This document shows, in pieces, positions 1 to 57,959 of a stretch of 57,959 nt of DNA. The notes beneath the pieces were generated by a model that was not told where the DNA came from, made no database searches, and saw nothing but the letters and a program-made list of their open reading frames with translations. Made by a program: the position numbers and the translations under genes. Positions within the stretch are counted from its first letter, which is position 1. Each line of letters starts with the position of its first letter. The stretch comes from an uncultured Trueperaceae bacterium (GTDB lineage: Bacteria > Deinococcota > Deinococci > Deinococcales > Trueperaceae). The stretch covers positions 1 to 57,959 of the forward strand of contig CAVSGP010000001.1 of NCBI GenBank assembly GCA_963727505.1, read 5' to 3'.

Positions 1-359
1 GGACGCCGAAGGTCGAAGGGATGACCCAGGGGAGCAACATGGCTCCGCGGTTTCCAGCGGTGCGCGAGGAACTTCTGGTTCAGGAGCAGCGCCACGGCGA
101 GACCGAGCACCGTCTTGATCGTGACGGACACCACGGTGAACAGGACCGAGTTGGCGAGTGCCTGCACGAAGACGCTGTTGCGTAGCAGAGATCGGTAGTT
201 CCGCGAATCCGACGAGTTCCCCGGCCTCGCCGACACGGGCGTTGGTCAGACTGAGGTACATGGCCTCGACGATGGGGTACCCCACCAGCCCGAGGATGAT
301 GATGGCGGCCGGCAGCACGAAGGCGTACCCGGTCAACAACGCGCTGTCCGCTGTGCCAT
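1..359 (-). pseudogene. Carbohydrate ABC transporter permease, N-terminal part, frameshifted; runs off the left edge
   Basis: Pieces in different frames read LLTGYAFVLPAAIIILGLVGYPIVEAMYLSLTN / NYRSLLRNSVFVQALANSVLFTVVSVTIKTVLGLAVALLLNQKF / MLLPWVIPS, typical of MalF/UgpA-type permeases. The frameshifts may be sequencing errors. Confidence 0.75.
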
Positions 360-443
360 ATTCGGGATTCTTCTGCTCCTGAGGGTGGTTTCGTGGTGGG
401 GGGTTACCCACCACAAAACCGGAAGACGTGTTTGCCAGGCGCC

Positions 444-1701
444 TTACTGGCTCAGAATCTGGTTCAACTGGTCACTGGCCCACTGGATGGCCTGGTGTCG
501 CTCTCACCCTTGACGACCTTGCCGAACATGGTAGGGATAACGTAGTGTCGTACACCTGTGGAGCTTGTCGCCCAGGCTGGGAGGCGCGGGCCAGAGCGCC
601 ATGTGCATGAACTGCCCCATCTGTTGCGGGACAGCCATCTTGGATCCCTGCGCCCACCGGCGAGCTTAGGGAAGCTCTTGAACAGGGGCACGTTGTAGCC
701 ACCGGAGGCCGTGACCCAGCCCTCATAGTTCTTGGGTTGGTACATGAACTCGAGCAGCTTCTTCGCCTGTCCTGGCAAGGGCTCCACTTCGGGATCCCGA
801 GCGTGTAGACCGAGGTGGTTGCGAATCGACCTTCGGGCCCCGCTGGTGGCAGCGAGTGCTCGAGGTTCTTCGCGACGTCCGGAAGGTCGCTCTTAGCGGC
901 CAGGTAGACACTGACCGGGTTGATGGTCCAGGATCCGAGTCCCGAAAGGATGAAGGTGTTGTTGCCACCACCGTCCCAGCCCATGACATCGGGAGGCATG
1001 TACTGTGCGAGTTCCTTCAGGTAGTCCAGGGCCTGGCGGGTACGGCCGAATCGATGGCGACGTTGCCATCGGAGTCGATCGGATGCGCGCCGTACGAGGC
1101 GAGGACGCTAACAACCAGTCGTTGGAGTCGCCGGCGTTGCTGATGCCGAGGCCGACGGGATGCCCGATTGCCTTGAGGGCCTTGGCGTCCTGGAGGAGCT
1201 GGGCCCAGGTGTCGGGCGGGGTTACGCCAGCCTGCTCGAAGTAGTCGGCTCGGTAGTTCGCTGGGGCGGGGGTGTAGAACCACGGCACCGACCTCCACGT
1301 GCCGTTGATCTTGGAGGCCTCTTGGCCGATGGGCAAGAACTCGGAGTAGTTCTTCTCGATGGTGCTGACGACGTCATCGATCGAGATCATCTGGTTCGCG
1401 TAGAGCGCCGTGCTGTAGTTCATGAGCAGCATGACGTCGGGGCCGGACTGGGACTGGACCGCCGCAGCCATCTTGGACGGAACGTCGTTGAGGGAGACGG
1501 TATCCAGTCTGACGTTGATGTTGTTCTGCTTGCCGAAGTCGTTCAGGACGTTCTGGAGGTCCGTGTCGCTGGCCTTGATGAAGTGGGCCCAGCTCAGGAC
1601 CGTCATGTTGTTGCATGTGCCCTGGGCGGCAGCGACGCTGATGAATGCGCCTGCCATGAAGGCGAGTGCGAGGCGGAGGCCTCGAGAGTAGAACGATTCA
1701 T
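444..1701 (-). pseudogene. Sugar ABC transporter extracellular solute-binding protein, multiply frameshifted
   Basis: AGGAG RBS before ATG at 1701. ORFs 893-1657, 1017-1298, 472-999 and 464-787 carry consecutive parts of one SBP (signal peptide, GPDV, PDTWAQLL, MPPDVMGWD, AKKLLEFMY). Final frame ends DQLNQILSQ* at 444. Confidence 0.8.
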
Positions 1702-1779
1702 TCCGAAGTTCTCCTGTTCCCGTTGGGAGTTGGCGCGTGCGCGCCGTTCGTCACCGTTTCGGATTGCGCGGGCACTGGA

Positions 1780-2729
1780 CTATACGGACACTCCTTCCTT
1801 CCCGACGCCCTGAACGTCCTCTAGGACGCCCCGCATCGCTCGCTCTTCATCGGGCGTCGCGGGAGCGAGCGGGAGTCTGGGCGCGCCAACGTCGATGCCG
1901 AAGCGATCGTGATGGCGGTTCGAAGCAGCGGGAACGGGCTGACCCGGCCGTTCATGACGAGCGCCTTGAAGAACGGGTACATGCGGAGGTAGAGCTCGTG
2001 GGCCTTCGCGTTGTCATCCGCGTAATAAGCGGCGATGATGCCCTTCATCAGACCGCCCACAACCTGGCTGCCGCCGCTGACCACGCCGACACCACCCTGG
2101 GGGAGTACTTGCAGGATCATCGTGTCGTCGCCGCAGTAGACGGTGAAATCGTCGCGGCCGACGCGTTTGGCGGAGAGAACGAAGTCCGTCGATTGGGTGG
2201 GGTTGACGCCCGCCTCCTCCTTGATTGCCACGACGTTCGGCAGCTCCAGCAGCCACTCGAGTGTTTCGGCTTCGAGATTCACGCCGGTGAAGAGCGGGAT
2301 GTTGTAGAGCATGATGGGCAGGTCGGTATTGTCCGCAACTGTCTTGAAGTGGCGGTAGATGCCGTCCTGTGTGGGCTTGCAGTAATACGGGGCGACCACC
2401 ATGGCCAGCTCGAAGCCCATCTCCTGGGCCTTGCGTGTCAACGCCACGGCTTGCCGGGTGGAGGAACCACCCGTCCCTACGATGAGGGGCATGCGGCCGC
2501 TATTGGCGTCCTTGATCGTTTTCCAAACCGCGACCCGTTCGTCGTCGGTCATGGTGTAGAACTCGCCCGTGGATCCCGTGAGAATGAGGGAATCGGCGTA
2601 GTCCTTCTCGATCAAGTGGTCGGTGAGCTTCGCGAGCTTGTCGTGGTCGACCTCTTCGTCCTCCGTGAAGGGCGTGATCATGGGCACGAGGACGCGTCCG
2701 AACTTGTTGATGAGTTCCTTGGATGGCAT
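1780..2729 (-). CDS. DapA/NanA-family (dihydrodipicolinate synthase-like) aldolase/dehydratase, one frameshift near the C-terminus
   Basis: Motifs PMITPF, GSTGEF, APYY, YNIP and Schiff-base IKEE. After a single-base shift near 1898 the frame continues GIDVGAPRLPLAP...VSV* to 1780. GAAAGGA RBS before ATG 2729. Confidence 0.85.
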
Positions 2730-2939
2730 GGCGCTGGTTTCCTTTCTGTGAGAGCTTCGGCGTGGCTGGGGCGGGTGGGTTAGGGTGGCCCTGCCAGGGG
2801 GCTTCTGGAGGGTCGATGGTGCCGTACGGTGGGGAGCGTTCAGCACGGTGCCGGGCCTTCCTGGCGCCCCGGCGATCAAGCAAGGCATGCGACCGGTCGT
2901 GGCTCGATCGCCCGAGTGCGCAAACCTGTGGCCCTACCG

Positions 2940-3773
2940 TCATGATGGGCGGCCGGCCTTCGCATAACCGAGCGCCGCCGAGATCTGGCCGGTGGCCTGG
3001 AGGAGGCGATGCGCGAGTCCCGCGACGGACTCCGGCGTCACGCGCGCGCTCGGACCCGAGATGCTGAGGGAACCGACCACAGCTCCGGACGCGTCCCTGA
3101 TCGGAGCCCCTACGCACCGGACGCCGACCTCGTGCTCCTCGTTGTCGACGGCGTACCCTCGCTTGCGGATGTCCTCGAGTTCGCTTCGAAGGCCGGCAGG
3201 ATCGGTGATCGTCGCTGCCGTGAACCGCTTGAAGCTGTTGGCCCAGAACTGGTGTTGCCAGGTGCTGTTCTCTGAGAAGGCCAGGATCGCCTTCCCGACG
3301 GCCGTGCAGTGCAGTGGAGCGCGGTTGCCGACATAGACTTCCGCGCGGAGCGAGTGCGGGCTCGAGGCTTGCTCGAGGGAGACGACTTCGAAGCCGTCCA
3401 AGACCCCCATATGTACCGTTTCCTCCGTCTCGTCCATGAGGTGGCGGACGAAGGGTTGTGCGACGGCGCGCAGGCTCACGTTGGCGTAGGCGAGGCTTCC
3501 CACCTCGAAGAGGCCGATGCCGAGGGCGTACGTACCGTCCTGACGTTGTTCCACGAAGCCCACGTCGATGAGGGTCAGCAAGAGGCGGTGGGTCGTGCTC
3601 TTGGGTAGCCCTACCGCATCGACGATCTGGCTGAAGTGCAGGGTGGGCCGCTCGTGACTGAATGCCCGCAGAATCGCTGCGGCGCGTACCACGGCGGTGA
3701 CGGGGCGAGTCGCGGTAACACCCGTGGGTTCCGCATCGTGGAACTCGGTTCCGTTTGCCATTTGCATGACCAT
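2940..3773 (-). CDS. IclR family transcriptional regulator
   Basis: N-terminal HTH (LPKSTTHRLLLTL), GNRAPLHCTAVGKA, GYAVDNEEHEVGVRCVGAPI; start codon uncertain. Confidence 0.93.
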   Translation of the reverse strand: MVMQMANGTEFHDAEPTGVTATRPVTAVVRAAAILRAFSHERPTLHFSQIVDAVGLPKSTTHRLLLTLIDVGFVEQRQDGTYALGIGLFEVGSLAYANVSLRAVAQPFVRHLMDETEETVHMGVLDGFEVVSLEQASSPHSLRAEVYVGNRAPLHCTAVGKAILAFSENSTWQHQFWANSFKRFTAATITDPAGLRSELEDIRKRGYAVDNEEHEVGVRCVGAPIRDASGAVVGSLSISGPSARVTPESVAGLAHRLLQATGQISAALGYAKAGRPS

Positions 3774-4192
3774 AGACGGTGGGCCCCGCTCTGTCAAGGA
3801 CCTGTTGCGGACGGGGGGAGACACAGCGGTCATTCCTCGTCTGCACGGCATAGCTGCGCTTCGGTTGGCGTTCGGCGAGGTAAGTAGACAGATCCCTGCG
3901 TGGGCCACAGGGCGCGAGCCTGGGAGGATCTCGGCGCTCTCTGCAGCGCAAGGCTGTCCAAGCGTTCTTGATTGCGTCATCACCTAGAAGCGCGACGCCA
4001 GAATGTGCCCAAGTCAACCTGCGACGGCCTATTCCCCGCCGTCCCTGGCCGGGCGCCTGCGGCTCGCGCTATGGCGAGTGCCGGGCGATCAGGACAGCGA
4101 GACGCCCATTTTCAAGGCAGTACCGCCCGAGCCGTTCTGCTTCTGACGCTTGCCAGAGTTGCACCAGGAGCCCATGCGACTCGCAAGGATCT

Positions 4193-5209
4193 TCAGGTGT
4201 GGACGACAGCTTTCAGTGCCTTGTCCTCATGCCGGGCCAGCGACGCGAAGGCTTCCGCTGAAGCGTTCAAGTGGAACCGGTGGGACACGAGTGGCATCAA
4301 ACGGACGCGCTGGTCCTGAACGAGTCGGATCCCGCGACCATAGACGTCCCCCATGCGATGCGAGAATTTGACGGTAAGCCCCTTGTTCCGTGCCACGGAC
4401 GCTGTTAGAGCGATGTCGTCGCCTTCAGGGATGCCTACGCCGATGACTCTCCCCCCGATGCGCGCCGTGCGCACCGCTGCCATGAGGCCATCCGGAGCGT
4501 CCGTAGCTTCCAGGACCACGTCGGTGCCCCTTCCGCCTGTTACCTCTGAGATCCCTTCATGGCCCGTGTGGACGCTGTCAGCCCCGGCATCCAGTGCGGC
4601 CTCGCGGCGGTGCGGTAGCGGCTCGGCGACGTGTACCTCGGCCGCTCCGCAGACGCGCGCGACCTGGACAAGGAGGAGGCCGATCGGGCCTGCGCCGACA
4701 ACTCCAACCGTCGCGAGAGGACGGACACGTGCCAGGTCCAGCGCGTGAACAGCAACGCCCAAGGGTTCCAAGAGCGCGACTTCATCGTCGTGGAAGGAGG
4801 CGGGCACGCGTACGAGCATCGCGGGCGGAGCGACCAGGTACTCTCTCAGGGCGCCGTCCCATTGGGGGCTACCCAGGAACTTCGTATGTGCGCAGAGGTT
4901 CGGAAAGCCTTTCCTGCATGACTCGCAGCGTCCGCATGGGAGCGCGGGATCCACCGCCACGACTTCGCCGACTTCGAAGCCGAAGTCTGGCGCGCGCTCG
5001 TCAACGACCTCCGCTGCGATCTCGTGTCCAGGGATCATGGGCGTGTCGATGGTTGCCTGACCGATCCGCCCTTCACGGTAGTAGTGGAGATCGCTACCGC
5101 AGATTCCGACCGACCGCATACGTAGGAGCAGACCATCACCCTCGACGGATGGACGTGCACGCTCCTCGACCCTTACGTCCCCTGCACCGTAGATTGCTGC
5201 TGCTCGCAT
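4193..5209 (-). CDS. Zn-dependent alcohol/polyol dehydrogenase (sorbitol dehydrogenase-like)
   Basis: GICGSD, GHE, structural Zn motif CGRCESCRKGFPNLC, Rossmann GAGPIG; AGGAG RBS. Confidence 0.92.
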   Translation of the reverse strand: MRAAAIYGAGDVRVEERARPSVEGDGLLLRMRSVGICGSDLHYYREGRIGQATIDTPMIPGHEIAAEVVDERAPDFGFEVGEVVAVDPALPCGRCESCRKGFPNLCAHTKFLGSPQWDGALREYLVAPPAMLVRVPASFHDDEVALLEPLGVAVHALDLARVRPLATVGVVGAGPIGLLLVQVARVCGAAEVHVAEPLPHRREAALDAGADSVHTGHEGISEVTGGRGTDVVLEATDAPDGLMAAVRTARIGGRVIGVGIPEGDDIALTASVARNKGLTVKFSHRMGDVYGRGIRLVQDQRVRLMPLVSHRFHLNASAEAFASLARHEDKALKAVVHT

Positions 5210-5546
5210 CGTCTGCTCCTAGTCGCTGGACTCCAGTCCATCAAGGGTACATGCCTTGGAACACCTGAGATCATGCGACACTTCTGCGCCCCAACGAGGG
5301 TAACCCCGTGCCACTAGGTGAATCGTGGCGTACCGCGAGGCTGTGCGAAGGCGGTGCATCGTCGCGACTCCGATGCTGGCTCAGCATCTGCTGTGGGTCG
5401 TGTTGCGAGTTGTGTTGCCAACTCACCCCAACTCAGCCGATCTCAGCCCCAACCCTGCAAACACCACAGTGGCCGTAGTAGGCTCAGGGACGATGATCCG
5501 CGAACTCGGCAGAACTCAACAGAACAGCCGCTGAACGCTGCCGAGT

Positions 5547-5593
5547 GACTCATAATCGATCGGTCGCTGGTTCAAGTCCAGCAGGGCCCACCA
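5547..5593 (+). mobile_element. att-like site: 3' fragment of tRNA-Ile2/Met(CAT)
   Basis: GACTCATAATCGATCGGTCGCTGGTTCAAGTCCAGCAGGGCCCACCA gives the CAT anticodon loop, the T arm (GCTGG TTCAAGT CCAGC) and the acceptor 3' strand with CCA. The 5' acceptor strand and D arm are missing upstream. Confidence 0.85.
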
Positions 5594-5784
5594 TTGATTC
5601 CTCGTTGGTCACGGCACTTCTGCGACTGCGCTTCATGTCTGTTGGTGGACGTTCGTGGCATCTGTGTGCCGGTTGTGTGCCGATTTTCGAGAAGGCGAGT
5701 CCGGGCCGGCGGCTGCAAGCCATCGTTGCAACGGCCCCTCGAATCCGAGGGTGTTGTCGGGGGGCGGGCAACGTCGATCCGGAG

Positions 5785-5945
5785 GCAGTGAGGCGTGCGC
5801 GGTCGAGAACCCGCTTCACCTGGCTGGCGTGCCAGTACCCACCCTGGCGTGCTCGGTAGCCATCGGCCTTGGGGATGGTGGCGATCTGGCGGTAGCCGTG
5901 GCCCTCCTGGTGAAGCATGTGGATCACCCTGAGCGCCTGGCGGGT
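5785..5945 (-). pseudogene. Remnant of the C-terminal Recombinase domain of a serine recombinase
   Basis: QALRVIHMLHQEGHGYRQIATIPKADGYRARQGGYWHASQVKRVLDR fits the G-x-x-RQIA...GGxW...V.R.L pattern; no catalytic N-terminus is visible. Confidence 0.6.
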
Positions 5946-6021
5946 GTCGTTCCGGGCCCCGCGGCTCCCAGCGCCGAGAGCGCGTCGGTTGGTGTGCCTG
6001 CGCCGACATTCTTGGCTGGGG

Positions 6022-6051
6022 TTGACATGACTAATAGCATTCGTTTATAAC
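6022..6051 (+). promoter_or_regulatory. Sigma70-type promoter
   Basis: TTGACA (6022-6027), 18-nt spacer, TATAAC (6046-6051), in an AT-rich patch upstream of the operon. Confidence 0.7.
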
Positions 6052-6106
6052 CTACGTATCTTAGTTGCCGGCCGTTCCGACCGCAGCCGCGCGTAGGAGA
6101 AGAACC

Positions 6107-6238
6107 ATGACCCATGCCATCGCCAGCCATTACCGATTCCAGGAGTTCCGTCAGCGGGCCGCGGCCCGTCAGAAGCGACGGCACGCCCACCGCGCCCATC
6201 GGCCGCAGCGCGCTACGACGAAAGGACCCCGCGCATGA
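6107..6238 (+). CDS. Small basic 43-aa leader ORF
   Basis: AGGAGA RBS; MTHAIASHYRFQEFRQRAAARQKRRHAHRAHRPQRATTKGPRA*; stop overlaps the next ATG (ATGA). Confidence 0.5.
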   Translation: MTHAIASHYRFQEFRQRAAARQKRRHAHRAHRPQRATTKGPRA

Positions 6239-7023
6239 CCACCGCACACTTCGCACTCGCCGCCGGAAGCAAGCCTTCCGCAAAGACCGTTCCGCTCTGG
6301 GCGTTGATGGTCGCGACCTACCTCTTGGACATCCTGTTCATGGGGCTCGTCTCGTTCGGCGTCGAGAGCTTCGCGCCGATGAACCCCGCTCACCCCGCCT
6401 ACGGCCAGGTCATCATCCATGCCTACTACACGCACTCGCTCGTCGGCGCGCTCATCATCGCCGCTGCTGCCGGCCTGGTCGGCGCGCGCTTCTGGGGCCG
6501 GAACGGCGGCCTCGCCATCGGCACCGTCGCCTTCTCCCACTGGATCCTCGACCTCGTCGTGCATCGCGGCGACCTGCCGCTCCTGCCCGGCAACCTCGGC
6601 CACCTGCCCATGCTCGGCTTCGGGCTCTGGAACCACCCCGCCGTCAGCATCGCGCTCGAGATCGCGCTCGTCGTCGCAGGCTCGATCCTCTACTACCGCG
6701 GCGTGATGCGCCTCAGCGGCAGCGAGCGCGGCGCCCGCGCCCGCGCCGTGACAGCCTCCGGCGTCACCGCGCTCCTGCTCGTTCTGCTGCTGCTCTCCGA
6801 CGCACTCGCCCTACCGATGACCTTCGGGATGACGTTGATGCTGCTGCTGGTCGCGCTGTCGGGCTGGCTCGACGGGCGCATCGCCCTGACGCCGGCCGCA
6901 GCCGCGCAGCGCAAGGTGCGCGCCGCGTCCGCCGCAGCGCGCAGCAGCGGCGCAATCGTCCGCAAGCCAAGGGTTGGACGGGGCGCCCAGTCGCGTTCCT
7001 CGGTTGGGAGGCTTGAGTCATGA
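6235..7023 (+). CDS. Membrane protein, metal-dependent hydrolase-like (YdjM/LexA-binding type)
   Basis: Multiple TM segments with YTHSL and SHWILDLVVH motifs. Confidence 0.75.
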   Translation: MTTAHFALAAGSKPSAKTVPLWALMVATYLLDILFMGLVSFGVESFAPMNPAHPAYGQVIIHAYYTHSLVGALIIAAAAGLVGARFWGRNGGLAIGTVAFSHWILDLVVHRGDLPLLPGNLGHLPMLGFGLWNHPAVSIALEIALVVAGSILYYRGVMRLSGSERGARARAVTASGVTALLLVLLLLSDALALPMTFGMTLMLLLVALSGWLDGRIALTPAAAAQRKVRAASAAARSSGAIVRKPRVGRGAQSRSSVGRLES

Positions 7024-7610
7024 AGAAGGTTCAGAACGTTCTCGCGGGGGTGATCGGCGGCGGCTTCGGGCTCGATTTCGTCATCCCCAACGCCGGCGCG
7101 CCGCTGGATCCTGCGCTGGTCGCTATCGTGCGCGTCGCCGCCCTGGTGGCCTTCATCGCGCTGCTGGCCGTGATCGCGCTCTCCTGGAAACGTTCCCGCC
7201 GCCTGCCCGCGAGCCCCGCAAGGCAGCGCAACCTCTTCGGCCGGCGATACTGGTGGATCGTGCTCGTCGAGTTCGGCCTGATCATCGCCGGCAGGAACGC
7301 GATCCTGGCGCTCCACATCCCCGTGCAGGCGACGGTGGCGTGGACCGCCCTCGTCGTCGGCGCCCACTTTCTGGCTTTCGTAAGGTTCGGGGTGTGGGAC
7401 GCCCGCGTCCGCGTCCTCGGGCGTACCCTGGTCGCCCTGGGAGCGCTCGGGCTCGTCCTTGTGCCGACCCCGGCGGTGTCGTGGGTCCCTGACGTGACGG
7501 GCGTGCTCTCCGGCTTCGCCCTTCTCATCGGCAGCCTGCGCTGGACCATCAAGGACCTGGCGCGCACGAGCACCGGCCCCTGTGGGCTTTCGAGATCACC
7601 GTCCACGTGA
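7020..7610 (+). CDS. Hypothetical membrane protein
   Basis: About 5-6 hydrophobic segments, VVGAHFL motif; 4-nt overlap with the upstream gene. Confidence 0.7.
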   Translation: MKKVQNVLAGVIGGGFGLDFVIPNAGAPLDPALVAIVRVAALVAFIALLAVIALSWKRSRRLPASPARQRNLFGRRYWWIVLVEFGLIIAGRNAILALHIPVQATVAWTALVVGAHFLAFVRFGVWDARVRVLGRTLVALGALGLVLVPTPAVSWVPDVTGVLSGFALLIGSLRWTIKDLARTSTGPCGLSRSPST

Positions 7611-7641
7611 CCCTCTTAGAGGCGAAGAACAGGAGGCCCCC

Positions 7642-8106
7642 ATGCGTGAAGTCGAACCGATGCAAAGCAGCCATTCGTTGGACGCCCCGACCGCAGAATC
7701 GAGACCGGCTGCCGACACCACGTCGCGACCCGCGGCCCACTCCGAACTCACGCCTCTCGTGACGCTCAACATCGCGCTCCGCGGCCTCATGGAGTTCGGC
7801 ATCGTGCTCGCCCTCGGCATCTGGGGCTACCACACCGGATCGAGCGTCGCGACGAAGCTCCTGCTCGCCATCGGTGCTCCCATCGTGGGCTTCGGCTTCT
7901 GGGGCGCCGTCGACTTCCACCAGGCGGGACGCCTCGCCGAACCGCTCCGCCTACTCCAGGAGCTCGCGATCAGCGCGCTGGCTGGCATCGCTCTGTTCGC
8001 CGCCGGCCTACCGAAATGGGGACTCGCGCTCATCGCGCTGTCGGCCATCCACCACGTACTCGTCTACGCGCTCGGTCAGCGGCTGATCAAGGACCGGAAG
8101 GCTTAG
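7642..8106 (+). CDS. YrdB (DUF2568) family membrane protein
   Basis: LRGLMEFGIVLALGIWG...LAIGAP...FWG pattern; AGGAGG RBS. Confidence 0.75.
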   Translation: MREVEPMQSSHSLDAPTAESRPAADTTSRPAAHSELTPLVTLNIALRGLMEFGIVLALGIWGYHTGSSVATKLLLAIGAPIVGFGFWGAVDFHQAGRLAEPLRLLQELAISALAGIALFAAGLPKWGLALIALSAIHHVLVYALGQRLIKDRKA

Positions 8107-8172
8107 CGCGACCAGGACCGGAACCCGCACCCCCGCTTCGCCGGGACGACCACACAGAAAGGGACCTTCGAC

Positions 8173-8463
8173 ATGGCTGTAACCCTCGTGAACCGATTCC
8201 ACGTCCACAGCGGCGACATCGACGCGTTCACCAGTATCTGGACCGCCATCGCGAAGTACATGGAGAAGCAGGACGGCTTCGTCAGCACGCGCTTCTCGCG
8301 CTCGCTCGACGACCCTACCGACTTCGTCAACGTGGCGATCTGGGACGACGAGGCATCGTTCCGCAAGGCGCTCGCACGCGAGGAGTTCCGGCTGCTCTCG
8401 CAGCCGATCGCGAAGCTCGCGACGTCCGCCCCTGAGCTGTTCGAGACCGTGTACGCCTCGTAG
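8173..8463 (+). CDS. Antibiotic biosynthesis monooxygenase (ABM) family protein
   Basis: VTLVNRF...QDGFVSTRFSRS...FVNVAIW pattern, 96 aa. Confidence 0.85.
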   Translation: MAVTLVNRFHVHSGDIDAFTSIWTAIAKYMEKQDGFVSTRFSRSLDDPTDFVNVAIWDDEASFRKALAREEFRLLSQPIAKLATSAPELFETVYAS

Positions 8464-8505
8464 TCGCCGTTCGCTCGCTGCCCGCTCGACCCCGAAGGAG
8501 CCTCC

Positions 8506-9324
8506 ATGAGCGCCTACCTGCCCGTCATCAGAATCGCCGCCGCACTCGCCCTCTACCTCCTCGTCGCCATGGGCTCGATGGTGCTCGCCAAGGCCATCGG
8601 AGGCGACCTCCGCCGGATGGAGAAGCGCGGACGGAACGCCATGGCCGTCCTCGGGATCGTAGCGAACCTCGTCATCCTCCTGGGCGTGCTGGCGCTCTCC
8701 GGGCTCGGCGGCGGACCGTCCTGGACGAACTTCGGAGTCGGCTTCGGTCTACGCGAGATGCTCGCCGCTCTCGCGACCGGCATCCTCACCGTGCTCCTGG
8801 GGATCGGGTACGTCCAGCTCCTTGGAAGCGCCAAGCTCGTCACCGTCGAGCCCGTGCCTGGCCGTGTCACGGCCGGCGCCTGGGCCCAACTGGCCCTCGC
8901 TGCCGGAACGCTGCTCATCGTGGCCGCACAGGAAGAAGCCCTCTACCGCGGACTCCTGTCGGCCAACCTGGCTTCGCTGGGGACGCTGGCCGTTGTGCTC
9001 CTCACGACCGCGATCTTCACCGCGATCCACCTACCCACGAACCGTTCGGGGCCGGCCCAGCTCGCGAGCTGGGTACTGGGAGGGCTCCTGCTCGTGCTGG
9101 TGTACCTCATCAGCGGATCGATCTGGGTCGCGATCGCCGTCCACCTCGCCACCGACCTGACCAACGTCCTCGCCTTCAACGTCACGGGTACAGCGACCCT
9201 GTGGACGTTCAAGACCCCGCTCACCGCATGGCACCGCGCCCTCTTCAGGTTGGGCCAGGGTGCGGCTGTCATCGCGGCTCTGGTCCTGGGGTTCGGCGCC
9301 CACCTCGCCCTTCCGGGCTATTGA
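8506..9324 (+). CDS. CPBP (Abi/CAAX) family intramembrane metalloprotease
   Basis: EEALYRG, FTAIH and AIAVHLATD motifs in a multi-TM protein. Confidence 0.88.
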   Translation: MSAYLPVIRIAAALALYLLVAMGSMVLAKAIGGDLRRMEKRGRNAMAVLGIVANLVILLGVLALSGLGGGPSWTNFGVGFGLREMLAALATGILTVLLGIGYVQLLGSAKLVTVEPVPGRVTAGAWAQLALAAGTLLIVAAQEEALYRGLLSANLASLGTLAVVLLTTAIFTAIHLPTNRSGPAQLASWVLGGLLLVLVYLISGSIWVAIAVHLATDLTNVLAFNVTGTATLWTFKTPLTAWHRALFRLGQGAAVIAALVLGFGAHLALPGY

Positions 9325-9484
9325 TGGAGGCCGCACGGGTGGCCAGCGCGGCGTCGGTCCCAGTCCTACGCGCCCTGGACTAGGATGGAGCTCCGCCGGG
9401 TACCGCCGTTCTCGCCCCAGCGCCTCGACTCCGGCCTTCGGACTCCCGGCGGCCGGTCTCGCTGAAGGAGAAGGGAGCCTATGG

Positions 9485-10087
9485 ATGCGCATCTTCGTGG
9501 CCGGCGCGAGCGGCGTGATCGGCTCGCGGCTCGTCCCGCTGCTTGTGAAGGCAGGCCACGCTGTGGCCGGGATGACCCGCTCGAGCGCGAAGATGCAGGC
9601 GCTGCGGGCAATGGGCGCGACGCCCATCCTGTGCGACGTCTACGACGCCCCAGCATTGAAGACGGCGGTGGCAACGTACCGTCCCGACGCGGTCATCCAC
9701 CAGCTCACCGACTTGCCGGACGAAGCGGCGCTCATCCCGGCACGCTCCGAGGCCAACGACCGCATGCGCCGCGAGGGCACGGCCAACCTCATCGCGGCCG
9801 CCCGCGCCGCAGGGGCGCAGCGTCTTCTAGCGCAGAGCGTCGCCTGGCCCCTGCCCGGCGCTGGCGCCGCCGCCGTTGAGGAGCTGGAGCGGGCCGTCCT
9901 CGCCGTCGGCGGCGTCGTGCTGCGCTACGGCCGCCTCCACGGCCCCGGCACCTACTACGACGGGGGCTTGCCGCCCCTTCCCAGGATCCACGTGGAGGAG
10001 GCCGCCCGTCGCACCGTGGCCGCGCTGGATGCACCCTCGGGCGTGATCACCGTGACCGAGGATCGGCCACCAGCAGGCACGCGCTGA
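9485..10087 (+). CDS. NAD-dependent epimerase/dehydratase family protein
   Basis: MRIFVAGASGVIG Rossmann motif, VIHQLTDL, LRYGRLHGPG. Confidence 0.88.
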   Translation: MRIFVAGASGVIGSRLVPLLVKAGHAVAGMTRSSAKMQALRAMGATPILCDVYDAPALKTAVATYRPDAVIHQLTDLPDEAALIPARSEANDRMRREGTANLIAAARAAGAQRLLAQSVAWPLPGAGAAAVEELERAVLAVGGVVLRYGRLHGPGTYYDGGLPPLPRIHVEEAARRTVAALDAPSGVITVTEDRPPAGTR

Positions 10088-10329
10088 GCGCCGTGGCGCG
10101 CCGATCAACGCCGTCGAGCACTCGGGCGACCGCGCAACAAGCGAGGCGGATCCACGTGGTCGTTGCAACGATGGCTTCCTCGAGAAGATCGCCTGGGGGT
10201 TCGGCCTTCGGCGGATGCGGATGTTGATGCGCGTGCGACGCTGCCCATGAGGCATGGAACCCCTCGAAGACCCCGATCGGGCGCCGGCCGCGATGACGGC
10301 GAGACGCCGCGAACTTCGGTCGGCCGGCA

Positions 10330-10372
10330 CGTCAAACGCTTGACGGCATGGCGACGCCGCATCGGGCACGAT
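10330..10372 (+). promoter_or_regulatory. Crp/Fnr-type site CGTCA-N6-TGACG plus -10 element (class II geometry)
   Basis: CGTCAAACGCTTGACG at 10330-10345, centre 10337.5, 29.5 nt upstream of CACGAT (10367-10372). Confidence 0.7.
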
Positions 10373-10427
10373 AGCGGCATATGCGAGACACCTACGACGT
10401 TCCCCACGCCCGCAACCGCAGGCAGCC

Positions 10428-11819
10428 ATGAGCGACCGTTACGACGCCATCGTCATCGGGGCCGGCCAGGGCGGCGGCCCCCTCGCCGGCAAACTCGCCA
10501 AGGCCGGGCAGCGCGTCGCCCTCGTCGAGCGCCAGCACGCCGGCGGTACCTGCGTCAACGAGGGTTGCACCCCGACCAAGACCATGATCGCCAGCGCCCG
10601 CGTCGCCCACGTCGCACGGCGCGCCGCAGAATACGGCGTCCGCACCGGCGACGGCGGCGTCACCGTCGACCTGGAACGCGTGCGCCAACGCAAACGCGAC
10701 ATCGTGGAATCGTTCCGTGACGGCTCCGAGGCCAGCCTCCGGAAGATCGAGACGCTCGACCTCCTCATGGGCACCGCCCGCTTCACCGCACCCCACGAGA
10801 TCCGCGTCGACCTCAACGACGGCGGGCAGCGCGACCTGACCGCCCCCACCATCGTCATCGACGTCGGCACGCGCCCCACCGTCCCACCTATCGACGGCCT
10901 CGGCGACGTCCCGTACCACACGAACGCCACCCTCATGGAGCTCGACGAGGTCCCCGATCACCTCCTGGTCCTCGGCGGCGGCTACGTCGGCGTCGAGTTC
11001 GGCCAGATGTTCCGCCGCTTCGGGAGCCGCGTCACCCTCGTCGACCGCGGCCCCCAACTCCTCGCCCACGAGGACGCCGACGTCGCAGACGCCCTCACGG
11101 GCATCCTCCGCGACGAAGGCATCGACGTGTGGCTGAACGCCGAAACGCGGTCGGTGGGAGCCACCGACAGCGGACTGGACCTCGAAGCCGCCGTCGACGG
11201 CGAGCGCCGCAGCGTCCGAGGGAGCCATCTGCTCGTCGCCACCGGCCGCCGCCCCAACACCGACGACCTCGGGCTCGAGCACACCGGCATCACCCTCACC
11301 GAGGGTGGTCACATCCGCGTCGACGATCGCCTCCGCACCGGCGTCGACGGCATCTATGCCCTCGGCGACGTCACCGGTGGACCCGCCTTCACCCACACCT
11401 CGTACGACGACTACCGCATCCTCGCCTCCGACCTCCTCGGCGACGGCGGCTACCGCGGCCGCAGCGAACGGCTCCTCGCCTACACCGTCTACAGCGACCC
11501 CCAGCTCGGGCGCGTCGGCCTCACCGAACGACAGGCGCGCGCCACCGGACGCGACGTGCGGGTAGCCACCCTCCCCATGAGCCACGTGGCCCGCGCCCTC
11601 GAGACCGACGAGACGCGCGGACTCATGAAGGCCATCGTCGACGCCGACTCGGCCCGCATCCTCGGCGCAGCCGTCCTCGGATCGGAAGGCGGCGAGCTCG
11701 CGGCCGCCCTGCAGATCGCCATGCTCGGCGACCTTCCCTACACCGCCCTGCGGGATGCGCCCCTCGCCCACCCCACCTACGCCGAGTCCCTGAACAACCT
11801 CTTCGCCCGCGTCCCGTGA
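10428..11819 (+). CDS. Flavoprotein disulfide reductase, RclA/YkgC-like (not a true MerA)
   Basis: GAGQGG FAD motif, redox motif GGTCVNEGCTPTK, GGGYVGVE, SYDDYRIL, C-terminal HPTYAESLNNLF; no C-terminal Cys-Cys pair and no NmerA domain. Confidence 0.9.
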   Translation: MSDRYDAIVIGAGQGGGPLAGKLAKAGQRVALVERQHAGGTCVNEGCTPTKTMIASARVAHVARRAAEYGVRTGDGGVTVDLERVRQRKRDIVESFRDGSEASLRKIETLDLLMGTARFTAPHEIRVDLNDGGQRDLTAPTIVIDVGTRPTVPPIDGLGDVPYHTNATLMELDEVPDHLLVLGGGYVGVEFGQMFRRFGSRVTLVDRGPQLLAHEDADVADALTGILRDEGIDVWLNAETRSVGATDSGLDLEAAVDGERRSVRGSHLLVATGRRPNTDDLGLEHTGITLTEGGHIRVDDRLRTGVDGIYALGDVTGGPAFTHTSYDDYRILASDLLGDGGYRGRSERLLAYTVYSDPQLGRVGLTERQARATGRDVRVATLPMSHVARALETDETRGLMKAIVDADSARILGAAVLGSEGGELAAALQIAMLGDLPYTALRDAPLAHPTYAESLNNLFARVP

Positions 11820-12037
11820 AGCCGGAAGCGCGACGGTCGTGGCCCGAGGGAACCCGCACACCGCGTTCGTGGCTGGCGTCGGCGGGGCTGTCGATCGCCG
11901 TCGTAGCGGTGATGGTGGCCGCGAGCGCCTTGCTGAATCCTCTTCTAGGCCGCGTCGTTCACTGGCGCCGCATCGACATCGGTGCGCCCGTCGCCACACT
12001 CGTCTTCGCGCTGGCGTTCCGACGCCGCTGGCTCTGA
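11816..12037 (+). CDS. Small membrane protein (2 TM)
   Basis: GTGA overlap with the reductase stop; two hydrophobic segments; ends FRRRWL. Confidence 0.55.
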   Translation: MKPEARRSWPEGTRTPRSWLASAGLSIAVVAVMVAASALLNPLLGRVVHWRRIDIGAPVATLVFALAFRRRWL

Positions 12038-12077
12038 GGCGACGCAGCTGCGCTCGCCCCGTTCGGAAGGGTCGTCC

Positions 12078-12434
12078 ATGAACAAGATCGCCGTCCTCGT
12101 CCTCGCCGACACCGAGACCCACGGAGACCTCGGAAGGGTCGTCAACGCCCTGGAAGTCGCCAGGGAGTTCAAGGAATCCGGAGACCAGGTCGCCATCCTC
12201 TTCGACGGGGCCGGCACCCGGTGGATCGCCGAGCTCTCGGACCCCGAGCACAAGCGGCACGCGCTGTTCGAATCGCTGCGAGAGGTCATCCACGGCGCCT
12301 GCGCCTTCTGCTCCGCCGCCTTCGGGGTGAAGGAGGCCGTCGTCGCGGCGAACGTCACCCTTCTTACCGAGTTCGAGCAGCACCCCAGCATCCGCTCGCT
12401 CGTCAACGAGGGCTACCAGGTCATCACGTTCTGA
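12078..12434 (+). CDS. DsrE family protein
   Basis: GRVVNAL...ILFDGAGTRW...GACAFCSAAFG (CxxC). Confidence 0.85.
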   Translation: MNKIAVLVLADTETHGDLGRVVNALEVAREFKESGDQVAILFDGAGTRWIAELSDPEHKRHALFESLREVIHGACAFCSAAFGVKEAVVAANVTLLTEFEQHPSIRSLVNEGYQVITF

Positions 12435-12511
12435 TCGCCGGGGCTGACCGCCGGGGCCGGTCGGCAGGGCGCCACGGAGCTCCATGCCACAGCCCTCGGG
12501 AGGAGTGTCGA

Positions 12512-12634
12512 GCGCCGGATACCACCGTCACCTTCGAGAACCGGCGGGGCGAGCGCCTGAGCGCCCGCCTCGCGCTGCCCGTCGATCGAGCGCCGGCAGC
12601 GTACGCGCTGTTCGCGCGCTGCTTCCCCTGCTCA
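12512..12634 (+). pseudogene. N-terminal remnant of an alpha/beta-hydrolase-OsmC fusion protein
   Basis: VTFENRRGERLSARLALPVDRAPAAYALFARCFPCS resembles the family N-terminus (AYALFAHCFTCS). GGAGGA RBS lies 7 nt before a GCG that may be a mutated start; similarity ends at the Crp gene stop. Confidence 0.65.
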
Positions 12635-13327
12635 GCCGTCGGCCGTCGAGTCCGCCAGCGACGCCAGCGCGGCAGCGTGCACCCGGTAGGTCCCCCGGCT
12701 CCCCTCCACCAGGCCGCGCTCACGCAGCTCCCCCATGGCCATCGTCACGGACACCCGCGTCGCCGACACCATCGAGGCGATCTCCTCGTGCTTCAGGCTC
12801 GATGCCACCGTGACCCAGCCTTCGTCGTCCGCTTCGCCGAATCGCTCGGCCACGCCCAGCAGCACCTTCGCCACCCGCACCATCACCGGGTCGAAGCCGC
12901 TCGCCAGTTGCGCGCGGCAATCGAACAGGTGCCCGGACAGGATCTCGCACACCCCCAGCACGAAGCCCGGCGCCTTCAACGACATCTGCAAGAACTGATC
13001 GCGGGAGATCGGACAGGTCACGACGTCCGTGAGGGCCACCGCCTCCGCGCGATACGCCGCTCCCTCCGCCACGAAGGCGTCGCCGATGAAGTCGTCGGGC
13101 CCGCAGAGGGCCAGGATCCGCTCCTCCCCCTCCGGCGTCGCCACCGACACCTTCACGCGTCCCCTGGCGATCACGTGCATCTCGTTCGCCGGGTCCCCCG
13201 CCCGGAACACCGCGTCCCCCCGACCGTACGGGCGCTCCGGACACACCCGCATGAACACGTCCATGTCCTGACGGGCGATGACTTCCGAGAAGCGGGTATT
13301 GCGAACGACGAACGGACGATCGCTCAT
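12632..13327 (-). CDS. Crp/Fnr family transcriptional regulator
   Basis: cNMP-like domain (VFRAGDPA, GRVKV, DFIGD) and C-terminal HTH LKHEEIASMVSATRVSVTMAMGELRERGLV; five Cys. Confidence 0.93.
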   Translation of the reverse strand: MSDRPFVVRNTRFSEVIARQDMDVFMRVCPERPYGRGDAVFRAGDPANEMHVIARGRVKVSVATPEGEERILALCGPDDFIGDAFVAEGAAYRAEAVALTDVVTCPISRDQFLQMSLKAPGFVLGVCEILSGHLFDCRAQLASGFDPVMVRVAKVLLGVAERFGEADDEGWVTVASSLKHEEIASMVSATRVSVTMAMGELRERGLVEGSRGTYRVHAAALASLADSTADG

Positions 13328-13490
13328 GATGGCCCGATCATAGCGTCCGGCACAGCTCCCGCCCGGATTCCGGCCGGCCCTGACCTGGGGCCCCCGACCT
13401 GCGGCGCCCCGGCCCGCGGCCACGCCCGTTCACGAGGAGCTCACGAGAAGCAGGGAGCGGCGGCCGACCGGACCCGCACCCCGCACACGC

Positions 13491-13533
13491 GGTCAACTGC
13501 CGAACAGACGCGCTCGGCGGATGCGCCTACGAT
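13491..13533 (+). promoter_or_regulatory. Degenerate Crp/Fnr-type site plus -10 element
   Basis: GGTCA-ACTGCC-GAACA at 13491-13506, centre 13498.5, 29.5 nt upstream of TACGAT (13528-13533). Confidence 0.5.
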
Positions 13534-13554
13534 CATGGCGGACCCGGAGGCGAC

Positions 13555-14001
13555 ATGGCATCGAGAGGCTTGCTATTCACGTTCCTGATCGGCGCCCTGG
13601 CGCTCGCGCCCATCGCCGCCGCCGCCACGCCCAGGAGCGGCACGCCCAGGAGCGGCACGCCCAGGAGTACCGTCGGCGAGAACGTTCCGGTGCCGCCGCT
13701 GCCCTTCCCCAGCCACAACGACCCCTCCCTTTGCGGCATCCCCCAACCGATGGGCAAGGGCGTCACAGGCGTGCTCGACGGGCACTACCGCGGCGCGCTG
13801 GTCGAGCCGACCGTCTACCTCTACGACAGCCACCTGCGCAAGGCCGTCACTGGCGAGGCGCCGAGCGGAACGCCCGTCCGCGTGCTCTACTACCAGAGCA
13901 ACCCCACGCTGGACTACTACATGGTTCGCGTGAAGACCTCGACCGGTAGCTTCGAAGGCTGGGTGCCCGCGCCGTTCCTGCAGGGCGTGACAACCCCCTG
14001 A
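13555..14001 (+). CDS. Secreted hypothetical protein (possibly SH3-like C-terminus)
   Basis: Signal peptide, TPRSG repeats, HNDPSLCGIP, ends YMVRVK...EGWVPAPFL; GGAGG RBS. Confidence 0.75.
   Translation: MASRGLLFTFLIGALALAPIAAAATPRSGTPRSGTPRSTVGENVPVPPLPFPSHNDPSLCGIPQPMGKGVTGVLDGHYRGALVEPTVYLYDSHLRKAVTGEAPSGTPVRVLYYQSNPTLDYYMVRVKTSTGSFEGWVPAPFLQGVTTP
13626..13667 (+). repeat. 15-bp tandem repeat, about 2.8 copies (TPRSG)
   Basis: CACGCCCAGGAGCGG units. Confidence 0.9.
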
Positions 14002-14074
14002 GCAGGCTTCGGCGTTGCGGAACGCGCTCCGCCGCGGCCGGCCAGCCGGCCTCCTGCGCGAAGCGCACCAACGG

Positions 14075-14584
14075 CTAGACCGCGTTCGCCTCCGACGCCG
14101 GCCGCACCCGCCAGTCGATCGCCAACGCCACCTCCGCGGCCCGCAACAGGTTCGCCACCGGACAGCGTGCCTCCACGTTACGGATGAGCTGCTGTACCCG
14201 CCGCTCCGGCTCGTCGGTGAACAACTCGATCGCCAGGTCCACCGACTCGAAGTACGGCCTCACCCCCTTCACCCCCCGCGGCCCTCGCAGATCGATCACG
14301 CTCGACGCCGCGAAGTCCACTCCCGCGTACGCGAAGCGCATGGCCTGCGCCACCAAGTGGATGGTCGATCCCTTGCACCCCACCAGCGCCGCCACCACCG
14401 TCTCCAACGGCGTCTGCGCCGAATCCGCGCCATGCCGCTGCGGCGGCTCGTCCATGGCGAACGAGAACGACCGCACCGACACCTCCGTCCGCGCCCCGCC
14501 GCCGTTCACCCCCCGCACCCGGTGCACGTGTTCCTTCCGGCGCGACACGTCCGCGATGCTCGGCGGCAACAACTCCTCGCTCAT
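14075..14584 (-). CDS. OsmC/Ohr family protein
   Basis: DEP..HGADSAQTPLE..AALVGC and second Cys in EARCPVANLL. Confidence 0.88.
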   Translation of the reverse strand: MSEELLPPSIADVSRRKEHVHRVRGVNGGGARTEVSVRSFSFAMDEPPQRHGADSAQTPLETVVAALVGCKGSTIHLVAQAMRFAYAGVDFAASSVIDLRGPRGVKGVRPYFESVDLAIELFTDEPERRVQQLIRNVEARCPVANLLRAAEVALAIDWRVRPASEANAV

Positions 14585-14746
14585 CGACTCACCCTTCCAT
14601 CCTTCCACCGACCGGCCCGCACCGCGCACCTCACGCGTGGCGCCGCGAGCGATCGAGTGCTCAGCCCCGGCGCCGCCGATCCGCTGTCGAGATCGGCGGC
14701 GCAACATCCCATGCCCGGCTCCCTCGGAGCCGGACCCGGGAGACGC

Positions 14747-15457
14747 TCAATCGTCGCCCGGCACGGGCAGCAGCGGCACCCCCAGACCCCGCGCACGGCG
14801 CACGCCGAGGAACAACACCGTCCCGAACAGGATATGCGCAAGGTACACCGTGACCGCGAACTTCGCTCCCAGCGCCGCGCCGAAGAACCCCGCCCCCAAC
14901 GCCTTCGGCACCGGACTCACCAGGAACCCCGTCCCCACCAGCAGCGCGTACGGGAACGCCAGCCACGGCTGCCTCCGCCCGAACACCAGCAGGTAGATCA
15001 GCACGAAGGTCACGCCGTTGTACACGTGATCGGCCCACCCCAGCAGGTTCGACGCCAGGTCCGGGCCTACCATGATCCGGTTCGTCAAGAGCACCCCCAT
15101 CAGCATCGGCATCGACCCCGGCATGGCGTGGAACGCCCGGAACCCTACGATGCGCACCAGCTCCAGGCCCGCCGTCGCCACCATCCCCACGCCGACGCCC
15201 ACCAGCAACGTGCGCCACAACCCGTGCCACCTCACCGCCGCCGCCACGACGCCGATCACGAAGAGCACGCCGATGGCGGGGAGCGTCACCTCCACGGCCA
15301 GGCGCGAGAGCGAGGCGTACCCCGCCTCGCTCACCGCGAACAGCACCGCGCCGGATAACCCGGCCGCGATGACGGCCACGACCCTCGCGGCACGCTCCGC
15401 GACCAGGCTGACCGACCGACGATGGGAAGACGTCAGAGTACGCCCTGCACGGTCCAT
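14747..15457 (-). CDS. Hypothetical polytopic membrane protein
   Basis: About 6 TM; GWADHVYNG and AHILFG His motifs; GGAGG RBS. Confidence 0.75.
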   Translation of the reverse strand: MDRAGRTLTSSHRRSVSLVAERAARVVAVIAAGLSGAVLFAVSEAGYASLSRLAVEVTLPAIGVLFVIGVVAAAVRWHGLWRTLLVGVGVGMVATAGLELVRIVGFRAFHAMPGSMPMLMGVLLTNRIMVGPDLASNLLGWADHVYNGVTFVLIYLLVFGRRQPWLAFPYALLVGTGFLVSPVPKALGAGFFGAALGAKFAVTVYLAHILFGTVLFLGVRRARGLGVPLLPVPGDD

Positions 15458-15482
15458 GTCCGTCCCTCCCTCGTCCCTGACC

Positions 15483-15953
15483 TCACTGCGTCGCCTGCGA
15501 CAGGATCTTCGCGAACACCCCGTCCATCTTCGCGCCCGCCTTCGCCAGCTCCGGCGACACCCCCGCGAACAGCTCCGACGGCTTGAAGTACCCGATCTCC
15601 GTCTTGCCGGCCGCGTCCACCCAGACGTACATGCGCAGGGGGATCACGGCGCCCGCCGCGGCGTCCATCTCGAACAGCTTCTTGCCCGCGACGGGGTTGC
15701 CGATGAAGAACGACTCGGCGCCCTGCAGGTTCAGGCCCGTCGTCGACAACGCGCCCTTCTGGTTCAGATTGCCCAGCACCATCATCCCGTTCGACGCCAC
15801 CGCCTTCTTCAGGCTCGACACCGTCGCATCGAACGGCGCGCTCGAGGTGGCATGCAGGAACTGCGGACCGCTCTGCGCGGCAGCCGCGCCCATCATCGCC
15901 AGCAACACCAGAGCCACGACCACACCGCGGAACGAACCAACCATCTTGCGCAT
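15483..15953 (-). CDS. DUF302 domain protein with signal peptide
   Basis: FDATVSSLK...FIGNPVAG...AGAVIPLRMYVW...YFKPS; AAGGAG RBS. Confidence 0.85.
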   Translation of the reverse strand: MRKMVGSFRGVVVALVLLAMMGAAAAQSGPQFLHATSSAPFDATVSSLKKAVASNGMMVLGNLNQKGALSTTGLNLQGAESFFIGNPVAGKKLFEMDAAAGAVIPLRMYVWVDAAGKTEIGYFKPSELFAGVSPELAKAGAKMDGVFAKILSQATQ

Positions 15954-16025
15954 AGGAGTCTCCTTCGTAAGAAGCGTTCGGCCGCAGTGGACGCGGCCCA
16001 CCGGCGCCCTCGCGCCGACCCCGCC

Positions 16026-16068
16026 ACCTTGCCGCAGACGCGCGCGCCGTTCGGTCAAACGTTTGACG
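16026..16068 (-). promoter_or_regulatory. Crp/Fnr-type site plus -10 element (class II geometry)
   Basis: Perfect palindrome GTCAAACGTTTGAC at 16054-16067, centre 16060.5, 29.5 nt from minus-strand CAAGGT (16031-16026). Confidence 0.72.
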
Positions 16069-16210
16069 CGGCGCGGAACGGCGAGCGACGTTGCGACAGG
16101 GGCCACCCCGCGGAGCCGAGCGTCGTCGCGCTCCCGGCGCGGTCGGTCCCGTAGGCGTCATGATGGTGTCGGCCGGCAGGCTCCGGCCGCATTGGAGGTC
16201 CGACGCGTCC

Positions 16211-16879
16211 ATGCCCAAAGTTGACCTGACAGCGATCCTCGAGCGTGATGGCGTCGTCCCCATCTTCAGCCGTGCCGACCGGCAGGAGGTGGAACGGGTG
16301 GCCGACGCGGTTGGCGTCGCCGGGGGAAGAGTCCTCGAGTTCACCAACCGCCAGGACGACGCCGTCGCGATCTTCGCGCACCTCGCCGGCTATCTTCAGG
16401 AGCACCACCCCGAGGTGGCGCTCGGCGCGGGGACGGTCTTCGACGCAGCCACGGCGATCGAGTTCATCGCCCGCGGAGCAGACTTCGTCGTCAGCCCCGC
16501 GTACGACGACGCGGTGCGCCAGGCATGCGTGGAGCGGGGCGTGCCCTATATCCCGGGGTGCTTCACCGCCACCGAAGTGCGCCGCGCGCACGCGGCCGGC
16601 TGCAGCCTCATCAAGCTCTTCCCGGCCGCGCCTGTCGGAACGGGCTACCTGAGAGCGTTGCGCTCCGTGTTCCCGGCGGTGCGCTTCGTGCCGACCGGCG
16701 GGATCACGGCGGACCCGAAGACCGTCGGCAAGTGGCTGGCCGCCGGCGCCACCGCGGTCGGGCTGGGTTCGGACCTGATCGCGCCTGCGGGCGCGTCCCA
16801 GCGGGAGCTGGACCGCGTCCCGGAGGTCCTGCGTCCTCTGCTATCGCTGCGAGCCGACGGGGCGACGCCGGAGCGCTGA
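16211..16879 (+). CDS. eda: KDPG/KHG aldolase
   Basis: LEFTNR, GAGTV, FVVSP, IKLFPA, FVPTGG. Confidence 0.88.
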   Translation: MPKVDLTAILERDGVVPIFSRADRQEVERVADAVGVAGGRVLEFTNRQDDAVAIFAHLAGYLQEHHPEVALGAGTVFDAATAIEFIARGADFVVSPAYDDAVRQACVERGVPYIPGCFTATEVRRAHAAGCSLIKLFPAAPVGTGYLRALRSVFPAVRFVPTGGITADPKTVGKWLAAGATAVGLGSDLIAPAGASQRELDRVPEVLRPLLSLRADGATPER

Positions 16880-17164
16880 CCCCCGAGCGCTGGCCCCCCA
16901 AGTACCTGAACCTCGAGCGCGGCCCCCGAAGCGCCCCTCGGCGCTTCCCGGGCACCGGGGCGACGATCGGGACGGGCGCGCTCCATCGTGCAGGACGTCC
17001 GGTCCTGGGGCTTTTCCGCTGTCGGCCTGCGGCGTCTTGCCATGGATCGGGCCGTCCCTCTGTTGTCGAGGCTGCACACGAACGCGCGGATGCATACTAT
17101 GTTCGTATATCCAGACAGCGGCGCCGCATGGGCGCTGCCATCGCTCCGGCCCCGAAGGGACCCC

Positions 17165-17638
17165 GTGACCACAACGTATCCAGCGATCGTCTTGACGACT
17201 TTCACGTTCGAAGACGAGGCGGAGCGCTCTGCTTTCCGGCGCGACCGCCTTGACGGCGTGGCCCGCTTCCTGTTCGAGCATCTCGGGCGCTACGGCGACC
17301 CGCTCGAGCAGATCGAGCGGTGCCTGCGGCGTGCCAGTGGCAGCGCCCCCACCGACGGCGGCTCCGTCACCCTCGCCGAGGACGGCGGGGAGATCGTCGG
17401 AGCGGTGGTGACCAACGACACCCACATGGCGGGCTACACGCCCGAGAACCTGCTGGTCTACATCGCCACCCACGCCGAACACCGCGGCCGCGGCGTCGGC
17501 TCGGCGCTGATGGAGCGCGCCGTTGCGTCGGTCGACGGCAATGTTGCGCTGCACGTCGAGCACGACAATCCCGCCGTGGCGCTCTATCGCAAGCTGGGCT
17601 TCACCAACAAGTACCTCGAGATGCGGCTGGAGCGCTGA
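17165..17638 (+). CDS. GNAT family N-acetyltransferase
   Basis: ENLLVYIATH..HRGRGVG..L, NPAVALYRKLGF. Confidence 0.9.
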   Translation: MTTTYPAIVLTTFTFEDEAERSAFRRDRLDGVARFLFEHLGRYGDPLEQIERCLRRASGSAPTDGGSVTLAEDGGEIVGAVVTNDTHMAGYTPENLLVYIATHAEHRGRGVGSALMERAVASVDGNVALHVEHDNPAVALYRKLGFTNKYLEMRLER

Positions 17639-17639
17639 G

Positions 17640-18749
17640 ATGGCGACGCTGACGCTGAACCGCGACGCGCTGCTGACCAACTTCGCCGAGCTCGAGCGCC
17701 GCATGGCCAGCCACGGCATGGCCTGGGGCGTGGTGACCAAGCTCCTGTGCGGCCACGAGCCGCTGCTGCGCGAGGTGCTGGCGCTGGGCCCGTCCCACGT
17801 GATGGACGCGCGCACAAGCAACCTCCGCACCGTCAAGCAGATCGATCCCGACATGCCGACCGTCTACATCAAGCCGCCCGCGCCCGGCAACGCCCACGAT
17901 GTGGTGCGCTGGGCCGACATCAGCTTCAACACCGAGCTGGAGACGCTGGCCGCGCTCGACGAGGAGGCCGGCCGGCAGGGCGTGACCCACCGCGTGGTGG
18001 TGATGGTGGAGATGGGCGATCTGCGCGAGGGCATCCGCGACGAGCAGGTGCTCGACTTCGTCGGTCGCGCGTTGCGCTTCGACCACCTGCGCCTGCAGGG
18101 GTTGGGCACGAACTTCAACTGCCTCAACGGAACGGTGCCGAGCGAGGGCAAGCTGCGCCGGCTCGGGCGCATGCGGGACCTCGTGGAGCGCCGCTTCGGG
18201 ATCGACCTGCCCTGGGTGTCGGGCGGCACCACGGTGGCGTTGCCGATGCTGTTCCAGGGTCGCGTGCCCGCCGAGGTGAACCACTTCCGGGTGGGGGAGG
18301 GGCTGTTCTTTGGCCGCGACCTGATCTCGGGCGAGCGCTTCGACCGCATGCGCGACGACGTCTTCCGGCTCGAGGCGGAGGTCATCGAGGTGCGAGAGAA
18401 GCCCAACGCCCCCTCGGGGCCCTTCGGGGAGACGCCCTTCGGCGGCGTGGGGGACGCCGGAGACGACGCCGGCACCTCGCGCCGTGCCCTGCTCGATCTC
18501 GGCTGGCTCGACCTGCAACCGGAGTTCCTGACGCCGCTGGACGAAGGCGTCGAGATCGTCGATCTCTCCAGCGACATCACCGTGATCGACGTGAGCCGGC
18601 GCGCGACCAGAACGCGCGTGGGGGACCGGCTGCAGTTCCGGCTGCGCTACATGGGCGCTCTGAAATTGCTGAACTCGACCTACGTCGACAAGGTCGTGAC
18701 GGGCCGCGCTCAACCGGCGCCGGCCGCGCTGGGGAACGGCGCGGACTGA
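17640..18749 (+). CDS. PLP-dependent alanine/ornithine racemase family protein (fold type III, Orr/YhfX-like)
   Basis: GVVTKLLCG (PLP Lys), EMGDLREG, GTNFNC, SGGTT, HFRVGE, SSD. Confidence 0.88.
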   Translation: MATLTLNRDALLTNFAELERRMASHGMAWGVVTKLLCGHEPLLREVLALGPSHVMDARTSNLRTVKQIDPDMPTVYIKPPAPGNAHDVVRWADISFNTELETLAALDEEAGRQGVTHRVVVMVEMGDLREGIRDEQVLDFVGRALRFDHLRLQGLGTNFNCLNGTVPSEGKLRRLGRMRDLVERRFGIDLPWVSGGTTVALPMLFQGRVPAEVNHFRVGEGLFFGRDLISGERFDRMRDDVFRLEAEVIEVREKPNAPSGPFGETPFGGVGDAGDDAGTSRRALLDLGWLDLQPEFLTPLDEGVEIVDLSSDITVIDVSRRATRTRVGDRLQFRLRYMGALKLLNSTYVDKVVTGRAQPAPAALGNGAD

Positions 18750-18764
18750 GCGCGACCCCGAAGC

Positions 18765-18795
18765 GCATCCCCCCGGCGTGCGCCGGAGGGGATGC
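18765..18795 (+). terminator. GC-rich hairpin after the racemase gene
   Basis: GCATCCCC-CCGGCG/CGCCGG-AGGGGATGC inverted repeat; no strong U-tract. Confidence 0.55.
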
Positions 18796-19005
18796 CTGAA
18801 GCCATGACCCCCAGCAGGTAGCCGAGAACACAGGTTCCTTTGCTGGACGATCTCCAACGGCGTTCGGGCGACCCGCGACGCTCGGTGGGAGTTCCCCTGA
18901 CGCGTCGGTCGGAAACACGCGGACCGAGATACGCGCGTCAACCGCTATGCCTGGGACCAGAGCCCGGCGGCCTGCGAGCGCGCCGGGCCGGACAGGGGTG
19001 GACCC

Positions 19006-19992
19006 ATGGCAAGGAGATCGATGCTGGGCGGGCGGCGGAGCGTCCTGCTGGCACTGGCGCTGGTTGCGGGTCTGGGCGCGGCGACCGCGCAGCAGCAGCC
19101 CGCCCGCTCGCCCGGCGTGGTGGTGGGCGGAAGCTACGCCCTGGTCGCGGGCCAGACGATACGGGGCGACCTCACCGCCATCGGCGCCTCCGTGGTGATC
19201 GAGTCGGGGGCGACGCTCGACGGCACGCTCACGGCGGTGGGGGGCAACACCGTAGTCGACGGCCAGGTGACGGGCACCGTGCACACCTACGGGGGCGCGC
19301 TGGCGCTGGGACAGGGCGCTCGCGTGCTGGGTGACGTCCGAACCTTCTACGCGAACTACGAGCCGTCGGCGGGCTCGCGCGTCGAGGGCGCGGTCGAGGC
19401 CGGCGACGGGGCCCCGTTGTATTTCTCGCTTCCCGCCGACGTGCGGGCGCCGGCCGGCATCGCCTCGCGCGCGGTGGCCGCGCGCACGCCCGGCGACGCC
19501 GTCATCCGCTCCCTCGCGCTGGGGCTCGTCGCCGCGTTGCTGATGGCCGCCCTGCCGCTGCGCGTGGGCCGGGTGCGCGACACCATGCTGCACCGGCCGG
19601 GGCGGGCGGGCCTCGATGGCTTCGTGACGTTCCTGGTCGCCGTCGTGGTGCTGGTGCTGCTCGCCGTGACGCTCATCGGGATCCCACTGGCGATCGCCGG
19701 CGGCATGCTGCTCTACGCCACCGTGCTGTTCGGCTTCATCGCCTTCGGCGACGCCGTCGGCAGCTACCTGGCCTCGAGCTTCAAGCAGTCCTGGACGCCG
19801 CCCATGCGGGCCGGCGTGGGTGCGTTCTCGCTCTCGTTGGCGCTCCTGGTGCTCCAGATCGTGCCCGTTCTGGGCGGCCTCGCCGGCTTCCTGCTGGCGC
19901 TGGTGGCGCTTGGCGCGGTGCGCATGACGCGCTTCGGCGGCCGCGAGCCCCACGGCCGTGCGCCGGCCACGCCGTCACCTCAAGGCGGGTAG
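19006..19992 (+). CDS. Bactofilin-like (polymer-forming cytoskeletal) beta-helix protein with C-terminal TM domain
   Basis: Signal peptide, GD/GT-V-x-x-GG repeats, then TM region with VTLIGIP and IVPVLGG. Confidence 0.8.
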   Translation: MARRSMLGGRRSVLLALALVAGLGAATAQQQPARSPGVVVGGSYALVAGQTIRGDLTAIGASVVIESGATLDGTLTAVGGNTVVDGQVTGTVHTYGGALALGQGARVLGDVRTFYANYEPSAGSRVEGAVEAGDGAPLYFSLPADVRAPAGIASRAVAARTPGDAVIRSLALGLVAALLMAALPLRVGRVRDTMLHRPGRAGLDGFVTFLVAVVVLVLLAVTLIGIPLAIAGGMLLYATVLFGFIAFGDAVGSYLASSFKQSWTPPMRAGVGAFSLSLALLVLQIVPVLGGLAGFLLALVALGAVRMTRFGGREPHGRAPATPSPQGG

Positions 19993-21299
19993 CTCAGCAG
20001 CAGCACGTCGTTGGCGCTGGCGGGAGGGCGCGGGCTGGTGTCGGTGTCGGCCGGCTTCCCGCCCGGTGGCAGGACGCCGCTGGTGGTGACGTAGACGTCG
20101 CCGGACCCTTCGACCGCGAGGCCGAGCGGCTGCTCCATGCCGGCCGTGCCGAACTGGCGGGAGGCGCGCGGTGCCCCCTGCGCGTCGAAGGTCGCCACGT
20201 ACGCCCGCCACGGGCCCGGCGTGCCGCCGCTCCCTAGCGGGTCGAGGTCCGCCCAGCCCCCCACCAGGGGGTCGCCGGCAGGGTCCAGGGCGACGGCGTA
20301 ACCGAACACCGCGCCGTTGTCGCCGAACTGCCGCACCCAGGTGCGATTGCCGTTGGCGTCGAAGTGCGCGAGGAAGCCGTCGATGTTGCCGCTGCTGGCA
20401 TTGCCCGGCAGGCTGCCGTAGGTGAACCCCGTGGCGAAGGCCCCGCCGTCGCGGTCCACGGCAACGGCGTAGGCGTAGTCGGCGCCCTCGCTGCCGAACT
20501 GCCGCAACCAAACGCGCGTCCCGTTGCCATCGAGCTTCACGACGAACGCGTCACTACTCCCCTGGGCGCGGTTCGTCGGGAGGGCCCCGCCGGTGGTCCC
20601 GACGGCCACCACGTCGCCGCGCGCGTCCGTCGCCACGGCGGTGATCTTGTCGGCCGCGGCGCTGCCGAACTGCCGCAGCCACACCAGGTCGCCGCTGGCG
20701 TCGAACTTGGCCAGGAAGGCATCGCCGTCACCGCCGGAGCTCACGTTTCCGGCGAGGGTGCCGTTGGTGTCGCCGCCCACGAACACGTTGCCGGTCGCGT
20801 CGACGGCGACGCTGCGGGCGTAATCTGCGCCGGTGGTGCCGAACTGCCGCAGCCACAGCAGCGTGCCGTCGGGGCCGAGCTTCGCCAGGAAGGCATCGCC
20901 TGCCCCCACGCTGTCGGCGGTCGGCAGGCGGTTGCTGGTGAAGCCGCTGACGTAGGCGTTGCCCTGCGCGTCGACCGCTACGCCGGTGGCGCGATCGGCG
21001 CCACGGCCGCCGAACTGCCGCAGCCACTGCCGCTGCCCGCCCGCGTCGAAGGAGGCCACGAACAGGTCGCTCTCTCCGGCGCTCGTGGCTCCGGGCAGCG
21101 TGCCGTCGGTGTAGCCGGCCAGCACCAAGGTGCCGTCGGGCCCGAGCGCGACGCCGGCGGCGTGATCGGCCTGGTCGCTGCCGAACGTCCGGGCCCAGCG
21201 CGCCTGCGCGGGCGTGTTCTGGGCGAGGGCCGGTGACGGCGCGCCCAGGAGCAGGACGACGGCGCCGTAGGCCAGGGGGACAGCGAGGAACCTCCGCAT
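19980..21299 (-). CDS. Secreted beta-propeller (SBBP repeat) protein
   Basis: Repeated W.RQFG..G.D.A..VAVD..GN.YV.G.T units; signal peptide; GGAGG RBS. Confidence 0.88.
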   Translation of the reverse strand: MRRFLAVPLAYGAVVLLLGAPSPALAQNTPAQARWARTFGSDQADHAAGVALGPDGTLVLAGYTDGTLPGATSAGESDLFVASFDAGGQRQWLRQFGGRGADRATGVAVDAQGNAYVSGFTSNRLPTADSVGAGDAFLAKLGPDGTLLWLRQFGTTGADYARSVAVDATGNVFVGGDTNGTLAGNVSSGGDGDAFLAKFDASGDLVWLRQFGSAAADKITAVATDARGDVVAVGTTGGALPTNRAQGSSDAFVVKLDGNGTRVWLRQFGSEGADYAYAVAVDRDGGAFATGFTYGSLPGNASSGNIDGFLAHFDANGNRTWVRQFGDNGAVFGYAVALDPAGDPLVGGWADLDPLGSGGTPGPWRAYVATFDAQGAPRASRQFGTAGMEQPLGLAVEGSGDVYVTTSGVLPPGGKPADTDTSPRPPASANDVLLLSYPP

Positions 21300-21558
21300 T
21301 GGACCTCCCATGAGCGCGCAGCGGGAGCCGGACCCCAGTGGGGCCCTCGTCCCATGACATCGTGCGAGCGTGTGCCGCCCAGCATACACGTGGTGGGCGC
21401 GTCGTGGGCGGGCCGCGGCTGACCCGCGTGCGCCAGGCCGGGCGCACGCAAGGCTGTAGGGCCCCACGGCAGCCGTCGGAAATCCACCGACCCGTGGCGC
21501 GCCGCCGCCGCGCATGCTCCCCTTGTCGGTACCGAGACCGGCGGGCTGGGAGAGACCC

Positions 21559-22248
21559 GTGATCGCTGTTCTGATCTGGATCGCCATCGTTCTGGGCGCG
21601 CTCCTGGCGCTGCTGCTGGTAGCGGTGGCGCTGCTGCTCCTGGTGCCGGTGGAGCTGGAGGGCATCTGGAGCGACGACGCCCGCCGCTTCGCCGTGGCTG
21701 GGCCCGGGCTGAGGCTGGGTTACGACGTCGCCGACCGAAGCCTGGAGATCCGCGTGCTGTCGCTGCGCGTGCGCCGGTTCACTCCCGGGGAGGGCGAGCG
21801 TTCGCCGCGCCGCCGGCGACGGGCGGCGCGCGAGGGGCGGAAACGGGGCCGTAGGCGCATCTCGCCGGCCAGCTTGTGGCGGGATCGCCGGCGGATCGGC
21901 GCGGCGCTGCGCGCCTTCGTGCGGCGCGTGAGGATCCGTCGCTTCCGCGCCCGTGCGGTGATCGCCAGCCCTGACCCGGCATGGACGGGGTGGGCGACCG
22001 GCATGGCCTACGCGGGCTGGGGCGCCTTGCCGGCGCGCGTCCGGCGCGGCACCGAGGTGAGGGTCGATTTCGAGGGGGAGGTACCGCGATTGGAGGGCGA
22101 GGCGGCGCTGCGGTTCCAACCCCTGATCGTGGCGCTGCTGGCGCTGCGGATGTGGTGGGTCGTGCGCCGGGCGCGGCGCAGGCCCGCATCGACGAAGAGC
22201 AGGGTTCGACCCGCCTCCGAGGCGGGAGGAAGGAACGAAGCGTCATGA
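21559..22248 (+). CDS. DUF2953 (YtfI-like) protein
   Basis: N-terminal TM, basic middle region, DPAWTGWATG motif; directly upstream of a YtfJ homolog. Confidence 0.75.
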   Translation: MIAVLIWIAIVLGALLALLLVAVALLLLVPVELEGIWSDDARRFAVAGPGLRLGYDVADRSLEIRVLSLRVRRFTPGEGERSPRRRRRAAREGRKRGRRRISPASLWRDRRRIGAALRAFVRRVRIRRFRARAVIASPDPAWTGWATGMAYAGWGALPARVRRGTEVRVDFEGEVPRLEGEAALRFQPLIVALLALRMWWVVRRARRRPASTKSRVRPASEAGGRNEAS

Positions 22249-22670
22249 GCGTACAGGACCTGTTGAAGACCCTGATCGATGAGATCGGCACGCTGGCCAA
22301 GACCGAGACCGTGGTCGGCGAAGCGCTGCAACTCGGCGAGCACACCGTCATCCCCATCTCGCGGGTGACGGTGGGCTTCGGCGGTGGCAGCGGCGAGGGC
22401 GAGGGCGGCGACGCCAGCAAGGGCCAGGGCAAGGGCACCGGCGGTGGCGGTGGTGGCGGCGTCAAGGTCGAGCCGGCCGCGTTCATCGTGGTCAAGGGGA
22501 GCGAGCTCTCCATCCTGGCGGCGCCGGGTCGGAAGGGCGCCCTGGGCGAGCTGTTCGAGCACATGCCCGATCTGGTGAGCAAGATCACCGCAGCCCAGGC
22601 CGGCAAGCGCGGGAAGGGCGGCAAGGCTCCCGGAGGCGATAAGAAGGACGAGCCGGAACCACCGAGTTGA
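22245..22670 (+). CDS. YtfJ/GerW family protein
   Basis: ETVVGEA...TVIPISRVTVGFGGGSGEG...GGGGGGGVKVEPAAFIVV. Confidence 0.9.
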   Translation: MSVQDLLKTLIDEIGTLAKTETVVGEALQLGEHTVIPISRVTVGFGGGSGEGEGGDASKGQGKGTGGGGGGGVKVEPAAFIVVKGSELSILAAPGRKGALGELFEHMPDLVSKITAAQAGKRGKGGKAPGGDKKDEPEPPS

Positions 22671-22983
22671 GCCGGGTTTGACGCCGAGCTGACTCCGTGC
22701 CACCTACAGGAGTGGGCCGGGGCGCCGGGAACGGGAGGCGCCCCGGCTGCGCCCCGGCTGCATCGCGGCTGCGTCGCGGTGGCGGCGAGTCGGTTGGCGA
22801 GGGACCGCGTGGACGCCGCGCCATCGTTGCGTCGCGTCCAGGGCGGCCCGAAGGACTTTCGCCCCTGGCTGCGGATCGCCGGAGCGGTTGAAGATGCCGC
22901 ATGGTCGTGCTGTCGGGTTCGGACCATCGCAGGCGCGCCGTAGGGGCGCTCGAGTGCGCGGGGGGCGCGCCGAGGCGGCCGAC

Positions 22984-23412
22984 ATGAGCGGCCGACGTTC
23001 CTTGCCGGCCTCCCTCCTCGAGAGCCACAAGCGCAACTCCGGCGCCTTCGTGGTGCTCTACCTCGGGCTGCTGCTGCTCCTGCTGGTCGAGCAGTTCGTG
23101 GTGCACGTCCCGCCCGTCGGGTACCTCGACGTGGCGCTGTTGTTCGCGGTCGTGAACGTGGTGCTGGCGCTCGAACGCGCTCGTGCCGGCCTCCTGGAGC
23201 ACGGCACCCTGCGCGGCGCCGTCGTGGCGGTGCTGCCGGTGGCCCTCGTGAGCACCGTGCTGGGAGCGTTGATCGTGGTGGTCGCGGGCTCCGAGCCGAC
23301 CGTGGTCGTTACCGTCGGCGGCGGCCTGGTGTTCCTGGTGCTGTTCGTGGTCGCCACCGCCGGCTTCCAGTACCTGTCGCTGCGCCGCCGCGACTACCCC
23401 GCCGACGATTGA
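22984..23412 (+). CDS. Hypothetical membrane protein (4 TM)
   Basis: Four hydrophobic segments; GAGG RBS. Confidence 0.7.
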   Translation: MSGRRSLPASLLESHKRNSGAFVVLYLGLLLLLLVEQFVVHVPPVGYLDVALLFAVVNVVLALERARAGLLEHGTLRGAVVAVLPVALVSTVLGALIVVVAGSEPTVVVTVGGGLVFLVLFVVATAGFQYLSLRRRDYPADD

Positions 23413-23515
23413 CGACGTACGCTCAGCACGCAGGAAGCGCGTCCCGCGCGCGCGTTTTCTCATCGTTTTGAGTTGACCGGCCGGTCGGTAGCAACTATCA
23501 TGCACGCGGTCGTTC

Positions 23516-24535
23516 ATGGGACTCCTGCGTTATGCCTTCACCCGTGTGCTCCTGACCATCCCCATGGTCCTGATCCTGTTGACCGTGGTGTTCCTGGTGC
23601 TGCACGTCATGCCCGGCAATCCGGTCCTGGTCATCCTGGGCGGACGCAACGTGCCGGTGGCGCTGATCCACCAGTACGAGCACCGCCTCGGCTTCGACCA
23701 GCCCATCTACGTGCAGTATGCGCGCTACCTGTGGGGCGTCGTTCACGGGAACCTGGGAGACTCCTTCGCGACGGGCATGTCGGTGACCTCGCAGATCGGC
23801 CTCTATCTGCCCGCAACGCTGGAGCTGACCTTCTCGGGACTGTTCATCGCCGCCGTCATCGGCATGTCCACCGGCATCTGGGCCGCTCTCCGCCAGGGTG
23901 GGCTCACCGACCAGGTCTTGCGCTTCACGCACATCGGCACCTACGCCATCCCCATCTTCTGGAGCGGCCTGATGCTGCAGATGGTTTTCGGGATCTTCCT
24001 CAAGTGGCTTCCAACGGGGCTGCAGCTCAACCCCGTGTCCGCCGCCTTCTTCCAACCCATCACGGGCTTCGTCTTGCTCGACGCGGTGTTGCGCGGGAAC
24101 TGGGCTGTGTTCGGGCAGGCCGTGGAGCATCTGCTGCTCCCTGCCTTCACGCTGGGGCTTGCCCTTTCCGGCCTGGTCGGCCGCGTGACGCGCGCCGCCC
24201 TCATCGAGGTCCTCGACCTCGACTACGTGCGCACCGCTCGGGCCAAGGGCCTGCCGGCGCGCGCCATGGTGCTGAAGCACGCGCTGCGCAACGCACTCAT
24301 CCCCATCATCACGGTGGTGGGCATCCAGTTCGCCATCCTGATGGGCGGAGCCGTGCTCACCGAAGCGGTGTTCAGCTGGCCCGGCATCGGGAGCTTCCTG
24401 CTGCACAGCATCAAGGCCCGCGACTTCAACGCCATCCAGGGGACGGTCGTGGTGATCGCCATCCTCATCGCGAGCGTCAACCTGATCGTCGACCTTTGCT
24501 ATGCCCTGATCGATCCGCGCGTGAGGTTCAGCTGA
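23516..24535 (+). CDS. Peptide/nickel ABC transporter permease (DppB-like)
   Basis: PATLEL, DYVRTARAKGL, HALRNALIP, TEAVFSWPGIG. Confidence 0.95.
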   Translation: MGLLRYAFTRVLLTIPMVLILLTVVFLVLHVMPGNPVLVILGGRNVPVALIHQYEHRLGFDQPIYVQYARYLWGVVHGNLGDSFATGMSVTSQIGLYLPATLELTFSGLFIAAVIGMSTGIWAALRQGGLTDQVLRFTHIGTYAIPIFWSGLMLQMVFGIFLKWLPTGLQLNPVSAAFFQPITGFVLLDAVLRGNWAVFGQAVEHLLLPAFTLGLALSGLVGRVTRAALIEVLDLDYVRTARAKGLPARAMVLKHALRNALIPIITVVGIQFAILMGGAVLTEAVFSWPGIGSFLLHSIKARDFNAIQGTVVVIAILIASVNLIVDLCYALIDPRVRFS

Positions 24536-25392
24536 TGACCGAGCCGTTGAAGGGCAGCCGCGTGATGGCGGCGCCGCTGGCGCTCTGGCTGGGCCGCAGG
24601 CGGGTGCTGGTGGCCGGCATCGTGTTGATCGGCATCGTGGTGTTGGCCACGCTCGCGGCGCCGTTGATCGCGCCCTACAGCCCCACCGCTCCGGGCGCGG
24701 AGCGGCTGGCGGCGCCCGGCGGGGCGCACTGGATGGGGACCGATCAACTGCGGCGCGACGTGCTGTCGCGGGTGATCTACGGCGGCCGCATCCCGTTGGA
24801 GGTAGCGCTCGCTTCCACCCTGCTGTCGCTGTTCCTGGGGGCCACGCTGGGCTGGACCTCGGGGTATGCCGGCGGGCGCCTCGACCGCATCCTGTCGTTG
24901 ATCATGGACGCGCTCTACTCCTTCCCGGCGTTGATCCTGGCGATCACCATCGTCGCCATGCTGGGCCCCGGCGTCTTCAACATGGTCGCGGCGATCGCCA
25001 TCGTCTACATCCCCACCTACTTCCGGGTCGCGCGTGGCCAGACCCTCAAGGTCCGCGAGGAGGCGTACGTGGAGGCGGCCCAGGCGCTGGGCGCCGGTAG
25101 CGCGCGCATGCTCCGCTTCCACATCGCGCCAAACACGCTGAACGCGCTGATGGCGATCGTGTCGTTCAACATCGCAGACGCCATCCTCACCGAGGCGGGT
25201 CTGGCGTTCCTCGGCTTCGGGTTGCCTCCGCCCACCCCCGACTGGGGTTTCGACATCCAGAACGGCCAGGCCTTCCTGCAATCGGGCTACTGGTGGCTCA
25301 TCACCTTCCCCGGCATCGCCATCGTCGTGACCTCGCTCGGCTTCAACCTGCTCGGCGAAGGTATCGGGGAGGCCGTGGGACCCCAGGGCTGA
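24535..25392 (+). CDS. Peptide/nickel ABC transporter permease (DppC-like)
   Basis: HWMGTDQLRRDVLSR, YVEAAQALGA, EAGLAFLGFG, PDWG. Confidence 0.95.
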   Translation: MTEPLKGSRVMAAPLALWLGRRRVLVAGIVLIGIVVLATLAAPLIAPYSPTAPGAERLAAPGGAHWMGTDQLRRDVLSRVIYGGRIPLEVALASTLLSLFLGATLGWTSGYAGGRLDRILSLIMDALYSFPALILAITIVAMLGPGVFNMVAAIAIVYIPTYFRVARGQTLKVREEAYVEAAQALGAGSARMLRFHIAPNTLNALMAIVSFNIADAILTEAGLAFLGFGLPPPTPDWGFDIQNGQAFLQSGYWWLITFPGIAIVVTSLGFNLLGEGIGEAVGPQG

Positions 25393-25447
25393 GCCCGCTG
25401 AACGGCGAGCCCGCGGCCCCCGCCGGTCCGACGCGCGACCGTGCGCG

Positions 25448-25483
25448 GATTCAAATGAATCAAATGAAAGCATCTGGCACAAT
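25448..25483 (+). promoter_or_regulatory. Putative operator and internal promoter of the SBP gene
   Basis: Inverted repeat GATTCA-AA-TGAATC overlapping direct repeat TCAAATGAA x2; -10-like CACAAT at 25478-25483. Confidence 0.5.
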
Positions 25484-25509
25484 GGGGCGCCCGGAAGGAG
25501 GCACATGCT

Positions 25510-27042
25510 ATGCGTTTTCGTTTGTTCCTGACGCTGCTCCTCGCAGCGACCGGCCTGGGGTTCGCCCAGAACGGCGTGCTCACCATCGGCACGACGGACT
25601 CCGTGACCGAGCTCTCGCCGGCAAACTCCTACGACTTCTTCACGTGGAACGTGCTCGCCCAGACGGCCGAGGGCCTCGTGAAGCTGCAGCCCGGGGGCAC
25701 CAAGATCGAGCCTTCGCTGGCCACCTCGTGGGACATCTCCAGTGACGGCCTGACGTACACCTTCCACCTGCGGCAGGGGGTCACCTTCACCGACGGCTCG
25801 CCGATGAACGCACAGGCCGTCAAGTGGTCGTTCGAGCGCGCCTTGAAGCTCGACGGCCCCAAGGGCGCGGTCGGGCTCATCAAGGGGGACATCAAGAGCA
25901 TCGCCGCTCCCGATCCCAGCACCGTGGTGTTCACCCTCAACCAGCCCGACGCCACGTTCCTGGCGCGCCTCGCACCGCCGATCAGCCCCGTGATGATCAT
26001 GTCGCCGAAGAGCACGCCGGCCGATAGCTTCGCCAAGGGCAAGTACGCCGGCACCGGGCCGTACAAGCTGGTGTCGTACGTGCCCAACCAGCGGGTCGTG
26101 CTCGAGGCCTACAAGGGCTACTGGGGCGCCCAGCCCAAGGAGCCCCGCGTCATCTACAACATGTACTCCGACGCCTCGGCGCTGCGCTCCGCGCTGCAGT
26201 CCGGCGCCATCGACATCGGCTACCGGAGCTTCAACCCGCAGGACGTCACCAGCCTCGCGAAGGACGCGAGCTTCAAGGAGGTCAAGCCCTCCGGCTCGCT
26301 CAGCATCCGTTACCTGCTGTTCAACGTCACCCAGAAGCCCTTCGACAACGCCGACGTGCGGCGGGCCATCTCCTACGCCGTCGACCGCAAGGCGATCGTG
26401 AGCGACGTCTTCTCCGGAATCAACCAGCCGCTCTACTCGATGGTGCCTCCGGGCATGTGGAGCAGCAAGAACGTGTTCCCGCAGCGCGACCTCGCGAAGG
26501 CCAAGGAGCTGCTCAAGAAGGCGGGCTACAGCGCTTCCAACCCGCTCACCATCACGCTCTGGTACCCCACCGGGCACTACGGCTCGACCGAGCCCGACGT
26601 GGCCGCGGTGTTGAAGACCAGCCTCGAGCAGACCGGCATGATCAAGCTCGACCTGTCGGCGCTCGACTGGGGCACCTACACCACCCGCATGTCGCAGGGC
26701 GCGCTGGGCCTCTTCACGCTCGGCTGGTACCCCGACTTCGTCGACCCCGACAACTTCCTGGCGCCCTGGCTGGTCGACTCCACCCAGAGCCTGGGGACCT
26801 TCTGGGACAAGGCGCCCGATTTCGCCCAGTACCAGAAGCTCATCAAGGAGGCGCGCGCCTCGACCAAGCAGGACGTGCGTGCCACCTACTACGAGCAGGT
26901 CCAGCAGCTGAGCGCCACCGACGTGCCGTTCATCCCGCTGTGGCAGAACTTCGGCCAGCTCGTCGCCTTCACCAAGCCCAGCGTGACGGGCATGGTGACC
27001 GATCCGGCCGGCAACTGGCAGGTCTCGACCGTCTCGAAGTAG
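25510..27042 (+). CDS. ABC transporter substrate-binding protein, family 5
   Basis: Signal peptide, PSLATSWDISSDGLTYTFHLRQGVTFTDG, GTGPYKL; AGGAGG RBS. Confidence 0.95.
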   Translation: MRFRLFLTLLLAATGLGFAQNGVLTIGTTDSVTELSPANSYDFFTWNVLAQTAEGLVKLQPGGTKIEPSLATSWDISSDGLTYTFHLRQGVTFTDGSPMNAQAVKWSFERALKLDGPKGAVGLIKGDIKSIAAPDPSTVVFTLNQPDATFLARLAPPISPVMIMSPKSTPADSFAKGKYAGTGPYKLVSYVPNQRVVLEAYKGYWGAQPKEPRVIYNMYSDASALRSALQSGAIDIGYRSFNPQDVTSLAKDASFKEVKPSGSLSIRYLLFNVTQKPFDNADVRRAISYAVDRKAIVSDVFSGINQPLYSMVPPGMWSSKNVFPQRDLAKAKELLKKAGYSASNPLTITLWYPTGHYGSTEPDVAAVLKTSLEQTGMIKLDLSALDWGTYTTRMSQGALGLFTLGWYPDFVDPDNFLAPWLVDSTQSLGTFWDKAPDFAQYQKLIKEARASTKQDVRATYYEQVQQLSATDVPFIPLWQNFGQLVAFTKPSVTGMVTDPAGNWQVSTVSK

Positions 27043-27065
27043 ACGGCACCGCAACCTCGTAGGTC

Positions 27066-27100
27066 AGCGGGGCAGCTGCGAACGCGGCTGCCCCGCTTCT
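27066..27100 (+). terminator. Intrinsic terminator-like hairpin
   Basis: AGCGGGGCAGCTGCG-AA-CGCGGCTGCCCCGCT followed by TCT, between convergent genes. Confidence 0.7.
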
Positions 27101-27223
27101 CGTCGGACGGCGCGGTGGGCTGCCCGACGGACGAGGGCCGGATCGCGCCGCTTCCCCGGCCCCCAACGAAGAGCGGCGCCCGGCCGAAGCCGGACGCCGT
27201 CCTGTTGTGTTCTGGTGTCGGTC

Positions 27224-27463
27224 TTAGTAGTGCTGAGCGCGCCCACTCACCGGCGCCGCGTTGGTCACGGAGACGTTGGCGGCCTGCAGACCCTTATTCC
27301 CCTGCTCGACGTCGAAGTCGACTTCGTCACCTTCGTTGAGGTTCCGGAAGCCTTCGCCCTGGATCGCCGAGAAGTGGACGAACACGTCGGGTCCGCCGTC
27401 GCCCTGCTCGATGAAGCCGTAGCCCTTTTCAGCGCTGAACCACTTGACTCTTCCACTTGCCAT
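27224..27463 (-). CDS. csp: Cold-shock protein
   Basis: [15 protein letters not shown] (RNP1) and DVFVHFSAI (RNP2); AT-richer upstream leader. Confidence 0.97.
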
Positions 27464-27664
27464 GTTTCCTACCTTCACTTACTGCCTCGTCTCTTCGAGG
27501 CTCTACAGATTTTCGGGCGTACGCCCGAGTTACGAAAATTCCTTGCAGAGTTTTCGGAACGGTTCAGTCTACGCGATGAACTTCCGGGGCGCAAGTATTT
27601 CTCAACAGCCGCCCGGCGGCGAGAAGGGCCAACGGGCAAGCATTCTCTGGCGATGCCGGGGCGC

Positions 27665-28633
27665 TCAGCCGCGCCGCTCGCCGGCGCCGTCCTCCGGCAG
27701 GTCCCAGCCCTCTGGCAACGCTCGGCGCGCGTCCTGGAGCGTGACTTGTGCTGTCGTGCCGCCGGCGGCACGCGTCGACAGCGAGCCGCAGGCCGTGGCG
27801 AGCGTGAGGCACGCTTCCAGCCGCCAGCCCCGAGTCCAGCCGTAGAGGAAGCCGGCGTCGAAGGAGTCGCCGGCGCCGGTGGTGTCCACCACCTCCACGG
27901 CGAGCGCGCCGCGGCGCGCCGCCTCGGGGCCGCGTCGGGCCTCCCCGCCGTCCGCCCCGCGCTTGACCGCCACCGTGCCTACGCGGTCTGCAAGCGCTGC
28001 CAGCGCCGCCGGGAGGTCGGGCAGGCCGCTGAGCTTCAAGGCTTCGGTCTCGTTGGGCAGGAGCACGTCGACCCACGGCAGCAGCTGCTCGAGCCCTCCG
28101 TCCCAGGCGCCGCTAGGGTCGAAGTTGGTGTCGAGCGAGGTGGACAGGCCGCGCGCCCGCGCCCGCTCGAACAGCGCCGGCGTGTCGGGCCGCAGCGCGT
28201 CGAGTAGGAAATAGCTGCCCAGGTGGAGGTGCGCGCTGGCTTCCAGCAGGGCGTCGGGCACGTCCGACGCCCGCAGCGCCGGGATGGCGCCCGGGAAGGT
28301 CAGGATGGCCCGGTCCGAGGGGCGAGACAGGATGACACTGACGCCGGTGCGCAGCGCGGGATCGATGCGGCAGGCGCCCACGTCGACGCCGCGCCGCGCC
28401 ATGGCGCCCAACATGAAGCGCCCGAAGGGATCGTCGCCGACCACGCCGACGAAGGCGGTGCGCAGCCCCAGGCGGGCGGCCCCGCAGGCCATGATCGCCG
28501 CCGACGAGCCGATCTCCAGATCCGCGTCGTCGACCAGCTTCTCGGCCTGCCCGAAGGCCGGCGCGAGGTCGTCGCCGCGCAGGATGAGGTCGGGGTTGAT
28601 CTCGCCGACGACCAGCAGGTCGAAGCGGCTCAC
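27665..28633 (-). CDS. PfkB family carbohydrate kinase
   Basis: GVVGDDPFG, PNETE, VDTTGAGDSF. Confidence 0.93.
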   Translation of the reverse strand: MSRFDLLVVGEINPDLILRGDDLAPAFGQAEKLVDDADLEIGSSAAIMACGAARLGLRTAFVGVVGDDPFGRFMLGAMARRGVDVGACRIDPALRTGVSVILSRPSDRAILTFPGAIPALRASDVPDALLEASAHLHLGSYFLLDALRPDTPALFERARARGLSTSLDTNFDPSGAWDGGLEQLLPWVDVLLPNETEALKLSGLPDLPAALAALADRVGTVAVKRGADGGEARRGPEAARRGALAVEVVDTTGAGDSFDAGFLYGWTRGWRLEACLTLATACGSLSTRAAGGTTAQVTLQDARRALPEGWDLPEDGAGERRG

Positions 28634-28718
28634 GTCAGCCCCCCGCGGGGGCCCCGGCTGGGGCCCCGGGAGGGGGCGCGGCGGCGGGCGGAAGCCCGGC
28701 CGCCGCGCGTGCTGGCGG

Positions 28719-29996
28719 TCACTCGTGCAGCGTCACGCCGCCGGCGGTCTTGCCGGTCATGAACGAGGCGATGCTGTCGGCCGCCTGTTGCGGCGACTGC
28801 ATGCCGAGCAGGGCGCGCTGCACGGCCACGATGGTGGTCTGGACGAGCTCGTCGTACCACTCCACCTGCGGGAGCGGCCGCGCCTTGGCCGACTGCGCGC
28901 CGAACTGCTGCCAGTACGGGTACTTCTGCAGCAGCGCCGGGTCGGTGTAGAGCGCCGTGAACAGCGGCAGGCTACCGAGCTTCTCGGCCCGCTCGCGGTC
29001 GCGCTCGGGCGAGATCATGTAGTGGATGTACTGCCATGCGGCGTCCTTGTTCTTCGACGACTTGGGGATGGCGAAGGCTTCGGGCAGCGTCAGCGTGGCC
29101 TGCGACGCGCCGGATTCGGCGGGCAGCCACTCGGCCGCCTGCACTTCACCGACCACCTTCGAGCGCTGCGGATCGTTGGCGTAGTTCTGGGTCACCGGCG
29201 GGCCCTGGAAGAAGAATGCGGCGTTGCCGGCGTAGAGCAGATCGGCGGCGGCCTCCTGCGACAGCGTGATGCTGGACGGGTTGGCGATCTTCTCGGTCTT
29301 GAGCATGTCGACCATGAAGGTGAGCGCCTTGACCGCCTGCGGCTTGTTGATGGTGATGGTTCCGTCGGCCGCGAAGTAGTCGGTGCCGAAGCTGTAGAGG
29401 TAGAAGGCGAACGAGTTGGCGAGCGCCCACTCCTGGTTCCAGTACTCGGTCACCGGGTACTCGACGATGCCCTGGTCTTTGAGGGCCTTGCTGTCGGTGA
29501 GGACCTCATCCCAGGTCTTGGGCGGCTGGTTGATGCCCGCCTTGTCGAGCATGGCCTTGTTGTAGAAGAAGAAGCGGGTGTCGTTGTTCCAGGGGATGCC
29601 GAGGACCTGGCCGTTCTTGGTGAAGGTGGCGAGCAGCCCGGGGAGGATGGAGTCGAGGTAGGCCTGATCGGCGTAGCTTCCCAGCGGCTCGACCCAGTCG
29701 GCCGACGCGAACTTGGCGACCCAGCCGTTGTCGAACTCGATCACGTCGTACGTGCCGCCGCCGGCGGCGAGGTCGGTGAGGACCTTGTTGGCGACCTCGT
29801 CCCATGACATCTGGATGAACTCGACGCTGATGCCGCTCTCCTGTTCGAACTGGCGGGTCTGTGCTTCCCACAGGCCCACGAGGTCCATCTCGTGGCGCGG
29901 CATGATGACGGTGATCTTCTGCGCCAGCGCGGGACCGGCCAACAGAAGCGCGGCGGCCAGCGCGGCGATGAGGCGCCTTACGGTGTGTGGCAACAT
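28719..29996 (-). CDS. Sugar ABC transporter substrate-binding protein
   Basis: Signal peptide, YDVIEFD, GIPWNND, PPKTWDE; AGGAGG RBS. Confidence 0.93.
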   Translation of the reverse strand: MLPHTVRRLIAALAAALLLAGPALAQKITVIMPRHEMDLVGLWEAQTRQFEQESGISVEFIQMSWDEVANKVLTDLAAGGGTYDVIEFDNGWVAKFASADWVEPLGSYADQAYLDSILPGLLATFTKNGQVLGIPWNNDTRFFFYNKAMLDKAGINQPPKTWDEVLTDSKALKDQGIVEYPVTEYWNQEWALANSFAFYLYSFGTDYFAADGTITINKPQAVKALTFMVDMLKTEKIANPSSITLSQEAAADLLYAGNAAFFFQGPPVTQNYANDPQRSKVVGEVQAAEWLPAESGASQATLTLPEAFAIPKSSKNKDAAWQYIHYMISPERDRERAEKLGSLPLFTALYTDPALLQKYPYWQQFGAQSAKARPLPQVEWYDELVQTTIVAVQRALLGMQSPQQAADSIASFMTGKTAGGVTLHE

Positions 29997-30122
29997 GGGT
30001 TCACCCTCCTAAAGGTGTCAGAGATGTTTCGTTTCTCGCTCTTGAACGTTCGTCTGGTCCTGGTGAGCCTTCCTCCCTTCTCCGCGTTGCCCGTGAAGGC
30101 CGCCCGGGCGCGCGCGCTACCG

Positions 30123-31031
30123 TTATCCCTTCACGGCTCCTGCCGTGAGGCCCTGGATGATGTAGCGCTGGAAGAACAGCGCCAGCAGTACGGGGGGCAG
30201 CGAGGTGAGCACCCCCGCCGTGGCCATGGCGCCGTAGTCGACGCCGACCTTGCTGGAGAACTCGGCGACGATGACGCTGAGGGTCTTGGAGTGCAGCGTG
30301 GAGCTCAGGATGAAGGCGGTGAAGAACTCGTTCCACGCGATGATGAAGGCGAACATGCCGCCGGCGGCCAGCCCCGAGCTCGACAGCGGCAGCACCACCC
30401 GGAACAGCGCGCTGGCGCGGGTGCAGCCGTCGATGCGGGCGGCGTCCTCGAGGCTGGTGGGGATGCCGTCGAAGTAGCCCTTCAGGATCCAGGTGATGAG
30501 CGGCAGGATGATGGCGATGTCGGCCAGCATCAGCGCGAACACCGTGTCGAGCAGACCGATGCTGCGGAACACCACGTACATGGGGATGATGATGACCACG
30601 GTGGGCAGCAGCTGGGTCGCCAGCATGGTGGCGAGGAAGGCGCCCTTGAGACGGAAGCGCAGCCGGCTCACCGCGTACGCCGACAGCGAGCCGGCCACCA
30701 GCGACACCAGCGTGGCGAGCCCCGCCACGATCAAGCTGTTCAGGGCGCCGGCGCGCACGCTGCGGTGGACGCTGGTGCTCGAGCCGCCCCCCACGAAGAT
30801 GTCGACGTAGTTCGACAGGTCGAGGTGGTCGGGCAGCCACTGCAGCGGCTTGGAGGTGAGCGCCGCGCGCGTCGAGACGCTGGAGATGACGAGCCACGCG
30901 AACGGCGCCAGCACCCACAGCACCACGGCCAGGACGGCGAGGTAGAGCAGGACGCGGCCCAGCAGTTGCCGCCGTCGGCGCCGGGAGCGGCCGCCGGCGG
31001 CGCTGTTGGCGCGAACCGAGCGGGCGCTCAT
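30123..31031 (-). CDS. Carbohydrate ABC transporter permease (MalG-like)
   Basis: LEDAARIDG (EAA-like), WNEF, YIIQGLTAGAVKG. Confidence 0.93.
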   Translation of the reverse strand: MSARSVRANSAAGGRSRRRRRQLLGRVLLYLAVLAVVLWVLAPFAWLVISSVSTRAALTSKPLQWLPDHLDLSNYVDIFVGGGSSTSVHRSVRAGALNSLIVAGLATLVSLVAGSLSAYAVSRLRFRLKGAFLATMLATQLLPTVVIIIPMYVVFRSIGLLDTVFALMLADIAIILPLITWILKGYFDGIPTSLEDAARIDGCTRASALFRVVLPLSSSGLAAGGMFAFIIAWNEFFTAFILSSTLHSKTLSVIVAEFSSKVGVDYGAMATAGVLTSLPPVLLALFFQRYIIQGLTAGAVKG

Positions 31032-31963
31032 TCGGCCGTCTCCCGGGGCGAGATCAAGCGCACGTAGAAGAACGCGATGATCAGTGACAGCACCACGAGG
31101 ATGAACGCCATCGCGGCGCCGTAGCCGAACTTCAGGAACTTGAAGGTCGTCAGGTAGGTGTAGAAGGTGGCGACGTTGGTGGCGTTGGCGGGGCCGCCGC
31201 CGGTCATGACGTAGATGAGGTCGAACTCCTTGAGCGCCCACACCGTCTTGACCACCATCGTCACCGCGATCACCGCCCGAAGGCTGGGGAAGGTCACGGC
31301 CCAGAACTGCCGCCAGGCGTTGGCGCCGTCGACCCGGGCCGCCTCGTACTGCTCCTGCGGGATGGTCTGCAGAGCGGCCAGCAGCAGGATGACGGCGACC
31401 GGCGTCTCCTTCCAGATGTTGGCCACGATCACCAGGTGGAAGGCGGAGACCGGGTAGCCCAACCAGATGTGGTAGTGGTCGATCAGCCCGACCTGCTGCA
31501 GCAGCGCGTTGAGCGCGCCGTAGTTGGCGTTGAGGATCCACTTCCACATCACGCCGTTGACGATGTAGGGCATCGCCCAGGGAAGGATGATGAGGCCGCG
31601 CACGAAGCCGCGCCCCCAGAAGCGCTGGTTGAGCAGCAGCGCGATGAGCAGCCCCAGCGTGGTCTCCGCCGGCACCGTGATCAGCGCGAAGTAGAAGGTG
31701 CGGCCCAGCGAGGCCCGGAACTCCGGGTCCTGCAGCGCCCGCAGGTAGTTGGCGAGACCGATGAAGGCGCCGCTGTCCGGTTGCGACAGCACGCGGTCGG
31801 TGAGACTCATGCGCAGCGTGTCGAGGATGGGGTAGAGCAGCACCCCGAACACCAGCACCAGGGTGGGCACCAGCAGCAGCGTTGCCAGGAAGCCGGGCCG
31901 GTCGAGCCAGGTCGACCACCCGGGCAGGGCGAAGCGCGCGCGACCGGGGCCGGGCGCCCTCAT
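31028..31963 (-). CDS. Carbohydrate ABC transporter permease (MalF-like)
   Basis: YEAARVDGA, FDLIYVMTGGGP. Confidence 0.93.
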   Translation of the reverse strand: MRAPGPGRARFALPGWSTWLDRPGFLATLLLVPTLVLVFGVLLYPILDTLRMSLTDRVLSQPDSGAFIGLANYLRALQDPEFRASLGRTFYFALITVPAETTLGLLIALLLNQRFWGRGFVRGLIILPWAMPYIVNGVMWKWILNANYGALNALLQQVGLIDHYHIWLGYPVSAFHLVIVANIWKETPVAVILLLAALQTIPQEQYEAARVDGANAWRQFWAVTFPSLRAVIAVTMVVKTVWALKEFDLIYVMTGGGPANATNVATFYTYLTTFKFLKFGYGAAMAFILVVLSLIIAFFYVRLISPRETAE

Positions 31964-32940
31964 GACAGCCGCTCCACGCGCACGCTGCGCGCCAGCTCGC
32001 GGACCGCCGCGCCGTCGACGGTGCCGCCGCCGCCGCGGCGGGCGTTGTCGGCGCCGGCGGCCACCCCCAGCGCCAGGGCGCGCTCGGCGGGCTCCCCAGC
32101 CTCCTCGGCCCACAGGAAAGCGCCCAGCAGGCAGTCGCCCGAGCCGATGGGGTTGGTGACGTCGACGTGTGGTGCGTGGGCGTGCCGGTGCTCATCGGCC
32201 ACCAGCAGGGCGCCCTCGTCTCCTAGCGTGGCGAGCACGCGGGCGCCGTAGCGACGGCGCAGCTCCACGGCCGTGGCCAGCGGGTCCTCCGGCGACGCGA
32301 GCCCCAGCAGGCGCGCGAGTTCCTCCAGCTCGCGCCGGTTGGGTTTGACCAGCTCGGCGCCGGCCTCCAGGGCGGCGAGCAGCGCGGGCCCGTGGGCGTC
32401 GACCACGATCCCGCCTGGGCGCTGTGCCAGCAGCGCGGCGAAGACCCCGGCCGGCGTGCCCGGAGGCAGGCTGCCCGACACCGCCAGCCGGCCGTCCGGG
32501 AGGTCGGCCAGCAGGGCGCGCCAGGCGGCCTCGCCGACCTCGGGGCCCGCCTCGTTGAGCTCGGTGGGGTGCGCGCTTCCGTCCACCACGATGGTGCACG
32601 CACGGGTCTCGCCGTTCACGTCGGTGAGCGCGCCACTCAACCCCTCGGTCTCGAGCAGGGCGCGGAACTTGCGGCCGTTGAAGCCCGCCAGCGGCCCGGC
32701 CACCACGACGGCGGCGCGCGCGGGATCGGCGCCGTCGGACGCGTGGCCGGGTCCGGCGAGCGCGGCAACGGCGCGCGCGAGGTTGACGCCCTTGCCGCCG
32801 GCGGCTTCGCGCACGTGGGCGACGCGGTGAAGCGTTCCGGGCTCGAGTGCGCGCCCCAGCGTGAGGGTACGGTCGAGCGCCGGGTTGGGCGTCAGCGCAA
32901 CGATGGGCCGTGCCGTGCGTGGATCGGTGGGTCGCGTCAT
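31960..32940 (-). CDS. 1-phosphofructokinase/tagatose-6-phosphate kinase family (LacC/FruK)
   Basis: TPNPALD, GGKGVN, SGSLPPG, KPNRRE, NPIGSGD. Confidence 0.9.
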   Translation of the reverse strand: MTRPTDPRTARPIVALTPNPALDRTLTLGRALEPGTLHRVAHVREAAGGKGVNLARAVAALAGPGHASDGADPARAAVVVAGPLAGFNGRKFRALLETEGLSGALTDVNGETRACTIVVDGSAHPTELNEAGPEVGEAAWRALLADLPDGRLAVSGSLPPGTPAGVFAALLAQRPGGIVVDAHGPALLAALEAGAELVKPNRRELEELARLLGLASPEDPLATAVELRRRYGARVLATLGDEGALLVADEHRHAHAPHVDVTNPIGSGDCLLGAFLWAEEAGEPAERALALGVAAGADNARRGGGGTVDGAAVRELARSVRVERLS

Positions 32941-32986
32941 GGTTCGCCTCGAGGGTGCTCCTGGTGGCGCGGCCGTGCCCGGGCGG

Positions 32987-34027
32987 TCAGATCCGCTCGA
33001 GCTCGATGGAGAAGCGCAGGTTGCGGGGGTGATCGGGGTCGAGGCCCTTTGCCACACCGCGGTGGTGGGCCAGGAGCTGCAGCGGCGGCAGGTAGAGCGG
33101 CAGGCGCGCCTCGCTCGGCAGGCCGCTGCCGATGGCCAGCACGGTGGCGCCGGGCACGGCGTCGGCGTCGAGCGCTTCGTCGCAGACCACCAGCACGCGG
33201 GCGCCGAGGCGCACCATCTCGCGCAGTACCTCCGTCTCGGCGCCGGTCGGGTCGTCGCCCAGCAGGCCGACGACGAGGGCGTTCTCGTCCACCATGCTCT
33301 GCGGACCGTGGCGGAACTCGAGGGTCTGGAACGCTTCGGACTCGGTGAGCGAGGTCTCCTTGAGCTTCAGCGCGCCCTCCATGGCCAGGCCCCAGCGGTC
33401 GCCGGTGCCGAGGACGTAGATGCGCTCGGGGGCCATCGCGAGAGGCGCCACCGTCTCCTCGGCGCGCGCGATCCATTCCGGCGCCAGCGCCGGCAGGCGC
33501 CGCAGCGCCGAACGGGCCGGGTCGTCGCGGCCCGCCAGCGCGGCCAGCGCCAGCACGGTCAGGAACTGCGCGCTGAACGAGCGCGTCTGCACGGTGGACT
33601 CCTCGGCGGCGCCGGGGATGATCAGGGCGTAGTCCGAGGCGTCGGCGATCGGCGTCTGTGCCGCGGTGGTGATGCCGACCGCCAGGGCGCCGCCGGCGCG
33701 AAGGGCGGTGAGCGCCCGCAGCGTCTCGGTGGTGGTGCCGGAGCGGGAGATGCCGAAGACCAGGCCGCCGCGCGCGACGGGGTAGAGCTCCGGGTGCAGC
33801 AGGGCTTCGGAGGACGGCACCGCGGTCGCGCTGCGCCCGCGCCGGACCCATGCGCCGCGCGCGGCGACGCCCAGGTAGTACGACGATCCGGCGCCGAGCA
33901 GCAGCGTTTCGGGGGTCGCGCCGGCCAGGGCGTCGCTCAGCTCGGGCCCGGCGGCGTCGACGGCGGCGATCGCGGCGGACCAGGCGTCGCCCTGGGAACG
34001 GATCTCGCGGAGCATGTGACTCGTCAT
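32987..34027 (-). CDS. SIS-domain sugar-phosphate isomerase/deaminase (AgaS/GlmD-like)
   Basis: GAGSS, ISRSGTTTET, QTRSF, EGALKLKE, EFRHGP, DHPRNL. Confidence 0.9.
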   Translation of the reverse strand: MTSHMLREIRSQGDAWSAAIAAVDAAGPELSDALAGATPETLLLGAGSSYYLGVAARGAWVRRGRSATAVPSSEALLHPELYPVARGGLVFGISRSGTTTETLRALTALRAGGALAVGITTAAQTPIADASDYALIIPGAAEESTVQTRSFSAQFLTVLALAALAGRDDPARSALRRLPALAPEWIARAEETVAPLAMAPERIYVLGTGDRWGLAMEGALKLKETSLTESEAFQTLEFRHGPQSMVDENALVVGLLGDDPTGAETEVLREMVRLGARVLVVCDEALDADAVPGATVLAIGSGLPSEARLPLYLPPLQLLAHHRGVAKGLDPDHPRNLRFSIELERI

Positions 34028-34839
34028 GATGGGCTTTCCCTTCGCGGTTCCAAGGGTGGGAGCCTGCTCGCCAGGAGCACCGGCAGGCCCGCGTCCTCGA
34101 GGGCCTCGCGCTCGCGCACCGGCAGGTCCTCGTCGGCGATCAGGCCGTCGACGCCGCCCAGCGGCGCGAAGCGAGCCAGGGTGCGGCGGCCCACCTTGGA
34201 ATGGTCCGCCACCACGAAGGTGCGTTCGCTGATCGCCTTGAACTGCCGTGCCATGGCGGCCTCGGGGTGGTCGCGCATGGAGAAGCCGAAGTCGCTGGTG
34301 ATGCCGGAGCTGCCCACGAAGCACAGGTCGAGGTGGTACTCCTGCAGGGAGTACGACGCCATCTCACCCACCAGCTCGTAGGAGTAGGCGTTGAGGGCGC
34401 CGCCGGTGACGATCACTTTGGTACGACCGTGGTTGTACAGCTCGGTCGCCACGTTGATGGCGTTGGTGACCACGGTGATGGGCGAACCGCGCAACCAGCG
34501 CGCCAGCTCGGTGCAGGTGGTCCCGCCCGACAGGCCCACCACCATGTCGGCCTCGACCATCATGGCCGCCTGCGCGGCGATCTGGCGCTTGGCCTCGGCG
34601 TGGTCGTCGGCGGCCCGCGAGAAATCCTCGAGGTAGCGGATAGGGGAACGCACGCGCGCCCCTCCCCAGGTGCGGTCCACCAGCCCCCGGCGTTCGAGCG
34701 AGGCCAGGTCGCGGCGCACGGTGGCGAGCGAGATGCCGAGCCGATCCGCCAGGTCCGCTGCGCTCACCTGGCCTTGTTGCATCACCAGGCGGTGCAGCGT
34801 CTTCTGCCGGTTGCGGCTGTTCGGGCGCCTCTCGCTCAT
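34024..34839 (-). CDS. DeoR/GlpR (AgaR-like) transcriptional regulator
   Basis: SLATVRRDL..LE, RTWGGA, GGTT, VVTNA, ADHSK. Confidence 0.93.
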   Translation of the reverse strand: MSERRPNSRNRQKTLHRLVMQQGQVSAADLADRLGISLATVRRDLASLERRGLVDRTWGGARVRSPIRYLEDFSRAADDHAEAKRQIAAQAAMMVEADMVVGLSGGTTCTELARWLRGSPITVVTNAINVATELYNHGRTKVIVTGGALNAYSYELVGEMASYSLQEYHLDLCFVGSSGITSDFGFSMRDHPEAAMARQFKAISERTFVVADHSKVGRRTLARFAPLGGVDGLIADEDLPVREREALEDAGLPVLLASRLPPLEPRRESPS

Positions 34840-34957
34840 GAGTCCACCCTGAGTGTAGACGCTGGTTGCAGCGACCGCCATGAAGCAATGCGTGGTTCTG
34901 GCGATATCGCTCACATGCCGGACGGAAACCCGACCGTGGGCGCCGCGCGGTGCGCAG

Positions 34958-35032
34958 CTACGCCAGCGACACCCGGCGCAGGAGCATGGCGTTGACCGCC
35001 ACGATGACGGTGGAGAGGCTCATCAGCAGCGC
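34958..35032 (-). pseudogene. C-terminal remnant of a P1B-type (CopB-like) heavy-metal ATPase
   Basis: ALLMSLSTVIVAVNAMLLRRVSLA* matches the last TM (MSxST...N) of Cu P-type ATPases; the rest of the gene is absent. Confidence 0.7.
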
Positions 35033-35037
35033 GCGGG

Positions 35038-35976
35038 TCACTCCATCTCCCGGATGAACGCCCCATGCCAGGTGTGCGGCCAGATCTGGCCGGTGGTGGC
35101 GTTGACGCTCAGCATCCCCTCGGGCGCGCCGTTCGATCCGTAATCGAAGGTGTAGTACCCGGGGAAGGCCTGCGCACCCAGCACGGCGGCACCCGGCATG
35201 TAGCCGGCCAGGAAGGCGTTGGCGCGGTCCTTGGCGGCCGCTTCGTCGATCGCCGGTTGATGGGTGCCGTTCGGCGTGCCGGCGTTCGGACCCGGGGTGT
35301 CCGGGCGCGGGGTGTTCGGGCGCGGGGTGTTCGGGCGCGGGGTGTTCGGGCGCATGGCTCCGCCCGGGCCCATACCGGGGCCGTAGCCGCGCGTCCAATC
35401 AGGGCCGCCCATTCCGTATCCGTCCATTCTGTGGCTGCCCATCCCCCAGCTGCCCATCCCCCAGCGCGTGTTCCACATCATGTTCGGGCCCGGCTCGGGC
35501 GACACCGTGCCGGTGTAGCGGTCGAGCAGGATCTCGCCGACCGCGGAGCCGCTGGCGTCGAGTACCTGGGCGTAGACGTTGTTGGTGAACACCATGATGT
35601 CGTGGAGGCTCGCCCCGGCGGTGACGCTGTCGGCGGCGCGCTGGAGGGCGCTGCGAACGGCGGCGTCGCCGAGCGGCATGGCGGTCGAAGGCAGGACTTG
35701 CATCATGCCGTAGCCGCCCATGCCGGATCCGTCCATGCCGTATCCGCCCATCCCGGATCCGCCCATCGCGCCGGGACCGTGGCCGGGCATCCTGCCGAAG
35801 TCGCCGTCCCGGTCCATCCAGCCGGGTCCGCCGCCCTGCTGCATCATGCCGGGGCCGTGCCCGTACCAGCCGGCGGCAGGCGCGCCACGCAGGGCTCCCT
35901 GGGCCAGAGCGACGCCGACGAGGGCGACCGTCACGGCCAGTGCGATGGCGAAGATCCCACGGTGGTCGCGCCTCAC
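35038..35976 (-). CDS. Secreted Gly/Met-rich protein with PepSY-like domains
   Basis: Signal peptide, GMGGYGM repeats, PEPGPNMMWNT, FPGYYTFD, LSVNATTGQIWPHTWHG. Confidence 0.8.
   Translation of the reverse strand: MRRDHRGIFAIALAVTVALVGVALAQGALRGAPAAGWYGHGPGMMQQGGGPGWMDRDGDFGRMPGHGPGAMGGSGMGGYGMDGSGMGGYGMMQVLPSTAMPLGDAAVRSALQRAADSVTAGASLHDIMVFTNNVYAQVLDASGSAVGEILLDRYTGTVSPEPGPNMMWNTRWGMGSWGMGSHRMDGYGMGGPDWTRGYGPGMGPGGAMRPNTPRPNTPRPNTPRPDTPGPNAGTPNGTHQPAIDEAAAKDRANAFLAGYMPGAAVLGAQAFPGYYTFDYGSNGAPEGMLSVNATTGQIWPHTWHGAFIREME
35293..35352 (-). repeat. 15-bp tandem repeat x4 (NTPRP)
   Basis: CGGGGTGTTCGGGCG units. Confidence 0.9.
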
Positions 35977-36272
35977 GTTCCGACCTCCCGGGGTTCGGTT
36001 CGTGCCAGGTCCGCGCGGCGCTGCTCGAACTCGTCACGGTCGATCTCGCCGCGGGCGTAGCGCTCGCGCAGGATACGCAGCGCGCTGTCGTCGCCGCCTG
36101 CCACGCGATCGCGCGACGGTGCGTGTTCGTGGGGGTGGCGCGGGCGGCCGAGGTCCAGCGCCCGCACCAGGTAGGCGATCGCCAGCACCAGCAGCACGAT
36201 GAAGAGCAGCCAGCCGATCCATCCGAGGCCGCCCAGCCCGAATCCGTTCATGCCGTAGCCGTATCCCATCAT
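35973..36272 (-). CDS. SHOCT domain membrane protein
   Basis: MMGYGYG...TM...ALRILRERYARGEIDRDEFEQRR. Confidence 0.88.
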   Translation of the reverse strand: MMGYGYGMNGFGLGGLGWIGWLLFIVLLVLAIAYLVRALDLGRPRHPHEHAPSRDRVAGGDDSALRILRERYARGEIDRDEFEQRRADLARTEPREVGT

Positions 36273-36654
36273 CGAGGTTCTTCCTTTCCCGTGGCCCGTC
36301 CCGGAGGACGCGGGCTCGAGCATCACCGTGTCGAGGTGAAAGGTTCCAGCTGCTCTCATCGTAGAGGGGGTATGTTCAGCTTCGATAAAGGGGGCCGTGG
36401 CCTTGTGCCGGCCTGTCGCGCGGGAGCATGCGAGGGGGGTCCGCGGGACCCCGGGGCGCGATGTACAGCCTGACTTTCGGGCCTCGCGCCGCCCGGAGGG
36501 ACCAGCAGGGACCCCGACGGGTGATGCGCGTTCCACACGCGCAGCCGGTTGGGGGTTCAACGCGGGAAGGCGACCCGACTCGGCCACGTTCAACCGGCCT
36601 TTACGTTGGCCCCCGAGGCTTCGGAACCCCCCCTACCGCCCCCTCCGAGAACCT

Positions 36655-36685
36655 CCCGCTGCGAAGCCCCGCTGCGAAGCCCCGC
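36655..36685 (+). repeat. 13-bp tandem repeat, about 2.4 copies, intergenic
   Basis: CCCGCTGCGAAGC units. Confidence 0.75.
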
Positions 36686-36690
36686 CCCCG

Positions 36691-37848
36691 CTACCCCTGC
36701 GGCAGGGTGAACTGGAACGTCGCACCCTCCCCCGGTGGGCTCGTCACCCCGATCTCGCCGCCCTGGAGCTCCACCAGTTGCCGGGCGATGGTCAGCCCGA
36801 TGCCGCTTCCGCCGGCGTGCGGGCTGCGCGCCTTGTCGCCGCGGTAGAAGCGCTTGAACACGTTCGGAAGGTCCTCGGGCGGCACGCCGGGACCGGTGTC
36901 GCGCACGGCGAAGCGCACGAAGCCGTGCGCCGGCGCCGCCACCTCGATCGTCACGCGCCCTCCGTCGGGGGTGTAGCGTAGCGCGTTCCCGACGAGGTTC
37001 GCGAGCACCTGAAGGCTGCGCTCACGATCGGCTCGGACGACGGTCGCTTGCGCACTCGCAACCACTTCGAGCCTCACCCCGGCGCGCTCCGCGTCGGGCA
37101 GGAACGACGCGGCCGTCGCCTGCGCCAGGGCGAGCGCTTCGATCAGCTCGACGGCGAGCTCGAGCTGCCCCGTCTCCACCCGGGACAGCAGGCTGAGGTC
37201 GTCCACCAGGTGGCCGAGCCGGTCGAGCTGGCGCCGCGAGGCTTCGAGGACGGTCGACTCGTCCTCGAAGACGCCGTCCTGCAGGCCCTCGACGTAGCCG
37301 CGCAGGTTCGACAGCGGCGTCCGGAACTCGTGGGCGACGTCGGCCAGCAGCTCCACGCGCCGCTCCTCGCTGCGCTGCAGGGTGTCGGCCATCTGGTTGA
37401 AGGCGGTCGCCAGCTCGCCTACCTCCCCCGGCGCCCGCGGGTCGAGCCGGTCGCCATAGCGCCCGCCGGCGATGCGCTCGCTGGCGCGCGTCATGTCCCT
37501 GAGCGGCGTGACGATGCGGGCGGTGACGAACAGCGCCACGCCGGCCGCGACCAGCGCCGCCGCCAACGCCGCCCACGCGATCGACTCGCTCAGCGCCCGC
37601 CGGTAGGCCTGGTCCAGGTCGGCTCCCAGGGCCGCCACGCCCGCGCTCCCGCCCGTGCTTCCAGCCATGCCCATCCCGCTGCCCATGCCGCGCATCATCG
37701 CGTCCATGTGGTGCCGCAGGAAGTAGGGGGCCAGCGCCTCTCCCACCAGGAAGGCCGCGGCCGCCGCCACAGCGATCACCAGCAGGTAGGACGGCAACAG
37801 CCGCCAGAAGAGGCTGGTGCGCGCACCGGCGGAGGCCCGACCCCTCAC
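36691..37848 (-). CDS. Sensor histidine kinase (HAMP, BaeS-like)
   Basis: AHEFRTPL H-box, NLVGNALRY, DTGPG, GSGIGL; short Met/His-rich sensor loop. Confidence 0.95.
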   Translation of the reverse strand: MRGRASAGARTSLFWRLLPSYLLVIAVAAAAAFLVGEALAPYFLRHHMDAMMRGMGSGMGMAGSTGGSAGVAALGADLDQAYRRALSESIAWAALAAALVAAGVALFVTARIVTPLRDMTRASERIAGGRYGDRLDPRAPGEVGELATAFNQMADTLQRSEERRVELLADVAHEFRTPLSNLRGYVEGLQDGVFEDESTVLEASRRQLDRLGHLVDDLSLLSRVETGQLELAVELIEALALAQATAASFLPDAERAGVRLEVVASAQATVVRADRERSLQVLANLVGNALRYTPDGGRVTIEVAAPAHGFVRFAVRDTGPGVPPEDLPNVFKRFYRGDKARSPHAGGSGIGLTIARQLVELQGGEIGVTSPPGEGATFQFTLPQG

Positions 37849-37861
37849 GACGTCCGACCCC

Positions 37862-38590
37862 TCACGACGTCTCCAGCCGGTAGCCCACGCCCCGCACCGT
37901 GCCCACCACGCCGCGCGCTCCTGCCGCCTCGAGCTTCTGCCGCAGGTTCGACACGTGCACGTCCACCACGCGGTCGACGCCGGTGAAGTCGGGTCCCCAC
38001 ACCCGCTCGATCAGCTCGTTGCGGGTGAACACGCGGCCGGGTGCGGCGGCCAGGGCGGCGAGCAGGTCGAACTCCAGGGCGCTGAGATCCAGCGCGTGGC
38101 CGTGCGCTTCGACGCGGCGCCGGGCGCCGTCGACGCGCAGACCTGCGACCTCGATCGCCGCGTCATGCCCCACCCCGTCATGCATCACGCCGTCGTGCTC
38201 CACGCCGCCGTGCCCCACGCCGCCGGCCGGCGCGCGCCGCAGCACGGCCCGCACCCTGGCCGAAAGCTCCCGCGGGCTGAAGGGCTTGGCCACGTAGTCG
38301 TCGGCGCCGGCCTCGAGGCCGGCGATGCGGTCCCCCTCTTCGGTGCGGGCGGTGAGCATGATGACCGGCAGCGCCTCGCCGCAGCGCAGCGTGCGCAGGA
38401 AGGAGAGACCGTCGAGGCCAGGCAGCATCCAGTCGAGGACCACCAGGTCGGGAGGGTGTTCGAGGGCGAGCTCGAGCCCGGTCACCCCGTCACGGGCCAC
38501 CTCGACCTCGAAGCCGTCATGCTCGAGGTAGGCACGCACCACGCGGGCGGTGTCCACGTCGTCCTCGACCACCAGGATGCGCTGCGCCAT
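37862..38590 (-). CDS. OmpR family response regulator
   Basis: VVEDD, LDWMLPG, KPFS, VDVHVSNLRQKL, TVRGVGY. Confidence 0.96.
   Translation of the reverse strand: MAQRILVVEDDVDTARVVRAYLEHDGFEVEVARDGVTGLELALEHPPDLVVLDWMLPGLDGLSFLRTLRCGEALPVIMLTARTEEGDRIAGLEAGADDYVAKPFSPRELSARVRAVLRRAPAGGVGHGGVEHDGVMHDGVGHDAAIEVAGLRVDGARRRVEAHGHALDLSALEFDLLAALAAAPGRVFTRNELIERVWGPDFTGVDRVVDVHVSNLRQKLEAAGARGVVGTVRGVGYRLETS
38161..38220 (-). repeat. Imperfect 15-bp repeat x4 encoding a His-rich linker (HGGVE HDGVM HDGVG HD)
   Basis: CGTCATGCCCCACCC-like units between the receiver and DNA-binding domains. Confidence 0.85.
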
Positions 38591-38601
38591 GCTGCTTCAC
38601 G

Positions 38602-39261
38602 CTACACCGTGGGTCGGCCCGCCCGCTGCCGGGTCGTCAGCAGGTGCACTCCCAGCACCCAGGCCGACCCCAACGCCCACCCCGCGACGATGTCCGAGGG
38701 GTAGTGGACCTGGAGGTAGGGCCGCGAGATGCCGATGGCGAGTGCCAGCACCAGGCCCAGCACGCCGATCCAGCGCCAGCGCCTCGGAAGGGTGCGCCAG
38801 AGCAGCAGGTGCAGCGCCAGGAAGAAGGCGATGCCACCCATCGCGTGCCCGCTGGGGAACGAGAAGTTCGACTCCTGCACCAGGTGGGCGTAGACGGTGG
38901 GCCGGGGCCGCGCGAAGAACGCCTTGCTCACGAGGTCGAACGCGGCGGCGCCGCCCACCTCGAGCGCGAACACAGCGCCCAGGCGCCAGCGCCGCAGCAC
39001 GAACAACGCCACGATCAGCAGCGCGGTGATGCTGCCCAGGCTCCTGGGTTCGCCGATGACGCTGAGGGTGCGCGCCAGCGCCGTCCGGCCCGCGCTGGTC
39101 TGGAGGTGGAACCACGTCAGGATGGGCACGTCGAAGGCGAATCCCTGGTGGTCGTAGACGTCGTGCGCCATCACGATGAAGACGACCAGCAGCGCCAGCA
39201 GCAGCAGCCACAGCACGAGGGTCGCCCAACCACGCCGGTCGTCGGAGACGGAGCCACGCAT
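38602..39261 (-). CDS. PAP2 family phosphatase
   Basis: K...RPRP, SFPSGH, SRPYLQVHYPSD. Confidence 0.93.
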   Translation of the reverse strand: MRGSVSDDRRGWATLVLWLLLLALLVVFIVMAHDVYDHQGFAFDVPILTWFHLQTSAGRTALARTLSVIGEPRSLGSITALLIVALFVLRRWRLGAVFALEVGGAAAFDLVSKAFFARPRPTVYAHLVQESNFSFPSGHAMGGIAFFLALHLLLWRTLPRRWRWIGVLGLVLALAIGISRPYLQVHYPSDIVAGWALGSAWVLGVHLLTTRQRAGRPTV

Positions 39262-39303
39262 GCGGGCGAGCCTACAGCGTGAGCCGGTGAGAGGGTTCTG
39301 GCT

Positions 39304-40281
39304 TCACAGCGTCAGGGCGCGGGTGCCGGCCGGCTCGAGCCCGAGCCGCACCTCCTGCAGGTCGGCCAGGGCCTCGCGCACCGCCTGCTGCTGCCCGTCC
39401 GGGCAGGCCACGATCACGAAGGCGCTGATCTTGCCCCCCGGGAGCTGGGCGTAGGCGCCCACCTCCCGTACGCGGCGCGTCACATCCAGCACGTAGTCGT
39501 CCACGAACTTGCCGGGAAGGCGCTGCTTGAGCGTCTGCTGCTCGCCGATGATCTCGGCGATGCGCCGCAGGTCGCCGGCGCCGAACGCCGTCTCCAGCTC
39601 GTAGGCGATCGCCTTGAGCTGGTGGAGCACCTCGTAGGCCTCGGGGAGCCGACTGCTGAGCAGGTCGAGCGAGGGCTTGGTGCGCGCGTGCCGGCCGCTG
39701 TAGAAGAACAGCAGCGAGTCGATGAACCCCCGGCGGGTGGCGTCCGACAGCGCCACCTCGCGCGCGGCGGTCTGGGCGCCGCGGTACTCGATGAGCTTCA
39801 GGCCGCCCAGCGCCGTGATGGTCGGGTCGTGGTAGCCCGACGCTCCCTCCAGCACCTCGACCTCGATGTACCCCGCTTCGCGCGCCAGCTCGGTAGCAGG
39901 CACCTCCTCGCCCTTGAAGCGGTGCATGGCGTGGAGCAGGCTGACCGTCAGCGCACCCGACGCGCCCAGGCCGCTCTCGCTGGCCAGGTCGGCCAGGATG
40001 TGCAACGTCATGGGAGTGTCGAGGAGCCCGGTGAGGCGCAGGCTCTCGCGCACCAGGTCGTGGCGGATGTGGCGGCCGTCCGGCGCCTTCTCCTGGGTGT
40101 CCTGGTAGCGCAGCTCGAAGACCCCTCCGGGGTTGGGCTTGAGCACGACGTAGACGAAGCGGTCGACGGCGGCGCTGACGGTGACGCCGCCGAACGCCTC
40201 GGCGTAGGGGCGGATGTCGGTGAGGCCGCCCGCGAGCGGGATGCGAAGCGGTGTCTTGCTCACGATCATCGAGGTGCTCAC
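39304..40281 (-). CDS. GHMP family sugar kinase (HddA-like)
   Basis: KTPLRIPLAGGLTD, SGLGASG, GYHD. Confidence 0.85.
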   Translation of the reverse strand: MSTSMIVSKTPLRIPLAGGLTDIRPYAEAFGGVTVSAAVDRFVYVVLKPNPGGVFELRYQDTQEKAPDGRHIRHDLVRESLRLTGLLDTPMTLHILADLASESGLGASGALTVSLLHAMHRFKGEEVPATELAREAGYIEVEVLEGASGYHDPTITALGGLKLIEYRGAQTAAREVALSDATRRGFIDSLLFFYSGRHARTKPSLDLLSSRLPEAYEVLHQLKAIAYELETAFGAGDLRRIAEIIGEQQTLKQRLPGKFVDDYVLDVTRRVREVGAYAQLPGGKISAFVIVACPDGQQQAVREALADLQEVRLGLEPAGTRALTL

Positions 40282-41015
40282 GGCGTGTGGCTCCCTTCGA
40301 GCTCGAGCACACGGCGCTGCACGGCGAGCACGTTCGCCTCGGGGGTGGGCTCGGTGCCGCCGAGGTGCAGCCACTCGTCGGCCTCCAGCCAGCCGACCTC
40401 GAGGCCGGCCTCGATCTGACGCTGCAGGTTGGGAAGCGCCCGGATCTCGGCGCCGGTGGGCTCGGTCATCGCGGCCATGACGTCGGGCTCGAGCTTCCAC
40501 AGCCCGATGTCGGCGAGCGGCCCACGGCCGTACCAGGCTTGCGTGACGCGCGCGCCCTCGGTGGTGACGCGAACGCTGGCGTTGTCGTCCACCCCGCCCG
40601 GCGCCAGGGTCAGGAGGTTCGGGGCCTCGTGCCGGAGCGCGCCGGTGAACAGCGCGGTGGGGACGTAGAGGTCGCCCAGCCACACCAGCACCGGCGTGTC
40701 CGGCGTGTCCGGCGTGAGGGCCTCCGCGATGCGAGCCAGAGCGTGCCCGGTGCCGCGCGCCTCGCCCTGCTCCAGGTAGCGCACCGGCAGGCCGTCGTAG
40801 GCGTCGCCGAAGTAGGCGCGCACCTGCCCGCCGTGGTGCCCGATCAGGAAGGTGAGGCGGTCGCGCGCAGGGTCGAGCGCGGGCGAGCTGCGCAAGTTGC
40901 GCACCGAGAGTTCCAGGAACGGTGTGAGGCCGAAGGGCAGCATGCACTTCTGCAGATAGCGGCCGAGCCGGCCGAAGCGTGTTCCCTTCCCGGCAGCCAG
41001 GCAGACGATATCCAT
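40278..41015 (-). CDS. Sugar-phosphate nucleotidyltransferase
   Basis: LAAGKGTRF...KCMLP, EARGTGHAL, WLGD. Confidence 0.85.
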   Translation of the reverse strand: MDIVCLAAGKGTRFGRLGRYLQKCMLPFGLTPFLELSVRNLRSSPALDPARDRLTFLIGHHGGQVRAYFGDAYDGLPVRYLEQGEARGTGHALARIAEALTPDTPDTPVLVWLGDLYVPTALFTGALRHEAPNLLTLAPGGVDDNASVRVTTEGARVTQAWYGRGPLADIGLWKLEPDVMAAMTEPTGAEIRALPNLQRQIEAGLEVGWLEADEWLHLGGTEPTPEANVLAVQRRVLELEGSHTP

Positions 41016-41221
41016 GCGGAGGCTCACGCTACCACGACCCCGTCGTGCGCGGGCGGTCGAGCGGCGCGCGGCTTACTTCGCGCATGGACGCGGCGCCGCG
41101 TCTCAGACGAGCTCGGCCCGCCCCGCTGCGGGGGCCCGCGCCGGTCTCGTGCGCGGGCGCCCGGAACGCGACGCCGATCCGCGCCACGGTCCCCTCATGC
41201 CGGACGTGGTATGCCCGGTCC

Positions 41222-41902
41222 ATGAACACGCTCGTAGTCGGAGCAGCCGGGAGGACGGGCGCGCACATCCTGCGCATGATGCTCGCTGCCCACCTGGGGC
41301 CGGTGCGCGGCCTGGTGCGCAAGCCGGAGCAGCGCGACGCGGTGGCCGCCTTCGGCGCGGAGCCCGTGTTGATCGATCTGGCCGAGGAGCCGAGCGAGGA
41401 GCGCTCAGCCTCCCTGGCCGACGCTCTGGCCGAAGCCCTGGCCGGCGTCGATGCCGTCGTGCACGCCGTCGGAGCGGGCTCCCCGCAGCAGGCGGAGGCC
41501 GTCGATCACCGCGGTACGGTGCGGCTCATCGAGGCCGCCGAGCGCGCCGGCGTGCGCCGCTTCCTGCTGGTCAGCTCGATGGGCACGGACCGGCCCGAGA
41601 GCATGCCGGAACCCTTGCGACCCTTCCTGGAGGCCAAGCGCGAGTCCGAGCGCGTGCTGCGCGCCAGCGGACTGTCGTGGACGATCGTGCGGCCGGGCGG
41701 GCTGACCGACGAACCGCCCACCGGCCGCGTACGCCTCGCGCCCTCGTTCGAAGCCGGGGGCACCGTGCCACGCGCGGACGTGGCGCGCGTCACGGTGGCC
41801 GCGCTGCGGCTCGGCGCGGCGCAGCGGCAGGCCTTCGACCTGTTGAGCGGCGACACGCCGGTCGACGAGGCGTTGCAGGGACTCCCGTCCTCGCCGGCGT
41901 GA
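41222..41902 (+). CDS. NAD(P)H-binding atypical SDR
   Basis: GAAGRTG, VSSMG, WTIVRPGGLTD, RADVA. Confidence 0.9.
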   Translation: MNTLVVGAAGRTGAHILRMMLAAHLGPVRGLVRKPEQRDAVAAFGAEPVLIDLAEEPSEERSASLADALAEALAGVDAVVHAVGAGSPQQAEAVDHRGTVRLIEAAERAGVRRFLLVSSMGTDRPESMPEPLRPFLEAKRESERVLRASGLSWTIVRPGGLTDEPPTGRVRLAPSFEAGGTVPRADVARVTVAALRLGAAQRQAFDLLSGDTPVDEALQGLPSSPA

Positions 41903-42019
41903 TGGGCGGGCGCTAGACTGGGAGGACCCTGACGCAGGCGGGCTCGACGCAGCAGCCATGCTGCAATCACGCTGCAACCAAACGGGAACGACCCGCACGA
42001 GAACGACCAGGAGGCGCCC

Positions 42020-42880
42020 ATGATCGTCAAGGCTCCCTTCGGAAGCACGGGACATGACAGCACGCGCACGCTGTTCGGCGCCGCGGCCCTGAGTGACGTC
42101 ACCCAGGCCGAGGCCGATCGGACCCTCGAGCTGATCCTCGACCACGGCATCAACCACATCGACGTCGCCGCCAGCTACGGCGACGCCGAGCTGCGCCTCG
42201 GGCCCTGGATGGAGACGCGCAGGAACGAGTTCTTCCTGGCGAGCAAGACCGGCGAGCGCAGCTACGCGGCGGCGCGCGACGAGATCCGGCGCTCGCTGGA
42301 GCGGCTGCGCACCGACCGCCTCGACCTCATCCAGCTCCACAACCTCGCCGAGCAGGACGAGTGGGAGCTCGCCATGGGCGACGACGGGGCCTTGCGCGCC
42401 TGCGTCGAGGCGCGTGACGAGGGCCTGGTGCGCTTCATCGGGGTCACCGGCCACGGCCTCGGCATCGCCGCGATGCACCTGCGAAGCCTCGAACGATTCC
42501 CGTTCGACACCGTGCTGTTCCCCTACAGCTTCGTGTTGCTGCAGGACGAGGGTTACCGCGCCGACGTCGATGCGCTGCTGGCCGTCTGCCGCGAGCGCGG
42601 CGTGGCCGTGCAGACCATCAAGTCGCTCACGCGCCGGCCCTGGGGCGAGCGGCGCCAGACGCGCGCCACCTGGTACGAGCCCCTCGAGGAGCCCGCAGAC
42701 ATCGAGGTGGCGGTGCACTGGGTCCTGGGGCACGAAGGCCTCTTCCTGAATACCGTGGGCGACATCCACGTGCTGCCGCGGGTGCTGGAGGCGGCCGCGC
42801 GGTTCGCCGGCCCCGTCTCCGACGAGGCCATGCGCGAGGTCATCGAACGCCGCGGGATGGAGCCGCTCTTCACGCGCTGA
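42020..42880 (+). CDS. Aldo/keto reductase
   Basis: [36 protein letters not shown]. Confidence 0.92.
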
Positions 42881-43140
42881 CGTGCCGCGGCGACCCACGA
42901 CATCGGGACGTGGCAAGGGGGACGGGTGGCGACAACGGGGCGTCGAGCACGGCGTCGGTCGTACGGCGGAATCGTGTGCGCGGCTATGGAGACCGACGCG
43001 CCGATGCCGCATGGTGACCCTGTGGGCAGCGGCAGCAGGTGGGCTCGGCCGAGCCAACGGGATCGTGACGGGGCCATGCGCATGCCGTGTGGTGCGCTGG
43101 CGGCACTCTTGTCGCGACATTCCGATGGACGCGGGGCGCC

Positions 43141-44334
43141 GTGAACGGCCGCCTCGCGGCCTCGCTGGCGCTCAAGGAGATCCTCCGCAACAAGGGCCGT
43201 TTCGCGTCCATCGGCGCCGTCATCGCGCTGATCACCACGCTGGTGCTGTTCCTCTCCGGGCTGGGTGAGGGCCTGGCGACCGGCAACCGCCAGTACGTGA
43301 GCGGCCTCGATGCCGACCTGCTCGTCTACCAGAGCACCGCCGATCTCCAGATCGCGGCCAGCCAGTTCGACCGTTCCGCCGTCGCGTCCGTACGTCGTGT
43401 GGCCGAGGTCGCCGACGTCGGCGCCATCGCCTTCGCGTCGACGGTGGTGGACCCGCGCTCGAGCACGGCGGCTGCGGGCGCGGCCCCTGCGACGCCGGGC
43501 CTCCGGGTCTCGCTGATCGGGGTGGAGCCGGGGCGTCCGGGCGATCCGGCGGTGCTGCAAGGGCCGGGATTCACGTCGGCCAGCGGTAACGAGGTGGTGC
43601 TGGGCCGGCAGGCGGCGCTGCGCAGCGGGATGAAGGTGGGCGACATCCTCACGGTCCGCTCCACCCAGGGCGCCGTGGACGAGAGCTACGACCTGCGCGT
43701 GGTGGGCATCGCGGCCGGGCAGCAGTATCAGATCGCGCCCGCCATCCTCGTACCGTTGGTCACCTTCGAGCGCGTCAAGCCCAAGGCCAACCTCCAGGAC
43801 GACCCCCGTACGCTGCTGTTCAACGTTCTGGCCGTGAAGGGCGCCGCCGGCGTGGCCCCCGCCGCGCTCGCCCGGCGCATCGAGGGTCAAGTGCGGGGGG
43901 TGCGCGCGGTCGACCTCGCCACCGCTTATCAGAGCATCCCCGGCTACTCGGCGCAGCAGAGCACGCTCAACACGCAGAGCGGCTTCACCCTGATCATCGG
44001 ACTCCTGGTAGTGGGCGGCTTCTTCCAGATCCAGACGCTGCAGAAGCTCGGGCAGATCGGCATGCTCAAGGCCATCGGCGCCTCCAACGCGCTGGTGGCG
44101 ACCGAGGCGGTGCTGCAGATCGTTCTCGTCAACCTGGCAGGCGTGATCGCCGGAACGCTGGGCACGGCCGTCCTCGCCGCCACCTTCCCGGCCACCGTGC
44201 CGATCGTGTTCCAGCCCGGTAACGTCGCCATCGCCCTGGCCGGGCTGCTCGTCATCGGCCCGCTCGGCGGACTGGTGGCGCTGCGCGCAGCGCTGCGCGT
44301 CGAGCCTCTGCGCGCCCTGGGACTGGGCCGATGA
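43141..44334 (+). CDS. ABC transporter permease (FtsX/MacB-type, HrtB-like)
   Basis: N-terminal TM, large extracytoplasmic loop, IGMLKAIGAS, C-terminal TMs. Confidence 0.9.
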   Translation: MNGRLAASLALKEILRNKGRFASIGAVIALITTLVLFLSGLGEGLATGNRQYVSGLDADLLVYQSTADLQIAASQFDRSAVASVRRVAEVADVGAIAFASTVVDPRSSTAAAGAAPATPGLRVSLIGVEPGRPGDPAVLQGPGFTSASGNEVVLGRQAALRSGMKVGDILTVRSTQGAVDESYDLRVVGIAAGQQYQIAPAILVPLVTFERVKPKANLQDDPRTLLFNVLAVKGAAGVAPAALARRIEGQVRGVRAVDLATAYQSIPGYSAQQSTLNTQSGFTLIIGLLVVGGFFQIQTLQKLGQIGMLKAIGASNALVATEAVLQIVLVNLAGVIAGTLGTAVLAATFPATVPIVFQPGNVAIALAGLLVIGPLGGLVALRAALRVEPLRALGLGR

Positions 44335-45131
44335 AGGGGCGGCGAATCGAGGGGCGGGACAGGCACGCCACCGGCGAGGACGCTCGCGACGTGGCGCCGT
44401 CCATGGAGGGCCCGGCGCTGGTGGCCGAGGGCCTGCGCAAGAGCTACCACCTGGGCCGGCAGACCATCAACGCCGTGGACGGGGTCTCGCTCACGCTCCG
44501 GCAGGGAGAGTTCTTGGCCCTGGTGGGACCGTCGGGCTCGGGCAAGACCAGCATCCTGGCGATGCTGGCGGGCCTGCTCCGTCCCACGGAGGGCCGGGTG
44601 AGCATCGCAGGGGAGGACCTGGGGGGCCTCGCCGACCGCCGTCTCGCCGGGTTCCGTCGACGCAACATCGGGTTCACGTTCCAGCAGAACAACCTGGTGC
44701 CCTACCTCACGGTGCTCGAGAACGTCACCCTGATGCTGTCGCTGAATGGACGCTACGACGCCGACGGCGTGCGCCGGGCCAAGGAGTTGCTGGAGCGGCT
44801 GGGTCTGGGCGACCGCCTCCGGAGCCTGCCCTCGCAGCTCTCCGGGGGGCAGCAGCAGCGTGTCGCTATCGCCCGCGCGCTCATCCATCAGCCCGCGGTG
44901 GTGCTCGCCGACGAGCCCACCGCCAGCCTCGACACGGAACGCGCGCACCAGGTGGTGGACACCTTCGCCACGCTCATCCACCACGACCGGCGCGCGGGGA
45001 TCATGGTGACCCACGACCTGCGCATGTGCCGGGTCGTCGATCGCGTCATCGTGTTGCGTGACGGCGTCGTGGATCGCACCATCGAAGATCCCGTTGCCAT
45101 CGCACGGTTCGCCGACGGGGCGTTGGCATGA
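44331..45131 (+). CDS. ABC transporter ATP-binding protein (LolD/MacB-type)
   Basis: GPSGSGKT, LSGGQQQRVAIARA, ADEPT. Confidence 0.95.
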   Translation: MKGRRIEGRDRHATGEDARDVAPSMEGPALVAEGLRKSYHLGRQTINAVDGVSLTLRQGEFLALVGPSGSGKTSILAMLAGLLRPTEGRVSIAGEDLGGLADRRLAGFRRRNIGFTFQQNNLVPYLTVLENVTLMLSLNGRYDADGVRRAKELLERLGLGDRLRSLPSQLSGGQQQRVAIARALIHQPAVVLADEPTASLDTERAHQVVDTFATLIHHDRRAGIMVTHDLRMCRVVDRVIVLRDGVVDRTIEDPVAIARFADGALA

Positions 45132-45162
45132 CGTCCGGCACGAGCCGGCCGCGGAGGGGAGC

Positions 45163-46380
45163 ATGCGCATGATGCGCGTCGTCTTGTACCTGGTCCTCGG
45201 CGCCCTTCTGGGTGTCGGGGGCATGATCGCCTATCGCCAATTCGGGAGCCCGGTGGGGTCCTCGTCCGAACCGGCGTCGAGCTCGAGCCCCGCCTCCGGG
45301 GACGCCGCAGGTCCCTCGGCCGGGAACGGCGGGAGCGCCGGCGGCAGTACCCCTGGCAGTGCCCCCGTCACTACCACCGGCAGTGCCACCGACAGGGCGG
45401 CGAGCGCGGGCGCCTCCGTCGAGACGTCCCTTCCCGTGGCCACGTCCGCCGAGGCCGAGGTGCGCCCGCTGCGCTCGGCAGATCTGGCGTTCCCCGTGCC
45501 AGGCGTGCTCGCCGAACGGCTCGTGAAGGTCGGCGACGAGGTCCAGGCGGGCGCGGCCTTGCTCCGGCTCGACAGCTCGGCCGAGCAGGCTCTCCTGCGT
45601 CAGGCGGACGCCGCGCTGGCCGCGGCCGCGGCCCAGGTGGGGGTGGCGCAGGCGGCCGAGGAGGCGGCGAAGCAGCAGGTGGCGGCGGCCGACGCCGCCG
45701 TCGAGGTGGCGAAGGCGCAGCTCGACGGCGCCGACACGGCGGTCCGGCAGACCCTGGGTGAGGCCGAAGCCACCGTCGCCCGCGCCAGGGCCCAACGGGC
45801 GGCGGCTGCGGCCGGCGTGACGCAGGCCGAAGCGGCGGCCCTGCAGGCGCGCGCCGCCTACCAGCAGGCGAAGGCGGCGGTGACCGAGGCCGGAGCGCGC
45901 CGCGATCAGGCCGCTGCGGCCCGCGACAGCGCCGCCGTGGCGGTGGACCGGCGCACGCTGCGCGCGCCCTTCGCGGGTCGCGTGATGGCCGTTGGGGCCG
46001 AGGTCGGCGAGGCCGTCGGTTCCGGCGGCGCGGCGGCCGCAGCCGGGACCGCAGCCGGGAGCGCAGCCGGGACCGCGAGCGGCGCCGGGGCCGCCGTCAC
46101 GCTCGCCGACACCAGCGCCTGGCTGGTGGACACCACCAACCTCACCGAGCGGCAGGTGGTGGGCGTGCAGAAGGGTCGTCGCGTGACGGTCTCCGTGGAC
46201 GCGCTCCCGGGTCGCACCTTCGGCGGTGAGGTGGAGCGGGTGAGCGGGGTCTCCAGGATCGTGCGGGGCGACGTCACCTACGTCGCCACCGTTCGCATCC
46301 TCCCCAGCGACGGCGACGCGGCGGACCTCGCGCTGTTGCGGCCGGGCATGACGGCGGTGGTGAGGGACCTGGTTCGCTGA
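45163..46380 (+). CDS. HlyD/efflux periplasmic adaptor subunit
   Basis: TM anchor, lipoyl halves (VKVGDEV; LRAPFAGRV), Ala-rich coiled coil, LRPGMTA; start uncertain. Confidence 0.9.
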   Translation: MRMMRVVLYLVLGALLGVGGMIAYRQFGSPVGSSSEPASSSSPASGDAAGPSAGNGGSAGGSTPGSAPVTTTGSATDRAASAGASVETSLPVATSAEAEVRPLRSADLAFPVPGVLAERLVKVGDEVQAGAALLRLDSSAEQALLRQADAALAAAAAQVGVAQAAEEAAKQQVAAADAAVEVAKAQLDGADTAVRQTLGEAEATVARARAQRAAAAAGVTQAEAAALQARAAYQQAKAAVTEAGARRDQAAAARDSAAVAVDRRTLRAPFAGRVMAVGAEVGEAVGSGGAAAAAGTAAGSAAGTASGAGAAVTLADTSAWLVDTTNLTERQVVGVQKGRRVTVSVDALPGRTFGGEVERVSGVSRIVRGDVTYVATVRILPSDGDAADLALLRPGMTAVVRDLVR

Positions 46381-46391
46381 GGCCGCGGCCC

Positions 46392-47156
46392 TCAGGCCGC
46401 CGTGTTCCCCCCGTCCACGGGCAGCGCCACACCGGTGACGAAGCTCGCGGCGTCGCTGGCCAGGAAGGCGATCGCCTCGGCCACCTCTTCGGGCCGGCCC
46501 ACGCGCCCCAGCGGCAGCGCGCTGCCGATCGCGGCCAGCTCCGCGCTCGGGTCGTCGTTCTCGAAGTAGCCTGCATCGCGCCAGCGTTCGACGTAGGTGT
46601 CGCCGGGGCACACCGCGTTCACACGGATGTTCTCGCCGGCGTGGTCGAGCGCCATCGCGCGGGTGAGCTGCACCACGGCACCCTTGCTGGCGCAGTAGGC
46701 GGCGGCCCGCCTCCCGCCGACGAGCCCGAAGTCCGAGGCGTTGTTGACGATGACGCCGCCCCCGCGACTGCGTAGCTCGGGCAGCACCAGGCGGCTCATC
46801 CGCCACAGCGCGGTGACGTTGAGATCGAACACCCGCGCCCAGGCGTCCTCACCGGTCTCCTCGGCCGTTCCCTGCAGCACCACGCCGGCGTTGTTCACCA
46901 GGATGTCGAGGCCCCCCAGGGCGTCGCTCGCCCGCCGCACCGCCGCCGCGCAGTCCTCCTCGCGCGTGTGGTCGGCCGTCAGGTAGACGGCGCCGATGTC
47001 GTCGGCGAGCGCTCGGCCGAGGTGCTCGCGGCGTCCGGTGAACGCCACCTGCGCGCCTTCGCGCGCGAACAGGCGCACCGTCGCCTGGCCGATGCCGCTG
47101 GTGCCGCCGGTGATGAGGGCGGCCTTGCCGTCGAGGGGGCGCGCTGTGCGGGTCAT
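46392..47156 (-). CDS. SDR family oxidoreductase
   Basis: TGGTSGIG, NNAG, YCASK; TATACT 5 nt before ATG suggests a leaderless gene. Confidence 0.95.
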   Translation of the reverse strand: MTRTARPLDGKAALITGGTSGIGQATVRLFAREGAQVAFTGRREHLGRALADDIGAVYLTADHTREEDCAAAVRRASDALGGLDILVNNAGVVLQGTAEETGEDAWARVFDLNVTALWRMSRLVLPELRSRGGGVIVNNASDFGLVGGRRAAAYCASKGAVVQLTRAMALDHAGENIRVNAVCPGDTYVERWRDAGYFENDDPSAELAAIGSALPLGRVGRPEEVAEAIAFLASDAASFVTGVALPVDGGNTAA

Positions 47157-47211
47157 TCATCAGTATAGACGCCGGGCACGGCATTCCGGCGCGCGACGTA
47201 GGATGGCAGGC

Positions 47212-48369
47212 ATGATCGACGACGCTTCCATCCATGACCTGCTCGAGCGCGCTCGCGAGGTCGAGCCCACCTACCTCGAGGATCTCGAGGCGCTGGTACG
47301 CATCGAGACGCCGAGCGGCCACCTTCCGGGGCTCGAGCGCGCCGCCGCCTGGATGGCCGACGCCTTCGCGGCGGTGGGAACGGTCTCGCGGGAGGCTACC
47401 CCGGCGGGGCCGCTGCTCAGCGTGCAGGTGCCTGGGCACGGCGCCAAGGTACTGATGCTGGCGCATTACGACACGGTGCAGCCGGTCGGTTCCTGGCCCG
47501 AGCTGTGGCGGCTCGACGGCGACCGCATCTACGGGCCCGGCACCAACGACATGAAGGGCGGCCTACTGTTCGCGCTGCACGCCCTGAAGTTGCTCGAGCT
47601 CCGGGACCGCCCCCGCGTGGAGATCCTGCTCACCCCTGATGAGGAGGTGGGCAGCGAGGCGAGCCGCCCGCGCATGGAGGCCGCCGCGCGGGAGGCGGAC
47701 GCCGTGCTGGTGCTGGAGGCGCCCACCAACGAGGGCGACCCGAAGGTGGCCCGCAAGGGTGGAGGCCAGTACCGCGTCACCGTGCACGGCCGTGCCGCCC
47801 ACCAGGGGGTCGAGCCGGAGAAGGGCGTGAACGCCGTCCTGGAGGCCGCGCACCAGATCCTTGCGCTGGAGGCGATCAGCGATCTGGAGAAGGGCTCGCG
47901 GCTGGGCGCCAACGTGATCCACGGTGGGACGGTCGTCAACGTCGTGGCCGACCGGGTCGAGATCGAGGTGGACGCGCGGGCCTGGACGTTGGACGAGGGA
48001 ACGCGCCTGGACGCCGCACTGCACGCTCTGAAGCCCGTACTGGCCGGTTCGCGGCTCGAGGTCGCCGGCGCGTTCGCGCGCCCGCCGATGGAGGCCCTTC
48101 CCGGCAACCTGGCGCTGTTCGAACGGGTGAGGAAGATCGCAGCGGCGCTGGGGGAGGATCTCGCCCCCGGCCGGGTAGGTGGCGCTTCCGACGGCAACTT
48201 CACTGCCGCCCTGGGGATCGCTACCCTGGACGGCCTGGGGCCCGTCGGTTTCGCCGACCACACTCGTGAGGAGCACATCCTGCGCTCGAAGATCCCCGGG
48301 CGGCTCGCTCTGCTGGCGGGGCTGCTCGCAGACCTGGCGGGGACGGAACGCGGCCCCAACAGCGCCTGA
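47212..48369 (+). CDS. M20 family metallopeptidase (glutamate carboxypeptidase-like)
   Basis: AHYDTV, DMKGG, DEEVGS, AHQG, GGASDGN, DHTREE. Confidence 0.92.
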   Translation: MIDDASIHDLLERAREVEPTYLEDLEALVRIETPSGHLPGLERAAAWMADAFAAVGTVSREATPAGPLLSVQVPGHGAKVLMLAHYDTVQPVGSWPELWRLDGDRIYGPGTNDMKGGLLFALHALKLLELRDRPRVEILLTPDEEVGSEASRPRMEAAAREADAVLVLEAPTNEGDPKVARKGGGQYRVTVHGRAAHQGVEPEKGVNAVLEAAHQILALEAISDLEKGSRLGANVIHGGTVVNVVADRVEIEVDARAWTLDEGTRLDAALHALKPVLAGSRLEVAGAFARPPMEALPGNLALFERVRKIAAALGEDLAPGRVGGASDGNFTAALGIATLDGLGPVGFADHTREEHILRSKIPGRLALLAGLLADLAGTERGPNSA

Positions 48370-48427
48370 GCGGGGTCCCGCGCCGGCGACGCTCCCGGCA
48401 TTCCCGGATGGGCACTCCCCAACAAGG

Positions 48428-48465
48428 AAAGAGTGAGGGCGCGCCGGAGCGCGCCCCTTCTCTTC
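48428..48465. terminator. Hairpin between convergent genes
   Basis: GGGCGCGC-CGGA-GCGCGCCC core, followed by pyrimidine-rich tails on both strands. Confidence 0.55.
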
Positions 48466-48611
48466 GACCTGCTGCCCCCCACGATTTCAACTGAAACGAT
48501 ACGCCTTTGGGGACGCGTTGCGTCAATAATCGGAGCAAGGTTCGTGCACCCCCGGTTCCGGTGCGAGGGGCGGGACGGGCAGGGCCAGAGCGCGCGTCCG
48601 GACAGCGGCGG

Positions 48612-49214
48612 TCAGGTGTCGCGCCGGGGCGCCAGGGCGACCGCACGCGTCGGGTCCATGATCAGGGCGCGATAGATGCGCCCCATCTCTTCCGGCGAGT
48701 ACGGCATGTCGTGCGTGAGCCACCACTCGATCAGCGCCATGAACGACCGGATGATGTGCTGTGCGGCGATCTCCAGCGGAACGACGCTGTCGGGGCGGTC
48801 GGTGAAGCTGTGGTCGATGGCCTGGACGCCGACCTCGAGGGCGCGCGCGAGCAGATCGACCGAGCGTTGGCTCGCCAGCAGCACGCGGTAGAGCGGGGCG
48901 TGCGCCTTGGCGTGGCGGAACACCGTGGCACCGGTGCGGGCGGGGTCGTCGTCCGCCGACACGGGCTCGAGCCGCTCCATGAGCCCATCGAGGACCTCCT
49001 CGAGGAGGTCGCGCAGCAGCGCCTCCTTGTCGGGGTAGTGGCGGAAGAAGGTGGCGTAGCCGATGTCCGCTCGGTCGGTGAGATCACGGATGGTCACCGC
49101 GTCGTAGCCGCGCTCCAGCGTCAACTCGATCATCGCCCGACCGAGCCGGCGGCGCGTCCGCTGGACGCGCAGGTCCTGCCGGGGGCGGCTGTCGGTCCGG
49201 TTCGCCATCACCAC
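48612..49214 (-). CDS. TetR/AcrR family regulator
   Basis: DLRVQRTR, ADIGYATFFRHYPDKEAL, WWLTHDMPYSPEEM; TATACT just upstream; start codon uncertain (GTG 49214 or ATG 49208). Confidence 0.93.
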   Translation of the reverse strand: MVMANRTDSRPRQDLRVQRTRRRLGRAMIELTLERGYDAVTIRDLTDRADIGYATFFRHYPDKEALLRDLLEEVLDGLMERLEPVSADDDPARTGATVFRHAKAHAPLYRVLLASQRSVDLLARALEVGVQAIDHSFTDRPDSVVPLEIAAQHIIRSFMALIEWWLTHDMPYSPEEMGRIYRALIMDPTRAVALAPRRDT

Positions 49215-49309
49215 GGCGAGTATAGCGGCCCGCCGAACCACGCCGCCGCCGTTCGGCAGGGCCTTCAGCGGCCCGCGTGCCGTGAGCGGCGTCTTCCTGC
49301 GCTCTGTAA

Positions 49310-49346
49310 TGAGCCACCCTGTTTCACACGCGACACTCTATATCAT
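49310..49346 (+). promoter_or_regulatory. Putative tandem TetR operators and -10 box of the P450 gene
   Basis: TGAGCCACCCTGTTTCA and CGCGACACTCTATATCA (imperfect TGAnnCA-N3-TGnnTCA); TATCAT 5 nt before ATG 49352. Confidence 0.45.
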
Positions 49347-49351
49347 AAGTC

Positions 49352-50596
<1,245 letters not shown>

Positions 50597-50631
50597 TCGA
50601 GGCCCGAGCGCACCGCCGGTCGTGATGGGGC

Positions 50632-50677
50632 TTGACGATTCTCATCGACGGTATTATTATCATTCTCGATAATGATA
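50632..50677 (+). promoter_or_regulatory. Sigma70 promoter with overlapping palindromic operator
   Basis: TTGACG-17 nt-TATTAT; TATCATTCTCGATAATGATA (50658-50677) is a near-perfect palindrome. Confidence 0.75.
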
Positions 50678-50700
50678 CTGGCCGTGAGAGAGTCCTCCCG

Positions 50701-51273
50701 ATGAAGGAATCGAAGGCGGACCTGATCTTGCATCCCGTGCGCGTCCGGATCATCGGCTTGCTGGCGGGTGGGCGGCACCTGAGCGCGCGGCAGATGGTCG
50801 AACGCCTGGGCAGCGTCCCGCAGCCATCGTTGTATCGCCACCTGAAGAAGCTCGTGAAGGGAGGGGTCCTGGCGGTCGAGGACGAACGTCGTGTGCGGGG
50901 AGCCGTGGAGCGCGTGTACGGGCTTGCGCAGGGACGAGCGAAGCTGACGGCGGAAGACCTCGCCGAGGCCAGCCGCGACGATCACATGCGCTACTTCATG
51001 ACGTTCGTCGCGAGTCTGCTCGACGAGTTCGCGAGCTATCTCGAACAGCAGGACGTCGACCTGTTCAAGGACGGCGTGGGCTACGGGCAGGTGCCGTTGT
51101 ACCTGAGCGAACGCGAGTTCGACGACGTCGCCGGGCAGATCCGGGACGTCCTCACGCGTGCCGCCGCCAACGAGCCGACCGCCGAGCGCCGACGGCGAAC
51201 GTTCTCGACGATCGTCATGCCGGAGCCGGAGATGGGAAGAGCGCAGGAAGAGGAGTCGGGATCGCCCCTGTAG
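50701..51273 (+). CDS. ArsR-like helix-turn-helix protein
   Basis: LILHPVRVRII, VPQPSLYRHL, RVRGAVERVY. Confidence 0.88.
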   Translation: MKESKADLILHPVRVRIIGLLAGGRHLSARQMVERLGSVPQPSLYRHLKKLVKGGVLAVEDERRVRGAVERVYGLAQGRAKLTAEDLAEASRDDHMRYFMTFVASLLDEFASYLEQQDVDLFKDGVGYGQVPLYLSEREFDDVAGQIRDVLTRAAANEPTAERRRRTFSTIVMPEPEMGRAQEEESGSPL

Positions 51274-51295
51274 GTCCATGAGGAGGCACGTTGCC

Positions 51296-51616
51296 ATGCT
51301 GGTCGTCACGACCGAGAACATTCCTGGGTACGCCATCGAGAACGTCGTGGGTCAGGCCTTCGGCGTCATCGTTCGAAGCCGAGGGATCGGCGGGAACATC
51401 ACGGCCGCGCTGCGGAGCCTGGGCGGCGGCGAGATCAAGGAGTACACCGAGATGCTGGAGGACGCCCGCAAGGCGGCCATCGATCGCCTGGTCCAGAACG
51501 CGCACGCCATGGGCGCCAACGCCGTGGTGATGATGCGCTTCGACTCCAGTGAGATCGGACAGTCGATGTCCGAGGTGGTGGCCTACGGCACGGCCGTCGT
51601 GGTCCACGAGGGCTAG
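51296..51616 (+). CDS. YbjQ (UPF0145) family protein
   Basis: VTTENIPG, GGEIKEYT, GANAVVMMRFD, AYGTAV; GAGGAGG RBS. Confidence 0.93.
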   Translation: MLVVTTENIPGYAIENVVGQAFGVIVRSRGIGGNITAALRSLGGGEIKEYTEMLEDARKAAIDRLVQNAHAMGANAVVMMRFDSSEIGQSMSEVVAYGTAVVVHEG

Positions 51617-51619
51617 GCC

Positions 51620-51862
51620 GTGCTGAGGTTCGTGGTCTCGTACTTCGCCATCGAGGTGGTGGTGATCGTGGTCGCGGTCGCCGCCACCCTGTGGGCGCGA
51701 AGGCGGCGCCTGCGCGCCCGCGACCGGCGCTCGTTGGAGGGTTTCGTCAGGACCGAGGAGGCGTTCATCGACCCCACCACGGGGATCCGCCAGCGCGTGT
51801 GGTTCAACCCGCGCACCGGCGAGCGGCGCTACGAGGCGGGGGACGGGGCCGACGCGGGCTAG
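51620..51862 (+). CDS. Small membrane-anchored hypothetical protein
   Basis: N-terminal TM then GFVRTEEAFIDPTTG...VWFNPRTGERRY. Confidence 0.75.
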   Translation: MLRFVVSYFAIEVVVIVVAVAATLWARRRRLRARDRRSLEGFVRTEEAFIDPTTGIRQRVWFNPRTGERRYEAGDGADAG

Positions 51863-51905
51863 GCATCGCCCGCCTCCTGGCGGGCCGCAGTTGCGGTGGC
51901 GCCCG

Positions 51906-52142
51906 TCAGGCGCCCACGCGCTGCACCTCGACGTAGACCCCCTCGTCGTCGACCACCACCTGCTCGCGCAGCGTCTCGTAGCGCCCGAAGTCGACCAGGG
52001 CGTTGGCGAAGCCTTGCGCGGAACGCAGGTCGTGGAAGGGGCCCACGCGGCAGTCGGCTTCGCCCTCCCAACGATCGGGCGGCAGGACGGGGGTGCTGGT
52101 GCTGGCGGTGGCGGTGCGTGGAGCTTCCTGGGGCACGATCAT
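51906..52142 (-). CDS. Small hypothetical protein
   Basis: AAGGAGG RBS, 78 aa, typical GC codon pattern. Confidence 0.65.
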   Translation of the reverse strand: MIVPQEAPRTATASTSTPVLPPDRWEGEADCRVGPFHDLRSAQGFANALVDFGRYETLREQVVVDDEGVYVEVQRVGA

Positions 52143-52224
52143 GCGCAGCCTCCTTCCGCACGCGGGGCGTGCGATGGGTCCCTTCCATCCTCCGCCCGCG
52201 GCGTTGGACGGCCGTGAGGCCCGG

Positions 52225-52276
52225 CTGAGATTTGCGCCTGAGCTGAGCGCCTGAGCTGGGCGCCTGAGATGAGCGG
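52225..52276. repeat. 13-bp tandem repeat x4 in a divergent intergenic region
   Basis: CTGAGATTTGCGC CTGAGCTGAGCGC CTGAGCTGGGCGC CTGAGATGAGCGG. Confidence 0.85.
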
Positions 52277-52381
52277 TGCGAGGGGACGGTAGGCTGGGCC
52301 GACCCCGCGGGTCGGGCAGGGTGGGGCCGGCGGGGAGCAGCGGGCACCCCGGCCGTCGGCCCCGCCAGTGAGGAGGCAGGC

Positions 52382-53140
52382 ATGGACTTCCAAGGCAAGC
52401 GCGTGCTGGTTACGGGCGGCGCCCGCGGCATCGGGCGCGCCATCGCGCAGGCGTTCGCTGAGCGCGGCGCGCGCGTGGCGATCGGCTACCACGAGAACGC
52501 GGCGGCGGCGGAGGCGACGCTGGCATCGCTCGCCGGTGAGGGGCACGCCGCGCTGGGCGGCGACCTCTCCGAGCCCGCCACCGCACGCCGTGTCGTGGAG
52601 AGCGCCGTCGAAGCGCTCGGTGCGCTCGACGTGCTGGTGAACTGCGCCGGCATCGGGCTCCACCACCCGCTCGACACGGTCGACTACGGGGCTTGGCAGG
52701 ACGCCTGGCAGCGCATCCTGGCTGTGAACCTGCTGGCTCCCGCCAACACCAGCTACGTCGCGGCCCGGCACATGATCGAGCGTGGTGGGGGCCGCATCGT
52801 CAACGTCGGCTCGCGCGGCGCCTTCCGGGGCGAGCCGGACCAGCCCGCCTACGGCGCCAGCAAGGCCGGCCTGCACGCCATGAGCCAGTCGCTGGCGCAG
52901 CACCTCGCACCGCACGGCATCGCGGTGGGGGTGGTGGCGCCCGGCTTCGTCGAGACCGACATGGCGAAGTCGCGGCTGGAGGGGACGGGGGGTGACGCCA
53001 TCCGGGCACAGAGCCCGCTGGGCCGCGTCGCGCAACCGGAGGAGGTCGCCCATGCGGTGCTGTATCTCGCTTCGGAGGAGGCCTTCTTCTCGACCGGCGC
53101 CATCCTCGATGTGAACGGGGCGTCCTACCTGCGGAGCTGA
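52382..53140 (+). CDS. SDR family oxidoreductase
   Basis: TGGARGIG, VNCAG, YGASK; GAGGAGG RBS. Confidence 0.95.
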   Translation: MDFQGKRVLVTGGARGIGRAIAQAFAERGARVAIGYHENAAAAEATLASLAGEGHAALGGDLSEPATARRVVESAVEALGALDVLVNCAGIGLHHPLDTVDYGAWQDAWQRILAVNLLAPANTSYVAARHMIERGGGRIVNVGSRGAFRGEPDQPAYGASKAGLHAMSQSLAQHLAPHGIAVGVVAPGFVETDMAKSRLEGTGGDAIRAQSPLGRVAQPEEVAHAVLYLASEEAFFSTGAILDVNGASYLRS

Positions 53141-53163
53141 GCGGACTCGTGTGCCGGACGCCG

Positions 53164-53228
53164 ACGGGGACATTTGGCCCTAAGCCACGTCCCGGCGGTT
53201 TTCTAACGTGGACATACGTATCCGAGTT
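53164..53228 (+). promoter_or_regulatory. nirK upstream region: DosR/NarL-like box plus a second imperfect palindrome
   Basis: GGGAC-ATTT-GGCCC-TAA (53167-53183); AACGTGGACA-TACG-TATCCGAGTT (53205-53228). Confidence 0.45.
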
Positions 53229-53263
53229 TATGACTCCACGCCGCACCAGGAGGGACCGACAGC

Positions 53264-54421
53264 ATGGCCACACCCGATCGCCCTACCCCCGCCGAGCCCG
53301 CCGCTCACGACCCCACCGCTCACGACCCCGCCGCTCACGACCCCCAGCGCCCGACCGGCATGAGCCGCCGCGACCTGCTGCGGCGCAGCGGCATGCTGGT
53401 GGCCGCCGGCGTCGCCGCCTCCGCGGTCCGGAACAATCCCTTGCTGGCCTGGGCTGAGGGCGTCACCGGCGAGAATGCGGCCGCTCAGGCCGCCGTGGCC
53501 GGACTGCGCCTGGCCGCCGACCCTACCGACCTGCCCGCCCCCATCCGCCGCAGCACCCCCGAACACCACGACATCACCATCACCAGCGACGAGGTCGACG
53601 GCGAGATCGAGCCGGGCGTGCGCTTCAGCTACATGACCTTCGGGGGCCGCATCCCCGGCCCCATGATCCGCGTTCGTCAGGGGGATACGGTCACCCTCAC
53701 CCTGAAGCACGGCAAGGGCTTCCTGCCGCACAACATCGACCTCCACGCCGTCTACGGGCCGGGCGGCGGGGCCGGCGCCACGCTGGTGGGGCCGGGCGAG
53801 AGCAAGACCTTCACCTTCCAGGCGCGGTACCCCGGCGCCTTCATCTACCACTGCGCGGTGGCGGGGGTGCTCGACTACCACATCAGCGCCGGCATGTTCG
53901 GCATGATCCTGGTGGAGCCGCCCGAGGGCCTTCCCCCCGTCGACCGCGAGTTCTACCTCGGTCAGCACGAGGTCTACACCACGCTGCCGGCCGGAACCAA
54001 GGGCGACCACGCCTTCGACTACGACAAGATGGCGGCCGAGGACCCCAGCTACGTGCTCCTCAATGGTGAGAAGTACGCCCTCACAGACGGGGTGCGCGGC
54101 GCCATGAAGGCCAAGGTCGGTGAGACGGTGCGCGTCTTCTTCGTCAACGGCGGCCCCAACCTCACCAGCAGCTTCCACCCCATCGGCAACGTCTGGACCA
54201 GGGCGTGGCGCGACGGCGCCGTGCTCGGCGAGCCCGCCCGCTACGTGCAGACGCAGACCGTGGCCCCCGGCAGTTGCGCCGTGCTGGAGATGGAGCTTCC
54301 CGTACCGGGCGAGGTGAAGATCGTCGACCACGCCCTCAGCCGGGTCGCGCGCAAGGGCATGCTGGGCGTCGTCCAGGTCGAGGGGCCGGAACGACCCGCC
54401 ATCTTCCGCGAGGGGGCGTAG
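53264..54421 (+). CDS. nirK: Copper-containing nitrite reductase with Tat signal
   Basis: SRRDLL Tat motif; Cu ligands HNIDLH, YHCA, DYH..AGM; SSFHPIG; VDHAL. Confidence 0.95.
   Translation: MATPDRPTPAEPAAHDPTAHDPAAHDPQRPTGMSRRDLLRRSGMLVAAGVAASAVRNNPLLAWAEGVTGENAAAQAAVAGLRLAADPTDLPAPIRRSTPEHHDITITSDEVDGEIEPGVRFSYMTFGGRIPGPMIRVRQGDTVTLTLKHGKGFLPHNIDLHAVYGPGGGAGATLVGPGESKTFTFQARYPGAFIYHCAVAGVLDYHISAGMFGMILVEPPEGLPPVDREFYLGQHEVYTTLPAGTKGDHAFDYDKMAAEDPSYVLLNGEKYALTDGVRGAMKAKVGETVRVFFVNGGPNLTSSFHPIGNVWTRAWRDGAVLGEPARYVQTQTVAPGSCAVLEMELPVPGEVKIVDHALSRVARKGMLGVVQVEGPERPAIFREGA
53301..53345 (+). repeat. 15-bp tandem repeat x3 (AHDP[T/A])
   Basis: CCGCTCACGACCCCN units upstream of the Tat motif. Confidence 0.9.
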
Positions 54422-54479
54422 CGGGCACGCCGGCGACGTCGCGCCCTGGGGACGGGGCCCGACGTGGGACGCGTCGCCG

Positions 54480-55655
54480 TCACGTCAGCGGGCGGCGGGC
54501 GGCCCGCAGCACCCGCGCCAGCAGCGCCAACGAGGCCAGCTCTAGCGCGACCGAGAACGCCACCAGCCAGGCGGCTCCCAGCTCGAACAGCCCTCCCATC
54601 GCCAGGCTCCCCAGCATCCAGGCGGCGCCGAAGGCGGTGTCGAACAGGCCGTAGGCGGTGCCGCGCCGTTCGGGCGGGCTGAGGTCGGCGACCGCCGCGC
54701 GCATCAGGCTCTCCTGCAGCCCCAGTGCCGCGCCCCACAGCACGGCGCCCAGCACGAGCAGCGGGGCGCTATGCGGAAGGAACAGCAACGGTGCGCTCGG
54801 CAGCGTCAGCAGCGGCAGCGCCGCGACCACCCGCAGGCCGAAGCGGTCGTAGAGGGTGCCCACCAGGTAGGCGGCGCCGGCGTCCACGCCCATCGCCAGC
54901 GCGAACAACAGCGGGATGGCGGCCGGCGGAAGCACCCCTTCGGTGCCGAAGCGCCAGGCGATCAGCGCGAAGTGCGCGAAACCGGCGACCGACACCGCCG
55001 CGAACGCCAGGTAGCGCCAGTACAACGGCGAGAAGCCGCGGGCGTCGAGAGTGCGGCCCCGCTGCTGCCGCTCCCCTTCGGGCTCGAGCCGCCGTGCGCG
55101 CCGCAGCACCGCCAGCGCGACCAGCGCCGGCGCCAGCAGGACCGCGAAGCCCAGCCGGTACCCCGACAGCGCCACCGCCCCGGCCACCACCAGTGGGCCC
55201 AGGACCGCGCCGATCTGGTCGAGCAGTTCGTGGAGCCCGAAGGCGCGCCCGCGCCCGAGCTCGTGGCTGGCGCTGGCGAGCAGGGCGTCGCGCGCGGGGG
55301 TGCGCAGGCCCTTGCCCAACCGCTCGGCGAACACCAGGCCTGCGGCCGGCGCGACCGCGCCGGTGAGCGCCAGGGCCGGCACCGCCAGCAGGTTGATGGC
55401 GTATCCCGCGATGACGACCGTCCAGTGGTGACCGCGGCGGTCGACGAAGCCGCCGGAGACCAGACGCAGCGCATAGCCGAGGAACTCGCCCACCCCCGCT
55501 ACCACGCCGACCACCAGCGGCGTCGCGCCCAGCACGCCCAGGTAGGGCCCCACGATGCTGCGGCCGCCCTCGTAGGTGAAGTCCGCGAACAGGCTCACCA
55601 CGCCGATGCCGATGACGAAGCGCCAGGCCAGGTCGCGGCCGGTGGAGCGGTTCAT
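54480..55655 (-). CDS. MFS transporter
   Basis: SLFADFTYEG, ERLGKGLRTPARDALL, GRAFGLHELLDQIGA; about 12 TM. Confidence 0.92.
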   Translation of the reverse strand: MNRSTGRDLAWRFVIGIGVVSLFADFTYEGGRSIVGPYLGVLGATPLVVGVVAGVGEFLGYALRLVSGGFVDRRGHHWTVVIAGYAINLLAVPALALTGAVAPAAGLVFAERLGKGLRTPARDALLASASHELGRGRAFGLHELLDQIGAVLGPLVVAGAVALSGYRLGFAVLLAPALVALAVLRRARRLEPEGERQQRGRTLDARGFSPLYWRYLAFAAVSVAGFAHFALIAWRFGTEGVLPPAAIPLLFALAMGVDAGAAYLVGTLYDRFGLRVVAALPLLTLPSAPLLFLPHSAPLLVLGAVLWGAALGLQESLMRAAVADLSPPERRGTAYGLFDTAFGAAWMLGSLAMGGLFELGAAWLVAFSVALELASLALLARVLRAARRPLT

Positions 55656-55685
55656 GGCGTGCCGGGGCGTGGGCGGCGGTGGCCT

Positions 55686-56366
55686 TCAGCCGCCCGCGCC
55701 CGCCCCCTTCTCCTCGTCCTTCGAGCCGTCGTCCTTCGAGCCGTCGTTCTTCGAGTCCTCGTTCTTCGAGCGCAGCACCAGCACGGTCACCATCACGCCC
55801 GCAAGCAGCGGAAGGCCCACCAGCCACAGCAACCACCGCACCACCGAGCGCGAGCCGCCGCGGGCCGGCGGGAAGGTGAAGTCGAGACTGCCGTTGGGTT
55901 GCGCTCCGCCCACCTGCAGCGTGACGCTGGCGCGGATGTCCTCCTTGGGGTAGGTGCGGTCGCGCACGGTGAGGGTGTAGCGCCCTGGCGGCGGAGCAGC
56001 CTCCAAGCGCGCCCTGTAGGTGCCGTAGGGCTCCGGGTACTCCTGGAACGTGAGCGGCGTCGGCGCGGCGCCGGGCTGCCCTGCGGGCTGGAGCGTCCCC
56101 TCGAGCTTGGCGCCCTCGACGGGGGCCTTGGACAGCGTCGCCAGGTCGACGGTGAGGATCAGCGGCGCGCCCGGGCTCGGGGGGTCGGGGTTGGCGGTGA
56201 CGGCCCCGAGGACCACCGTGCCGTGGGCGAAGGCGGCCGCGGGGACCAGGAAGGCAACGAGGGCCAGCAGGACGACGAGCTCAGACCCCGCGCGGCGGCG
56301 AGCGACGGTTCGCCCCCGAACTCGGGGGGGAAGCGCGGGCGAGCGCCGGCCTGCGCGGATGCGCAT
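55686..56366 (-). CDS. Exported FixH/YtkA-like protein with C-terminal membrane anchor
   Basis: Signal ending AFAHG, Ig-like GTYRA...PGRYTLTV, C-terminal TM, SKDDG repeats; start uncertain. Confidence 0.6.
   Translation of the reverse strand: MRIRAGRRSPALPPRVRGRTVARRRAGSELVVLLALVAFLVPAAAFAHGTVVLGAVTANPDPPSPGAPLILTVDLATLSKAPVEGAKLEGTLQPAGQPGAAPTPLTFQEYPEPYGTYRARLEAAPPPGRYTLTVRDRTYPKEDIRASVTLQVGGAQPNGSLDFTFPPARGGSRSVVRWLLWLVGLPLLAGVMVTVLVLRSKNEDSKNDGSKDDGSKDEEKGAGAGG
55714..55770 (-). repeat. Imperfect 15-bp repeat, about 4 copies (SKNED SKNDG SKDDG SKDEE)
   Basis: TCGTCCTTCGAGCCG-like units. Confidence 0.85.
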
Positions 56367-56524
56367 AGGCGGGCGGAGAAGGGGCAACTGGGACACGTCG
56401 GACTCCGTCTGGAGCGGGACTCGGACGTCGTGCCCGGGCTCCGCGGGGGGTGGCGCGACGATACCAGCCGCGCCCCACCGGGGTGGGGTTCGCGGGTCTC
56501 GTGGATGGTGCTAGGCTTCGCAGC

Positions 56525-57959
56525 ATGGCGCGGGGACGCGGTCCGCTTCCGACCTCCGGGTCGGGCCCCATGGCGGGCCGCATGGTCGACCAGCCGCGCG
56601 GCTTCGATCTGCTGCGCCTCCCCGGCCTGAGGCGCCTGCTGCGCTGGCGTTACGCGCGCTTCGCGTTCCAGCTCCCCCTGCTCGCGCTGGCCGTGGTGGT
56701 CATCGTCGACGGCCTCACCGGGCAGCAGATGGCCGCCCGCAACGCCGCGACCACGGGCGTGTGGATCCACTACCGGGGCCTGGTGGTGCTGGCGCTGGCC
56801 TTCTTCGGGAACGCCTTCTGCGCCGCGTGCCCGCTGATGCTCACGCGCGGGCTCAGCAGGTGGCTCGAGCGCCGGCTGCCGACCAAGCTGGCCTGGCCGC
56901 ACGTTCTGCGCAACAAGATCACCGTTCTCGTCCTGACGCTCGCGCTGCTGTGGGCCTACGAGGCCCTCGGCCTGTGGGCCAGCCCGTGGTTGACCGCCTG
57001 GCTGGCGATTCTATACTTCGTGGGGGCGCTGGCGCTGGACACGCTGTTCCCCTCCGGGACCTTCTGCCGCTACGTGTGCCCGCTCGGGAACTTCAACTTC
57101 GTGCTCTCCAGCGTCTCGCCCACCCAGATCGCCGCGGCGGACCCGGGCGTGTGCCGCGAATGCGTCGACAAGCCCTGCCTGTACGGCCGGCCGGCCACGC
57201 AGGCGACGGCGATCGCGCGCGGCGCGGCCGCCGTGCCAGGCTGCGAGTCGAACCTGATGGTCCCCACCATCACCTCCAACATGGATTGCACCTACTGCTT
57301 CAACTGCGTCCGCGCCTGCCCCTACGACAACGTGGCCCTGCGCCTGCGGGAACCCGGCCGCGAGCTGGTCAAGGATCCGTGGAGGCGACGGTTCGGGGCG
57401 ACGACGCTCCTTTTCGGCGTGCTGCTGGCCGTGTGGGGCGTGATGAACGCCCTGGCGATGATCGGCCCCTTCCAGGCCATCGCCGGCGTCGCCGGCCGGA
57501 TCCTCGGCACGGACCGCCACGGCGCCCTGGTCCTGGTGCTGTACGTCGTCGCCAGCATCCTCGGCCTCGCCCTCACCGTTGCCTTCGCGCTGCTGGCGGA
57601 CGTCCTCGGAGGCGCGGCGCCCCGTCCCTGGACGGCCTTCCGGCGCTGGGGCTACGTGGCGGTCGCGCTCGGGTTCGGGTTCTGGACCGCCCACTACCTG
57701 TTCCACTTCCTGACCGGCGGCGCCGGTGCGGTGCCCGTGACGGAACACTTCCTGGCGCGATTCGGGGCCGGCCTCACGCCGAACTGGGGGCTCGACCGCC
57801 TGGTGCCCATGGCCTGGCTGTTCCCCATCCAGGCCGTCGTGACCGCCCTCTACGCCGCCCTGGCGATGGTGAGCGCGGTGCGCATCGGGTTGCGCGACTT
57901 CGGGCGCCGCGGCGTGGTGGCGATGTGGCCGATGGCGCTGTTCGCGCTGCTCTTCGCCG
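56525..57959 (+). CDS. Membrane polyferredoxin (FesM/NapH/MauN-like 4Fe-4S protein), truncated by the window end
   Basis: Open frame from ATG 56525 (or 56582): GNAFCAACPL, TFCRYVCPLG, CRECVDKPC, CTYCFNCVRACPYDNV and many TMs; not in the ORF track because there is no stop in the window. Confidence 0.85.
   Translation, partial: MARGRGPLPTSGSGPMAGRMVDQPRGFDLLRLPGLRRLLRWRYARFAFQLPLLALAVVVIVDGLTGQQMAARNAATTGVWIHYRGLVVLALAFFGNAFCAACPLMLTRGLSRWLERRLPTKLAWPHVLRNKITVLVLTLALLWAYEALGLWASPWLTAWLAILYFVGALALDTLFPSGTFCRYVCPLGNFNFVLSSVSPTQIAAADPGVCRECVDKPCLYGRPATQATAIARGAAAVPGCESNLMVPTITSNMDCTYCFNCVRACPYDNVALRLREPGRELVKDPWRRRFGATTLLFGVLLAVWGVMNALAMIGPFQAIAGVAGRILGTDRHGALVLVLYVVASILGLALTVAFALLADVLGGAAPRPWTAFRRWGYVAVALGFGFWTAHYLFHFLTGGAGAVPVTEHFLARFGAGLTPNWGLDRLVPMAWLFPIQAVVTALYAALAMVSAVRIGLRDFGRRGVVAMWPMALFALLFA

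Follow-up and report, generated by a model that had tools for sequence, protein, structure and literature searches.

What does a Crp/Fnr-type regulator encoded in the middle of a small gene cluster control, and through which site? The cluster is an accessory module of one Trueperaceae (Deinococcota) genus and lies in the window, the whole stretch of 57,959 nucleotides that was analysed. We found a palindromic box, conserved in sequence and in spacing, ahead of the genes around the regulator, which is predicted to bind it.

The gene module and its contents

The regulator, reductase and DUF302 genes occurred as a set in 6 of 10 genus genomes (5 of the 9 besides that of the window, with regulator identities of 79–98%). 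Because the module is present or absent as a whole, co-occurrence cannot tell the regulator from its targets. Gene order and orientation differed from those of the window in the same-genus clusters of G003, G005, G006, G008 and G009. Several metagenome contigs are probably duplicates of genus genomes, so the independent sample amounts to about 8–10 clusters, all close relatives. The features of the window are given in Table 1.

Table 1. Sites, promoter elements and genes of the cluster, with positions in the window.
Feature	Position	Strand	Remark
Site 1, exact palindrome GTCAAACGCTTGAC	10331..10344		before reductase operon
-10-like hexamer CACGAT	10367..10372	+	22 nt past site 1
Class I flavoprotein disulfide reductase, RclA-like	10428..11819	+	Pfam Pyr_redox_2, Pyr_redox_dim
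Small membrane protein, 73 aa	11816..12037	+	ORF and translation; overlaps reductase stop codon
DsrE-like protein, 118 aa, C-A-F-C motif	12078..12434	+	Pfam DsrE 21.4 bits (cut-off 22.7)
Crp/Fnr-family regulator, 231 aa	12632..13327	-	Pfam cNMP_binding, HTH_Crp_2
Putative -10 hexamer TATGAT	13337..13342	-	9 nt ahead of regulator ATG; predicted near-leaderless mRNA
Site 3, degenerate box GTCAACTGCCGAAC	13492..13505		left half alone intact
-10 hexamer TACGAT	13528..13533	+	22 nt past site 3
Secreted protein, 148 aa	13555..14001	+	Pfam SH3_3 21.8 bits (weak; cut-off 27)
OsmC-family protein	14075..14584	-	Pfam OsmC 52.2 bits; family cysteines Cys70 and Cys141 present
Membrane protein, 236 aa	14747..15457	-	no match in Pfam; DUF6789-like from language-model features alone
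Secreted DUF302 protein, 156 aa	15483..15953	-	Pfam DUF302 44.5 bits; first gene of minus-strand unit
Conserved 5' leader, ~70 nt	15954..16025	-	two hairpins, then RBS GAAGGAG; conserved in alignment
-10-like hexamer CAAGGT, weak	16026..16031	-	22 nt past site 2
Site 2, perfect palindrome GTCAAACGTTTGAC	16054..16067		before DUF302 unit

The theme of the putative targets is set by the RclA-like reductase, an OsmC protein with both cysteines, a DsrE-like CxxC protein and, in metagenome relatives, a YjeF_N-domain gene that follows the palindromic box. The reductase carries a redox pair, Cys42/Cys47, in GGTCVNEGC, and its closest solved relative was 6kgy (E 4.9e-99). Its NCBIfam scores were 552 bits (PRK06370-type) and 410.6 bits (RclA, cut-off 740), both below cut-off, so that a substrate shared with RclA is only putative. 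In G003, G005 and metagenome contig L138, tblastn matches to the small membrane protein adjoined the DsrE gene; in L139 the match occurred without a detected DsrE gene. The SH3-like secreted protein has a signal-peptide-like N-terminus and was present in 5 of 6 genus clusters. The first-pass annotation had proposed a DUF302/membrane/OsmC unit. The first two members stand, as the membrane gene lay behind DUF302 in all six genus clusters; the membership of OsmC is doubtful. A 162-nt gap separates it from the membrane gene, tblastn gave no OsmC in five same-genus clusters, and in metagenome contigs it either followed the membrane gene (L135 and, split, L138) or lay beside the SH3 gene (L136, L142), which leaves its place in the unit uncertain.

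A palindromic box at fixed spacing

The three sequences reported by the first-pass annotation were found in place (CGTCAAACGCTTGACG at 10330–10345, GGTCAACTGCCGAACA at 13491–13506 and GGTCAAACGTTTGACG at 16053–16068). The best form of the motif was a 14-bp palindrome with the informative core GTCAA-N4-TTGAC, i.e., GTC-N8-GAC. Two exact copies occurred in the window (10331 and 16054); 100 dinucleotide-preserving shuffles averaged 0.01 copies and never yielded two. When one mismatch was allowed, the same two window sites were recovered, and 13 of the 100 shuffles also reached two. Genome-wide (3.26 Mb), there were five exact copies, whereas the broader SGTCA-N6-TGACS pattern that had been suggested for such a scan proved unspecific, with 54 matches. 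Five same-genus genomes held 12 exact sites, nine of them in intergenic regions of the cluster, in line with the compact regulon proposed; the other three were intragenic, in ORFs with a GC3 of at least 0.90. As a control, the reversed pattern gave 1, 0, 0, 0 and 0 matches in the same five genomes. The Crp/Fnr family is very diverse, and the regulon here is local, not global.

Conservation beside regulator homologues, which the first-pass annotation had set as a check, was observed despite the shuffled gene order. In G003, G005, G006, G008 and G009, an exact site was always ahead of the reductase and DUF302 genes. A single site is common to the divergent reductase and DUF302 promoters of G006, and G005 carries three, one of which precedes a detached DsrE unit (one mismatch, with TATCGT 23 nt downstream). 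All seven tabulated reductase promoters had an exact or one-mismatch site some 90 nt before the ATG, and in each of the six genus genomes an exact site preceded the DUF302 ATG by 105–108 nt. For site 3, the block GGTCA(A/G)C(T/G)G(C/A)(C/A)GAACAGA was kept in 5 of 5 genomes with the downstream gene, while the surrounding intergenic DNA had diverged.

The spacing of 29.5 nt from site centre to hexamer start given by the first-pass annotation was reproduced for CACGAT (10367), TACGAT (13528) and, on the minus strand, CAAGGT (16031 to 16026), and a fixed spacing held across relatives while the spacer sequence drifted. An xAxxxT hexamer followed 22 nt past the site in 17 of 18 tabulated promoters and 23 nt past it in one; the G018 site before the DsrE gene had no xAxxxT at 22–23 nt. 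The reductase promoters carried CACGAT or CACAAT at the identical 22-nt distance (7/7), and TACGAT, TAGCAT or TACCAT stood 22–23 nt past site 3 (5/5). At 22 nt in the seven DUF302 promoters, the hexamers were very weak (CAAGGT in three, CAGGGT in three and CTACGT in one). If transcription starts near 10379, the centre of site 1 would lie at about −41.5. A sigma-70 promoter scan of 10100–16300, accepting −35/−10 gaps of 16–18 nt, found no −35/−10 pair. In the 5' leader before DUF302, RNAalifold predicted 18 pairs, with a compensatory change in one only, and an Rfam search of this leader gave no match.

The regulator compared with known systems

The AlphaFold2 model of the regulator (pLDDT 88.1) gave M. 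tuberculosis CRP, GlxR and NtcA as top Foldseek matches. The recognition helix, S-A-T-R-V-S-V-T-M, is matched in M. tuberculosis CRP by A-S-R-E-T-V-N-K, so that Glu181 of CRP corresponds to Val and the Arg185 position to Met. The earlier reading of T-R-V-S-V in place of S-R-E-T-V was thus confirmed in the translation. T190, R191 and V192 were invariant in 58 relatives (48–89% identity), as were Cys29, Cys105 and Cys137; "Cys-rich", as the protein had been called, refers to 5 Cys in 231 residues, these three included. Acidic residues mark the beta4–beta5 turn (P-E-G-E-E-R), in which G67 and E69 do not vary, and Tyr92, likewise invariant, aligns with the Arg that contacts cAMP in M. tuberculosis CRP. 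According to PMC2677863, CRP-family specificity is set by Arg180/Glu181/Arg185, and Val181 loses the reading of position 7. The replacement of Glu181 by Val and of the Arg185 position by Met would account for a half-site GTCA instead of GTGA.

The description of the site as non-canonical holds against CRP and FNR, but the box is close to that of NtcA, GTA-N8-TAC. According to PMC11850224, NtcA reads this sequence with Arg186/Val187/Thr190/Arg191, and its hairpin glutamates contact sigma region 4; according to PMC3898017, its site lies near −41.5 over a promoter that has a −10 and lacks a −35. Both proteins share an Arg-Val-x-x-Thr helix (here R191-V192-x-x-T195-M196), an acidic beta4–beta5 turn and an extra C-terminal helix, and both boxes take the form GT(A/C)-N8-(G/T)AC, centred near −41.5 (predicted here) over a −35-less promoter. 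The box GTC-N8-GAC therefore matches the NtcA-like helix of the regulator. However, the fourth contact, Arg191, is Met here, the box in this genus has C instead of A as its third base, three cysteines are invariant, and the putative targets are redox-repair rather than nitrogen assimilation genes. NtcA orthology was rejected (TIGR03697 48.2 bits, cut-off 244.95; about 24% identity in the fold alignment), and glnA of this genome had no site.

Every named Crp/Fnr subfamily model scored far under its cut-off, including NCBIfam CRP (46 bits against 266) and Fnr (26 against 228). The fold is that of E. coli CRP/CAP and of M. tuberculosis CRP and GlxR, the group that came out first in both sequence and structure comparison (E 4e-21, TM ~0.8). 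As at E. coli CRP/CAP class II promoters, a dimer on an inverted repeat of 16 bp around a 6-bp centre and a class II geometry are predicted here, but with the half-site GTCA rather than GTGA and a local rather than global regulon. FNR, FLP (Lactobacillus casei) and CprK belong to the same family, and Cys105 lies near the FNR Cys122 position (a rough placement, estimated from the offset between Fnr profile and protein coordinates). Disulfide-controlled DNA binding in the Crp/Fnr family has precedents in FLP and CprK, and PDB titles "oxidized/reduced CprK" were among the Foldseek matches. The FNR/Dnr box (TTGAT/TTGAC-N4-ATCAA/GTCAA), in contrast, has its half-sites in the opposite order, which occurred 0 times in this genome. 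With one Cys only ahead of beta1, the regulator lacks the FNR-like N-terminal cluster motif.

RclR-rclABC of E. coli and other oxidant-induced reductase systems of the RclA/MerA type offer a parallel in arrangement. According to PMC9335216, RclA reduces HOSCN, depends on Cys43/Cys48 and is induced by RclR; the equivalent pair here is Cys42/Cys47. In the E. coli system, as predicted here, a dedicated activator adjoins an RclA-type reductase and small envelope proteins. RclR, however, is an unrelated AraC-family protein, and the present partner genes are DsrE-like, DUF302 and DUF6789-like in an environmental Deinococcota host.

Predicted activation and its alternatives

We consider it fairly probable that the regulator activates the reductase, DsrE-like, DUF302/membrane and secreted-protein genes from about −41.5, with thiol oxidants as the possible trigger. 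A regulator dimer would probably sit on GTCAA-N4-TTGAC, centred some 41.5 nt ahead of the start, where it would cover the missing −35 region of promoters with a weak −10 alone, and would activate transcription in a class II manner. Its predicted targets are the RclA-like reductase with the small membrane protein and the DsrE-like CxxC protein; the secreted DUF302 protein with the membrane protein and perhaps OsmC; and, through the weaker, half-degenerate site, the secreted SH3-like protein. For the regulator gene itself, a separate strong −10 (TATGAT), the lack of an upstream box and a predicted near-leaderless mRNA suggest that expression is probably constitutive and that the protein is switched on post-translationally; the block CGCTATGATCG...CATG, a putative promoter, is conserved across genus genomes. 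From cysteine conservation and target annotations, the signal is possibly an oxidant, most likely a thiol-reactive one or disulfide stress acting through Cys29, Cys105 and Cys137.

The nature of the signal is where a different answer is most readily entertained, if still doubtful: the same regulator might respond to a metabolite in the beta-roll pocket, or to a metal or Fe-S cluster bound by its cysteines. The cNMP-binding fold is intact, 2-oxoglutarate in NtcA is a precedent, helix and box are NtcA-like, and the position of Cys105 recalls FNR. Orthologues in other genera adjoin sdhCDAB, and single exact sites occurred near glutamate-synthase-like and glutamine-synthetase genes. Against this, Tyr92 replaces the cAMP-contacting Arg, no named subfamily model comes near its cut-off, the cysteines do not form the FNR-like cluster motif, and the glnA test failed, with an exact site in just 1 of 30 family glnA upstream regions. 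Repression, in which the regulator would block RNA polymerase over the −35 until released by the signal, appears unlikely. Site position alone cannot part class II activation from occlusion, as −41.5 suits a repressor equally, and the secreted-protein promoter, with its good TACGAT, might run without an activator. Yet all three promoters lack a recognisable −35, and the weak −10 elements of the reductase and DUF302 genes are typical of activator-dependent promoters. The exact 22-nt phasing also fits a fixed protein–polymerase contact, and the acidic turn is conserved.

It is more improbable still that the palindrome is the operator of a factor encoded elsewhere, with the Crp gene a bystander or directed at other targets. 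We infer the link between protein and site, and the constant joint loss of regulator and targets does not discriminate. The site nevertheless has the Crp-family format of two 5-bp inverted half-sites (14–16 bp overall), with G-T/A-C where the conserved Arg and adjacent residues read the DNA, and the Glu-to-Val change predicts a change at position 7. Box-like sites also recur in divergent promoters of 50–57%-identical orthologues from other genera (G012, exact; G036, one mismatch; G029 and G010, two), and G019, with a reductase orthologue (63% identity), had no regulator orthologue found and no site within two mismatches. Very remote is the reading of TTGAC as a plain sigma-A −35 hexamer (identical to TTGACA in five of six bases) in back-to-back promoters without a dedicated regulator. 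The G006 palindrome does sit between divergent genes, but the full palindrome is kept without a divergent gene, the gene upstream of site 1 being co-directional. TTGACN also lies 21 nt from the conserved −10-like hexamer, outside the 16–18 nt of the scan, and conservation extends to the central CG and the flanking bases.

Activation by the regulator is also consistent with the promoters of G012, beyond the genus. Its regulator is 55% identical, the exact site in the divergent promoter of this regulator has TAnnnT 23 nt off on both sides, and the reductase orthologue of G012 is preceded by GTCAA-N4-ACGAC, then AAAGAT after 22 nt.

The palindromic box in the window and across the genus

The first-pass annotation had placed a binding site and a -10-like hexamer at three promoters around a gene for a Crp/Fnr-family protein of 231 amino acids (the regulator), and all three sites, all three hexamers and the regulator's recognition helix were found in the window sequence where it had put them. 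The informative unit of these sites is a 14-bp palindrome, GTCAA-N4-TTGAC (the box).

Features of the regulator cluster and the basis of each assignment
Feature	Position	Strand	Sequence or basis
Site 1	10331-10344		GTCAAACGCTTGAC; exact GTCAA-N4-TTGAC
Class I flavoprotein disulfide reductase (the reductase)	10428-11819	+	Pfam/NCBIfam; redox pair Cys42/Cys47
Membrane protein, 73 aa	11816-12037	+	
DsrE-like protein, C-A-F-C motif	12078-12434	+	Pfam/NCBIfam
Crp/Fnr regulator	12632-13327	-	Pfam/NCBIfam
Site 3	13492-13505		GTCAACTGCCGAAC; left half-site alone kept
Secreted protein, weak SH3_3 match	13555-14001	+	Pfam
OsmC-family protein, both family cysteines	14075-14584	-	Pfam
Membrane protein	14747-15457	-	No Pfam match; DUF6789-like by language-model features alone
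Secreted DUF302 protein	15483-15953	-	Pfam
DUF302 operon leader	15954-16025	-	
Site 2	16054-16067		GTCAAACGTTTGAC; exact GTCAA-N4-TTGAC

The exact box occurs twice in the 58 kb of the window against a shuffle mean of 0.01, and none of 100 dinucleotide-preserving shuffles contained two copies. Allowing one mismatch recovered the same two window sites, a test that was underpowered because the shuffle mean rose to 0.61 and 13 of 100 shuffles reached two. The 3.26-Mb, 70% G+C assembly holds five exact copies and no copy of the FNR-type order TTGAC-N4-GTCAA. The looser pattern proposed earlier for a genome scan, SGTCA-N6-TGACS, proved not to be specific (54 matches). A PWM built from the genus sites was also set aside; it over-fitted the central ACGT and gave few matches in other genera.

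Elsewhere in this genome, one exact site (C9:657898) lies within a coding frame. Another (C9:352527-352540, locus L069) falls where cinA ends, a short way upstream of recA; no hexamer of the form xAxxxT was seen at 22-23 nt when its flank was read by eye, and it is probably a chance occurrence. An exact site at C6:231325-231338 (L068, 3826-3839) is close to the end of its contig, amid glycosyltransferase fragments and DNA of 55-60% G+C. By-eye reading of its minus strand showed AATCGT 23 nt away, followed by a possible 58-codon ORF, and the site has no exact counterpart in five same-genus genomes.

By the organisms named for its close homologues, the host belongs to Trueperaceae/Deinococcales. 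A regulator of 79-98% identity was found in five of the nine other genomes of the genus (G003, G005, G006, G008 and G009), and the same five carry orthologues of the DUF302 and reductase genes. None of the three genes was found in G001, G002, G004 or G007 (70, 92, 81 and 96% complete, respectively). The cluster is therefore an accessory module. The exact palindrome is kept beside the regulator homologues in the five genomes despite differing gene order, which bears out the expected conservation of the motif. In every case it precedes the reductase ATG by 87.5-91.5 nt and the DUF302 ATG by 105-108 nt. In G006 the reductase and DUF302 genes are divergent and have one perfect palindrome in common; in G005 the divergent spacer contains two, and a separate small-membrane/DsrE unit has its own one-mismatch site. 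A whole-genome pattern search of the five genomes returned 12 distinct exact sites, nine of them in clusters and the other three inside ORFs with third-position G+C of at least 0.90, while the reversed-pattern control returned 1, 0, 0, 0 and 0. Neither G006 nor G009 has an exact site outside its cluster.

The same pairing of site and gene was present on 12 metagenome contigs with regulators 78-88% identical to that of the window, some of which probably derive from the same organisms as the genus genomes. These contigs added a target type that the window does not have, a YjeF_N-domain gene preceded by the box (exact at L136 3224, one mismatch at L139 8454) with GACCAT or CACGAT 22 nt downstream. 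The YjeF_N family includes NAD(P)H-hydrate repair enzymes. On contig L138 (5028-5303), the OsmC gene following the membrane gene aligned only over residues 1-28 and, separately, 99-168 of its window counterpart, and so looks truncated or internally deleted there.

Promoter architecture

Eighteen promoters were tabulated (seven reductase, seven DUF302, two YjeF_N, and one each for the secreted protein and the DsrE unit). The hexamer xAxxxT starts exactly 22 nt past the site in 17 of the 18, and at 23 nt in the DsrE unit of G005. Hexamers were CACGAT or CACAAT at reductase promoters, CAAGGT, CAGGGT or CTACGT at DUF302 promoters, TACGAT at the secreted-protein promoter, and GACCAT and CACGAT at YjeF_N promoters. 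Alignment of the 22-nt spacer showed bases varying across genomes with zero indels. All five genomes with the gene for the secreted protein keep GGTCA(A/G)C..GAACAGA upstream of it, with TAnnAT 22-23 nt downstream of this block, amid otherwise diverged spacer DNA. The site centre of -41.5 put forward in the first-pass annotation agrees with this spacing, provided that the hexamer occupies -12 to -7. The spacing fits a class II activator-dependent promoter, in which the activator would replace the -35 element.

The box is absent from the regulator's own putative promoter region (minus strand, 13325-13345), where a conserved TATGAT lies 9 nt before the ATG with no ribosome-binding site ahead of it. 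This arrangement suggests that the regulator is expressed constitutively from a leaderless or nearly leaderless mRNA. At the DUF302 operon, a leader of ~70 nt is conserved in six genomes and forms two conserved G+C-rich hairpins, followed by the ribosome-binding site GAAGGAG. RNAalifold predicted 18 pairs in this leader, with a compensatory change in one, and an Rfam search of 9800-16600 gave three far-sub-threshold chance matches alone, none of them for the leader, which could act as an attenuator or a stabilising leader.

The regulator, its putative targets and the proposed mechanism

Membership of the Crp/Fnr superfamily was supported by Pfam matches to cNMP_binding (72.7 bits) and HTH_Crp_2 (45.1 bits), both above cut-off. 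The AlphaFold2 model of the regulator (pLDDT 88.1) has the standard Crp fold, with a beta-roll, a long dimerisation helix and a winged HTH, and its closest Foldseek matches were M. tuberculosis CRP, GlxR and NtcA (TM 0.76-0.84). Among the NCBIfam models for CRP, Fnr, NtcA, PtrA, LdrP and FixK, it fell far under every cut-off. Across 58 relatives (48-89% identity), T190, R191 and V192 of the helix are invariant and S193 nearly so; the same set shares three invariant cysteines, Cys29 (V-C-P), Cys105 (T-C-P) and Cys137, the last located where the long helix ends.

CRP proper reads TGTGA through an Arg180-Glu181-Arg185 triad. The regulator helix, A-T-R-V-S-V-T-M, aligns with A-S-R-E-T-V-N-K of M. 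tuberculosis CRP, and its R-V...M residues together with the half-site GTCA(A) ruled out CRP proper. A cAMP receptor of the CRP type also appears to be ruled out, as the cAMP-contacting Arg of CRPs aligns with an invariant Tyr92 and the score against NF008732 was 46 bits (cut-off 266). FNR has an N-terminal Cys cluster plus Cys122 for its [4Fe-4S] centre and a TTGAT-N4-ATCAA box, the half-sites of which are in the inverse order to those found here. The regulator has only Cys29 before beta1 and scored 26.1 bits against NF008365 (cut-off 228), which ruled out FNR; NtcA orthology was ruled out by 48.2 bits against TIGR03697 (cut-off 244.95).

Excerpts of published work give a closer comparison with NtcA. 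In the Crp family, specificity is set by the Arg180/Glu181/Arg185 triad, and a Val at 181 leaves position 7 without discrimination (PMC2677863, in part). The NtcA box is read by Arg186, Val187, Thr190 and Arg191, of which Val is the main residue that sets it apart from CRP (PMC11850224, in part), and in canonical NtcA promoters the motif GTA-N8-TAC has its centre near -41.5 (PMC3898017, in part). The regulator has the same Arg, Val and Thr (Ser for Thr in other genera), whereas the last Arg of NtcA is replaced by Met and the box in this genus is GTC-N8-GAC. Given this box and the Arg-Val-x-x-Thr-Met helix, DNA recognition is predicted to resemble that of NtcA, even though the two proteins are not orthologous. 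The acidic sequence P-E-G-E-E-R, invariant in part, forms its beta4-beta5 turn, which resembles the acidic hairpin of NtcA described as touching sigma region 4 (PMC11850224, in part).

The reductase carries its redox pair in a CxxxxC motif. Its best named NCBIfam matches were PRK06370-type oxidoreductases and RclA, all under equivalog cut-offs, with the RclA model third (410.6 bits; cut-off 740). The best PDB relative was 6kgy (E 4.9e-99), which we take to be E. coli RclA. MerA bears a C-terminal Cys pair; this identity was ruled out, since the reductase ends in ...NNLFARVP without such a pair and scored 343.9 bits against TIGR02053 (cut-off 454.45). E. coli RclA is described as an oxidant-induced HOSCN reductase needing Cys43/Cys48 (PMC9335216, in part).

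A conserved palindrome in fixed phasing with a -10-like element is almost confined to the cluster and travels with the regulator. As far as computation reaches, motif conservation, phasing, genomic restriction and the invariant helix support the first-pass interpretation of the cluster as a regulon. The alternative that TTGAC is a plain -35 element conflicts with the spacing, because TTGACN lies 21 nt from the hexamer, and a sigma-70 scan of 10100-16300 found no -35/-10 pair. We consider the regulator the probable binding protein of the palindrome, the alternative being a different protein. From a position of about -41.5, the bound regulator would activate the cluster promoters. We favour activation, with somewhat less assurance than binding. 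In its favour are -10 elements that are weak, the lack of a -35, phasing that is strict, and the acidic residues of the beta4-beta5 turn; the alternative is that the regulator represses from the box.

For the signal, a thiol-reactive oxidant or disulfide stress acting on the invariant cysteines of the regulator is a tentative proposal. The predicted target set, with OsmC, an RclA-like reductase, and DsrE-like CxxC and YjeF_N-domain proteins among its members, fits an oxidant theme. The alternative signal would be a ligand in the pocket or a metal/Fe-S centre.

The regulator would represent an uncharacterised Deinococcota clade of the Crp/Fnr family, marked by its NtcA-like helix and its GTCAA-N4-TTGAC box, and its putative regulon is small, redox-related and almost self-contained. 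To our knowledge, almost no regulons have been described in Deinococcota outside Deinococcus and Thermus. Literature searches (GTCAA/TTGAC with Crp/Fnr; Truepera with Crp) found no published description of the box or the clade; the matches for GTCAA/TTGAC were FNR/Dnr boxes with the opposite half-site order, and those for Truepera lacked both terms in title and abstract. In a superfamily-wide motif survey, a word search of the main text gave no 'Deinococcus', 'Thermus', 'GTCA' or 'TGAC' (PMC3590769). The system reveals no new kind of mechanism. It offers a clean and testable cis/trans pair, with a base-defined site, a fixed promoter architecture, few targets and almost no genomic background, and a new data point (Arg-Val...Met with GTCAA) on how residues specify bases in the Crp/Fnr family. 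It also brings DUF302 together with a DUF6789-like membrane protein, an RclA-type reductase and a DsrE-like CxxC protein in a putative co-regulated unit, a functional lead for these poorly understood families.

Regulators and sites in other genera

Regulators of 50-61% identity were present in 14 of 27 genomes from other genera of the family. At these loci (L036-L046), sdhC/D/A/B adjoin one side and M16 peptidases are often near. The divergent operon encodes a CDP-alcohol phosphatidyltransferase, then DedA/VTT, Pyr_redox_2 or both, and the Pyr_redox_2 protein is 28-31% identical to the window reductase. The divergent spacer of G012 contains an exact site, GTCAAAGGCTTGAC, with TAnnnT 23 nt off on either side; G036 has a one-mismatch site in the same position, and the spacers of G029 and G010 have two-mismatch sites of the form GTCAA-N4-TGTAC. 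Hexamers on the promoter side were TAGCCT (G029) and TAAAGT (G010) at 22 nt and, by eye, TAGGCT at 21 nt (G036). Using patterns defined after the sites had been seen, GTA-type halves were found upstream of the regulator orthologues in G029, G010 and G036, and GTACAG-N3-ACGAC upstream of those at two G028 loci. All four occurrences of the degenerate GT[CA][AC]A-N4-T[TG][GT]AC in 167.6 kb (15 loci) fell within 260 nt upstream of a regulator gene, an enrichment that is inflated because the pattern was written after the sites were seen.

The reductase orthologue of G012 (59% identity) is preceded by GTCAA-AGAA-ACGAC, with AAAGAT after 22 nt. G019 has a 63%-identical reductase and no regulator orthologue, and its 4.4-kb locus contains no site with two or fewer mismatches, a natural control that is a single case. 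In G018, a DsrE orthologue with a one-mismatch site adjoins the regulator, but nothing resembling a -10 was found at the expected spacing from that site. In G035 (L050), the divergent neighbour of the regulator is a DUF3179 gene followed by a DsbD/CcdA-like gene.

Exact sites numbered 18 in five other-genus genomes; ten loci and the G012 regulator locus were examined, leaving out four G034 loci and three G012 sites without loci, and four of the ten examined sites were intergenic. The proximity of some of these to glutamate-synthase-like or glutamine-synthetase genes prompted the idea of a nitrogen regulon. One precedes a histidine kinase gene that follows a glutamate-synthase gene (G012, L094); G029 has one between DUF3179 and a Rieske/Glu_synthase gene (L084) and another with small ORFs and a Glu/Gln-tRNA synthetase downstream; and in G026 (L090) the site lies between two divergent glnA genes, with no -10 at the right spacing. 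An exact site was present in one of 30 glnA upstream regions of the family, that of G026, and none lies upstream of glnA in the genome of the window; G012 and G068 have one-mismatch sites ~260-300 nt upstream of glnA. A general NtcA-like nitrogen regulon was consequently dropped. Candidates with the right architecture are DUF3179 in G029 (N22-TAAGGT) and the histidine kinase in G012 (N22-CATACT).

A broader reading, which we regard as unlikely in its entirety, is that the Trueperaceae regulators form an uncharacterised clade combining NtcA-type reading of GT(C/A)-N8-(G/T)AC at -41.5 by Arg-Val-x-x-Thr/Ser, a three-cysteine thiol switch and a cross-genus task of inducing flavoprotein disulfide reductases and envelope thiol-redox genes. 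In this switch, a Cys-Pro motif on either side of the beta-roll would act together with a Cys at the dimerisation-helix hinge. Targets would be the RclA-like reductase here and the DedA/VTT-Pyr_redox_2 operon and DUF3179/CcdA-like genes elsewhere. If true, a stress-tolerant, environmental phylum would have in this clade its own counterpart, not homologous, of the RclR/HypR-type oxidant sensors.

A 41%-identical relative from the same order (G054, L022 1471-2163) has both Cys-Pro motifs and an S-T-R-V-T helix, with the third cysteine absent. Its neighbours, judged by eye from ORF translations, are a TerC-like membrane gene on one side and a phosphoribosyltransferase/cupin pair on the other.
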